Source: Octopus sinensis
Lineage: Eukaryota
Direction of reading: 5' to 3'
NCBI RefSeq assembly: GCF_006345805.1
Contig: NC_043005.1
Location: 104,904,001 to 104,968,000 of the forward strand
Length of the DNA stretch: 64,000 nucleotides
Part shown: in pieces, positions 1 through 64,000 of the stretch
How the letters are laid out: each line of letters opens with the position of its first letter
Position numbering within the stretch: the stretch's first letter is position 1
Translations under genes and position numbers: made by a program
Notes under the pieces: generated by a model
What the model was told of the DNA's origin: nothing
Database searches by the model: none
Seen by the model: the letters and a program-made list of their open reading frames with translations, nothing else

Positions 1-139
1 AGGAGGAGGAGAGAGAGAGAGAGAGGGGGAAGAAACCAGAAAGGGTGAAAAATAAGAAGGAGAGAGACAAGTAGAGAGGAAGACAGACAGGCAGGGAGGA
101 AAGTCAAGTAAAGAGTAAGAGTGCGCGTCATGATTATTC

Positions 140-291
140 AAATAAAAACTTACTTGGAGAAGAGAAGCGACGCGTGCGTTCGGTCATATAATAACAATAT
201 AATAAATAAATAAAATATATTATTTTTATTATATTGTTATTATATGATCGAACGCACGCGTCGTTTCTCTTCTCCAAGTAAGTTTTTATTT
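140..291. repeat. Long near-perfect inverted repeat (fold-back/MITE-like hairpin), ~67-bp arms, ~18-nt AT loop
   Basis: aaataaaaacttacttggagaagagaagcgacgcgtgcgttcggtcatataataacaatataataaa (140-206) is the reverse complement of 225-291 with two differences. Confidence 0.9.
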
Positions 292-414
292 ATATATACA
301 TATATATATATATTAATATATATAGATGTACATATATATATATTCCTCTCTCTCACTCTCTTACACACATTTAAACAGGTACATACGCTACATTACAAAT
401 GCATACATTGTTGT

Positions 415-604
415 CCCCACCATCACTTGATAACCGACGTTTGTGTGTTTACTTTCCCGTAACTTAGCGGTTCGGCAGAGTGACCGATAGGTTAAGTACT
501 ATGCTTACAAAGAATAAGTCTTGGGGTCAATTTGTTCGACTAAAGGCGGTGCTCCAGCATGGCCGCAGTCAAAATGACTGAAACAAATAAAAGAATAAAA
601 GAAT
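415..604 (+). mobile_element. SINE family B 3' module (dispersed repeat)
   Basis: The ...aacttagcggttcggc...aagaataagtc...ttcgactaaaggcggtgctccagcatggccgcagtcaaaatgactgaaac module recurs at 668, 1205, 13800(-), 26280, 30725(-), 36040 and 63500. Confidence 0.8.
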
Positions 605-667
605 ACATGTGTATGTATGTATGTATGTATGTATGTATGCATGCATATATGTGTGTCTGTGTTTGTC

Positions 668-838
668 CCACTACTATCAGTTGTCAACCGACGTTGATGT
701 GTTTACACCCCTGTAACTTAGCGGTTTGGCAAAAGAGACCGATTGAATAAGTACTAGGCATACAAAGAATAAGTCCCAGGATATATTTTTTCGACTAAGG
801 GCGGTGCCCCTGTAACAAGTAAAAGAATAAAAGAATAT
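668..838 (+). mobile_element. SINE family B 3' module, truncated
   Basis: Similar to 415-604. Confidence 0.75.
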
Positions 839-1024
839 ATATATATATATATATACGCGTGTATATGCACACATGTATATATATGGAGAGAAACAAATGT
901 ATATTATTGAGTGTTGTTTTACTTAATGTAAATTGAAACCTCCACCAACTGTTTCTCCGAGTTTCATGCTTCTGATCATTGAACGGCAGTAAATAATTAT
1001 GTGTGTACAACCGGTGTGCTGTAC

Positions 1025-1390
1025 CTTGGGCAAGTCTAATCTGTTGTAAACCTCGGGCAACCAATGATTTGTGAGTGAATTGAGAAGACGAAACTGTACG
1101 GAATCCCGTTGTATATATATATATGTGTGTGTGTGTGAGTGTATATGCATGCGTGTGTGTGTGTTCGCGCGCGTGTATCTTTGTGCTTATGTTTTTTCCT
1201 AGTCCGTCGCTTGACAAGTGGCGTTGCTTTGTTTACGTCCTCGTAACCTAGCAGTTCGGCCAAATTGACGGAAAGAATATGTATCAGACTTTCAAATAAG
1301 TACTAGGGTTGATTTGTTCGACTAAAACCTCTGAGGTGCCCCAGCATGGCCACTAGCCTTTGACTAAAACAAGTTAAAGATAAAGAAAGG
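1025..1390 (+). mobile_element. Composite SINE B/C, diverged (partial head, internal TA/TG microsatellite, 3' module)
   Basis: gaagacgaaactg...cccgttgtatatatat, then (TG)n, then the gtcgcttgacaa...gactaaaac module; same order as 35685-36225. Confidence 0.65.
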
Positions 1391-1406
1391 ATATATGATA
1401 TCCTGC

Positions 1407-1469
<63 letters not shown>

Positions 1470-1687
1470 TATGTGTGTGTGTGTGTGTATAAAACCACAA
1501 ACATCTTTCAATCTAACAATTTAAATTTAGGTCCTGATTGGCATCTGGGGTGGAAAGAGGGTATATTCTTCAATTTTGCATGTTGGCGTTTCGGTGACTA
1601 AGTGTATAATATTTTTCTGCTTTTTTTTTGTTCTGTTTTCCCTTTTTTTTTTTATTTGTTAGAGAACATATGGACATTCAAAAAATC

Positions 1688-1842
1688 TTTATCTGATGTA
1701 AAATATATGTAATAAAAATGTTAAAATTTATAAGGATATGTGACAAAAGGTCAAATGCCACAAAAATCTATGAATTTATATTCTTATAAATTTATAATTT
1801 TTTATTACTTATTTTTATAACACATATATTTTATCAGATAAA
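1688..1842. repeat. Imperfect AT-rich fold-back hairpin
   Basis: Nested complementary pairs tttatctgat(gt)aaaatatatgt / acatatattttatcagataaa and aaatttataag / cttataaattt. Confidence 0.7.
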
Positions 1843-2269
1843 AACAGTTTTTAAATGCTCGTAAGCACTTTCGCAAAACGGCAGCAATATATGCACCCGA
1901 ATACTCCTATGCAGATTACAAGAATATGACACTTTTCCACCCCAGCATCCAATCAGAACCCAGCACTATATTCACACATTTCCGGTGCTTTTATGCAAGA
2001 GGATATACATATTTCTCGATATACATATTTCTCCATTGACTGGTGTCCGAAGAACGAATATGTGGAACTGGGAGCAACGAGCAAAGTTTCCAGATGACAA
2101 TGTATGTATGTATGTATATAAGTGTATATGCCTGCATGCATATGTATACATATATGTGTGTATGTATATGTGTGTGTATTTGTATACACATACGCACATC
2201 CACACATTTAAATGGTGTTCTTGATGATATGAAATTACCTAAGATACTGCAAATTAATAACAAAACAAA

Positions 2270-2480
2270 AAGACAGCGAGCTCAGAAACGTTAGCACGCC
2301 GAACAAAAGTGTTTTGCAACATTTAGTCCGTCTTTCTTTTCTGAGCTCAAATTCCGACGAGGTCGACTTTGTCTTTTATCCCTTTTGGGGTCGGTAAAAT
2401 AAGTACTAGTTGAACACTGGTGTCGGTGTAATCGACTTACCCCCTCACCCGAAATTACTGTCCTTGTTCCGAAACCAATA
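2270..2480 (+). mobile_element. tRNA-headed SINE family A, diverged
   Basis: cagaaacgttagcacgcc...gagctcaaattccgacgaggtcgacttt matches the family A copies at 10549 and 47233. Confidence 0.75.
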
Positions 2481-2638
2481 ACACTATACAATATGTATAT
2501 AAGAAAAAGATACCCAATTAAGACTAAACCTGATCTGTTGGAATTTTACAGTGTCATGTACTGGCGGATCTTCGACACTGCCATATTTAATTTACAGATG
2601 AAAACAACATGATTACGGATAATAAGGTTTTAGGAACA

Positions 2639-2749
2639 CAATTTCCCTTTGGCGGAACTGTTATCCATCTATGCGCGATTTGGTTAGTATAGGCAACCGC
2701 TTTAACTCGCGCATAGATATACACTGCCGCCTAAGTCGCGGGAAAATTG
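2639..2749. repeat. Structured hairpin element (~110 nt)
   Basis: atctatgcgcga (2667-2678) / tcgcgcatagat (2707-2718) is a perfect 12-bp inverted repeat, with outer caatttccc..ggcgg / ccgcc..gggaaaattg and inner ggtt/aacc pairs. Confidence 0.7.
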
Positions 2750-4005
2750 TAATCATTCCCAGCCAAGCCTCCAAGAAAGTCTGACGTAATTTGTCATGTC
2801 GTTGTCGGAACTAATCGAAGGAAGAAACACTCTAAAACTAAATAACTATTTATGTATCAATTACTTTCGCATTCTGAAGACATTTACTAAAACTAGTAAA
2901 TTGAAACGATCGTAAATGCTACCTTCTTTGCTATTTACTAAAATTAAAGGCATACTATCGAAAGCGACACGTTTCCCCTTGTTATTTACATCCATTTTCT
3001 TTTCGTATATATATATATATATATATACATGCATACATGCATACATACATACACACATATATACATATATACATACGTTCATACATACACATATATATAT
3101 ATATACATTGCTTCATCTGGACGGCTATCGTCTGTTAAGATGCAACCATAATCATACACATACACACATATGTGTGTGTGTATATAATTATATATATATT
3201 ATATATATACCTGTGTATATAATTATCTTCACGCTCAGCAAACTGTGACTTTTGTTAAATCATATCCTACCCCCGTTGTTTACTCTTTGTGCTCGTTGCA
3301 ATATGTAATATCTTTTCCCTTTCACTTCTTCCAATCATTAGACTGCAGCGATGCTGGGACAACGCCTTTCAGGATCTCTGTAGATGAATCAATCGACATT
3401 AGTAGGAATAGTTTTTCTAAAGTCAAGTACTTATTCTATTGGTCACTTTTGCCAAACCGCTACTTACTGAAATGTAAGCACGCTTGTCACAGGTTGTCAA
3501 GCGGTGGTGGAGGACAAACAGAGAGAAAGTCAGACAGACATACAGACATTTTTACATCTATATATACATATATATATATTTTTTTTTTATCTTATTTTAT
3601 CTAGTTTCAGCTCACGAGCTGTGGCCATGCTGGGGCACCGCCATTTGGTGTTGCTACATGATTTTACTTCACGAATGCTTTTTAGCAACTGCCATTTGGT
3701 GCATGAGAGAGTTCGATGCAGCTGCCCTCATCTGCACCTCCTGCCGTGAAGTTGGTTCATCCGGGACACCAGTCCTACTTTGAATACATCCTACTTTAAA
3801 GACATATATATATGGATATTCTCATTGTCGATGCCAATCGCCATATAGGTACAAATGTAATTATTTCCCAAATAAATTACACTTCATATCCGAGGCTCAG
3901 CTGAGGCTAGAAAGGGCCAGTCAAACACTATGAGTTCATTGTACCTCATAGCAGAAATATCTGTAAGCTAATGATGTCTTAAGTTAATCATTTATTCCTT
4001 TTTCA

Positions 4006-4065
<60 letters not shown>

Positions 4066-4360
4066 TCATACATAAGTTCGTAAATATATGTATGGTTACA
4101 TACGTGTATGTGTGTGTACCTAAATATATGTATATATTCTATATGTATATTCTATATGTATATTCTGAAAATGTTGCACGCACACACATATTTAGATTCA
4201 AAGTGCATATATAGGTTGATAAGTACGCATGTATTTAATATGAAGGTTAATGGGTAGATTGGTAGGTAGTTATGTAGGATATAGGTAAGGAGATAGGTTA
4301 GCTAGTATGTAGACTTATAGGTTTATAGATGTGTAGCTTGGTACGTGTATAGCTTGTTAA

Positions 4361-4409
<49 letters not shown>

Positions 4410-4777
4410 TAGTCAAATAATGCTGTTGAACTTGGACTAATCATAAGGAATGCTATAATATTGCTTCTTTCATTTATGAGAAAAGATGTATAGGAAGAAA
4501 GATAAAAATAAGAACACAAACACAGTGGCACACGTATATGTATAATACATGACCACATGCATATGTGTATGTGTACAGTCATAGTAATACACATATACAA
4601 GCGTACGGTAAGTTATGGTTACAGATTTTGACAGATGCTCTTGTTCATATAAACACACATATATTATGTTAGAATATATTAAACTTTTATATGCATATAC
4701 ATAGATATAATAAGAATATACGAATATATATGTATACATATACATACATTCATATATCATATACATACAAATAAATA

Positions 4778-4863
<86 letters not shown>

Positions 4864-4929
4864 TACATTTGTTCAGTAAGTATATCTTTCATCACACATA
4901 CACACACACATATTTATATACAATCGATA

Positions 4930-7230
<2,301 letters not shown>

Positions 7231-7405
7231 TACATACATACATACATATATACATATATATACATATATAGACATACATACATACATATATATATATATC
7301 ATATATATATTATATATATACATATATATATATACATATATGTACATACATATATATGTATACATATATATATATATATACATGTATATACATGTATATA
7401 TATAC

Positions 7406-7480
<75 letters not shown>

Positions 7481-8102
7481 TTACACACACTCAAACACAC
7501 GCACCCACACCCACACCCACACACGAAAGTCAAACAATGCGGCTCTATAGAAATTACACCTTTCAACATACAGAGCTGCCGAGTTTTCTGAATGCTCGTG
7601 CGTGGTGGGGTTGTGGGTGGTGGCGATGGTGGTTGCGGTGGTTATCGTGATGGTCATGGTTATTAGTGGTGGCACTAGTTTCGCTGTTGTTATTATTTGT
7701 TGTGGTTTGTGGCTTTGCTCATTTAAGTAGAAATGTTAGTGTGGGTGGTTGTACTAGTGGTTGTTTTAACACCAATTAAGTGTAAATCTTTGATCAAGAC
7801 TGTTGCGACTTTACACTATTCTTTATTTTTTTCCTACGTAGGGGAAACCCTCGTTATTTGACGTGTTCCTTTTCAAAAACTTAGAATGTGAATTGTAGTA
7901 GATTCTGCTGCTATTTCTAGCAGGTCCACCGATCACATATTGGTATACTGGTTGCCTCGTGTCAGTGATTAGTGACGCTGTTCGTTTGAGGTGGAGTGCG
8001 CGAGTGTGAGGAGTGATGAAAATTTTGTGGTAGTAGTAGTAGTAGTGGCTGTTGTTGTTAAGCAACAAGACGGGTAAGGGTGATTAGGTGATGGTCTAGG
8101 GC

Positions 8103-8228
8103 TTAGGGGCGGGAGACCCTAGGCCTTGAAAAAACTTTGGTCGTCTTCTTGTTGACGCCCGACACCACTGTGAGGTGGCCCTCGAATTCGCTGGAAATAG
8201 AGATCTCCAGGTCCAAATTCTTGAATGG
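8103..8228 (-). other. Possible isolated coding exon (unassigned)
   Basis: A GC-richer island between microsatellites. After a TAG it reads PFKNLDLEISISSEFEGHLTVVSGVNKKTTKVF... with mostly C/G third positions. No homology recognised. Confidence 0.2.
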
Positions 8229-8324
8229 CTAGTAGTAGTGGTGGTGGCTGTGGTGGTTAATGACCGTTGAGGTGGTCATGAGACGAGGTGGTGCTTAATG
8301 TTACTTACTTCATCGACCGCGAAA

Positions 8325-8437
8325 AAAGGAAAGGCAAAGTCGAACTCGGCGGAATTTGAACTCAGAACGTGAAGACGGACGAAGTACTACTAAGCACTTT
8401 GCTTGGCGTGTTAACGACTCTGCCAGCTCGCAGCCTT
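8325..8437 (-). mobile_element. SINE family A 5' part
   Basis: aaaggcaaagtcgaactcggcggaatttgaactcagaacg...ctctgccagctcgcagcc is the reverse complement of the family A head. Confidence 0.8.
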
Positions 8438-8632
8438 CACAGGGAGCTATAAATATCAAGTAATATAACAAAAACCAAAATCCTCCCCTGGTTTTAGTTC
8501 ACAACTACCACACCACTCATTAACAACTACCATGAAAATTTAATAATAAACTCTATTGTCCCACAACCAATTCGACAAGCATAACAATTTGATTTCACTA
8601 TTATCACCTCAGAACTGCCAAAATTGTTACTT

Positions 8633-9046
8633 ATTTCTATATTGCCCACAAGGGGCTAAACATAGAGGGGACGAACAAGGACAGACAAACGGATTAAGTC
8701 AATTACATCGATCCCAGTGCGTAACTGGTACTTAATTTATTGACTCCGAAAGGATGAAACGCAAAGTCGACCTCGGCGGAATTTGAACTCAGAACGTAAC
8801 GGCAGACGAAATACCTATTTCTTTACTACCCACAAGGGGCTAAACACAGAGGGGACAAATAGGGACAGATAAACGGATTAAGTCGATCATATCGACTCCA
8901 GTGCGTAACTGGTACTTATTTAATCGACCCCGAAAGGATGAAAAGCAAAGTCGACCACGGTGGAATTTGAACTCAGAACGTAGCGGCAGACGGAATACTG
9001 CTAAGCATTTCGCCCGCCGTGCTAACGTTTCTGCCAGCTCGCCGCC
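8633..9046 (-). mobile_element. SINE family A, full copy (8817-9046) plus a tandem partial second unit (8633-8816)
   Basis: Two consecutive bodies joined at gacgaaatacct|atttctttactaccc. The head ggcggcgagctggcagaaacgttagcac has A-box-like and B-box-like (gagttcaaattcc) motifs. Confidence 0.88.
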
Positions 9047-9863
9047 TTTTTCTGCCGCACTGGACAAAATGCTCAGTGGTATTTCGTTCGTCTTTACGTT
9101 CTGTGTTCAAAGTCTGCCGTGGTCGACTTTGTATTTCATCCTTTCATGGACAGCGCAGTAATTAAGTAGCAGTTAAGCAATGGGAGCACATGTAATCGAC
9201 TGTCTCTCTCTCACTAAAAATTCAGGCCGTGAGCTTATATCAGAAACTATTATTCCCAGACAAGTACTACTGCCACTACTCCCCCCCCCCAACCAGCACT
9301 GTTTTAATCACCTTAACTCACAGGTCACACATCTACCACTACCTTAATCAGTACTCTAAACAGAATTGTCGTTGCGCTTTTCAACACCTTAAAATTAGTT
9401 ACTTCATAAGCCGCGTTTTGATGGCCACCTCTAATTATTTAATTTCATTCACGTCATTAAGATCCTTCAGTTGATATCTCATTATTCCTTTAGAGAAAAC
9501 TGGAGGGCGGGGAATTCCCTGCAAAATATATCACATCGATATTGTTATTACAATCACCAAAACATATTTCAGTTTACAATCGAAGAAATCTAAGCTGAGT
9601 CCACGATTTCATCACACCGTCACCGCAACCACTATCTTCTCATTAATACTTCATCTACCTACATCACTACCACTACAACCAAATGAACCACCATCTCATC
9701 TTCCATTTCAGATACCACACACCTCCACTACACCTTTGTTAATACAGGATATTTTATGTCTTGGTAGAAAAAAATACTTGTTGAGTTTTTTTTCATCATT
9801 AATATATATTCACAAAAGAAGGTGATCTTATTATTGTTATTCTGCTACTATTGATGGTGATAA

Positions 9864-9897
<34 letters not shown>

Positions 9898-9919
9898 CGA
9901 TGACGTAGTATCATGGCTC

Positions 9920-10360
9920 ATTCATGTAGGGAATTGTTGATAGATGTGTCCAGGTATAAGTGGTTTATCTCGGTATCCCTTGACGAAATTTGTCCAGATA
10001 TAGTTTGAAGGGAATGGAACCGTTTCTTCTTTGATTTGTTTTGGGATAATGTTAACTTACAGCAGGGCCTGTTGAGCAAAAGAAATTACGTTGCAGTGTT
10101 GTGAGTCTGGGAGCAAATGACATATGGTCCCATCTTTGGATCAATTCTGACTCGAATATTAAGGTCATTTGGGCAAAGCTTGTCGTATGTTTTCCACATT
10201 GTACAAATGACGTAGCGCTCAGGGCGGTGCTGGAGAGAATAAAGATTCAATGTTTTAAGGTGGTCCGAATAATCATGATCTGTCATCGCTTTTAAGGTTT
10301 TTTCTTGAATGATTTGGGAAAAATTTTGCTTCTCTTTTTTGCTTGTTAACGGCCGCATAA
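9920..10360 (-). mobile_element. CR1/L2-group LINE ORF2 C-terminal remnant
   Basis: DYSDHLKTLNLYSLQHRPERYVICTMWK...LCPND resembles the CR1-group LxxLxLYSLxxRRERY motif; downstream STGPA...FKLYLDKF..GIP is in shifted frames. Confidence 0.65.
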
Positions 10361-10548
10361 AGGCTCGTAGTCTGGTGTTATTTGTAGTAGTGTAGTATAG
10401 TGCAGTTGTGTAGGGAGGCTATAGTACAAGAACTACTTTACACCGCCATATTTACAAGTGTTTGAATCTACCGTCATTTAGGAAAAAATGTTCTTGGTGG
10501 AAATGAAGTCTTGGTGATCTTGATGAATATAATATCGCTAAGTATAAA

Positions 10549-10778
10549 GGCGGCGAGCTGGCAGACACGTTAGCGCACCGGGCGAAATGCTTAGCGGTAT
10601 TTCGTCTGCCGTTACGTTCTGAGTTCAAATTATGCCGAGGTCGACTTTGCCTTTCATCCTTTCGGGGTCGATGAAATAAGTACCAGTTACGCACTGGGGT
10701 CGATATAATCGACTTAATCCGTTTGTCTGTCCTTGTTTGTCCCCTCTGTGTTTAGCCCCTTGTGAGCAATAAAGAAAT
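10549..10778 (+). mobile_element. tRNA-headed SINE family A, full-length
   Basis: ggcggcgagctggcagacacgttagcgcac...gagttcaaattatgccgagg...cccttgtgagcaataaagaaat. Confidence 0.9.
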
Positions 10779-10889
10779 ATATAAGATCGCAAAGTGTGAT
10801 ATAGCTAAGCCACTATTTCTTGCAGATGAACCGACCAAGTAAAGACTTGGTCACCACAACATGGAATGGTAATGGTGGTGGTGGTGGTG

Positions 10890-11114
10890 GTGGCAGAAAC
10901 GTTAGCACGCCGGGCGAAATGCTTAGCAGTATTTCGTCTACCACTACGTTCTGAGTTCAAATTCCGCCGAGGTCAACTTTACTTTTCATCTTTTCGGGGT
11001 CGATTAAATAAGTACCAGATACACACTGGGGTCGATATAATCGACTTAATCCGTTTGTCTGTCCTTGTTTGTCCCCTCTATGTGTAGCCCCTTGTGAGCA
11101 GTAAAGAAATAGGT
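10890..11114 (+). mobile_element. SINE family A
   Basis: Near-identical to 10549-10778; ends aaagaaataggt. Confidence 0.88.
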
Positions 11115-11479
11115 GGTGGTGTTGGTGGTAGAGCAGGTTAGTGCTGATAGTTATTGGTAAAAAATGGGGGGATGTAAATTTCGTAACGGTTGGCAAAGAG
11201 TTCAGAAAATGGTAAGAATAATAGCATATTATTCACAATGTATCTAAATGTCTTCGCTTGTTTAGCTCCTTCAATATAATTCTCAGACAGGCGATTGAAA
11301 TAATGCCTTCTTTTCAAAATTTCTGGAAGTAGGTACGCTTCCATTGATATACTTAATGCTACAAACAATTGCTACCAACTTGTAGTAGTAGTAGTAGTAG
11401 TAGGTAGTAGTAGTAGTAGTAGTAGTTGTCGTTGTTGTTATTCTTGTTGTTGTAACTGTTGTTGTTGCTGTTGAGCGAA

Positions 11480-11830
11480 CAAGGGCTCGCAAGATGGGAG
11501 GAGTCCGAAACGTGGTCCTTTGCTATTCGTAAGACCTGCAAAAGAGAAAGCAGGTCAACCCCCGACACCGAGAGCATCGACGGATGGATGAATGTGCATC
11601 CAGGCTCAGCGGTTGCGTAGGAAGTCGGGGACAAGAAACAGGAAGAAAGAGTAAGAGAAAGTTGGGGCGAAAGAGTACAACAGGGGTCGCCACTACGCCC
11701 TGCCAGAGCCTCGTGGAGCTTTATGTGTTTTCGCTCAATAAACACACACAACGCCCGGTCAGGGAATCGAAAACGCGATCCTCCGACCGCGAGTCAGCTG
11801 CCCTAACCACTGGGCCATTGGGCCTCCACT
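11480..11830 (-). mobile_element. tRNA-derived SINE family D
   Basis: Minus-strand head gtggaggcccaatggcccagtggttagggcagctgac...cgttttcgattccc has pol III A and B boxes. Related heads at 33625-33735(-), 47090(+) and 54450-54548(-). Confidence 0.8.
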
Positions 11831-12568
11831 GTTGTTGTCGATGTTGAGGACAACGACAACGACGATAACAATAATGATGATGACGACGATGACAACGACG
11901 GCGATGACGACGATGTAAATGATGATGATGATGATGACGACGATGGTGATGATGATGATGCTATTGTCACCGGTTCCTTCAGTTCTTTATAACTTTCGTT
12001 TTGCTGACACTTAAATTGCCATTGTAATTAATTTTGTTTTTATCACTGCAGCTGTTTTTTCCATTCTGCTGTTTGCTCTTAGTTTTAAATATCTCGGCAT
12101 TTTTTTTCCTGTTTTCCTGATGTTCATCATTTTTATTGTTTCTCTTGTTAACGTTTGCATTTATTTTTGTTTTTCAAATTGTCAGCATCGTCATAATACT
12201 TGTAGTTGTTGTTGTTGCTGCTGTTGCTGTTCTAATGCCATTTATTGTTTTAAATTCGTGAGTAATATCTAATTTAAAAGAATAAAAATTAAGTAAACAA
12301 ATCTTTTGATATTTTTCCTCCTCGGTCGTCTCTGAGACTTTATGCTTCGAAATATCTAATTTTCAGCCAGATTGAGAAGGGGCATAGGGATGAGCCAACA
12401 AATGAGTGAAGACGGGGAAGACACAGTTAAGGGATGATGATGGGTTATACATGTATATAAATGTGTATACGTGTGTATATAAACATGAGTGTGTGTGTGT
12501 GTATATAATTATGTATGTAATTGTAAGTATATGTATGCTCATATATATATGTAATGTATTAATAAGTT

Positions 12569-12654
<86 letters not shown>

Positions 12655-12739
12655 ATGAACATATATATATATATATATGTAATATATATATATATAATAT
12701 ATATCTGTATGTGAGTATATATATATATAAAGCATATGC

Positions 12740-12817
<78 letters not shown>

Positions 12818-13283
12818 AATATATATATACATACACATACATACATGCATACATATGTGCATACGTACACACACACACACACACACAAACAAAGAAATCT
12901 ATCTAAAAACAGAAACATGCAGAGGAAGAGAAAAAGGTGAAAGATGGAGAATGGGAGAGAGAGAGAGACATCAAGAATGAAACTGGAACAGTGGAAGGTA
13001 TTGGGTTTCGGTTCTCAGAAGCATGAAGAAGAAGTGGGATTGTTGTGGGAGGAGTATGAGGTAGATCAGGTGTTAAAAAGCAGGATATATATTTTGATCC
13101 AATTACATAATCTGAATAATTGTGAAAGACTTTCAGATAAGTGCAGTGCAATTTAATAATATTAAATCTAGAAATTAATTCAGAATCTCTAGCTAAGTGA
13201 AATCAATAAGTTAGAATAACGTCTTCCAAAATAGTAAAGTGATTTTATTTTATTTCACTGTAATGTACATATATATATATGTA

Positions 13284-13326
<43 letters not shown>

Positions 13327-13349
13327 TATATATAATATATATATATATA

Positions 13350-13385
<36 letters not shown>

Positions 13386-13794
13386 CAAAGAAGTTTGCAT
13401 GCCAATGTACGTGTGTGTTTCTTTGAGTACAGCTGAAAATAAATGATATATATATATATATATATTATATATATGAATTTATTCTTATGGTTCTATATAT
13501 GTGGGTTTTTACATTAAATGTTATTTGTCTCTCCCCCACACACAATCATACAAACACACAATCACACAGACTCTCACTCACTCACTCACACATACACCTA
13601 TCATCCTATATTTAACTATATCTCCATAATTAGGTTTTCATTGTTCCCAACTCCCCCTTCGTCTCCATTTAGGTAATTCTCTTTCAACTTCATATATATA
13701 TATACATACATATGCATATATATATATATATATTAAAGTATATATGTATATACATATATATGTATACATATATATACATTTATGTATATATGTT

Positions 13795-14025
13795 ATTTAT
13801 ATTCTTTTACTCTTTTATTTGTTTCAGTCATTTGACTGCGGCCATGCTGGAGCACCGACTTTAGACGAGCAAATTGACCCCAGGATTTATTCTTTGTAAA
13901 CCTAATACTTTTTCTACCGGCCTCTTTTTCCGAACCGCTAAGTTACAGAGACGTAAACACACCAGCATTGGTTGTCAACCGATTTTGGGGGGGACAAATA
14001 CAGATATGCAAACATACTCACACAC

Positions 14026-14058
<33 letters not shown>

Positions 14059-14061
14059 TGC

Positions 14062-14123
<62 letters not shown>

Positions 14124-14300
14124 TATATATATACATATATACGACAGGCTTCTTTCAGTTTCCGTCTACCAAACCCACTCACAAGGCTTTGGTCGGCCTG
14201 AGACTATAGTAGAAGACACTCACACAAGGTGCCACACAGTGGGACTGAACCTAGAACCATGTGGTTGGTCAGCAAGCTACTTAGCACGCACCCACTCACG
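13795..14300 (-). mobile_element. Composite SINE B/C with internal (TA)n(TG)n microsatellite
   Basis: tRNA-like head (14160-14300), microsatellite (14015-14160) and 3' module (13795-13990), in the same order as 30720-31110 and 35685-36225. Confidence 0.85.
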
Positions 14301-15269
14301 TAAATATATATAGATATGCATATATACTATAGATATAAATATATATATATACATATATATGTTATATATATATATACACACACATCCTCGTGCCTGCACA
14401 CCACACATACGCACACTTGCATGCACACAAATATGAATATGTTCACATATATAATATGCAAATTTAAGTTTTATAACTCTGTAAGTATACCGCATACTCA
14501 TGCTTCTATTTACGTGGTTTTTTGTTTTGACGTATACTTTTGCGCGCGCATGTGTGTGTGTGTGTGTGTGTGTGTGTACATGTGCTTATCTGTGAGTGCG
14601 TGCAGGACGTAACTGTGCCTGAATGGTAAGATACGTGGTTGAGTTATTTGAAACAATAGAGTACGTGACAAAATTGTTAACATCTCACTTGGCACTTTCG
14701 ACCAATTTCCACTCTCGTTGATGGACAAAGTCTAGAAATACAAAATTCTATATCGCTCCCGATTTGTACTTCGTAAAGCTCGAGTTTCTAATTTACCAAA
14801 TTTAGGAGCAATATATGTACAGGCATGGCGTTTTAAATGTATGCATGTATGTATGTATGTATGTATGCATGTATGTATGTATGTATGTATGTATGTATGT
14901 ATGTATGTATGTATGTATGTATGTATGAATGAATTTATTGTGTGTGAGGTATGTATGTTAAATTTTATTTCCTGTCTATTTATATTCAGCCTGGAAAACC
15001 GGTTGATTTCTAACAAAGGATAAATTTAGATGACAGGAGTAATAGATTTAGTTGTTGCGCTTCAGAAAAATCTTGCACATTTCTATTGTTCTGCTTACTT
15101 ATTGGCTTTACCAAACATTTCTACACGCATGTATGCGTGTATGCATGTATATGTGTATGTCATTATTCAGTTTTATTTCAAGATTTCTTGCCAATAGAGG
15201 AAGAGTAGGTTTCTAACCTAGATCCAAGGCTCCTTCGTTGGAATTTCAACAACATCAACAAGGTATTTT

Positions 15270-16172
15270 TGCACGTATGCATGTGTATGTGCAGTATTCG
15301 GAGTCAGTACATGTACAGATTTGCACGTGTTGCTCCGTATTCTCATGCATATAGCTGCATATCTAGACATGCGCATATATACTTAAATGATAAACTTAAG
15401 GAAAGTTCTACAAATTTTACAGCTCCAGTGATGGATTGGATCTGTAGTTTTCGAATCAGCTTTCTCCTTACTGGTTTCAAGAAGCTTAATTTCTCAAGAT
15501 TGGTTTTTAGGTAGTGTGTTATAAATCCCATTGCCCCAATAATTACAGGTATAAACCTGAACTTGCAATCTGGGTAGAGTAACTGCTGGTGTCTCAATAG
15601 TTCAGCGTAGATATTTTCTTCTTCGCTGATCTTTAGCTTTATGTTAACATTCGCTGGGCAGCTGATCTCCACAACTGTGCATAGTTTCTCTTCTCTATCA
15701 CAAATTATTATATGAGGTATATTGTGCTTACATTTTATTGAGAGTCTCACTGGGACATTCCACCAATACTCCTTTTTATTATGAGTGACGATGGCTTCCA
15801 CCATACTGAGGGTTTTTATTTCGTTGTCCTCTGAACTATCCTTCCGACGGATCTGATTATACAGTGTCTTAAATGCAACATCATGTCTCATCAGTAAGTA
15901 ATACTGTGATGACATTATTGCACAGCTGCTTATGATGTGAATGATATCTTCGATATTAATTCCACAAAGTCTGCATCGGTTGTCACATTTTGCTGCATTT
16001 CCTACATCTCTGTCCCTTTTGTTCATCATGTATTTGGTTGATATTTCCTGTTCCTGGATTGCAAACACATACCCTTCAAAGGTGGAGGTAGTAATCCAGT
16101 TGTTGATCCATGATGGACTGCTTTAGTGATCAATGTTACTATCCTCTCGGAGCTTTCTACTAACATATCCAC
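15270..16172 (-). mobile_element. R4/Dong-like (RLE) non-LTR retrotransposon 3' fragment, family R-A
   Basis: ORF 15343-16068: FAIQEQEI...CRLCGINIEDIIHIISSC (CCHC knuckle), RHD, then KHNIPHIIICDREEKLCTVVEISCP (degenerate PD..D endonuclease) and FIPVIIGAMG. Confidence 0.88.
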
Positions 16173-17400
16173 GCACGGCACCACCACCACCACCGTCACC
16201 ACCACCACCACCACCACCAAAACCACCACCACCACAACCACCACCACCGAAATTGCTGGCCTTGTGCCAAAATTTGAAACCGAAATTTAGCTCTCCTGTA
16301 ACACTGACGGACGCTTTTATGATCGCTGACATTCAAGGACTATTACCATCGAAATGTGCCTTTTATAAGAAGAATTTTGTTGCTAATTCTACCAGATAGA
16401 GTAATCACGAAGAGTTTCCATGTGGTGATTGAAGTGGAGGCTATGCTGGTGGCCATGGTTGTGGTGGTACTTGTGGTATCGATGAAGATGTTGACTGCAA
16501 CGTTAGTTGTATTGGTGGTAGTTGAGTTAGTGGTTGTAGTGGGGATCGCGAACGTAAACGTAGCTGTAGTGATAGTTTGTGGTGGCGGTTGTAGTGGTGG
16601 AGGTGGTTGTGGTTAGTCGTACTGGAGTCGATGACAGTGCTAATTAGCATATATCTTCAAAACTTGCCACCACCACCACCACCACCACCACCACCACCAC
16701 CAGAACCACCGCTTCCACCAAAAATAACAATAAAAATCAACAGCCAACCACCACCGAATTAGTATTTAAAAGCAACAAATCATGGCTGCCATGCGTAGTC
16801 AGATGGTGAGATATTAGGAGGACAAGTGAGAGGCTGTATGTGGAGAGAGGTGTATGCTTAGCGTCATGATACAGAGATGAGATAAAGAGGGCCTCTTTGT
16901 GAGTGGAAACGGGAGTGAGGCAAGACGGCAAGGAGGATTATGAACCGCAAGACACTAGTTCACTCATTAGTTTATTTTTACCGATTATCTGGTTTTGTCT
17001 TGATGGTGACGGAAGTGAAGGTCAACGAATGATTGACCTCAGAGGTCAAGACGTCTTCGAATTAACATCGATGTTAAAAGGTTACTTAGAGCATTGTTGA
17101 TAGGCGAAACTCACTGTCGTTACATATATGTCGATTATATATTTATTTATATAAGTATGCATGTACGATTGTTAGCACGTATGCTTGCATGCATGAATGT
17201 GTGTGTATATGTGTATAATCTATACGTGTTCTTATGTATGCGTTTATTTGCATAGTTCTTGATTGATTTATTAATACTTTATGGGGAGCTCCAATGTACG
17301 AATGCTTAATTTTGGGACTTCGTATTTATCATGCGATATAGACTCACCATTAAGCTTCTTTCTATATCCCAGAACATCAACTACTACTACTACTACTACA

Positions 17401-17435
<35 letters not shown>

Positions 17436-17614
17436 CACTACCACTATAGCTGCTGCTGCTGCTACTAATACAACTATTACTACCACTATAGCTGCTACTA
17501 CTACTACTACTACTACTACTACCACTATAGCTGCTGCTACTACTACTACTACTACTACTACTGCTGCTGCTACTACTACTACTACTACTACCACTATAGC
17601 TTCTGCTGCTGCTG

Positions 17615-17654
<40 letters not shown>

Positions 17655-18035
17655 CACTATAGCTGCTGCAGGAACAACAGCAGGTTATGAAAAGAATTGC
17701 AATCATATACATTAAGTTTTGCAAAGGTCAGACACTGCGCGAGTGACTGCTATGAGTTTTCATGGCTCTGCGAGCATCTCGGACGTTCCTCTCTTGTGAC
17801 ACTGTAGGGTCCATCTCTATAGGCACTCGAATTCTAAAAGTTGTCCGTAGCAGAAACAGGCTCCAAAGCACCAGAGTAGACCTGCCAGTTCGTCCTATCC
17901 AATGCCTAGGACAGCATTGTTCTTACTCACTTGTCCTCCATGTGCTGCTAATGTGGAACTTCCACCAAACGAATTGACCGGAGGACAGGGAGCCCCTAAT
18001 GTAATTTCCAATGACAATAACAACAACAACGCTGA

Positions 18036-18120
<85 letters not shown>

Positions 18121-18123
<3 letters not shown>

Positions 18124-18267
18124 AGACAACCTAGAGAGAGTAATCCACGGGGAATTATGTAGAAAGCTAGGATTTGAACATGGTAAATGGGATGAAAATG
18201 AACCTAGTAACCTAGTACTAGGAAATAAGAAATAGAAAATGTTGTGGGACTTTAACATTCAGACTGA
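18121..18267 (+). mobile_element. R4/Dong-like LINE fragment (RLE region), left part, family R-B
   Basis: DNLERVIHGELCRKLGFEHGKW...MLWDFNIQTD; similar at the DNA level to 49490-49630; continues at 19096. Confidence 0.75.
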
Positions 18268-19095
18268 TATATAGAGTACTAGCAGTATTGCCCGGCTCGT
18301 GCGCTCGTGCGTTCTATGCACGCGCGAATTAAGCTAAACTTGGATGAAGTTCAATCAAAATTCAATTATTTTGGTTTTAAAATCAAGCATTTAATGCCCT
18401 CTATTTTTGCGCTTATGTGTTCCATTTCCTCAATAGGAAGTATGTAGAAGCATTTCATAAATTTTTGTTGATCAAATAATTGCATTGTTGAATCATTCTT
18501 TTAGATCAGTATTTCTCAACGGGGATTTCAGGGAGTCGCTGGCGATGTATCATGATGATCAAAAATCCGGCCTGCTAAAATTTGGTTAAAGTGATTCAAA
18601 CTGCAGACTCAACGCAAAATGGTCACATTTAATTCAAAGCGTTAAAAATGTTATGAAAACAATTGGTATGTGTTCACAAAGTCCAAACGATTAATACGAA
18701 AATACCCTCAAGGCTACATCCCGAAAATTCATTTCTTTGCCGAATTTCTACAATGTTTACGGCGATTCATTTTTATATCTCGAATTTTTTATTTTTCATG
18801 TAATTTACGCATGCTTGCATGCGTGGTGAACACAGTTCACGTCAAACAGCTGACTGAGTAAAGTTCACTATTCAATGCATGGGATAAGGCCTAAACAAAC
18901 ACATTATCGATTTTGCGAGATGAATTTCGGAACAGAAATAGCGCAGTTCAATTTTCATTCGCCTAAACTTTAAGTGACCCATTTTTGTGGTTCTACGATT
19001 TGTTGGCTAGGAGCAGATGTGCCGGGAAGTTAAACACACAGACACACACACAGATACACACACAGACACACAAGTTGAGTTTTATATATATAGAT
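18268..19095 (+). mobile_element. Non-autonomous Helitron-like element nested in the LINE
   Basis: Starts atatagagtactagcagtattgcccggctcgtgcgctcgtgcg and ends acacacagacacacaagttgagttttatatatatagat. These termini resemble non-autonomous Helitron/Helentron families. The insert interrupts the LINE between IQTD and IEAKGPD with no evident TSD. Confidence 0.55.
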
Positions 19096-19170
19096 ATAGA
19101 AGCTAAAGGACCTGATTTGGTAGATGTAGATAAAGAGAATAGAAAGTGCCAGATAATCGACATTACAGAA
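19096..19170 (+). mobile_element. R4/Dong-like LINE fragment, right part (RLE PD motif)
   Basis: IEAKGPDLVDVDKENRKCQIIDI continues the 18121-18267 fragment. Confidence 0.7.
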
Positions 19171-19947
19171 GATAAGATATACAGACAAAAAGATGGCTGT
19201 GGATGACTACAAGTGATTTAAATCAGGAAAAAGAGGCTCTAATATGTGCTGCCCAAAAGCAAGCACTAAGAACAAACTACATAAAATACAGAATAGACAA
19301 AATAGCAGAAAGTAGTAAGTGCAGAATCTGTGGAAAATACGGCGAAACCATATGACATATTACCAGCCAATGTACGCCACTAACCCAGAAGGAATATAAG
19401 AGATGCCACGACAATATAGCCAGGCTAGTCCATTGAACACTTTAAGTATGGACTTAACAGAGCAAAAAATTGGTACGACCACAAACCTGAAGGCATCGTC
19501 GAAAATAGAAATGCAAAGATTCTATGGGATCTTATTATTCAGTGAGAACATGAGATTGAGAATAGGAAACCAGATATAGTCTGACTTGAGAAAGAAAACT
19601 AACTATGCTGGATCATAGATATAGCATGCCCAGCTGACAACAAGGTATGCGATAAGGAAGAAATATAAGTTGAGAGATATGAAAGGTTAAAAGTTGTGGT
19701 TGATGAAAAAAGTAGCAGTAGTACCAATATTTGTCGGAGCCCTTGGGATAGTGAGCAAAAATCTAGAGAAGTACGTGGAACAAATAGGGGCTGCAATAAG
19801 GGTGGAGCTCTTGCAGAAAACAGCACTGCTTGGAGTCGCTCGAATACTCCGGAAGGTGCTTGGAAAATAACAGGTGTTTCCTTAGTTCACTGGTTGTGAA
19901 CAGTTGACACTGTAGTACATCTCCAGCGTTAGAAGCTGTGCAAAGGC
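19171..19947 (+). mobile_element. R4/Dong-like LINE 3' end (family R-C) with 3' UTR running into (AAT)n
   Basis: EALICAAQKQALRTNYIK...CRICGKYGETI*HITSQC...KPDIV...WIIDIACP...VPIFVGALG...LQKTALLG.ARILRKVL; stop at 19868-19870; several stops and frameshifts. Confidence 0.88.
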
Positions 19948-20021
<74 letters not shown>

Positions 20022-20073
20022 CAACAAATACAACAACAACAACAATAGTAATAATAATAATAATAATAATAAC

Positions 20074-20111
<38 letters not shown>

Positions 20112-20195
20112 TGATGATGATGATGATAATAATAATAATTATAATGATGATGATGATGATGATAATAATAACAATAATAATAACGATGCTAATGA
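19948..20195. repeat. (AAT)n/(AAC)n/(GAT)n compound microsatellite
   Basis: Direct reading. Confidence 0.95.
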
Positions 20196-20639
20196 TGTCT
20201 GTTTAAAACTGTTTAAATATTGTAAAAGATGACACGTCCCAAATGCGACATGTGTGTGTGTGTGTGTGTGCATGTACGTATGAGCGTGCGAGTTTTTATA
20301 TATCCTACTTCTTCAGTCCTTCATCCTTTCACCCCTACTCCCCTTCCCTTCTTCCCTCTTTCTCCCTCCCTCCTTCCCTCTTCCCCTTCCCTCTGCTCCC
20401 TCACTCCCTCACTCCCCTTCTCTCTCCCTCTTTCCTCCCTCCTCCCCCCTCCTCCCCTTCCTTCTCCCCCTCCTCCCCCCTCCGCTCCTCTTCACCCCTC
20501 TCCTCCCCTCTTCTTCCCCTCCCCTTCTATCCCCCCTCTTCTCCCCCTCCCCCTCTTCTCCTCACTACACCACACGACTTTACACATCACATCATATATG
20601 ATGTGCCATACTAATACATACACCAACTAATACATACTA

Positions 20640-20990
20640 ATACGTACTAATACATACTAATACATACACCAACCCTATACATACACACGTCCAGATCCCT
20701 CATACGCACTTATACTCTCTCATACACACACACACACACTTATACTTACTAATACGTACTAATACATACTAATACATACACCAACCCCATACATACGCAC
20801 GTCCAGACCAATCCTACGCACTAATACTCTCTCATACACACACACCACACACACACACACCACACACACACCCTTATACATACTAATACATACATCAACC
20901 CTATACATACACACGTCCAGACCCCTCCTACGCACTATTAGCTGGTCCTTCAACCCTATTATCAACCCTATTATCAACCCTATTATCTCT
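20640..20990. repeat. ~113-bp minisatellite x~3 followed by (caaccctattat)x3
   Basis: actaatacatacaccaaccc..acgtccaga recurs at 20656, 20768 and 20882. Confidence 0.8.
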
Positions 20991-21121
20991 CCTTATTTCG
21001 CTCTCGCGTCTCATGTTTGATCTTTGACCTCTGGCCGAAATCAGATCGCCATGTTGATTCGTTAGCTACTGCACGCATTTTTTTTCTCTCCTTCTTTCCG
21101 TGTTTTTTTTCTCTCTGTGTA

Positions 21122-21159
21122 TCTTTCTGTTGAAGAGCGTAGGCTCGAAACGTTAAAGA
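21122..21159 (+). ncRNA. Minimal type I hammerhead-ribozyme-like motif (Penelope pLTR type), core-mutated
   Basis: TCTTT-CTGTTGA-A-GAGC(GTAG)GCTC-GAAA-CG-TT^AAAGA: stem I TCTTT/AAAGA, a 4-bp stem II and a minimal stem III. The core has U in place of A6. Confidence 0.55.
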
Positions 21160-21256
21160 CTTGTTTTATTTATATTTCCTGAGCGCCATACTAATACAAT
21201 TGTTCGTTTGTTTTCCACCTGCCTTCGTCTTTTGTCTATTTTCATAAAGCTTCCCG

Positions 21257-21486
<230 letters not shown>

Positions 21487-21523
21487 GCACATATATATAT
21501 ACATGTATATATATATATATACG

Positions 21524-21575
<52 letters not shown>

Positions 21576-22059
21576 GGAGCACTAACCTACAACCGAGTGC
21601 GTATCCGCACCTAACGCTATGACGAAAGTACACAAGGAGCTTGTATAACTGAGTAGGAAGTTGAGACATAGAAGCGACAAGTAGGTCGATCGTTGTACTC
21701 GATGTTTCTGTTATACATACGTATATATATTTATGTCACTGTTCAACGTACTCACTGACATTTCAGTCTGTCTTCTCCTCTTTCTTTCTCACTCTCCTTT
21801 CCTACTCTTTCCCTCTCTCTTTTTCTCTTTCGAAATCTCTGTAATATCTGTATCGTCTATGTCTTCCTATTTCCTCCTTTTTTATATATGCAATATGTCT
21901 GAATGACTGCGTGGAATTAGTTTTGTGTATAAGTATGTATGCATACCTGTATTTATATACTCGTACACACACACACATACACATGCACACGCATACACAT
22001 ACATATAAGTATGTATTTATGTACTCATGCTCGCACACACAAATGCACGCACATACACA

Positions 22060-22093
<34 letters not shown>

Positions 22094-22188
22094 CATACAT
22101 ACATACATACATATATACATATATACATACATACATATATACATACATGCAAGCATATAGGTAGTCAGAAAGCCAGTCAGCCAGCCAG

Positions 22189-22189
<1 letters not shown>

Positions 22190-22264
<75 letters not shown>

Positions 22265-22277
22265 GGATAGATAGATC

Positions 22278-22325
<48 letters not shown>

Positions 22326-22335
22326 GATAGGTATG

Positions 22336-22434
<99 letters not shown>

Positions 22435-22439
22435 GTATG

Positions 22440-22525
<86 letters not shown>
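22190..22525. repeat. (GATA)n microsatellite
   Basis: Direct reading; another long (GATA)n tract at ~33985-34110. Confidence 0.97.
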
Positions 22526-22527
<2 letters not shown>

Positions 22528-22849
22528 GTTTATGCAGAATGAAACTATCTTCACTGCTTCGTTTTCTGAATTTATTTTAACATGATTCATAATTCTAATG
22601 GATATTGACTTTCAGGTCAATGCGATTGTCTGTGCATCTACACGGATGAATGTATGTGTGAATGAGAGTGTCTGTATATATATATATATATGTCTGTGTG
22701 TGTATCTATATGCAAAAGTTTAAATATATCTATGCATGTATTAATGTAATTGTTTGTGTACGTGCGTTTCTGTGTGTGTACATACATATTTGTGTATCTA
22801 TAAATTCATTTATATATCATGTATACATACATACATACACACATCCAAA

Positions 22850-22924
<75 letters not shown>

Positions 22925-23039
22925 GCTTTGTGTGTGTGTATGTGAATAATTTCTTGCGAAGAAAATGATATCTAATACAGACACAGAACTCCATTATTGG
23001 AATGTAGATAAAAACAAAGTCACATTATGAGCTTGAGAA

Positions 23040-24080
23040 AAGTTTTTCATATATTTACTGTTCTGCCTACAGGTTGTATTTGTAAAGTGAATTTGATCTC
23101 TTTTCCAGGAAACCCTAGCTTTTCCAACTTTCCACTAACAAAACCGACTGTACCATTTATTATTAGTATAAATGTACAATTTCAATCTGGGTACAGAAGC
23201 TGAATATTTCGAAACAGTCGTCCGTAGTTATTCTCTTTCTCCTTGATTTTCAAAGAGGTATTCATATAACCAGGGCATCTGAACTCTATGACGGTATATG
23301 CTTTTTCTAGTTTGTCCCAAATAATTATATCCAGTCGGTTATGCTTGCGATTAATAGAAGGTTTTATGAGAATGTACAACCAGTTGATGTCCATGTATGT
23401 ATTCAATTACAAGGCCATTCTCCATGTTTACATCAAAACAATCTTTTACCTCGGATGGCAATGTATATTGTTTTAGCGTCAAAGTCATGCTTCTTTAGGA
23501 AGTAGTAGTTTGATGATATTTTTAAGCAGTTGCTGATCAAATGTGTTACGTCTTCCGCAGAGATGTTACTTAATCATTGCATCTTCATTGCATCTTCAGA
23601 CTCCAATGGCGTCCCTGTTTGCTTTGTTCATTTGATATATTGCAGTGATCTCCTGTTCTTGTATTGCAAACGCATAACTTTCTAAGTGTGTTATGTAGCG
23701 ATCGCAAGTACGTATAAGAAAAACTGCACTTTATGTCGATATTAGAGTCGTCTCCAAGTCTTCGGGAAATATGCGTATGCAAAGTCTTTTTTATATTGAG
23801 CGCTTCACATCCAGGTCTTTTTTCGAGGTATGTTATTCCACTTCTTTAGGAGTAGGGGTTATAGGACCTGTAGCAATGGGCTTACAGGTGCCATACTAAT
23901 ACTTGTGTTGGTCTCATTGTTGGTGTTGACATCATCAAAGGTATTTCTCTTGTTTATAACAAGAAATAAAACAGTCACCTGCAGTGGAGAAATCAGTGTT
24001 TTTACAATAGAAAATGTTCAAAAGGGCATCATTTTTAAACGGTTCTCTGTGCATGCACGTCCGATGTTGACGGTACCATC
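23040..24080 (-). mobile_element. R4/Dong-like LINE fragment, family R-A, heavily decayed
   Basis: RLGDDSNID, FAIQEQEI-like, EDVTHLISNC, KHNRLDIIIWDKLEKAYTVIEFRCP and LFRNIQLLYPD all parallel 15270-16172. Confidence 0.8.
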
Positions 24081-25089
24081 TATTTACGTATGTGTATATG
24101 TATGTACGTATGCATGTATATATGTGTTTGTGTGTGTATGAGCGCGTGCACGCACGAGCGCGTGGTTTGGAGGACAAGAACAAATGTCATAAGCCTTTTC
24201 AAGGTCCCTTTGACTTCTGAGAAGTAAGGAAATTATCATTATACCAGAGATCTGTTTCCAATGGTAGTTTTGTGGTTGTGTTATACCAGGTCACCGATTA
24301 ACGCTATCTACCGTTCAAAAGTGAGTCGCTGTATTTGCTAGAAGTAAGAACCAAAATCAATCTGTTTGAACCATATCGCCATCAAGAAAGAAGAAAACAT
24401 TGCTAAATGTAATTCACTTATACAAATCGACGGCCTCGCCATGGCTGAAATGTCTTAATAAGTCTGTTCAACCAGGGCTGATCGATGACTAAACAAAAAC
24501 ACCAAAACTAAATAAAAACCTCTTTCCGAAAAACTTTCTTACACATTATGTCAAAGAAATGTTACCCACATGACTTTGGTCGATACACGGCACTGGTAAC
24601 AAACACTGGTGCAAGGTAACATGCAGTGGATCGATAACAAATCCGTGTGTTTGCGAAAGAAACTGCAAACCACGCAACCGTATTTTTGTCAACTGTGCAT
24701 GTATGTGTCCCTAAAGTGTCAGACAACCTCCACAATGCTGTATAATGTGCAAGCCATCGATTCCCAAGTGGACTTTGTCGCTTGGTCTGTTGAAAATATC
24801 AGTCGAATATTTTTCACACGATTGTTTTACACGTTTATTCATAGAAACCCTTGCGCAGAACACAGAAAGTAATAACCCCAGGTCAAAGCTAACCTGGGAT
24901 TAAACAACATCAAGTATTCCAGTAACAGCTAAAGGTACTTTCATGCAGATACTTTTTTTTTCATACCGAGGTGTTATTTTCAATATCTGTAAGGATTTGC
25001 CCACGGATTAACGTACAATTGCTTCAAGGTGAGTACATTCGATGTTTGAGTGTGGTGATATCTTTTGTGTGGTGCTATTTATATCAACT

Positions 25090-25310
25090 ACTTAGCACGC
25101 CGGGCGAAATGCTTAGCGGTTTTTCGTCTGCTGTTACGTTCTGAGTTCAAATTTCGCCGAGGTCGACTTTGCCTTTCATCCTTTCGGGGTCGATTAAATA
25201 AGTACAAGTTACGCACGGGGATTGATGTAATAGACTTAATCCGTTTGTCTGTCCTGGTTTGTCCCTTCTGTGTTTTGCTCCTTGTGGGTAGTAAAGAAAT
25301 AGGTATTTAT
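25090..25310 (+). mobile_element. SINE family A
   Basis: ttagcacgccgggcgaaatgcttagcgg...gagttcaaatttcgccgagg...agtaaagaaataggtattt. Confidence 0.88.
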
Positions 25311-26279
25311 ATCAACTACTTTACAGTGTTTAGTAAGTGATTAATGATATTATCCCTATCAGGTTGGATTTAAATTTTCATGAACTGTAAGTAACTATGT
25401 TGTCTGTAAGAATCTCTCAGAATTTCTGCCAAAACTATACAACACTGCTTTGTTAGTGAATCCCGTTTCTCTTTTTAATTATAGCAGAGACTTATCGTTA
25501 CTGAATCGACAAAATTCTTTCTCTTCAGTCATGGCTGCTAGTTTCATTCCGAGTTCAACTCTGACTGAAACTAGCGATTATGAAAACAGTTGCTTTTTTG
25601 TATAATTAGCAATTATGAAAAAAGTTTGCTTTTAATCTTAATTTCTGTTTTCATGTTGTCTCGCACAATGTAGATTACTTTTTTAAAAATTACCTTTTGC
25701 GGCCAAACTGTTTTGGGCGTAATAACTCCAAGGAAGGGTTGATTATTTCCCAACCTTTTTATTTTTCATAAATCTAAGGTGTTTTCTCAATGTGAAAGTC
25801 ATCAGTTTACACAGCATCATTAGGAAGATCTTTGGAATAGATGAAACGTTTTCAATAATTGTAGTTATATACTTTCATAATCGCAATCATTTCTGAATTC
25901 AAACCTCACCTCCTACATTTTACTTTGAATACTTAAGGCACATTACAATAAGTAGCAGGCATATTCAAAATTCCTACAGATAATTGTTTGTCCGCAGCAA
26001 TTTCATCAGTTATGAGGTACGCCTTGTAAAAGGTTATTGGCAATAAATGTGGCTCTTATGCTATCGTTTTTTGACGAACGACTAGATTACGGAGACGTGA
26101 CCAATCCGACACTGGCTGTCAAATACTTATACACATACACACGCACAAATATACATACATATATACATACATATATATATATATATATATAACTTCATTT
26201 TGTTATATATATATATATATATATACATGTATGCATATAAATATATGTATATATGTGTCTGTGTGTTTGTGTGTCTCTG

Positions 26280-26470
26280 TCTGTCCCCCACCATCGCTTG
26301 ACAACCGATGTTGGTGTGTTAAGTCCACGTAATTTAGCGGTTAGGCAGAAGAGACCGATAGAATAAGTGCTACGCTTACAAAGAATAAGTCCTGGGGGCA
26401 ATTTGTTCGACTAAAGGCGGTGCTCCAGTATGGTCGTAGTCAAATGACTGAAACAAATAAAGGAATAAAG
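26280..26470 (+). mobile_element. SINE family B 3' module
   Basis: ccccaccatcgcttgacaaccg...gactaaaggcggtgctccag...gactgaaacaaataaa. Confidence 0.85.
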
Positions 26471-26679
26471 GAATATATATATATATCCCATATGTATGAC
26501 AACGACAATCTTCGATACAGCTTTCATCAGATAAATTCCTTCAGAAGGCATTGGTCGGTCCGGAATTATAGAAGAAGAAACTTGTTCAAGGTACGAAGTG
26601 AACATTTTAAATGCACAGTCATTCGTGTACTTCTCCTAAAGTATTCAAAGAAATGTTCGTACCATCCTATTGCTCCTTT

Positions 26680-26984
26680 ATGGATACACAGATTTCCAGG
26701 ATGTTAACGCGACGATTCATACGAAGAGCCCAAAAGTAAAGTATATCACTTGAATTGGCCCTCACAATCGCCAGATCGCACTAAAATCGAACATTTCCGA
26801 CATATTTTGGAACAGCCAGTGAGGTACCACTTCCATCCACCCATCGTCGATGCAAAAGCTACAGCAGGTTTTACTTGGAAAATGGCTCAAAATTCCTCTA
26901 ATAACTAGTTAGAACCTATACGAGTTAATTCTTCGACATATTAATGCTCTGATTGATGCCAAAAGCGGACGAACAACATATTAA
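26680..26984 (+). pseudogene. Tc1-family transposase C-terminal remnant
   Basis: FQDVNATIHT...LNWPSQSPDRTKIEHF..ILEQ, then after a frameshift KLQQVLLGKWLKIP...INALIDAKSGRTTY*. These match the Tc1 motifs FQxDNAPxH and WPSQSPDLNPIE. Confidence 0.8.
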
Positions 26985-27581
26985 ATAATATAATTTCCAT
27001 TTATTTTGTGCAACTCTAGTATGTGATGTGTTGTGAAGATCTATCTCCAGCGTATCATCATTCGAAAGTTTCCATCAAGTCAATACATCCTAGTCTGCAA
27101 AAGTAGGTTCTAAATTTCGCCAAGGAATTCACCCAAAATAGCTATAAAGAAATCAATATATCTAATTATTTCAGTAAAACTCTGAGTTTTAGACTTCATT
27201 TATTTCTCTTAAAGTCTGACCTTTTCACTAAGTGTTCTCCAACAATTGAAACAGCCATCGTGAGATCGGAGCTATAAAGCTAATAATGTCGGAATGTATC
27301 TCATTCTAGCAATCTTGCAAAAAAGAAAAATACACCTACGCACTCAAACACACTGGTATACATAGACATTTGCGTACATAGATATATATAATTAATTACA
27401 CACACATATACGATTATGAATTCATATACACATATACACTCGTGCATACATAATTACTCAGAACCAGAAGCACCTATGTATGTAATTCTCTTTCTTTCTT
27501 TTCTCATATGTGTGTGTACATCTTTACATGTCACGTGTATAGATATATATGTATATGTAAGTGAGCATATGTAAATGCGCC

Positions 27582-27616
<35 letters not shown>

Positions 27617-28160
27617 ATGTGCATGTATATATATATATGTATATATATACACACACGTGTAGGATGGGGAGTGTATGCACGTATATACACATAAGCACAG
27701 AAAGATACGCATATATGAAAACAAGTGTTCTGACGCATACACAGTATACTTGTACAACTGTGCAGAGAAATGATATGCATGCACAAAAGTGTGCACATAT
27801 AGACATACAACTTCAGTAACACATATACACACTCACGAAACTGCACTGCGAAACAGTAACCTAAATATAAAGAAGCAGACAAACACACACACACATACAC
27901 ACACACACACGAAGGAAATATATGCTTATATATTGATGCTTTCTTACATCCATACACATCACACACAAACATATATGCTCATGTCTTAGATACATAACAA
28001 CAAATTCATGTATGTGTGTGTGTATGTATGTATGTAAATATATGTATGTATAATGTATGTATATATATATATATATATATGTATAATATGTATATGTGTA
28101 TATATATATATAAAAAATATATATATAATATATATATATATATGTATATATAATATATAC

Positions 28161-28202
<42 letters not shown>

Positions 28203-28646
28203 TATATAATATATATATATATAATACATGATAAATCGATGCATACGGACACACATGTATTACATATATATTAATTCATATACGCACACACATATATATA
28301 TGGAAAGAAAGGTGGCAAAAGCACGTATGTTATGTTCTTGCACTTATTTCTGTATTTACGCATATGCATACACACAAAAAACGCACACTTACATACACAA
28401 CACAACACAACACACCAACAAATATATATAGAGATATACTGCTATAAATACAAAGTGTCTGTGTCACCCTATATACATACAAACAAGTGCGCGCCTTTGA
28501 AATATACAAAACAACGTCAAAGCCTCTACTCACAATATTAAAATGGGCGAAGAGGCATATTCTACGACTCACGCAAACACGGATACAAATACTCTCACAC
28601 ACACTCATACGCACGCACGCACACATACACCACACACACACACACA

Positions 28647-28692
<46 letters not shown>

Positions 28693-30243
28693 AATAAATA
28701 TATGCATATGCGAGTGGATATACAAATACATACTTGTTTTTGTATACACATATATCATATATAAATATACATCAATATGGATATACATAGTATGCATGCA
28801 CGCACATATATATATCTATACCTATCTGTCTGTCTGTCTCTCTATCTCTATCTATCTTATAGACATACACACACAGATATATATATGTATGTATATATAT
28901 ATATATATATTATATATAATACTATAATATATATATATATATATATAATATATATATATATTCATATTTATATATACTTGTCAACATACATTTGTATATT
29001 TGTTCAATTTGTTCATATATAAACGTGCGTGAGTGGTGCAAGTGTATTTGAGTAAACATATATTTGTATATGAGTGTATATATATATATATATATATGTA
29101 TATTGATGTATGTAGACTTTTATGTGTATGCGTGTCATAATGTATGAATCTTAAGCCTTCATGTATAGACGCGTGTGAATTGATTTACTTCATAGAAATC
29201 AATACACCTGTCAAACCGAATATCGAGACGCCTAAATACATATATGAAAACTTATAGCGAAATTCATGTAGAAATATACTCATATATATATGTATGTATA
29301 TATATATATATATATATATAATGTATATGTGTGTGTATGTATATATGTATATGTATGTATATGTATATGTATGTATGTATGTTTGTGGTGTGTGTATGTA
29401 TATATATATATATGTATATGCATATACACGTGTGTTTTTGTGTACGTGCGTTCATGTGCATATACATATATCTGTTTTTACATTTTTGTATCTATCTATC
29501 TATCTATCTATCAATCTATATATATATATATAGAGAGAGAGAGAGATAAAGATATAGATAGATACATACATACATACATTTAAATATAGAAATTCGTCAC
29601 ACTTATATGAATAAATATATATGTATGTATGATTGTACATACATACACACTTGCATACATATATACATACTGACAAACAGACAGACATACATGCATACAT
29701 ACATACACGCACATAATCACAAATATACAACAATGTATAATCGTTAGAATATTTCTAAATATTTTTATCACGGAACACGGCTATACACGCATAAATGTTT
29801 ACGTTTTCAAATATACACTAACTTAAATTAACGAATCTTAACGAAGAAGCACATACAGGTGTAGGCGATTACATACATACATACACACATACATACATAC
29901 ATACGTACATGCGTACATACATACATACATGCATACACAGATACATACATACATACATACATACATACATACATACATACATACATACATACATACGTAT
30001 GTACATTTATACGTACATACGTTCATGCGTACGCACATATATGGTATAGGTATGCGTATACACATATATACATACATATGTACACATGTATCTGAGAATA
30101 TTATCTGTGTGTGTGTGTGTATTACACAGACACACACATGCACGCACGCGTATGTATATACTTACAAATATGTGTGGGTGTCTAAGCGTGCAGATACATG
30201 TGTATAAAATTATAAACTTATTTGATAAAATATATATTCTTAT

Positions 30244-30295
<52 letters not shown>

Positions 30296-30719
30296 ACAGA
30301 TATGATATATAGTGTGCGCAAGTGTATACGTACATACATACATACATACATACACACATACATACATGCATACACACACATACATACATACATACACACA
30401 CACATATACATTCATACATACATACATACATACATACATACATACATACATACATACACCCATACATACGTATATACATGCATACGTCTGTGAGTATTTC
30501 ACTTGGAAGAGGAGGAGAGACGCCAAAGATATTATAATGTATAAGATAAGGCATGTATTAGTAAAGCAGGCACCATATGCACGTAGGTTGATATACTTTT
30601 CGTTGGTACCGTGGTTCTATTTTTCACTTTTGAAACATTTTTTCGAAAAGCCTTACGCTGACATACCCATCTCCATATGTTCAACTACACGTTTTTATCC
30701 ATTGAAGTATACATATCTC

Positions 30720-31110
30720 TCTTTTACTCTTTTACTTGTTTCAGTCATTTGACTGCGGCCATGCCGGAGCACCGCCTTTAGTCGAGCAAATCGACCCCGG
30801 GACTTATTCTTTGTAAGCCCAGTACTTATTCTATCGGTCTCTTTTGCCGAACCGCTAGGTGACGGGGACGTAAACACACCACATCGGTTGTCAAGCAATG
30901 CTTGGGACAAACACTGACACACAAACACACATACATATATATACATATACATATATACGACAGCTTCTTTCAGTTTCCGTCTACCAATCCACTCACAAGG
31001 CATTGGTCGGCCCGGGGCTATGCAGAAGACTCTTGCCCAAGATGCCACAGTGGGACTGAACCGGAACCATGTGGTGGTTAGCAAGCTACTTACCACACAA
31101 CCACTCCTTA
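30720..31110 (-). mobile_element. Composite SINE B/C with short internal microsatellite
   Basis: Same head-microsatellite-tail order as 13795-14300. Confidence 0.85.
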
Positions 31111-32354
31111 TATTTTTCTATCTGCCTATTTCTGTACACTCACACACATAACACATACACATGCTCACACACACACACATACACATACCCGTTTAATCTT
31201 CACTATAGGAAACAAGTGAAGTCAATATCATAATTGGGATTAATAATATATTCTATTTTGATTTGAGTTGGTCCCTTTCTAGTCTGAATTTCTTATGTGG
31301 GTACACAGGGTCTTCAGGGGAAACTCAGATTAGGAAGAGACTTGTTGGACCAAATTAAGATATGCATGCACACGCGCGTCTGCATCAATCTATATACATA
31401 TATATTGTTTTCTATGAATTTCCATCCATATTCTCCATCTGTCAAATCACCCATGGTCTTTGTACATCTTGTTTCCTGATAACAGTTCTTCTTCATCCGC
31501 AGGTCAGTTTTTCTTCAGAAGACATAAGTAAGCAAGACCTTCCTTCCATGACCACAAAGTTCGTATTTCTTCTCTCTGTTTGTTATTTTTGTTGTTGCTG
31601 TTGTTATTTAACCCTAGGTCAGGCCTGATCCTGCAGACAACAACTCACAGAGTTTGTTCCTCGATCATTTTGTTTATTCAGTGTATTACTGTATGAGACC
31701 TGTTGCCATTCTCGTTGTTTTAGCCATCATAGATTCAGATCGAGCAGACATAATCTGAAAGACAATCCAACCATGACAATAACGTCTTTTTAGAGTTTTC
31801 TCGGGTTTCCATAATCGAATATGTTTTCCTTTTTCTTAGGTCGTGTGATGTGGTTTGAGAGATATTTGGTTACTATTTTTAGCATATTCATCTAGCATAC
31901 CAATACTTCCTCACTGGGTCTGCCTGCGTTTATTGTAATCAGCTTTCTTTTCTTTTTATTTCTTTTGTCCTTTTCTTCTTCTTCTTCCAGTTCTAAATCG
32001 AAGATCTTGGGAACGATCATGTTTCGGTTTCTCTTTTAGTTTCCCTCAATTTTTGGCTGTTGACTAACTTTTCCTTTCAGAAACCAGAAAATATATTCAT
32101 AATAACCAATCGTTTTGTTGCCTTTCTTTAGCTTTAAGTTAATCTAGTTTCAACAGGGCTATACCCAAGGTTGCTCTAGTTGAGACTACCACACCTTTCT
32201 TCAAAGCTGCTGCGTATACCTGCGTTTATGTATTGTAAACAGTTCATTTCAACCCTGTGTTATTAAACACAATACATTAAACAAATATTGAAAACGACAC
32301 TGGTAGAGAATGTAGAAGATACAATAGAAAGTGGGTACTTTGGTTGCTATTTCT

Positions 32355-32585
32355 TATTTCTTTATTGCACACAAGGGGCTAAACACAGAGGGGACGAACA
32401 AGGACAGACAAACGGATTAAGTCGATTTTACATCGACCCCAGTGCGTAACTGGTACTTAATTTATCGACCCCGAAAGGATGAAAGGCAAAGTCGACCTCG
32501 GCGGAATTTGGACTCAGAACGTAGCAGCAGACGAAATACCGCTAAGCATTTCGCCCGGTGTGCTAACGATTCTGCCAACTCGGTG
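32355..32585 (-). mobile_element. SINE family A, full-length
   Basis: Reverse complement of the family A consensus. Confidence 0.88.
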
Positions 32586-33324
32586 TCTTAATTTGGTTGC
32601 TATTTCTAACTGCTCGGAAATAGCGTTTGGTTGCTATTTCTAACTCCTTGAATAGCCACATAGATGTATCATTAGTTTAGAGGTATGGTCAATTTAATCT
32701 GCAAATGCTGCAAAGTGTCATTTAATTTTATAAAGACAGTAGAATGTGATTTGGGAAGGGGTTGCTTGCTCTTGGTCTCGCTCGTTGACTCAATTAGTAT
32801 TAATTTTGATTTTTTTTACTCGCGTATGCGAAGTCCGTCAATAGCAGATAGATGTGTTAATCAGAGTAACGGGCGCAACAGAATATCAGGGATGAGTTCA
32901 AGTCTTATATGCATCTACTCTGCTGCTTACCATTCAAGAGTCTTTACAAAGTCCTACTGAACTTAGCATAAAGGCTTGGCCAATCAGTCGTTGAGCTCAT
33001 TGAGATATAGGAAGAGAGAGTGAGAGTGAGAGAGAGAGAAAGAGTGAGAGAGAAAGAGAAAGAGAGGGATAGAGAGACAACAAGAGGAGACATAAGTCAA
33101 TTGAAGTTTATTTCCAGGCCAGCTGGAGCATAGTTGTATTGAAACCAGACCATTATTATTTTTAATATGCTTTTAAATATATTATATTTAATAATACCTA
33201 ATTAAAATAAAAGCTGTTTGTATACGTAGCTTCTGATGTGCACATTAAACATACGCATGTGTAACTACTCCTAAACACACACGCATACATATAGATCCAT
33301 GTATTCAAAAGCATACAGTCATGC

Positions 33325-33363
<39 letters not shown>

Positions 33364-33479
33364 GTGTTTATATACGTACACACATTTTCTTACACATACA
33401 TGTACGTATAACCATCATTCTTAAGGGAGCATGACATTGCAGTTTGTAGCAAGTTTTCGGTAATTGTTTTAGGGTAACT

Positions 33480-33735
33480 CTTATATAATATACAGTTGCA
33501 ACAGCGCAGCGAATCCCCACCCTTGAGCCAGCGGCGAAATGTCAAGGATGCGGCTGCTGGAGGGAGCGAACCTGCAACAGCACGCGACTAGTACTCTCTG
33601 ACAAATAAGAAGACCGGAGCAAAACGAGATAACATGCTTTGCTCAAGGATACAATTCGCAGCCTGATCCAGGAATTGAACACACAACCTTATGATGAGGG
33701 TCCCAGCACCCTTACCACTAGGTCATTCGCCTTCA
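33480..33735 (-). mobile_element. SINE family D-like, diverged
   Basis: tgctcaaggatacaa...ggaattgaacac...accactaggtcattcgccttcac is the reverse complement of a tRNA-like head. Confidence 0.55.
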
Positions 33736-33982
33736 CATGTGTGTACAGACATATTTCTTGAATCAGATGCGTATATGTGCGAAGTTAAGTGGACACACAC
33801 ACACACATACACACACACACACATACTTGTATACACACGAAAGCACAAACATGTATGTGAGTGCGTACGTGTATGTATGTTTGTGTGCATGCATGTATGT
33901 GTGTATGAGAGAGGATGAGAATTTATAAAAGCAATCTGTATGAGATAGACAGTAAGACAGACAGCGGACAGACAGAGAAACG

Positions 33983-34099
<117 letters not shown>

Positions 34100-35684
34100 G
34101 TAGATAGATAGACGGCCTAGACAAGTGAATTAGTAAGACGAAGTAACTAAGTAGGAGGGAAATTGGTCCATGCCATTTATTTTATTCGTTTATTTATTTA
34201 TTTTTCTTTGTTTTTCTTTCTTTTTTTCATTTTTTTTTTCATTATTCCTGCAAGCAGGTCATATATATCTGTCGGGAAATGAAATTTTTTTCTAATTGGC
34301 TATCATCACAAGATTAAATTCGATAGGAAAAATTATTGATTTCAGCTCTGATTCCAGCATATTTCAGAAGTCTCTTTTCAAGAGAATTATTTTAAGTTGT
34401 TTTGAATCCTATATTCATATCTATAAATAATGTATCTATATACCTATATACGCCACAACTACATCACCACTTTACTACTCTAGTATCCTTCTACCTACAG
34501 TACCACCTAGCTAGCTACTAACCACCACCCAAACTACTTACTTACCGACTTATTTTACCTACTATCTACTTACTTACATACATACGTGTTTTTAGCTGCC
34601 ATTTTCTTTAAGTATGTCTATGTATGTTAGTACATGTGTGTTTGCGTGCGTATATATATATATATGTGTGTTGTGTGTGTGTTGTGTGTGTGTGTGTGTG
34701 TACATATCTACATATGCATGTAGGTATGAATGTATCTAAAGACATGCATATATGCACGTATAGATGTACGTACTATGCATGTTCGTACAATGTATGTACG
34801 CATGCATGAATGTATGTTTCTAGTATCTAAGTGCTCACACATGTATATATGTATACATGTATGCGTAAGTACATATGGAAGTACATATGTTCATGCGCAT
34901 GTTTTCAAGTATTTGTATGTATGTATGTATGTATGCATACACGTATGTATGTATATATATGCATGTATGTGTGTATGCATGCATGGAAGCATATAACTTG
35001 ATGTGACTGTTTGTGAAAGAAAAGAATAATTATGTATGTACTTATGTATTTATGTTTGTGCGTATTTAGACATATCGCTGTATGCGTCTATACATGTGTG
35101 AGTATGTATGGCTTATGCACGTATAAGCATTTGAATAAAGTTAATGTAAGAACAAGAAAACCTAGAACAACACCAACAGGATAAGTTCCCGATCAAAATT
35201 ATGAGTTTCATACCCAAGAAACAGAAAAAAAAATTGAAGATGACGTTTCGAACATTTTCCTTTTTTCAGAATATGGCATGGTGAGAAAAACGAGAAAATA
35301 TAGAATTAGGAATAATCAAAGCGAAATTCACTGAGTTAAGCCTGTCTATATATGAGCATGTAAGTTTATGTGTATATGTATATACTAATATATAAATTTA
35401 TGCACACACACACGCACACACATACACACACACACATGCACACACACATGCGCGCGTGCACATACTGACGTATGTGCTACGTAAATGTAGTGGTAGAGGT
35501 AGCGATTTCAGCTCAGTCCAAACAGCTTTTGAGTCCCGCCTCAGGCCACTCAAGCTTCCCTAACACTTTGAGCCGTAAATGGAGACATGGGTACAGATGA
35601 TCCTCAACAATATAAACAATAACGTGAGACAAGTGGAATGTCTTCTGAATGGACAATATAAGAACACGGCTACGTGATATGACC

Positions 35685-35817
35685 TATGTGGTTGCGTAGT
35701 AAGAAGCTTGCTCCCCAAGCACATGGTTCCGGGTTCAGTTCCCCTGCGTGGCAATTATAGCCTCGGGCCGACCAAAGCCTTGTGAGTGGATTTGGTAGAC
35801 GGAAACTGAAGAATGCC

Positions 35818-35860
<43 letters not shown>

Positions 35861-36225
35861 TATATTTAATGTAGGATAAAATTTTTTCGAAAAAAAAAAT
35901 TTATCAATGCCCAGAATATTAAAAAATAACTTTAAATGTTAAATTTATAAACAACTTATAAATGAGGGCAAACGATAAGTTGTATATAATATATATATAT
36001 ATTATGTGTGTGGATGTGCGACTGTGTTTTTCCCTCACCCCACCATCGCTTGACAACCAATGCTGGTGTGTTTGCGTCCCCGTACTTAGCGATTTGGCAA
36101 ATGAAACCGATTTAATAAGTGCTAGGCTTTTATAGAATTAGTTCTGGGTTCGATTTCGTCGACTAAAACTTTTGAAGGTTGTGCTCCAGCATTGCTGCAA
36201 TGAGTGAAACAAGTAAAAGAATAAA
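35685..36225 (+). mobile_element. Composite SINE B/C; the internal microsatellite carries an extra ~130-bp AT-rich insert
   Basis: Head ggttgcgtagtaagaagcttgc..ggttccgggttcagttccc, then (TA)n, insert 35865-35985, then the 3' module ccatcgcttgacaacc... Confidence 0.8.
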
Positions 36226-36981
36226 GGAACACACACACACACATACACGTAAACACATACACATACATACACACACACACACACATACACGCACACACAT
36301 ACATATATACACATAGGCACATACACCCATATAGAATGCCAGAAGTTTTGCGGAGCTAAGTTGCAGATGAATTTCCGGTGATGCAAACGAGAACATTGTG
36401 GAGGTTAAAAGTTCAATGAAAATAGATATACGTTTATATCTAATATGGAAAAGAGAGTGATAGAGTAAGAGTGCGGGAGAGAGAAAGAAAGAGAGGAAGA
36501 AGAGATGAAAAGTCAGCGAGGAATAGAGGCAGAGAAGAGAGAGAGAGAGAGAGAGAAAGGGACATAGAGAAACTGTGTGAAGTGTAATAGGAACCGTGAT
36601 TGCCCCTACAAACGGAGGTTCACTTCCCACCAGCAGGTTAGTCATTCTTCTGGGACTTCGAGGTGGGATTTTAAGACATATCATTGTTAATATCGTTACA
36701 GTTAAAATATTAACTGTTGGTTCATAACACTCTTAAATACGCATAGACATGCACACTAATACATCCACACACTCGCACATGTATACATGCACACATATAT
36801 ATATAGGTACATATATACTCTTAAATGTACGCGTACACTCTGGACTATATAGATAAATACTTTCATACACACAACCACTAACACACACAAATAATCACTC
36901 ACACACACATACGCGTGTGCACACACGCATACACAGACATCAGCAGTTGTTATGATACTTGACCTACACTTAATGCACGCT

Positions 36982-37022
<41 letters not shown>

Positions 37023-38829
37023 ACACATACACACACATGCTCACAGCTAAATACGTATTCCCATAGAGAGGCAGACATACTGACACATATAGAGGCCGAC
37101 TAACGGACAGACAGGAGTGGTCAGAGTATTTCCTGTCCCAGAAGTAACACCGTTAATCCGATCAGAGTGGATCCATATTGAGGTCAGCAGCTTAGAGTGA
37201 TTATGAGGACGAAGGATCGATAATTTAATGAAATAGAGAAAATAATGTAGGGGGGGGGTGATTATAACAACAACAACAACTACTACTACTACTACTAGAA
37301 CAACAAAAATTGCCACTGTTGCTGCTGTTGCCGATATTGATGCTAAAAGAATTAGTAGTAATAGTTTTTTTGTGAACGGAAAGAAGAGCAACAGCAGAAG
37401 AAATAATAACAAAAACCACATGAAAAATAATAACACCAACTACAACAGTTAATTACAGCAACAAAACTACAACCAGCGCTACCACGACGACCACCACCAC
37501 CAACAACAACAACAACAGCAACAACAACAATAGTAGAAGCAGCAACGACAACTAGGCCAACAATAACACCAACAAGAGCAAAGCCTCTAAAAGTTCGTTC
37601 GACCTTCCAGAAATATACCATAGCAATACTGCATATGTCTTACTTTGAAGTGAGTTTCTTTATATATAACATGGTGATAATTCCTACCATGGTAAATGCC
37701 ATTGTGGTGCCTCTACTGAAATTATTGTTAACAAATAGAGTATTTCTACTGATGGAATTGGAATGAAGTCTTTTAAATATTTATTGCAATCGCGTCAGAA
37801 TATACTAAAAAAATATCGATTATACTTTTTTGCAATCAATTTTTATGTATGTTTGTGTGTGTGTTTGTGAGTATATACGTATATATCACATATGTGTGAG
37901 TGTGTATATATCCATACATACACATGCACATACACACACATACATACATACATACATACATACATACATACATACATACATACATACATACATACATACA
38001 TTTATACATACATATATACTTACATATGCATGTGTGTGTGTATATGAATGACTAGATAGCTAGAAGAAAATAAAATAGCTAAATTTTCTTTATTTGCTAC
38101 ATTTACAAATATGTGGCAATATATTACGATACAGAAAACTGAATGAGGTTTCTGGTACACTGAAGCAGTGCAAAATGTGTGATATGAGAGTAAAATTGTG
38201 TTTCCATTAACTTCACTTTGAAATTTAATCAAATTTCTCTAAGCAATTTTTTTTTTTTTGCGTCAAAGAAGTCAGGTACAGATTCCTAATAAAGGGTTGG
38301 TTATACATATTCAGTTTCCAGTTTGGGGATATTGTCAGCTCACAAAGGGACTGCAAATGTGAAAGATATTTTGCTTAGAAGTGTATATTATTCTATGCAA
38401 AAAGGAAATTAGAAGTAAAATATTAATACCAAGGTAAATGTTTATATTTTAAACATTTTCAAACAGCAAAATTTTTGTCAAGATTAAACATGAATAGGAA
38501 GTATTATAAGTGAGCAGAAAATAGACTGATGGCACACCAACGAAAGACCATGATAATTTCGTTATATGAGACTTCATCTTCAGTAATTTCTTATTCTAAA
38601 AAAACAACCAAAAAGGCACGCTCGATGGGAGAGTATAAGTCAACCTGGACAATAAACCAGTGAGTAAAATTAACTTCTGTTTGATTAATATAAGCAGCGC
38701 GAGATTTTTTGGTGAGTGGGGAGCAAGATATGGAAAGGAGGCATTTGTAAAACATCCTAATACTTTGAAAGGAATTATTGAGCTACGAAAGGATGAGACC
38801 TACAGCACTGTAGGGTTGTCTACTATATA

Positions 38830-38950
38830 CACGCACACGGCTTTGGTCGACCCGTAACTATATTAGAAGACATTTGCCCAAAGTGCCCCACAGCGGGACT
38901 GAACTCTGAACTGTGTTATCGAAAAGTAAACTTAATCACGCAGCCACGAT
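38830..38950 (-). mobile_element. SINE C head fragment
   Basis: ggctttggtcgaccc...tagaagacatttgcccaaagtgcc...gggactgaac matches 14185-14260. Confidence 0.7.
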
Positions 38951-39034
38951 TTGCGATAAAAAATTATGTTTGAAACGTTACAGCAATTAGCGATTTCTGT
39001 TACATTGATCACCAAGCTAATAATATCCTTTTCT

Positions 39035-39420
39035 ACTCTAGGCACAAGGCCCGAAATTTTGGGGGAGGGGGGCCAGTCGATTAGATCGCCCCAAGGACAC
39101 AATTGGTACTTAATTTATCAAAAGGATGAAAGGCAAAGTCGACCTCGGCGGAATTTGAACTCCGAACGTAAAGACAGACGAAATACCTAATTCTTTAATA
39201 TCCACAAGGGGCTAAACACAGAGAGGACAAACAAGGACAGGCAAAGGGATTAAGTAGATTATATCGACTCCAGTGCGTAACTGGTACTTAATTTATCGAC
39301 CACGAAAGGATGAAAGGTAAAGTCGACCTCAGCGGAATTTGAACTCAGAACGTAACGGCAGACGAAATACGGCTACGCATTTCTCTCGGCGTGCTAACGT
39401 TTCGGCCAGCTCGCAGCCTT
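39035..39420 (-). mobile_element. SINE family A, full copy plus a tandem partial unit
   Basis: Junction gacgaaatacct|aattctttaatatccacaagggg at ~39189, equivalent to the junction at 8816. Confidence 0.85.
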
Positions 39421-40068
39421 ATCAAGCTAATAACATCCATTCTGAACTTATCTGGCATTGTTGATCTTTTCTTCTTCGGCATGGATGAACGTACGAATGC
39501 ATGACATATGTCTGTCTGTCTGTATTATGCATGTAGTTAATCTATTAATTAGTTTAAATGGATAATTATAAACGTATATGAAGGTAATCTAAATATGTTA
39601 TTTAACTGATGCTATGAAACTTTCTCAAATTTAAACGATGGTTGTTATGTTCTCTGTGGACAGAAAAACCGGAGTAGTTGACTTGACCTAGTTTAGAATT
39701 TTCGAATCAACTTGGATTTAATGATTCATTGACAAAAGTCACGTGCTCACGTCTTTCAAATACGGAATACGTATATATAGCTATTAACAGCTTATAGTCA
39801 CTAAATGTAAAAGTGTCTGTAAAACAGTTGGACTGATTTACATAATTTAATGTATGGCTGGCTACCAATTTAATTAGTTGTTGCTGTATTAAACAGCGTG
39901 CTTGGATAATGTTAAATGAGATTTAACATGACATTATTATTATTATCATTATTATTATTAGCATTATTTTAATTTTTATTGTTGTTGTTGTTGTTGTTGT
40001 CATCATTTATTATTATTATTATCATTATTATTATTATTATTATTATTATTGGTGGTGTTGTTGTTGTT

Positions 40069-40170
<102 letters not shown>

Positions 40171-40370
40171 TATCATCATCATCATCATTACTATTCAGTA
40201 GTCTTATTTTTATCACGTGCTTTCACTGCACTACCGAGCGCATCTCTGTGCGCCTTGGTTATGTGCTGTGGTTTGTTGTGATGCTCTTCTTTTTGCTATA
40301 TTGAAAGTGTTTTACGTAGGATGTGTGCAGTGCCTAGTAGTCCTATTTTCTGCTATTATTATTATTATTC

Positions 40371-40449
<79 letters not shown>

Positions 40450-40459
40450 GGCATAATCC

Positions 40460-40565
40460 TTAGCACGCCGGGCAAATAGTTCAGCAAGTACCAGTTGAAC
40501 ACTGCGATCGATGTAATCGACTTATCTCGTCCCCCGAAATTGCTGGCCTTGTGCCAAAATTTGAA
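40460..40565 (-). mobile_element. SINE family A-related fragment
   Basis: caagtaccagttgaacactgcgatcgatgtaatcgactta..cccgaaattgctggccttgtgccaaaatttg matches the variant 3' module at 2400-2480. In that orientation it reads as family A sense, so the strand assignment is tentative. Confidence 0.45.
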
Positions 40566-40583
40566 ATCATCATTACTATTATT

Positions 40584-40625
<42 letters not shown>

Positions 40626-41377
40626 GTCATCGTCGTCGTCGTCGTCGTCATCATCATCATCATCATTATTATTATTATTATTATTATTATTGAGATCAAT
40701 GCATACCGTCGAAGTGACACGGGTACAAATATACGAAGTCCAATATACCCATCATGACAACCCATCTGATAAGGGTACAATAGGTACATGCATCACAACC
40801 ATATGTGCGCGACATGGTTACTTTATATCAAGATGAACAGCGTCCTCGGGTTGAATAGCTGAACCCGCTTAAAATGGTCCTGAATGAGGGTTGTTTAAGG
40901 ATGCTGAACAAAACAGCCATGTTTCCAGAATTAATTATTCCAATCCCAAAGAATTCCTCTCAACACATGGCTATGTTGCTCCGCCACTACTCCTGCTCGT
41001 GATCAGTGATGCACATATTACCAGCCACCAAGTGACATGCTCAACTGGTTAAGGTCAAACAGGGCATTGAGCAGAATATTTGTTCTTGCCCATCTTTTCA
41101 TACTAAGACAAAATATGTATTGTTTATGGTATTTCATCCATCTTCACGTTGTGAGTTCAAATTCTGCCGGAGTCGATAAATTAAGTACCAGTTGAACACT
41201 GGGGTCGATGTATTCTAGTCATCCCCTCCCCTAAAATTACTAAAATTCTAATCCATTATTAAATAGGCACATATGGATACATACATACATAAGTATGTAC
41301 ATACATAGATACATACATACATGCATACATACATACATACATACATACATGCATACATACATACATACATACATACA

Positions 41378-41413
<36 letters not shown>

Positions 41414-41520
41414 TATACGCTGCTAAAAAAAGAGCAGCAGCCATTTGTTCGCAATTGTCGAAATCTGACTGCGCCATTTATAATAACATTCTTTTATACT
41501 CTCTCCATACTCACACACAA

Positions 41521-41601
<81 letters not shown>

Positions 41602-41704
41602 ATAATGAGGGAGATAAATTGATATTAATTTTAATATCAATTTAAACCAGTAGTCTAGCATACAAAAAATCTGAAAAATCAGAGAAAATTCTAATACATA
41701 TGTA

Positions 41705-42029
41705 TATTTACAGGACAAGGCTGCTAGGTAGTCTGCCGTATGCTAGAAATAGATCATCAACGATCAAACTACACAAAGAAAGTTCTCTAGAGGAAAAATC
41801 AGCGAACACCGGAACCAAATTTGGCGGGCAGGACAGATGATAATTTATAATTCTGTTTTTTATATAAATATTCATCTGTCCGGCCCGCCAAATTTGGTTC
41901 CGGTGTTCGCTGAATTTTTCCTCTAGAGAACTTCTTTGTAGTTTGATCGTTGATGATCTATTTCTAGCACGCGGCAGACTACCTAGCAGACTACCTAGCA
42001 GACTACCTAGCAGTCTTGCCCTGTAAATA
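41705..42029. mobile_element. Fold-back MITE-like element (~140-bp TIR arms, ~31-bp AT spacer, TA ends)
   Basis: tatttacaggacaaggctgctaggtagtctgcc...ggacagatga is mirrored by tcatctgtcc...ctagcagtcttgccctgtaaata. The right arm has a triplicated cagactacctag. Confidence 0.85.
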
Positions 42030-42190
42030 CACACACACATATATATATATACGCTGCTAAAAAAAGAGCAGCAGCCATTTTCGCAATTGTCGAAATCTGA
42101 CTGCGCCATTTATAATAATCATTCTTTATACTCTCTCCATACTCACACACAAGCATATATATATATATTATATAATTATATATATATATA

Positions 42191-42234
<44 letters not shown>

Positions 42235-42338
42235 AAATAATGAGGAGATAAATTGATATTAATTTTAATATCAATTTAAACCAGTAGTCTAGCATACAAA
42301 AAATCTGAAAAATCAGAGAAAATTCTAATACATATGTA

Positions 42339-42661
42339 TATTTACAGGACAAGGCTGCTAGGTAGTCTGCCGTATGCTAGAAATAGATCATCAACGATCA
42401 AACTACAAAGAAAGTTCTCTAGAGGAAAAATCAGCGAACACCGGAACCAAATTTGGCGGGCAGGACAGATGATAATTTATAATTCTGTTTTTTATATAAA
42501 TATTCATCTGTCCGGCCCGCCAAATTTGGTTCCGGTGTTCGCTGAATTTTTCCTCTAGAGAACTTCTTTGTAGTTTGATCGTTGATGATCTATTTCTAGC
42601 ACGCGGCAGACTACCTAGCAGACTACCTAGCAGACTACCTAGCAGTCTTGCCCTGTAAATA
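42339..42661. mobile_element. Second copy of the fold-back MITE-like element
   Basis: Near-identical to 41705-42029. Confidence 0.85.
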
Positions 42662-42670
42662 CACACACAC

Positions 42671-42717
<47 letters not shown>

Positions 42718-42777
42718 TACATACACATATATAAATACACACACATATATATATATATGTATATATATATACATCTA

Positions 42778-42812
<35 letters not shown>

Positions 42813-42995
42813 ATATATATATATATATACGCGAGAAAGAAGCAACAAGAATGGATACCGTTGCTTCTTCTCGCTTATAATCACCCCACATTACTGTATT
42901 GTTAAATCAGTATAGTTTTTTTCTGGTGCATCTAAGTTAGGTACCATATTCAAGTAAATTTTTTTAAATTAACTTGAATCTTTATTGCTCTTTGA

Positions 42996-43026
<31 letters not shown>

Positions 43027-43235
43027 TATACATGGTGTGTGTGTGTATGTGCGTGTGTTTGGATATACATATAAAGGTATGTATACACTCTTTCGGCTTT
43101 AGTGAACAAGAACCGCCTTTTTTCATATTTTATTTCTACGATATATCATTCTTGGAATATTTGGTTTCTGTTTACGTGTGTCTGCGAAACTAACTGTGTG
43201 TGTGCATGCGTGTGTGTGTGAGTGTGTGTGTGTGT

Positions 43236-43279
<44 letters not shown>

Positions 43280-44311
43280 TGTTTGTCTGTCACTCACATA
43301 GCGTTAATGGGGGTTTTGTGCTTGGTAAGTTCCACCGAATAAAGAAAATCCACCTCATAATAAGATCTTACTAACACATGTCTTGTAACACATAACGGAA
43401 TGAAATTTCATATCAAATATTCCAATAGAATGCTACTGTACAATCCTTTAAGCGATGAAACATTGATACCCCATTTTCCCAAAGGTATTCCAATCACAAA
43501 ATGAGCATTGGACTGAAATAGGAATTATTACAATGGTGTTCTTGTGTCACATTTTGTCGAATTAATAAAGTATCGCATTCCTTGTTGAAGGTTTGATAGT
43601 TTGTATTATGTCACTAACACTTAAGTGCGTTTATGTAAAGGGTGTTGTCTCGTCCCTGGCTCAGTTCACTTAGCTGTTAACGAAAGCAGATGAGGAGAAT
43701 AACTGTATATAGCACTGCAAGGAATGGTATAAATGTATGTCAGCTGTAACTGGCAACAGAACGGGACAATTTTCTGTTGAGAAATAGTAGCTTTGCTGAA
43801 GAAGGGCGATGGAAGACGGGAACCATATTGATAATTTTTAGCATATAAATCATATTGAATGCAGAGTTTAAGATTTTGACGAAGGTGCAAGTAAAAAAGT
43901 TGATGTTTCTTGTTGTTAGCTTGGTCACGAAGTGTAAAGCTACTCGATCCCGATCAGATATATTTGTAACATACTCCACCTGTTGCGATACATCGTAGAA
44001 ATGGCAGGTAACAACGGTTGTGTCCTGATCGACTTTGGATCAGTCGAAGGATTGACCAAAATTACTTAACAGTTATCCTCAAAGGTACTGGTTTCATTAC
44101 CATTTTCAAATTCCGGTTCTCTTCAATATATTGTAGGATCTGCAGTGAAATCTTACTAAATGGCCACTGATTTGAATCACGTGGTTGGTCCGCTGAGAAT
44201 GTTCTCTCTCATCCCTTCCGTATGTACTTGATTCTGAAACCACTACTGCCATATCTGGAGGGGTTAAGATGTACCCCGTTCAAGCAGAGACGTAGAATAG
44301 CCATGATAGCA

Positions 44312-45009
44312 TATAAGGGTCGGCTGAAAAATTAATAGGCTGGCCAAGATATTCTAATGGAATATGACCGAATAAGATTTAGTTTTCAACATAGAGCCCC
44401 TTGCGTTTCACACACTTCTTCCATTGGTGTTGTAGTGCTCGGGTCCCATTGCTGAAGACGCTTTCATCTGAAAACGTGGCAGTCACTGAACTGAAACCCT
44501 CGTCATGTCAAGTGCATCGTGCAGAATATTCTCGATTCATTCATGAGATATGCAAATAGCATTGGCTATTTGATTCATAGTCAATCGTCTGTCATCCATC
44601 CCCATATGACAAACACGATCAATGTTTTTCCTTGGGGGTGACAATTGAAGGATGTCCAGATCTTGGGTCATCTTCAAGATTCTTCTTTCCCCTCCTAAAC
44701 TTAGCTGTCCAATTTTTCACCACTGATAAAGCAGGAGCGTCATCTCCTAATGCAGCACGAAAGTCCTTGGTGGCTAAGCCTTTTTCTGCGGGGACTTGTT
44801 AACACCACGATCCTAAATTTTGTCCACTTTCATGAGAACTCGTTCCCAGTCACTTTTGAAGTCTTTTTTGAACAGTCAGGTGTAAGTTTACTTGGAAAGA
44901 ATCAATGCAGTTCTTAATAAGAAGGGTTGAAATTAACATGTGCAAGCTGTCGTAGCTCCAGATTTACCCCTTCATAGTCAGCCTATGAAATTTTCAGCCC
45001 ACTCTCTTA
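44312..45009 (-). mobile_element. Internally deleted mariner transposon
   Basis: TIRs taagggtcggctgaaaaattaataggctg / cagcctatgaaattttcagcccactctctta. Minus-strand remnants: LGDDAPALSVVKNWTAKFRRGKKNLEDDPRSGHPS, DDRRLTMNQIANAI and C-terminal ALQHQWKKCVKRKGLYVEN*. The catalytic core is missing. Confidence 0.85.
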
Positions 45010-46289
45010 TGTGATGGCGTCTTGTAATATTCAAGATATCCTGGAAATCGTATTGGTTAGGTGCACTCTAAAGAAATACGAGGCGGTAACAGAAACAGAG
45101 ATTAATTCAGATTAGTCGAGGGGTTGCTACTTGGCATCTAAACAAATAACTCTGTACCGTTGAACAAACGCCATGCGACGTTTGGAAGACGGTCTTGCTA
45201 AATTAGTTGGGGCTTGGTTCGGCCCAGTTCTCTGAGAAAAGTTACGAGCAAAATGGCCAGTCTCACTCATAAACACTGAAAGAAAGATATCCGTGTAAAG
45301 TACTACTCAAATACTGGGGAAGAGGTTATCGGTCAATTCCCTTCCTTTAGACCTAGATCTTTTAAATCAGAACCAATAAATACGAACAGCTGGCCGAGCC
45401 ACTAGGGCTACGAGAAAAATGGTTCACAATATTTCTTCCGAATCTCAACTCTCTGAGATCAAATTTCACCAAGATTAAATTTATCTTTCATCTTTTGGGG
45501 ATTGACGAAATAAAATATCAGTTAAGTACTGGAAGCAATAACATCAATTAAGCTTCTATCTTCATAAAACTACTGGCCTTTTGCCTAAATCCTCGTTCTC
45601 CTCCTCCGCCTCCACCTCATCATCATCATCATCATCATCATTTATCGTTACTATCAATTTATGTCCTGTTGGTTATTAGCCTCGTTTCTATCTTAATCAC
45701 AAGGCTTAGCTCAAAGGAAACGAGGGCTGGGAGCCGCCCCAGTAGACGGGTTTTTTTAATGCTTCAGAGTGCTTGATGTGTATATTGTGCTTTCATGACA
45801 GGAACGAGAAACACGATGACCACTATGATCAATGACAATCCAATGGTGACACCCTCTTCCCTTTTCGAAGTGTACGCTTTGCTTCAACAATATCCCCTGT
45901 GGCTTTCATTATTTCAGACGTTTCGGTGTGATTTGACGACCTTGCTGCTATTTTTAGCAAAGCAAGCGATCAAGTAGATCTCTCCCCTGTTTTCGCTGCT
46001 AATGTTGGCTGCTCGTGTCGCAACTCCTTGTTGCTGTTGTTGTTGTTGTTGTTGTTGTTGCTGAGTTGCTGTTAATGGAAACTGCTTGTTGCTGCTAATG
46101 TTGTTTTGTTGTTGTTGCTAATTTTGCAACGGTTGTTGATGTTGTTGCTGCTGCTGCGGCTGCTGACTCTAAGAGAGTCAGTCAACCGTTTACTTCATCT
46201 TACTTTAAACTCCAAGCGATCGGGGGGGGGGGCAAAGAAAATCAAGAAAGGGAAAACAAAAACAAAAACCAGAAAAGAAAATCCGGGGA

Positions 46290-46419
46290 ATCCAATCACG
46301 TGACATAAACAAACCTGATATATATTTTTTTGTCATGATAGTCTTTAATAAATAGATTGAGGAGAGACTGAAAATCGAAACCGTTCAGCGGAAGTAAGTG
46401 GGTAACTAGGCAGGTGAGT
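46290..46419 (+). promoter_or_regulatory. Candidate promoter / first exon with 5' splice site
   Basis: CCAAT (46292) abuts the E-box CACGTG (46297); ETS-type CGGAAGT at 46389; consensus donor CAG|GTGAGT at 46414. Motif-only evidence. Confidence 0.25.
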
Positions 46420-46578
46420 AAGACGGTCGGGTGCTTTACTCTGCCTGCTGTGTCTACGTCTGGATTTGTTAATAGTGAGTTTGTCTGTGAGATGATGAAG
46501 GATTTGGGTTTGTAGGTTAGTGGTGAGTGTTTTGCAGAGGAGAGACTAAAAACTGGAGAGTGGGTTAATGGGTTAGCT

Positions 46579-46634
<56 letters not shown>

Positions 46635-47089
46635 GTTGCTGCTGCTGCTGCTGATGATGATGATGCTAATGCTGCTAGTAGTATTAATAGCAGCAGCAGC
46701 AGCAGTTGTAGTAGTAGTAGTAGTAGTAGTAACAGTAACAACGGCGGTAGCAGCTCAGTAAGCTGCTTCAAGGGACAGTAGCGTAATTGGATTATTATCA
46801 AATTTATGGAGCGGAAATTTTGCGAAACGTTGTAGTGTTCAAGCCTTTCCCAATGAGAACCGGTGAAGTGAATGAAGGGAATTCTATTTAAAACTGAAAT
46901 ATATAACTCTGATCAATGCCAAATGATTTACAAATAAACTCAAGACTGAGAGCGGGGATGGAGGGGGTGCCTAAACCGTCACATGGTTTCTCAACTTAAT
47001 AGAGATGGTAATCAAGTTTCCCTCAAATCACACTATAATTTCAATGTAGGAAAGGATACATTAGAATAATATAATCGTAGATACGTGTA

Positions 47090-47200
47090 AGCGCGTGGCT
47101 TAGTGGTTAGAGTGTCAGCATCATGATCGTAAGATTGTGGTTTCTATTCCTGGACCGGGCAACGCGTTGTGTTCTTGAGCAAAACACTTCATTTCACGTT
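47090..47200 (+). mobile_element. SINE family D head
   Basis: gcgcgtggcttagtggttagagtg...gtttctattcctggaccgggc..tgtgttcttgagcaaaacac. Confidence 0.7.
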
Positions 47201-47232
47201 GCTCCAAAAAAAAATGAAAAAAAAAGAAAAAT

Positions 47233-47461
47233 GGCGGCGAGCTGGCAGAAACGTTAGCACGCCGGGCGAAATGCGTAGCCGTATTTCGTCTGTCGTTACG
47301 TTCCGAGTTCAAATTCCGCCGAGGTCGACTTTCCTTTTATCCTTTCGGGGTCGATAAATTAAGTACCAGTTACGCACTGGGGTCGATGTAATCGACCTAA
47401 TCCCTTTGTCTGTCCTTGTTTGTCCCCTCTGTGTTTAGCCCCTTGTGGGTAGTAAAGAAAT
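47233..47461 (+). mobile_element. SINE family A, full-length
   Basis: ggcggcgagctggcagaaacgttagcacgccgggcg...gtgggtagtaaagaaat. Confidence 0.92.
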
Positions 47462-47709
47462 TTATAATCGTAGATACTTTTAACTCGACAGGAAGGTCAT
47501 GGTTGGAATGCCGTTTCTAATTTTAGGACGAGAGAAGAAATGTTGAGGGAGGGAGCAAGTCGATCACAATGATTAGTACTTTATTTTATAGACCTCAAAA
47601 GAATAAGATGCAAGGTGGGCTTCGGCGGTTTTTGAACTTAAAACATAAAAAGCAGGATGATATGCCACTCACCGATTTTAAATATAAATTCAATGACAAT
47701 AATAATATT

Positions 47710-48104
47710 TTCTACTCTAGGCACAGGGCCCGACATTTTGGGGAAGGAGGCCAGTCGATTAGATCGACCCCAGTATGCAAATTAAATACGCAACTCGTTC
47801 TTAATTTATCGACACCGAAAGTATGAAAGGCAAAGTCGACCTCGGCGGAATTTGAACTCAGAACGAAATACCTGTTTCTTTACTACCCACAAGGGGCTTA
47901 AACACAGAGAGAACAAACAAGGACAGACAAACGGATTAAGTCGATTATATCGACCCCACTGCGTAACTGGTACTTATTTAATCGACCCCGAAAGGATGAA
48001 AGGCAAAGTCGACCTCGGCGGAATTTGAACTCAGAACGTAACGACAGACGAAATACCGCTAAGCATTTTGCCCGGCCTGATAACGATTCTGCCAGCTCGC
48101 CGCC

Positions 48105-48152
<48 letters not shown>

Positions 48153-48322
48153 TAATAATAATAATAATAATGAAATTTTGTTGGGAGGGGAGTAGTCGAT
48201 TATATCGACCCCTGTGTTTCACTGGTACCTAATTCATCGACACCGAAAGGATGAAATGGAAAGCTAGCCTCGGCGCTAAGTATTTTCTCCGGTGTGCTAA
48301 AGATTCTGCCAGCTCACCGCCT
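47710..48322 (-). mobile_element. Cluster of SINE family A copies (partial 47710-47872, full 47873-48106, partial 48175-48322)
   Basis: Reverse-complement family A modules; junction gaaatacct|gtttctttactaccc at ~47873. Confidence 0.85.
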
Positions 48323-48491
48323 TAATAATAATAATAATAATAATAACAACAACAAAAACAACAACAACAACAACAATAATAATAATAATAATAATGATAA
48401 TAATAATAATAACAACAACAACAACAACAACAATAATAATAATGATAATAATAATAATGATAACAACAACAGCAACAGCAACAACAACAAC

Positions 48492-48550
<59 letters not shown>

Positions 48551-48569
48551 TGATAATAATAATAATAAT

Positions 48570-49980
48570 CTGAAGATTTTTAGTAAGAACGAAAAAGAGA
48601 TAGATTCCTTAATAGAGAGCGTAAAACTCTCCAGCAAAGATATAGGCATAGAATTTGGCATAGATAAGTGAGCAATATTAGTAATGAAAATGGGACAGGT
48701 AGTCAACAGCGAAGGCATCCAATTACCAGATGACCAGACATTAAAAGAAGGAGAGAGTTATAAGTATCTAGGAATATTAGAATGTGACAGGGTACTAACT
48801 ATAGAAATGAAAACGAAAATTGAGGAAGATTTCATCAGAAAGGTAAGGAAGCTAATGAAATCAAAGCTAAATGGTTCGAATCTAGTAAAGGCTGTAAATA
48901 CCTGGGTAGTATATTTACATAGCTACCCAGCAGCTCTGACAGAGTAGACAAAGCTGAATTAGCAAAGCTAGATAGAAAAACTAGGAAGGAAATCAATATG
49001 AATGGAGGACTTCACCTAAGTGCAGGAGTAGCAAGATTATACTTGCCTGGAAAGGAAGGTGGAAGAGAGATAATATCAGAAGACTGCGTGCAGTTAGCTA
49101 GAGTAGATATAGATTCCTATGCAGGTAATAGTGAAGAAAGTTTATTGAGAGTTGCTAGAGTCACAGCAAGACATAGAGAAGCCCCCCAAACAAAACGATG
49201 TTAAAAAGCAGAGAAAAGAACAAAAGTTATCTGACTGGCAGGAGAAGGCTGTGCATAGCAGGTTCCCAAACATAGTTGCAGCAAATAGTAGTAGTTTAGA
49301 CATGGTTATGGTTGCAGAAAGAAAAGCTGAAAAGGGAGACAGATAGTTTGTTAGTAGCAGCACAAGTTCAAGCATTAAGGTCTAATTGGATGAAAGCCAA
49401 GATAGACAAAATCCAAGTAGATTTCCAATGTAGGTTATGCAAATCAAATGAATTAGCATGGTGGCACAGGAAAAATACAAGAAAGGACATGACAACCTAG
49501 GGAGAGTAATCCAGTGGGATTTACGTAGAAAGCTAGATTGGAACATAGTGATAAATGATATGAACATGAACGTTGTAAAGTACTAGAAAATAAGAAATAT
49601 AAGATGTTGTGAGATTTTAACATTCAGACTGATAGAAGCTAGAAGGTCGGATTTAGTAGTAGATGAAGAGAAAAGAAAGTGGCAGATAATTGACTTTACA
49701 GTGACAAATGATGAAAAAATCATCATGTGAGGTATAGGAAAATAGTAAAGTACCAGGACTTAGCCATCGAATTACAGAGACTGTGGTAAGTGCGAGTGAA
49801 ATGTATCCCAGTAATTATAGGCGCATTGGGAACTTCCCTAAAGATCTGAACAGTTGGATACTGGAAATGGACATAAAAATCAGTTTAGTACAGCTCCAGA
49901 AAACAGTGTTATTAGGGACAGCTAAGATATTTAAGGAGGGTTCTTGGCATCTAAGGTTATTTGTTCTAACGCGATGTTAG
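48570..49980 (+). mobile_element. R4/Dong-like LINE (family R-B), 5'-truncated at the RT catalytic motif; RT C-terminus, CCHC and RLE remnants
   Basis: LKIFSKNEKEIDSLI..IGIEFGIDK, YKYLGILE, KLNGSNLVKAVNTW, RLYLPGKEGGR, ETDSLLVAAQVQALRSNW, CRLCK, IEARRSDL, IPVIIGALG and LQKTVLLGTAKI. Multiple stops and frameshifts; flanked by (AAT/AAC)n on both sides. Confidence 0.9.
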
Positions 49981-50392
49981 TAATTTTTCTTTTCCAATAA
50001 TATAATTTGTTGAGTGTATATGAATAGTAATTTTAATAATAACAACAACAACAACAATAATAATAATAATAATAATAATATTGATTCATGAAATGAGTAG
50101 GAAGATGTAGTGAGGTGAAAGGGCACTATGACATAGTCACGCATACACCCGCACACACACTCAAACATTCACACACACTTTAATACAAACACAGATTCAT
50201 CTAAACACATGTACAGACAAACATACGTATACATACATACATAAATACATACACACACAGATACTTCAAAACACTTGTACAGACACGCACGAATGCGTCT
50301 CACTCTCTCTTTCACTCTCTTTCTCTAACTATCTATCTACTTTCACTCTCTCTCTCTCTCTATGCATATATATATATATATATATATATATA

Positions 50393-50452
<60 letters not shown>

Positions 50453-51694
50453 TGTGCGTGTATGTATGTATGTGTGTGTAACGCAATTTGTTCGACGCAA
50501 CCAATTCACAGATTATAAATAATACCTTTTACTATAGGCAATGCACGAGGCCATTACTTTTATTTATTTATTTATTTTTAGTTGGGTAAGAAAGAGGTTA
50601 TCTACTGACGTAACTTCAGTACTTAAACACTATGTACCGGCGAACAAAAAGCAGCACTCCCCTCAGAAAGGCCACGCGGACAAAATATTTAAAGTGCCTC
50701 AAACGTCCTCTACTGACAAGGTCACTTGGCCTGCAAAAAGGTCACAGCCAAATTTCCAGAATTAACGCTTCAAGACTAAAAATAAAAGTAAGGCCAAACT
50801 GGACCTTTTTAATGCTTGCGTAGAGGATAATATGAATGCATTAAGACTCCTTATGAGGCATTCACAGCCTTTGTGACCCTAGATAACTGGTTTGCAGCTA
50901 TATTTTCTATTGTAGTCTCTCTAAGGTTTGCACAAAGCCAGCAATTTTGAAGGGTAGCCATCCTCAAAAGGATAAAAATAAGGTTGACCTCAGCGGGATT
51001 TGAACTCAAATCGTATTAGCGTCAGACGAACCGCTATTTAATATTTTTCCCCAACGCACTAATGATTGTAGGTCGAGGCAGTAGCGTACTTTTAATAATA
51101 TTAACAACTAATCTCTATTACAACTTGTTGCCTGCCAGAATCCAAAGCTATTGTGTTCGCTAATAATGCGTTGACTCGGAGTGAGGGCGCTCTGTGCCAA
51201 CAGCTAACATATCACACGCACTATATTTTCTCCCCTTTGTAAATTCAAACGCGTAAGTGTAACTTTACGATGTTAATTACAACTCTGATGGATGAGTTAT
51301 TCATTTATTTATTTATATTAGCATATAGATTAAATAAAACTACTAATTTTGGTGCATATGTCCGCTTCGGTTAGATCCTCAGCCACTATAGTAATTCCTC
51401 TGATTGGCTAACCCGATTAAGTGGAGTATGCTCCGAAATATCAAAGTATTTGAGAAATTTATGAAGATATACATTCATATTTTCTCTAATATTCAGCGCG
51501 CCATGTCTTAGCCAATGAGCTTTTTCTTCTCGTGGCCAATTTGGCTCCTATTTCTTGCACATTGAGAGTCCCCAAAAAGATTTCCTTAAATCCTGAATCT
51601 ATCGTTGCAGTCTGTTCTAATCTCCAACAAACTTATTATAACCTAGAAATATGATTATAAATTTTCACTGGCCCTTTTTGTGCGTTACATTTGA

Positions 51695-51755
<61 letters not shown>

Positions 51756-52389
51756 ACACACACACACACACACACGCACAAACACATACATATTCATTTA
51801 TGCATGCTCACACATATATATATACATCGACAGACAAGTAGACAATTAGATATATGCATACATACATGCATATATACGTGTGTGTATGTGTGTTTGTGTG
51901 TGTGTATGTGTGTTTTTCTCGTGCTATATGCGTATATGGGAGAATGCGAGTGTTCGTGAATTTTGCATTTGCTTTCAAAATTATATATGTAAATATTATA
52001 GCGATACAGTAATTGAATTACAAATTAAAATGGTGCTTTCAAAATAAATAGGAATAATTTATGAAATTAAAACTAAAGTCGATACGGACTCATGCATATA
52101 TATGTACATACATACATACATATATATATATATTGCATACATATGTGTGTGTGTATGTGTGAGTGTGTGTGTATACCAACAAGCATGTAGATATATTGAT
52201 GTATACACATGTAGATGCGTATGTGCCAACGGTCCTATGAAGCAGTATGTATAGGTAAATATATGCATGTAGATGATTTATCGAGTATTTATATCAATAC
52301 TCCATATATAGTATGATTACAAGAAAAACGGAAATGCAGGGAAAGTATGCGTGTGAGTGTGTGTGTGTGAGAGAGAGTGAGTGAGAGAG

Positions 52390-52756
52390 AGAGAGAGATG
52401 GGTTGGGTTATTGATAGAGATATTGAAACTGTGATAAAAAGAGAGGAAAAGTTGAGAGAATGAAAGTCTGAGGAGGAAAGGGATCGAATGGTAGAGGGTG
52501 GGGAGCCAGGGTGAGGTAATGTGTGTAGACGTGTGTGTGTGTGTGTAAGTTGGTATGTATGTATGTATGAAGGTAGGTAGGTAGGTTGGTAGGTGAACCA
52601 AGAAAAAGTCAAACAGTTAGACAGGCAGAAAATGGATACGTACATACTTGCATACATATGTACATACATACATACCGACATATGTACATACATACATACC
52701 GACATATGTACATACATACATACCGACATATGTACATACATACATACCGACATATG

Positions 52757-52818
<62 letters not shown>

Positions 52819-52850
52819 ATATATATATATCTGTCTGTCTCTCTCTTTCT

Positions 52851-52889
<39 letters not shown>

Positions 52890-53660
52890 GTGTGTGTGCG
52901 TGTGTGTGTGTCAGGAGGAAGAGAAGAACCAGACAGAGGCAGCCATATGAGAGATAGATAGATATGGCTGGATATATAGGTGTGTGTGTGTTTGTGTAAG
53001 TTGGTATGTATGTATGTATGTATGTATGTATGTATGTATGTATGTATGTATGTATGAAGGTAGGTAGGTAGGTAGGTTGGTAGGTAGGTAGGTAGGTAGG
53101 TTGGTAGGTGAACCAAGAAAAAGTCAAACAGTTAGACAGGCAGAAAATGGATACGTACATACTTGCATACATATGTACATACATACATACCGACATATGT
53201 ACATACATACATATGCCTCTCTATGAAATCACAGCTTCGTTTTTACATACATACATAGATACAAATATACATATGCATCTATATGAAATCAAGGCTATGT
53301 TTTTACATACATACATGCATACATGCATGCATACATACATACGTTTATCTATATACATACATATTTATCTGTACACATACATATAGCTGTGTATACAGAG
53401 AAATGTGACTATCTTAATAATCACATAAATACGTAGAAGAAATATATAATAAGGAAGTATAATGTGTGTGTGTGTTTAGAGAGAGAGAGAGAGATGGGTT
53501 GGGTTATTGATAGAGATATTGAAACTGTGATAAAAAGAGAGGAAAAGTTGAGAGAATGAAAGTCTGAGGAGGAAAGGGATCGAATGGTAGAGGGTGGGGA
53601 GCCAGGGTGAGGTAATGTGTGTAGACGTGTGTGTGTGTGTGAGAGAGAGTGAGTGAGAGA
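52390..53660. repeat. Mosaic local duplications (A-B...B...A) with a 24-bp minisatellite
   Basis: Block A gagatgggttgggttattgatag...gtagacgtgtg at ~52395 and ~53490. Block B gtaagttggtatg...gaaccaagaaaaagtc... at ~52545 and ~52996. (tacatacatacataccgacatatg)n at 52660-52760. Confidence 0.85.
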
Positions 53661-53994
53661 GAGAGAGAGATAGAGAGAGAGCGAGAGGTAATGGTTGAGG
53701 AGATTACAGCCAGCAGGAATTAAGGTCAACATTACATCTTTACAGCAGTGGATTGGAAACAAGAGTGATACAGTGTTGGTTGGAATATTGTATAGCGATG
53801 TTTAGGTGGTAGTGTTGTTGGAGCTGGTGGCGGTAGTGTACGAGTAAAGATAGTGGTGAAGATAGCGTACTAATAGTGATAGTTTTGGAAGAGTATCGGT
53901 GGTGGTGAGGTAAAACAGTTTCCTGTTTCTGGTTGTAGTATTGGAAGTGCATTGGCTGTGATTGTAGCACTCTAATAATGGTAGCAGTGAATGC

Positions 53995-54150
53995 GAGCAT
54001 GGCTCATGGGTTAACAAGTTCACTTGGACAGTTTTAAGGTTTCAGTTTTAACCACACTCCACAGAATCTTGACTAAATGCCTTTTATCATAGACTCGGGC
54101 CGCACTTCGTCTTGTGAACGCAATTATACTGATGAAAACTGTAAGAAGCC
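53995..54150 (+). mobile_element. Diverged SINE C head
   Basis: tcatagactcgggcc...cttgtgaacg...aaactgtaagaagccc aligns to ctatagcctcgggccg...ccttgtgagtgg...aaactgaaagaagccc. Confidence 0.6.
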
Positions 54151-54225
54151 CAGTGTTAAGAAATGTATCTTTAATTTAAAAGTCCAGCCTTGTCGTGTAC
54201 ACTATGTCACACTGATTACTCCCAC

Positions 54226-54291
<66 letters not shown>

Positions 54292-54449
54292 TGTTGTTGT
54301 TGCTGTTGTTGTTTAACCCAGGTTGTCCTGGTCGAACTGAGTTCCAACTATGACTATCCCGTTGGTTTTTTTCAGGTAGTCTATGCATGTATACATGCAC
54401 TGTTACATACGTACTGTGCTTCGCATCAGATGTCAAAACGATCGCGGAG

Positions 54450-54548
54450 CAACGTGAGATAAAGTTCTTTGCTCAAGAACACAACACGACCTGGGAATCG
54501 AAACCACAATCTCGTAACTATGACGGCAATATCTTGACCACTAAGCCT
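54450..54548 (-). mobile_element. SINE family D head
   Basis: tttgctcaagaacacaacacg..gggaatcgaaaccacaatc...accactaagcc is the reverse complement of the 47090 head. Confidence 0.7.
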
Positions 54549-55056
54549 CTCTCTCTCTCTCTCTTCCCTCTCACTCTCACTCTCTCTCAATCTCTCTCTC
54601 TCCCTGTATATTAATCTGTATGTGTGTGTATGTGAGTAGGACAAGTTATAAATAATGGTTATTACATATTTTTCTTTTCTTAAAACAAATTTGGTTTACA
54701 GATGCTTTCATTATTCATTGTAAGTAAATTACTGATCGATTTATTCAATCGGTCTATTGATCAGCTGAGAAAAATGGGACGATCTAAAAGAAACATAATG
54801 CTACTTTTGTCAGAGCCATTTCTGCATATGACCATTATTCATAACGTGTCTTATATATCACTGTGTGTAAAAACCAGTTTGTCTGGAGCCCATCCATGGC
54901 TTCGCAATATAGAAGTGTGATGAACCATAACCTTGGACCATAAGAACACTCGGAGACCTTCACTAATCTAAACAATATTGTTATTCTGACTGTGCCAACA
55001 AAGAGCTTATGAAGTAAATTTACCCAGATTGAAAATCCCTCGCTGTTAGCTATATA

Positions 55057-55116
<60 letters not shown>

Positions 55117-55142
55117 TGTATGTATGTATGTATGTAGGTATG

Positions 55143-55185
<43 letters not shown>

Positions 55186-55321
55186 GTATATACATATATC
55201 ACAATCAAGGAATGGCCATAATAGGCCATTCACCCACTAGAAATAACAGCCAAAGCTTCAACCGCAAAATAACATTAATTCCGCAAACCAGGAGAAAATT
55301 AAAAAAACATTTACCCTGTAA

Positions 55322-55426
55322 TTTCTTATACGATGCACCGTTTCATCTATTGTTTAATGGTAAACTAACCTGATTAAATTAAATCAAGTCAATCTTCCAT
55401 AGGCCGATAGATTCATCAGTAAGAAA
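55322..55426 (-). ncRNA. Type I hammerhead ribozyme, copy L1 (intact core)
   Basis: Minus strand: UUUCUUA-CUGAUGA-AUCUAU..AUAGAU-GAAA-CG(GUGCAU)CG-UA^UAAGAAA. Confidence 0.88.
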
Positions 55427-55806
55427 CAGCCAAGATCCGAGCAGATATTATCACGAGGCACCTCTGTCCCTGCCTCGGCAATATCTGACCTAAAATTTTC
55501 AAATCATCGCACTCGCGCCAAATTTATCGGCAGCAAATATAAGCCGCCGATTCCATTACGGAATTAACCAGAAAATTCATAATTAATCAATATAGGGTGG
55601 CAAAAAATTTCGTAGAATTTATTTGCCACCAGCGGCCTAGTGGGAAAAAAATTAAATAGTCATAGACCATTTATAAGTTCAACATCACATCAGGAATGGC
55701 CATAATAGGCCATTCACCCACTAGAAATAACAGCCAAAGCTTCACCAGCAAAATAACATTAATTCCGCAAACCAGGAGAAAATTAAAAAAAACATTTACC
55801 CTGTAA

Positions 55807-55909
55807 TTCCTTATACGATGCACCGTTCATCTATTGTTTAATGGTAAACTAACCTGATTAAATTAAATCAAGTCAATCTTCCATAGGCCGATAGATCATC
55901 AGTAAGAAA
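55807..55909 (-). ncRNA. Type I hammerhead ribozyme, copy L2 (GAA instead of GAAA; one base lost in stem II)
   Basis: Same motif with single-base deletions. Confidence 0.7.
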
Positions 55910-56288
55910 CAGCCAAGATCCAGCAGATATTATCACGAGGCACCTCTGTCCCTGCCTCGGCATATCTGACCTAAAATTTTCAAATCATCGCACTCGCGCC
56001 AAATTTATCGGCAGCAAATATAAGCCGCCGATTCCATTACGGAATTAACCAGAAAATTCATAATTAATCAATATAGGGTGGCAAAAAATTTCGTAGAATT
56101 TATTTGCCACCAGCGGCCTAGTGGGAAAAAAATTAAATAGTCATAGACCATTTATAAGTTCAACATCACAATCAAGGAATGGCCATAATAGGCCATTCAC
56201 CCACTAGAAATAACAGCCAAAGCTTCAACCGCAAAATAACATTAATTCCCGCAACCAGGAGAAAATTAAAAAAACATTTACCCTGTAA

Positions 56289-56392
56289 TTTCTTATACGA
56301 TGCACCGTTTCATCTATTGTTTAAGGTAAACTAACCTGATTAAATTAAATCAAGTCAATCTTCCATAGGCCGATAGATTCATCAGTAAGAAA
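56289..56392 (-). ncRNA. Type I hammerhead ribozyme, copy L3 (intact core)
   Basis: tttcttatacgatgcaccgtttcatctat...atagattcatcagtaagaaa on +. Confidence 0.85.
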
Positions 56393-56771
56393 CAGCCAGA
56401 TCCGAGCAGATATTATCACGAGGCCCTCTGTCCCTGCCTCGGCAATATTGACCTAACATTTTCCAAATCATCGCAACCCGCGCCAAATTTATCGGCAGCA
56501 AATAATATAAGCCGTCGATTCCATTACGGAATAACCAGAAAATTCATAATAATCAATATAGGGTGGCAAAAAATTTCGTAGAATTTATTTGCCACCAGCG
56601 GCCTAGTGGGAAAAAAATTAAATAGTCATAGACCATTTATAAGTTCAACATCACAATCAAGGAATGGCCATAATAGGCCCTTCACCCCTAGAAATAACAG
56701 CCAAAGCTTCAACCGCAAAATAACATTAATTCCGCAAACCAGGGAAATTTAAAAAAAACATTACCCTGTAA

Positions 56772-56875
56772 TTTCTTATACGATGCACCGTTTCATCTAT
56801 TGTTTAATGGTAAACTAACCTGATTAATTAAATCAAGTCAATCTTCCATAGGCCGATAGATTCATCAGTAAGAAA
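56772..56875 (-). ncRNA. Type I hammerhead ribozyme, copy L4 (intact core)
   Basis: As L1. Confidence 0.85.
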
Positions 56876-57252
56876 CAGCCAAGATCCTAGCAGATATTAT
56901 CACGAGGCACCTCTGTCCCTGCCTCGCAATATCTGACCTAAAATTTTCAAATCATCGCACTCGCGCCAAATTTATCGGCAGCAAATATAAGCGGCCGATT
57001 CCATTACAGAATTAACCAGAAAATTCATAATTAATCAATATAGGGTGCAAAAATTTCGTAGAATTTATTTGCCACCAGCGGCCTAGTGGGAAAAAAATTA
57101 AATAGTCCATAGACCATTTATAAGTTCAACATCACAATCAAGGATGGCCATAATAGGCCATTCACCACTAGAAATAACAGCCAAAGCCTCAACCGCAAAA
57201 TAACATTAATTCCGCACACAGGAGAAAATTAAAAAAAACATTTACCCTGTAA

Positions 57253-57358
57253 TTTCTTATACGATGCCACCGTTTCATCTATTGTTTAATGGTAAACTAA
57301 CCTGATTAAATTAAATCAGTCAATCTTCCATAGGCCGATAGATTCATCAGTAAGAGAA
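57253..57358 (-). ncRNA. Type I hammerhead ribozyme, copy L5 (core intact; insertions in loop III and stem I)
   Basis: acgatgccaccgtttcatc...gattcatcagtaagagaa on +. Confidence 0.78.
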
Positions 57359-57840
57359 CAGCCAAGATCCGAGCAGATATTATCACGAGGCACCTCTGTC
57401 CCTGCCTCGCAATATCTGACCTAAAATTTTCAAATCATCGCACTCGCGCCAAATTTCGGCAGCAAATAACGTAAATGTTTTTTTAATTTTCTCCTTGTTT
57501 GCGGAATTAATGTTATTTTGCGTTTGAAGCTTTGGCTGTTATTTCTAGTGGGTGAATGGCCTATATGGCCATTCCTTGATTGTGATGTTGAACTTATAAA
57601 TGGTCTATGACTATTTAATTTTTTTCCCACTAGGCCGCTGGTGGCAATATAATTCTACGAAATTTTTTGCCACCCTATATTGATTAATTATGAATTTTCT
57701 GGTTAATTCCGTTGGAATCGGCGGCTTATATTTGCTGCCGATAAATTTGGCGCGAGTGCGATGATTTGAAAATTTTAGGTCAGATATTGCCGAGGCAGGG
57801 ACAGAGGTGCCTCGTGATAAATCTGCTCGGATCTTGGCTG

Positions 57841-57944
57841 TTTCTTACTGATGAATCTATCGGCCTATGGAAGATTGACTTGATTTAATTTAATCAGGTT
57901 AGTTTACCATTAACAATAGATGAAACGGTGCATCGTATAAGAAA
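57841..57944 (+). ncRNA. Type I hammerhead ribozyme, copy R1 (intact core)
   Basis: tttctta-ctgatga-atctat...atagat-gaaa-cggtgcatcg-ta^taagaaa; predicted cut after 57937. Confidence 0.88.
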
Positions 57945-58319
57945 TTACAGGGTAAATGTTTTTTTAATTTCTCCCTGGTTTGCGGAATTAATGTTATTTT
58001 GCGGTTGAAGCTTTGGCTGTTATTTCTAGTGGGTGATGGCCTATTATGGCCATTCCTTGATTGTGATGTTGAACTTATAAATGGTCTATGACTATTTAAT
58101 TTTTTTCCCACTAGGCGCTGGTGGCAAATAAATTCTACGAATTTTTTGCCACCCTATATGATTAATTATGAATTTTTGGTTAATTCCGTAATGGAATCGG
58201 CGGCTTATTTTGCTGCCGATAAATTTGGCGCGAGTGCGATGATTGTGAAAATTAGGTAGATATTGCCGAGGCAGGGACAGAGGTGCCTCGTGTGATAATA
58301 TCTGCTCGGATCTTGGCTG

Positions 58320-58421
58320 TTTCTTACTGATGAATCTATCGGCCTATGGAAGATTGACTTGATTTATTAATCAGGTTAGTTTACCATTAAACAATAGATG
58401 AACGGTGCATCGTATAAGAAA
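58320..58421 (+). ncRNA. Type I hammerhead ribozyme, copy R2 (GAA instead of GAAA)
   Basis: Same motif with one A missing. Confidence 0.72.
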
Positions 58422-58799
58422 TTACAGGGTAAATGTTTTTTTAATTTTCTCCTGGTTTGCGGAATTAATGTTATTTTGCGGTTGAAGCTTTGGCTGTTAT
58501 TTCTAGTGGGTGAATGGCCTATTATGGCAATCCTTGATTGTGATGTTGAAATTATAAATGGTCTATGACTATTTAATTTTTTTCCCACTAGGCCGCAGGT
58601 GGCAAATAAATTCTACGAAATTTTTGCCACCCTATATTGATTAATTATGAATTTTCTGGTTAATTCCGTAATGGAATCGGCGGCTTATATTTGCTGCCGA
58701 TAAATTTGGCGCGAGTGCGATGATTTGAAAATTTTAGGTCAGATATTGCGAGGCAGGGACAGAGGTGCCTCGTGATAATATCTGCTCGGATCTTGGCTG

Positions 58800-58904
58800 T
58801 TTCTTACTGATGAATCTATCGGCCTATGGAAGATTGACTTGATTTAATTTAATCAGGTTAGTTTACCATTAAACAATAGATGAAACGGTGCATCGTATAA
58901 GAAA
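58800..58904 (+). ncRNA. Type I hammerhead ribozyme, copy R3 (intact, cleanest copy)
   Basis: Stem I 58800-58806/58898-58904 (7 bp); CTGATGA 58807-58813; stem II ATCTAT 58814-58819 / ATAGAT 58876-58881; GAAA 58882-58885; GTA triplet 58895-58897. Confidence 0.9.
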
Positions 58905-59285
58905 TTACAGGGTAAATGTTTTTTTAATTTTCTCCTGGTTTGCGGAATTAATGTTATTTTGCGGTTGAAGCTTTGGCTGTTATTTCTAGTGGGTGAATGG
59001 CCTATTATGGCCATTCCTTGATTGTGATGTTGAACTTATAAATGGTCTATGACTATTTAATTTTTTTCCCACTAGGCCGCTGGTGGCAAATAAATTCTAC
59101 GAAATTTTTTGCCACCCTATATTGATTAATTATGAATTTTCTGGTTAATTCCGTAATGGAATCGGCGGCTTATATTTGCTGCCGATAAATTTGGCGCGAG
59201 TGCGATGATTTGAAAATTTTAGGTCAGATATTGCCGAGGCAGGGACAGAGGTGCCTCGTGATAATATCTGCTCGGATCTTGGCTG

Positions 59286-59389
59286 TTTCTTACTGATGAA
59301 TCTATCGGCCTATGGAAGATTGACTTGATTTAATTTAATCAGGTTAGTTTACCATTAAACAATAGATGAACGGTGCATCGTATAAGAAA
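59286..59389 (+). ncRNA. Type I hammerhead ribozyme, copy R4 (GAA instead of GAAA)
   Basis: Same motif with one A missing. Confidence 0.72.
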
Positions 59390-59637
59390 TTACAGGGTAA
59401 ATGTTTTTTTAATTTTCTCCTGGTTTGCGGAATTAATGTTATTTTGCGGTTGAAGCTTTGGCTGTTATTTCTAGGGGTGAATGGCCTATTATGGCCATTC
59501 CTTGATGTTGAACTTATAAATGGTCTATGACTATTTAATTTTTTCCACTAGGCCGCTGGTGGCAAATAAATTCTACGAAATTTTTTGCCACCCCTAGTGA
59601 TTAATTATGTATATATATATATGTATATATATTATAT

Positions 59638-59691
<54 letters not shown>

Positions 59692-59697
<6 letters not shown>

Positions 59698-60976
59698 GTT
59701 GTCAGGAAAGTTCGTGCCGATTAATAGTAGCTTACCTTTCGACTTATTTTAGAACATAGTTGAGTCCATAAAATAGGATTTGACTACACCTCCATTTAGA
59801 GCAGAGCTTAAGCTATCTTGTCGGGAGAAGGCTTATGTTCCTATAACCTGTGTTAATTCTGTAACCCTTTAAAATGGAAGATAAGAAAGTTCATTTTCGG
59901 CACTTGATGCTTTCTTTTTCCGTAAAGGGAAAAATACCTCACAAGCAACCAAAGAAATATGCGCAGTTTACGGTGATGTTTCTTTATCCGAAAGAACAGT
60001 ACGGAAGTGGTTCGCAAGGTTCCGAGCTGGAGATTGTAACCTTATTGATAAAGAGCAATCAGGCAGACCATCCGCTACAGATGAAGACCAAATCAAGTCA
60101 TTAATTGAGAATAACCCACATTGCACAACCCGAGAATTGGCAGAAAGCCTCAACCTATCAAAATCCGTCGTTCATGAGCACCTGGTAAAGCTTGGATACA
60201 CAAATCGTTACGATGTATGGGTACCACATAAGTTGAGTGAGAAGAACTTTTTGGATCGCATTTCCATCTGTGATTCGCTTTATAAACTGAATGAAAACGC
60301 GCATTTTTTTAAAGCAAATTGTGAAAGATGATGAAAAATGGATTACCTACCGAAATGTTCAGAGAAAGCGATTCTGGAGTAAGCGACATGAGACACCCTT
60401 AGCTATCCCAAAAGTGGGCCTTCACCCTAAAAAAGTCTTGCTTTGTGTTTGGTGGGATTGGAAAGAAATTCTGTACTATGTGCTTCTCCCAAGTAACCAG
60501 ACAATTAATTCTGAGAAACACTGCACACAACTGGACGAGTTAAAAGCAGCAATTCAAGAGAAACGTCCAGAATTGGCCAACAGGAAAGGTGTTGTTTTCC
60601 AACATGATAATGCAAGACCGCACGTTTTTTTGGGAACCAGCAAAAATTGCTGCAGCTCGTCTGGGATGTTCTACCCCACTCTCCATTTTCCCCAGATATT
60701 GCTCCTTCTGATTTCCACTTATTCAGGTCTCTGCAGAATAGTCTTAACGGTAAAAATTTCAATTCCTTGGATGACATAAAAAGATACCTTGATGAATTCT
60801 TTGCCATGAAACCACCTCAATTCTGGGAAGAGGGTATTTTCAAGTTAAAGGAAAGATGGAGACGCATTGTGCAACAAAATAGTTCGTATTTGGTTGATTA
60901 AAAATGTAATGGCAAGTATTTATTGACCTTTTTCTTTTCTTTAAAAATCGGCACGAACTTTCCAGACAACCCTATA
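59692..60976 (+). mobile_element. Full-length mariner (DD34D) transposon, ~1.28 kb, TA target duplication, inserted in (TA)n
   Basis: TA|TTGGGTTGTCAGGAAAGTTCGTGCCGATT (59694-59722) and AATCGGCACGAACTTTCCAGACAACCCTA|TA (ends 60974): 29-bp TIRs with 2 mismatches. Confidence 0.95.
59874..60901 (+). pseudogene. Mariner transposase, three single-base frameshifts, no in-frame stops seen
   Basis: MEDKKVHFRHLML../FRKGKNTSQATKEICAVYG..WFARFRAG..SGRP..WVPHKL../LKQIVKDDEKW..HDNARPH../..HSPFSPDIAPSDFHLF; 34 residues between the last two catalytic Asp. Confidence 0.92.
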
Positions 60977-61060
60977 GAATTATAAAAGAGCATAAAAAAA
61001 TTTTCTTTGCCTATTTCACCTTAACAGCCTGATATATATATATATATACATATGTATGTG

Positions 61061-61093
<33 letters not shown>

Positions 61094-61143
61094 TTATGAA
61101 TGCATGTATGTATGTATGTATGTGTAACTGAAGTACAGTTGGG

Positions 61144-61277
61144 TACGGTTGGACATTTATTTTTTAATCACTACAATTGTTTCCACGCAACGTAGTTCGC
61201 TGGGCGTACCTGCACGCCCAGGGAACTACGTTGCGTGGAATCAATTGTAGTGATTAAAAAATAACTGTTTAACCCTA
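61144..61277. repeat. Near-perfect palindrome (51-bp arms, 6-nt loop), MITE- or hairpin-RNA-like
   Basis: ttattttttaatcactacaattg(t)ttccacgcaacgtagttc(g)ctgggcgt-acctgc-acgcccag(g)gaactacgttgcgtggaa(t)caattgtagtgattaaaaaataa, with weaker outer pairing to TA ends. Confidence 0.9.
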
Positions 61278-62280
61278 CATCTTCATGTTGACTCCAATTT
61301 CTTCAATTTCTTTTTCAGTTAACCATTCACACACGACAGATGTCCAAATGCAAACCTGGAAGTCGTACAATACAACTACTGGACAGCACATTGGTAAATT
61401 TGTAGGAGAAAGAGATTTACACTGTACTCTACTAAGTTCTTGACAGAATATACCATAATAATATATAAATATATATCATGCAGTACTATCTATAACGCAT
61501 TTATCTATGTTTCTTTTGTTGTATTTGCTGATGAGTTAGTTGTGATGGTAACAGAGATGACACTGTTCATGATAGTGTCTCCACAATGCATACGCAAACA
61601 TACATCAATATATCGCACAAAAACTATCAATCAATAAATAACTTGGGACCGTTTATCGCCTCGCTCTCGGAATCGGCTGCAGAAGGGGACCAAGAAATTA
61701 ATCGTTGATGTTGTAACCCAACTAACCTTATGACTACCATTCTATATGACAAACATAAAGATCAACATATACAAGTGCATTCGTTTACATAAATATATAC
61801 ACACGTGCATACATGTAAACCTTCACAAATATAATAAACACATTCTCTCTCTCTCTCTCTCACTCTCTCTCTCTCTCGCTCTCTCTCCTCTCTCTCGCTC
61901 TCTCTCTCTCTCTCTCACACACACATATACAGACACACACGCATACACACACTCACATACATCTAGACACGACGCAAAGACATACTTCTTTAATCTCTAT
62001 ACACATACAAATATAACATACACACACCACATAAACACATATGCTCGTGCAAACTTCTTCAAGCACAATCCCTGCACACATTCACAAATAAACATGAAAC
62101 CATTTACGCAAACAAATTAGATAATTCTACATAAAGTCTCATGTATGCACACAAATTCATGTATAACACTTCAGACACACATAAACACTCGCGCACGCGC
62201 ACGCACGCACTCACACACATACACACACGTGCAGCTTTCTCATTATATATACACTATATATATATATATGCATGTGTGTA

Positions 62281-62325
<45 letters not shown>

Positions 62326-62485
62326 ATATATATGTGTGAGTATGTATGTATGTGTATATATATATATATATATATAAATGTGAAACAAGGTGGAAAAAAG
62401 AGCACTATTCAACAAAACCTGTTACTCTGAGTTTCCGTTGCCGTTCATCGGATAGTTTTTGCTGCTTCAAATAAAGTATATATAC

Positions 62486-62554
<69 letters not shown>

Positions 62555-62561
62555 GTGTGTG

Positions 62562-62603
<42 letters not shown>

Positions 62604-63296
62604 ATATATATATATACACATAACCACACACAAGCACGGACATATGCTTGCACACACACACGCACGTACACACGCACGTACACACGCACATTCACACACA
62701 CACACACTCTCTCTCTCTCACACACACATACACACACATCCATAAATACCCAACTCCACTATTGCACCTTCCCCCTACCGCGTATTATTATCAGCCTGTC
62801 TATTTCCTGACGAATCAATAACATTAACAGTGCATCAGTACTAAAAGACCGACATAAACACATTAGGGTGGCCTCTAAGTAGTCCGCTAGAAATAACAGC
62901 CAGTTTCTCTCATATTACATCCCATCAACATGAAAATGACACATTAGATAATGTGGGCCTGAGTTACCAGAAGGGAGAAAGCCGGGTAAGTCACACTTGG
63001 AATACCTTTGATATTAGATCTGCTGAATCAGCTTGGGATTAATAGCAACGACACAACACCATGTGCGTGCGTGTCTGTGTGTGCGTGCGTGTCTGTGTGT
63101 GTGTGCGTGTCTGTGTGTGCGTGCACGCGCCTATGTGTATGCGTATGTGTGTTTGTGTGGATCTAAGCGTCTCTATTACTCCACCCCACTCTCTCACTGT
63201 CTCTCTGTGTCTCCCTTGAGAGATGGCATATATATGTACATATATGAGTTTGCATATGTGTAAATGTATATATATATGTATGTATGTATATATCTA

Positions 63297-63356
<60 letters not shown>

Positions 63357-63499
63357 AGTATATATATATGTGTGTGTGTATGTATATATACACAGGGACA
63401 CACACACATATATACACACACACACACAACACACACACATATAATATAAACACACACACACGCACATATGTATATGTATATTTGTGTATGTTCATCACC

Positions 63500-63670
63500 A
63501 CTTGACAATCGGTGTTGTTTTGTTTATATCCACGTAAACCAGCGGTTGGGCAAAAGGGACTGATATAGAATAAATCTCAGGCTTGGAAATAAATAGTAGG
63601 GGTCGCTTTGTTTGTGATAACTCTTCACGGTGGTGCCCCAGAATAGCGGCAGGCCAATGACAACAAAAAA
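63500..63670 (+). mobile_element. SINE family B 3' module, diverged
   Basis: caccacttgacaatcggtgttg...ttatatccacgtaaaccagcggttgggcaaaag...ggtgccccagaatagcggcag. Confidence 0.65.
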
Positions 63671-64000
63671 TGGAAGATATCATAACTAAGATGTTCGTGA
63701 TTGATTCTAAACTTGGGAATTCGGTAAAGTGAGGTGTGTCCACATTCTCACGAAGCAACAACGATCTCTGGCGTGATTTAGTGACAGTTGTGCGGTAGTT
63801 TCTGTCTGGTAGCCGGATGATGTAATTGCCCGTGTCTTCGTGTAGCTATTGATTGTAGTAATTTGTTGTTTAGATGACATATGTTGGTACTTTTTCGTTT
63901 AACAAAGTACAGATCCATTCAAATATTATCAAAGTATTTTGCTCCTCATAACTCACCTTTTTAGTAAGAATAAAAAAAACCCAGTTTGCATCCATACAAT

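Follow-up and report, generated by a model that had tools for sequence, protein, structure and literature searches.

A probable hammerhead-bearing retrozyme in opposed tandem arrays of the octopus genome

Introduction

A tandem repeat carrying hammerhead ribozyme (HHR) motifs in the genome of Octopus sinensis raises the question of whether the locus is a retrozyme and, if so, how it came to have its present structure. Metazoan non-LTR retrozymes have been described from coral, mussel, and axolotl (Cervera & de la Pena 2020, PMC7229834), and through the mussel they are already known in molluscs (PMC7229834). A literature search found no description of an HHR or a retrozyme from octopus, and retrozymes go unmentioned in the detailed repeat annotations of cephalopod genomes in the literature. 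Retrozyme units have been characterised by a length of ~150–450 bp (up to 972 bp in the preprint of Li et al. 2026) and a GC content below 45–50% (PMC7229834); animal units span 51–972 bp, and an operational test asks for two or more complete HHRs in succession within a tandem repeat (Li et al. 2026). The window analysed here was the whole 64,000-nt (64-kb) stretch of DNA containing the repeat.

Results

Architecture of the repeat block

The unit had a consensus length of 486 nt and a length of 483–486 nt per copy, as determined by TRF and BLAST over 55198–59609, and copy-to-copy identity was 95–99.8% by BLAST of the consensus against the window. A preliminary description of this DNA had reported a non-coding unit of 486 nt repeated about nine times, which agreed with the ~9.2 units found here and with the lack of any ORF longer than 60 codons. 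It had also reported one tandem array; instead, TRF and BLAST resolved two opposed sub-arrays, running from 57468 to 55198 on the minus strand and from 57471 to 59609 on the plus strand, which met head to head at 57469/70 (Table 1).

Table 1. Coordinates of the repeat block, its flanks, and its hammerhead motifs in the window
Feature	Position	Strand	Description
Whole repeat block	55198..59609	.	non-coding 486-nt unit, present ~9.2 times; GC 37%; TRF, BLAST against window, unit alignment
Left flank	55051..55197	.	compound (TA)n/(TATG)n microsatellite, presumed target; TRF
Minus-strand sub-array	55198..57468	-	M0 (unit 276-486), M1, M2, M3a, M3b, M4 (unit 1-131)
Head-to-head junction	57469..57470	.	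2 nt (AC), joining both 5'-truncated sub-arrays
Plus-strand sub-array	57471..59609	+	P0 (unit 15-486), P1, P2, P3, P4 (unit 1-240)
Right flank	59610..59694	.	(TA)n microsatellite, presumed other half of target; TRF
HHR of M3b	55314..55431	-	complete; predicted site between 55329 and 55328
HHR of M3a	55799..55914	-	damaged: A10.1 missing, GAA for GAAA, A->G in stem I 3' strand
HHR of M2	56281..56397	-	complete; predicted site between 56296 and 56295
HHR of M1	56764..56880	-	complete; predicted site between 56779 and 56778
HHR of M0	57245..57363	-	core complete; predicted site between 57260 and 57259
HHR of P0	57836..57952	+	core complete; predicted cleavage after 57937
HHR of P1	58315..58429	+	GAA for GAAA as assembled (damage or assembly indel); site after 58414
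Reference HHR, P2/P3 boundary	58795..58912	+	core complete; predicted cleavage after A58897
HHR of P3	59281..59397	+	GAA for GAAA as assembled; site after 59382

In each sub-array the 5'-truncated end was central, and the sense 3' end touched a (TA)n tract, on the left for the minus sub-array and on the right for the plus sub-array. The junction was asymmetric, with unit position ~276 set against unit position 15, and formed no mirror image. The arms were of unequal length (2271 nt for minus, 2139 nt for plus), their outer ends lay at unit positions 131 and 240, respectively, and the unique flanking DNA on the two sides was unrelated. Across more than 2 kb the inverted arms were 91–100% complementary, with a spacer of 2 nt. 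Since (TA)n made up ~5% of the 64-kb window, the probability of the block landing in such a tract by chance was ~0.05.

Hammerhead motifs

Nine type I HHR motifs, built from the elements UUUCUUA/CUGAUGA/AUCUAU..AUAGAU/GAAA/ACGG-UGCA-UCGU/A^/UAAGAAA, were found in the block, on one polarity of the unit only. The helix topology was that of type I: helix I was left open, the other two helices being closed. In the reference HHR, stem I was composed of 7 bp, a UUA bulge, and 3 bp, and helix II of 6 bp and an extended hairpin of ~55 nt. Helix III (ACGG/UCGU) contained three Watson–Crick pairs and one GU pair and was capped by the loop UGCA. The motifs quoted in the preliminary description were located where it had placed them, its cleavage site 3' of A58897 coincided with the site predicted here, and the extension of stem I that it had seen beyond a 3-nt bulge was recovered as three further pairs. 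Its claim of a complete HHR in every unit held in that all nine motifs were present, but the exact core was found in six of the nine, with P1, P3, and M3a reading GAA.

In the six complete units all catalytic positions were present (C3-A9, G12-A14, A15.1-U16.1, and H17=A). The HHR of M0 had one nucleotide inserted in the 5' strand of stem I, and its loop 3 contained an additional G. M0, M1, and M2 formed an uninterrupted run of complete HHRs, as looked for in the operational test of Li et al. 2026, and the consecutive HHRs of M1 and M2 bracketed a full monomer (56778–56296). Intact and GAA copies alternated in the plus sub-array, where no two adjacent HHRs were intact. Half of the differences between copies were 1-nt indels, with a deletion bias of 5:1; this pattern resembles the consensus noise of long reads, and the GAA lesions may be artefactual.

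The 10.1–11.1 pair was A-U, versus the usual G-C. A long hairpin occupied the place of loop 2, and the canonical contact between loops 1 and 2 was absent; the UUA bulge of stem I and an internal loop of helix II, comparably distant from the core, could substitute for it.

Significance of the motif

A type I HHR descriptor was run on both strands of the 64-kb window and on 2 x 20 Mb of composition-matched Markov sequence. All matches in the window, on either strand, were copies of the array. At stems of at least 5/4/3 the Markov sequence (2 x 20 Mb) gave no match, and very relaxed stems of 4/3/2 gave 11 and 1 matches in the two 20-Mb sets. The chance occurrence was roughly estimated analytically as ~3e-11 per position, or ~0.2 per 2.7-Gb genome, with the tandem requirement excluded. 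A search with the Rfam Hammerhead_1 model, proposed in the preliminary description, did not detect the motif. The Rfam hammerhead models matched the array neither at the gathering score nor at E<=10, and gave no match at E<=10 on 58780–58920 alone (141 nt), likely because of the ~55-nt insertion in helix II and the A10.1-U11.1 pair.

Among the copies, 1 of 50 substitutions fell inside the HHR domain, or 1 of 24 when counted as clustered events (P ~0.012), and 11 of 50 indels fell there, with no avoidance. The scarcity of substitutions in the domain of these aligned copies is a hint of selection. Covariation gave no evidence for any helix, as all copies were nearly identical.

Predicted RNA folding

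The predicted fold of the linear monomer had a z of -6.4, with stem I uniting the monomer ends, and all unit hairpins listed in the preliminary description were recovered. For the circular monomer, the predicted minimum free energy (MFE) was -148.9 kcal/mol, with 64% of the nucleotides paired and a z of -5.6. In this circle the intramolecular helix III had a probability of ~0.02, and alternative pairing of the core a probability of ~0.28.

The segment ACGGUGCAUCGU is a quasi-palindrome, and neighbouring ribozymes can therefore share a 12-bp helix III. The unconstrained MFE structure of a transcript with two HHRs was a complete double hammerhead, in which the helix III between the HHRs had a probability of 0.91–0.99, the stems I were swapped, the stems II were formed, and both cores were free. 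The element is predicted to require a dimeric mode of cleavage.

Coding content and neighbourhood

The longest stop-free stretch in the unit was 60 codons. Searches of protein databases with the 53- and 60-residue versions of this pseudo-ORF returned one marginal match only (E 5.7e-4), which was read as noise. The block was built solely of 486-nt units, and terminal repeats were absent. When 131 stop-to-stop ORFs from the window were compared with Pfam, only mariner domains were found and no reverse transcriptase (RT) or GIY-YIG gene, and BLAST of the consensus found no second locus of the unit within the 64 kb. Neither a relative nor a transcript was found in metagenome, GTDB, viral contig, and protein collections, which held no searchable cephalopod genomes. 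A LINE-like ORF was also present in the window, its best named relative being LOC106878562 of Octopus bimaculoides (62% identity), in keeping with an octopod origin.

Discussion

Identity and proposed mechanism

The locus is probably a non-autonomous, non-LTR retrozyme, that is, a satellite-like retroelement bearing a type I HHR, which would be cleaved as a dimer, circularised, and inserted by target-primed reverse transcription (TPRT) of the Penelope-like element (PLE) type. It looks like an octopus case of the known retrozyme class and no new kind of element, and the labels "family" and "mobile" are based here on one locus. The retrozyme reading in the preliminary description was partly supported: the sequence-level traits of metazoan non-LTR retrozymes that were examined were all present, namely the HHR core, the tandem unit, the low GC content, the lack of an ORF, the self-paired monomer with its ends joined by stem I, and a run of two or more complete HHRs. 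That description had mentioned neither the (TA)n flanks nor the weakness of helix III.

In the proposed mechanism, each sub-array would be transcribed outward as a multimeric RNA, and the ribozyme would cut after GUA at each unit boundary. A ribozyme has only four pairs in its own helix III, and adjacent ribozymes are predicted to pair through the shared 12-bp helix as a double hammerhead. The freed 486-nt monomer, with its ends joined by stem I in the predicted fold, would be sealed by a host RtcB-type ligase into a branched circle that is ~64% paired. The rarity of helix III and the partial sequestration of the core in the circle may shield it from renewed cleavage. A PLE would then supply the reverse transcriptase that copies the circle or a multimer, with priming from both nicks of the (TA)n target in a twin-priming geometry and with rolling-circle copying. 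Such copying would account for the observed layout, in which each tandem array points its 3' end outward to (TA)n and the 5'-truncated ends meet in the centre. Whether the locus is the fossil of a single integration event of this kind, by rolling-circle TPRT from both nicks in (TA)n, and carries a double-hammerhead on/off switch, is more doubtful, and this fuller reading is put forward tentatively.

Alternative explanations

It is unlikely that the locus is a dead relic, namely a retrozyme-derived satellite that has lost transcription and self-cleavage and persists as repetitive DNA. The loss of one nucleotide from the essential GAAA in three of the nine cores and the further damage to M3a would fit such decay, as would an activity that may be reduced by the A10.1-U11.1 pair and the weak helix III, and no further copies or transcripts were found in the 64-kb window or in the collections lacking cephalopod genomes. 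However, the array is young, because its copies are so nearly identical; the indel bias is noise-like and the GAA lesions are possibly unreal; substitutions avoid the HHR domain; and the run M0-M1-M2 is intact. That the motif merely resembles a hammerhead by coincidence in an ordinary satellite is scarcely credible. The silence of the Rfam models would suit this idea, but at stems of at least 5/4/3 not one motif, even of lower quality, occurred in the 40 Mb of matched random sequence, the genome-wide chance estimate is low before a tandem unit of retrozyme size is added, and the MFE structure obtained with the palindromic loop 3 is a perfect double hammerhead.

The head-to-head layout might itself be an assembly artefact, due to a long read that was chimeric or folded back on itself, or might stem from a later DNA inversion, with the true locus a single direct array grown through unequal crossing-over; we consider this rather improbable. 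Long palindromes are a recognised artefact in long-read assemblies, which counts in its favour, and the indel-rich differences hint at an unpolished region. Tandem and inverted structures of the PLE type have been reported to confuse assemblies (PMC8557442). A fold-back should nevertheless give a true mirror image, whereas the junction is asymmetric, the arms differ in length and in their outer ends, and the unique flanks are unrelated; an inversion would demand one breakpoint precisely at the array edge. There is also a slim chance that the locus serves as a source of hairpin RNA (endo-siRNA or piRNA), read-through giving a self-complementary RNA of ~2.1 kb by which the retrozyme family would be silenced. 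The high complementarity of the arms and their short spacer would allow it, but the idea is drawn purely from the geometry, and it would be an added role and not an alternative origin.

Implications

Confirmation of the retrozyme reading would bring cephalopods into the known range of retrozymes and of circular RNAs produced by ribozymes. It would also show that hammerheads whose helix II is long escape curated covariance models, so that such elements are probably under-counted. A pair of opposed arrays whose 3' ends point outward into (TA)n is the footprint expected of PLE-style twin-primed copying of circular or multimeric RNA, which has so far only been hypothesised for retrozymes (PMC7229834); the fossil reading, if true, would give direct structural support for mobilisation of the PLE type. 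Why retrozyme circles escape re-cleavage is a question left open in PMC7229834, to which the predicted double hammerhead in multimers and blocked core in circles offer a testable answer. An on/off switch of this kind, if true, would explain how metazoan retrozyme circles avoid self-cleavage.

Comparison with known systems

The octopus element resembles the metazoan non-LTR retrozymes in carrying a single type I HHR in each tandem unit, in a unit length of several hundred nucleotides, in a GC content below 45% (37%), and in a highly self-paired monomer or circle that leaves the HHR domain unburied. Those retrozymes lack ORF, LTR, PBS, and PPT, and the octopus unit likewise has no ORF and no terminal repeats. 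Its 486 nt lie within the 51–972 bp range of animal units but exceed the 170–400 nt given in PMC7229834. It further differs from the retrozymes of that paper in the ~55-nt helix II extension, in the A-U pair at 10.1–11.1, and in its predicted dimeric mode, which the paper ties to amphibians and not to invertebrates; its host, a cephalopod, belongs to a group outside the paper's sampling. The HHRs of mussel retrozymes are likewise without canonical loop contacts. As in newt satellite 2 and the axolotl HHRs, helix III is short and unstable, and activity would be expected through the pairing of two ribozymes in a multimer. However, there is no sequence similarity to these HHRs, helix II is much longer in the octopus, and a 4-bp helix III with a palindromic UGCA loop provides the 12-bp shared helix.

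As in the proposed mechanism, multimers of plant LTR retrozymes and of viroid-like circular RNAs are processed by hammerheads and then circularised, but these systems have type III HHRs, LTR/PBS/PPT, and a GC-rich composition. Viroid-like RNAs carry ribozymes in both polarities, whereas the octopus repeat carries them in one.

In L1 twin priming (Ostertag & Kazazian 2001), the 5'-truncated ends of the two segments are reportedly joined inside, and their sense 3' ends face out onto the target. The octopus locus has the same outward 3' ends and internal 5'-truncated join. In contrast to L1, each octopus segment is multimeric, which implies rolling-circle or multimer templates, and the locus has neither poly(A) nor a discernible target site duplication (TSD), the latter because (TA)n lies on both sides.

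As in PLEs, whose pLTRs contain hammerheads (Cervera & de la Pena 2014; Li et al. 2026), the HHR lies in non-coding sequence. PLE hammerheads are of a minimal variant, whereas the octopus HHR is canonical-sized, and no RT/GIY-YIG ORF accompanies it in the unit or the window. PLEs, young families included, have been annotated in octopus genomes (PMC13282606, PMC8967140). Their insertions comprise partial tandems with an adjacent inverted, 5'-truncated copy, and (TA)n is the target of Naiad and Neptune (Craig et al. 2021, PMC8557442). The tandem-plus-inverted, 5'-truncated layout of the octopus locus and its presumed (TA)n target match this published structure of PLE insertions.

Arrangement of the repeat block

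The repeat block was resolved by TRF into two adjoining arrays with a period of 483–485 nt (55198–57468 and 57471–59609), and the consensus units of these arrays were reverse complements of each other. The block was split at the predicted cleavage sites and the 11 resulting pieces were aligned, which gave a 486-nt consensus to which the copies were 95–99.8% identical. No further copies of the unit were found outside the block within the 64-kb window. The preliminary description had reported a nine-fold tandem array. Its 486-nt repeat was real, and all of its quoted motifs lay at their reported positions, as did its hairpins and the cleavage site 3' of A58897, whereas TRF and the long inverted matches showed two opposed sub-arrays instead of one. 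These sub-arrays, of ~4.5 and ~4.7 units, diverged from 57469/70. Their sense 3' ends pointed outward, each abutting a TA-type microsatellite at a short AU-type microhomology (...GUGAU|ATAT and ...UUAUG|TATA), and their 5'-truncated ends were joined centrally at unrelated unit positions.

Unit copies, flanks and other features of the window
Feature	Position	Strand	Remarks
Plus-strand pieces	P0 (unit 15–486), P1, P2, P3, P4 (unit 1–240)	+	unit alignment
Minus-strand pieces	M0 (unit 276–486), M1, M2, M3a, M3b, M4 (unit 1–131)	-	unit alignment
Left TA-type microsatellite flank	55051–55197		adjoins sub-array sense 3' end
Right TA-type microsatellite flank	59610–59694		adjoins sub-array sense 3' end
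Mariner/Mos1-like DNA transposon	59696–60900	+	degenerate; directly after right-hand (TA)n
HTH_48 domain of transposon	within 59885–60328	+	frame differs from Transposase_1
Transposase_1 domain of transposon	within 60291–60776	+	frame differs from HTH_48
LINE-like ORF	15346–16122	-	259 codons, stop-free; CCHC-like knuckle
Near-identical tandem duplication	41597–42684		units 632–634 bp, 97–100% identity
Near-identical tandem duplication	5452–6989		units 1141–1143 bp, 99–100% identity; interleaved with long (AT)n tracts
(AGAT)85	22189–22527
184-bp repeat, 2 copies	8628–8998
112-bp repeat, 2.8 copies	20626–20937

Hammerhead motif and its detection

The hammerhead motif of the unit, 5'-CUG-UUUCUUA / CUGAUGA / AUCUAU-[55-nt hairpin]-AUAGAU / GAA / ACGG-UGCA-UCGU / A^ / UAAGAAA-UUA-CAG, contained the complete set of catalytic core positions in type I topology. 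The exact pattern occurred in six copies against 0.01 expected, and a type I descriptor recovered only these six on both strands of the 64 kb, also at its relaxed setting. With stems of at least 5/4/3 the descriptor gave no match in 2 × 20 Mb of first-order Markov sequence (unit- or window-derived), and at 4/3/2 it gave 11 and 1 matches. Copies P1, P3 and M3a carried GAA in place of GAAA, and M3a additionally lacked A10.1. No hammerhead motif was found on the complementary strand. The hammerhead-bearing tandem repeat is genuine.

The Rfam hammerhead models, named as a check in the preliminary description, did not detect the motif at the gathering score over the whole window, at E≤10 in 55000–59800, or in 58780–58920; no other Rfam ribozyme family was matched at the same settings. 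The ~55-nt helix II extension and the A10.1–U11.1 pair plausibly explain this miss. The only sub-threshold matches, to mir-297, mir-466, mir-3149 and mir-1277 at 55047–55208, lay wholly on the TA/TG microsatellite and were rejected as low-complexity artefacts. Exact and gapped DNA patterns of the unit, searched against metagenome, GTDB and viral contigs, gave nothing apart from one match of the gapped core pattern, at 831–928 of a GC-rich bacterial metagenome contig (Ga0272441_10310692), which was attributed to chance, as the helices were absent and ~1 chance match was expected.

The unit had a GC content of 37% and a longest stop-free stretch of 60 codons. Its antisense pseudo-ORFs of 53 and 60 aa had no word-sharing candidates in the protein search, and the single marginal match of a pseudo-ORF to a library of 1.84 billion representatives was read as noise. 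Pol III A- and B-box look-alikes, noted by eye, were discarded for their wrong order and spacing, and a bacterial promoter and terminator scan was set aside as irrelevant to a eukaryote.

Predicted folding and mode of cleavage

The linear monomer was predicted to fold at -154.5 kcal/mol (z -6.4). The plus strand was more stable than its complement by 40 kcal/mol; this asymmetry was discarded as a pointer to the RNA strand because shuffled versions were asymmetric too and the z-scores were equal (-6.4 vs -6.75). The circular unit gave a multibranched fold of -148.9 kcal/mol (64% paired, z -5.6), in which stem I paired unit positions 1–8 with 388–395 and so placed the two ends of the cleaved monomer side by side. 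A circularised 486-nt monomer would be formed by RNA joining of ...GCAUCGUA to UAAGAAAUUACAG.

Helix III alone contributed -1.2 kcal/mol. The active fold of a single ribozyme (-29.4 kcal/mol) lay 2.7 kcal/mol above an alternative (-32.1 kcal/mol) in which UGAUG of the core paired with CAUCG of helix III. The segment ACGGUGCAUCGU is quasi-palindromic, its UGCA loop being itself a palindrome, and two copies of it formed a 12-bp duplex of -19.5 kcal/mol. When a 622-nt transcript with two consecutive ribozymes was folded unconstrained, a complete double hammerhead was predicted: the inter-ribozyme helix III had pair probabilities of 0.91–0.99, each stem I 5' strand paired downstream of the cleavage site of the other ribozyme, both helices II were present, and both CUGAUGA cores were unpaired. 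For the circular monomer, the predicted probabilities were ~0.02 for an intramolecular helix III and ~0.28 for the core-sequestering pairing. From these helix III and core pairing predictions we infer that cleavage would proceed as a dimer in multimeric transcripts and that the ribozyme would be largely inactive in the circle. Double-hammerhead cleavage has precedents in newt and avocado sunblotch viroid. The axolotl hammerhead provides another (PMC7229834).

Differences among the unit copies

The copies differed by 50 substitutions and 50 indel events, so that indels made up 50% of the differences at 55198–59609, with a deletion bias of 5:1 (42 of the 50 were deletions, and 40 were of 1 nt). 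This excess resembles uncorrected long-read consensus errors, which suggests such noise in the repeat; the GAA and A10.1 lesions may for this reason be unreal. Only one of the 50 substitutions, or one of 24 clustered events (P ~0.012), fell in the hammerhead domain, which comprised 24% of the aligned bases, and indels were not depleted there (11 of 50). The substitution depletion is a weak hint of selection on the domain. Most variants occurred in one unit only, a pattern that a single burst from a homogeneous template would be expected to leave, and the near-identity of the copies precluded covariation support for the helices.

Origin of the opposed arrays

With their outward 3' ends and joined 5'-truncated ends, the opposed sub-arrays have the layout known from twin priming during target-primed reverse transcription. 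A fold-back during assembly could likewise be proposed for the head-to-head arrangement; it is unlikely, as the junction and the ends were not mirror images and nothing in the block was mirror-symmetric. A Helitron was suggested by TC at the left end, a hairpin and CTAG near the right end, and TA flanks. It was ruled out because the unit ran 12 nt past CTAG, CTAG was private to P4, and the ends lay at internal unit positions.

The opposed arrangement also matches the architecture of insertions of Penelope-like elements (PLEs), for which Craig et al. (PMC8557442) describe partial tandem copies with an inverted 5'-truncated copy next to them, and (TA)n as the target. Perfect (TA)≥5 runs made up ~5% of the window, so the (TA)n target association alone has P ~0.05. 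According to earlier proposals (PMC7229834; Li et al. 2026), PLE enzymes turn retrozyme circles into tandem cDNA, and the locus architecture fits such copying. No RT or GIY-YIG gene was found within the window.

Neighbouring elements in the window

The whole window was extremely microsatellite-rich. The two further tandem duplications contained no hammerhead motif by the type I descriptor. The LINE-like ORF had no Pfam match and probably represents the C-terminal portion of a LINE. The best-matching named relative was Octopus bimaculoides LOC106878562 (62% identity), which makes an octopod source plausible, and other relatives lay on ENA contigs ERZ25067903 and ERZ23872300.

Comparison with known retrozymes

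No paper connecting hammerheads or retrozymes with octopus was found in the literature search, and a 2026 repeat annotation of O. vulgaris mentioned neither. Retrozymes are already known from molluscs (mussel) and many other phyla (PMC7229834), and octopus genomes carry PLEs, young families among them (PMC13282606, PMC8967140). Every testable hallmark of metazoan non-LTR retrozymes was found here save detection by Rfam, with cleavage and circular RNA being predicted from the sequence, and the locus is quite likely a retrozyme of this type. The repeat belongs to a known kind and is not categorically new; it is distinguished by its long helix II, its predicted obligate double-hammerhead mode and its pair of opposed arrays set in a (TA)n target.
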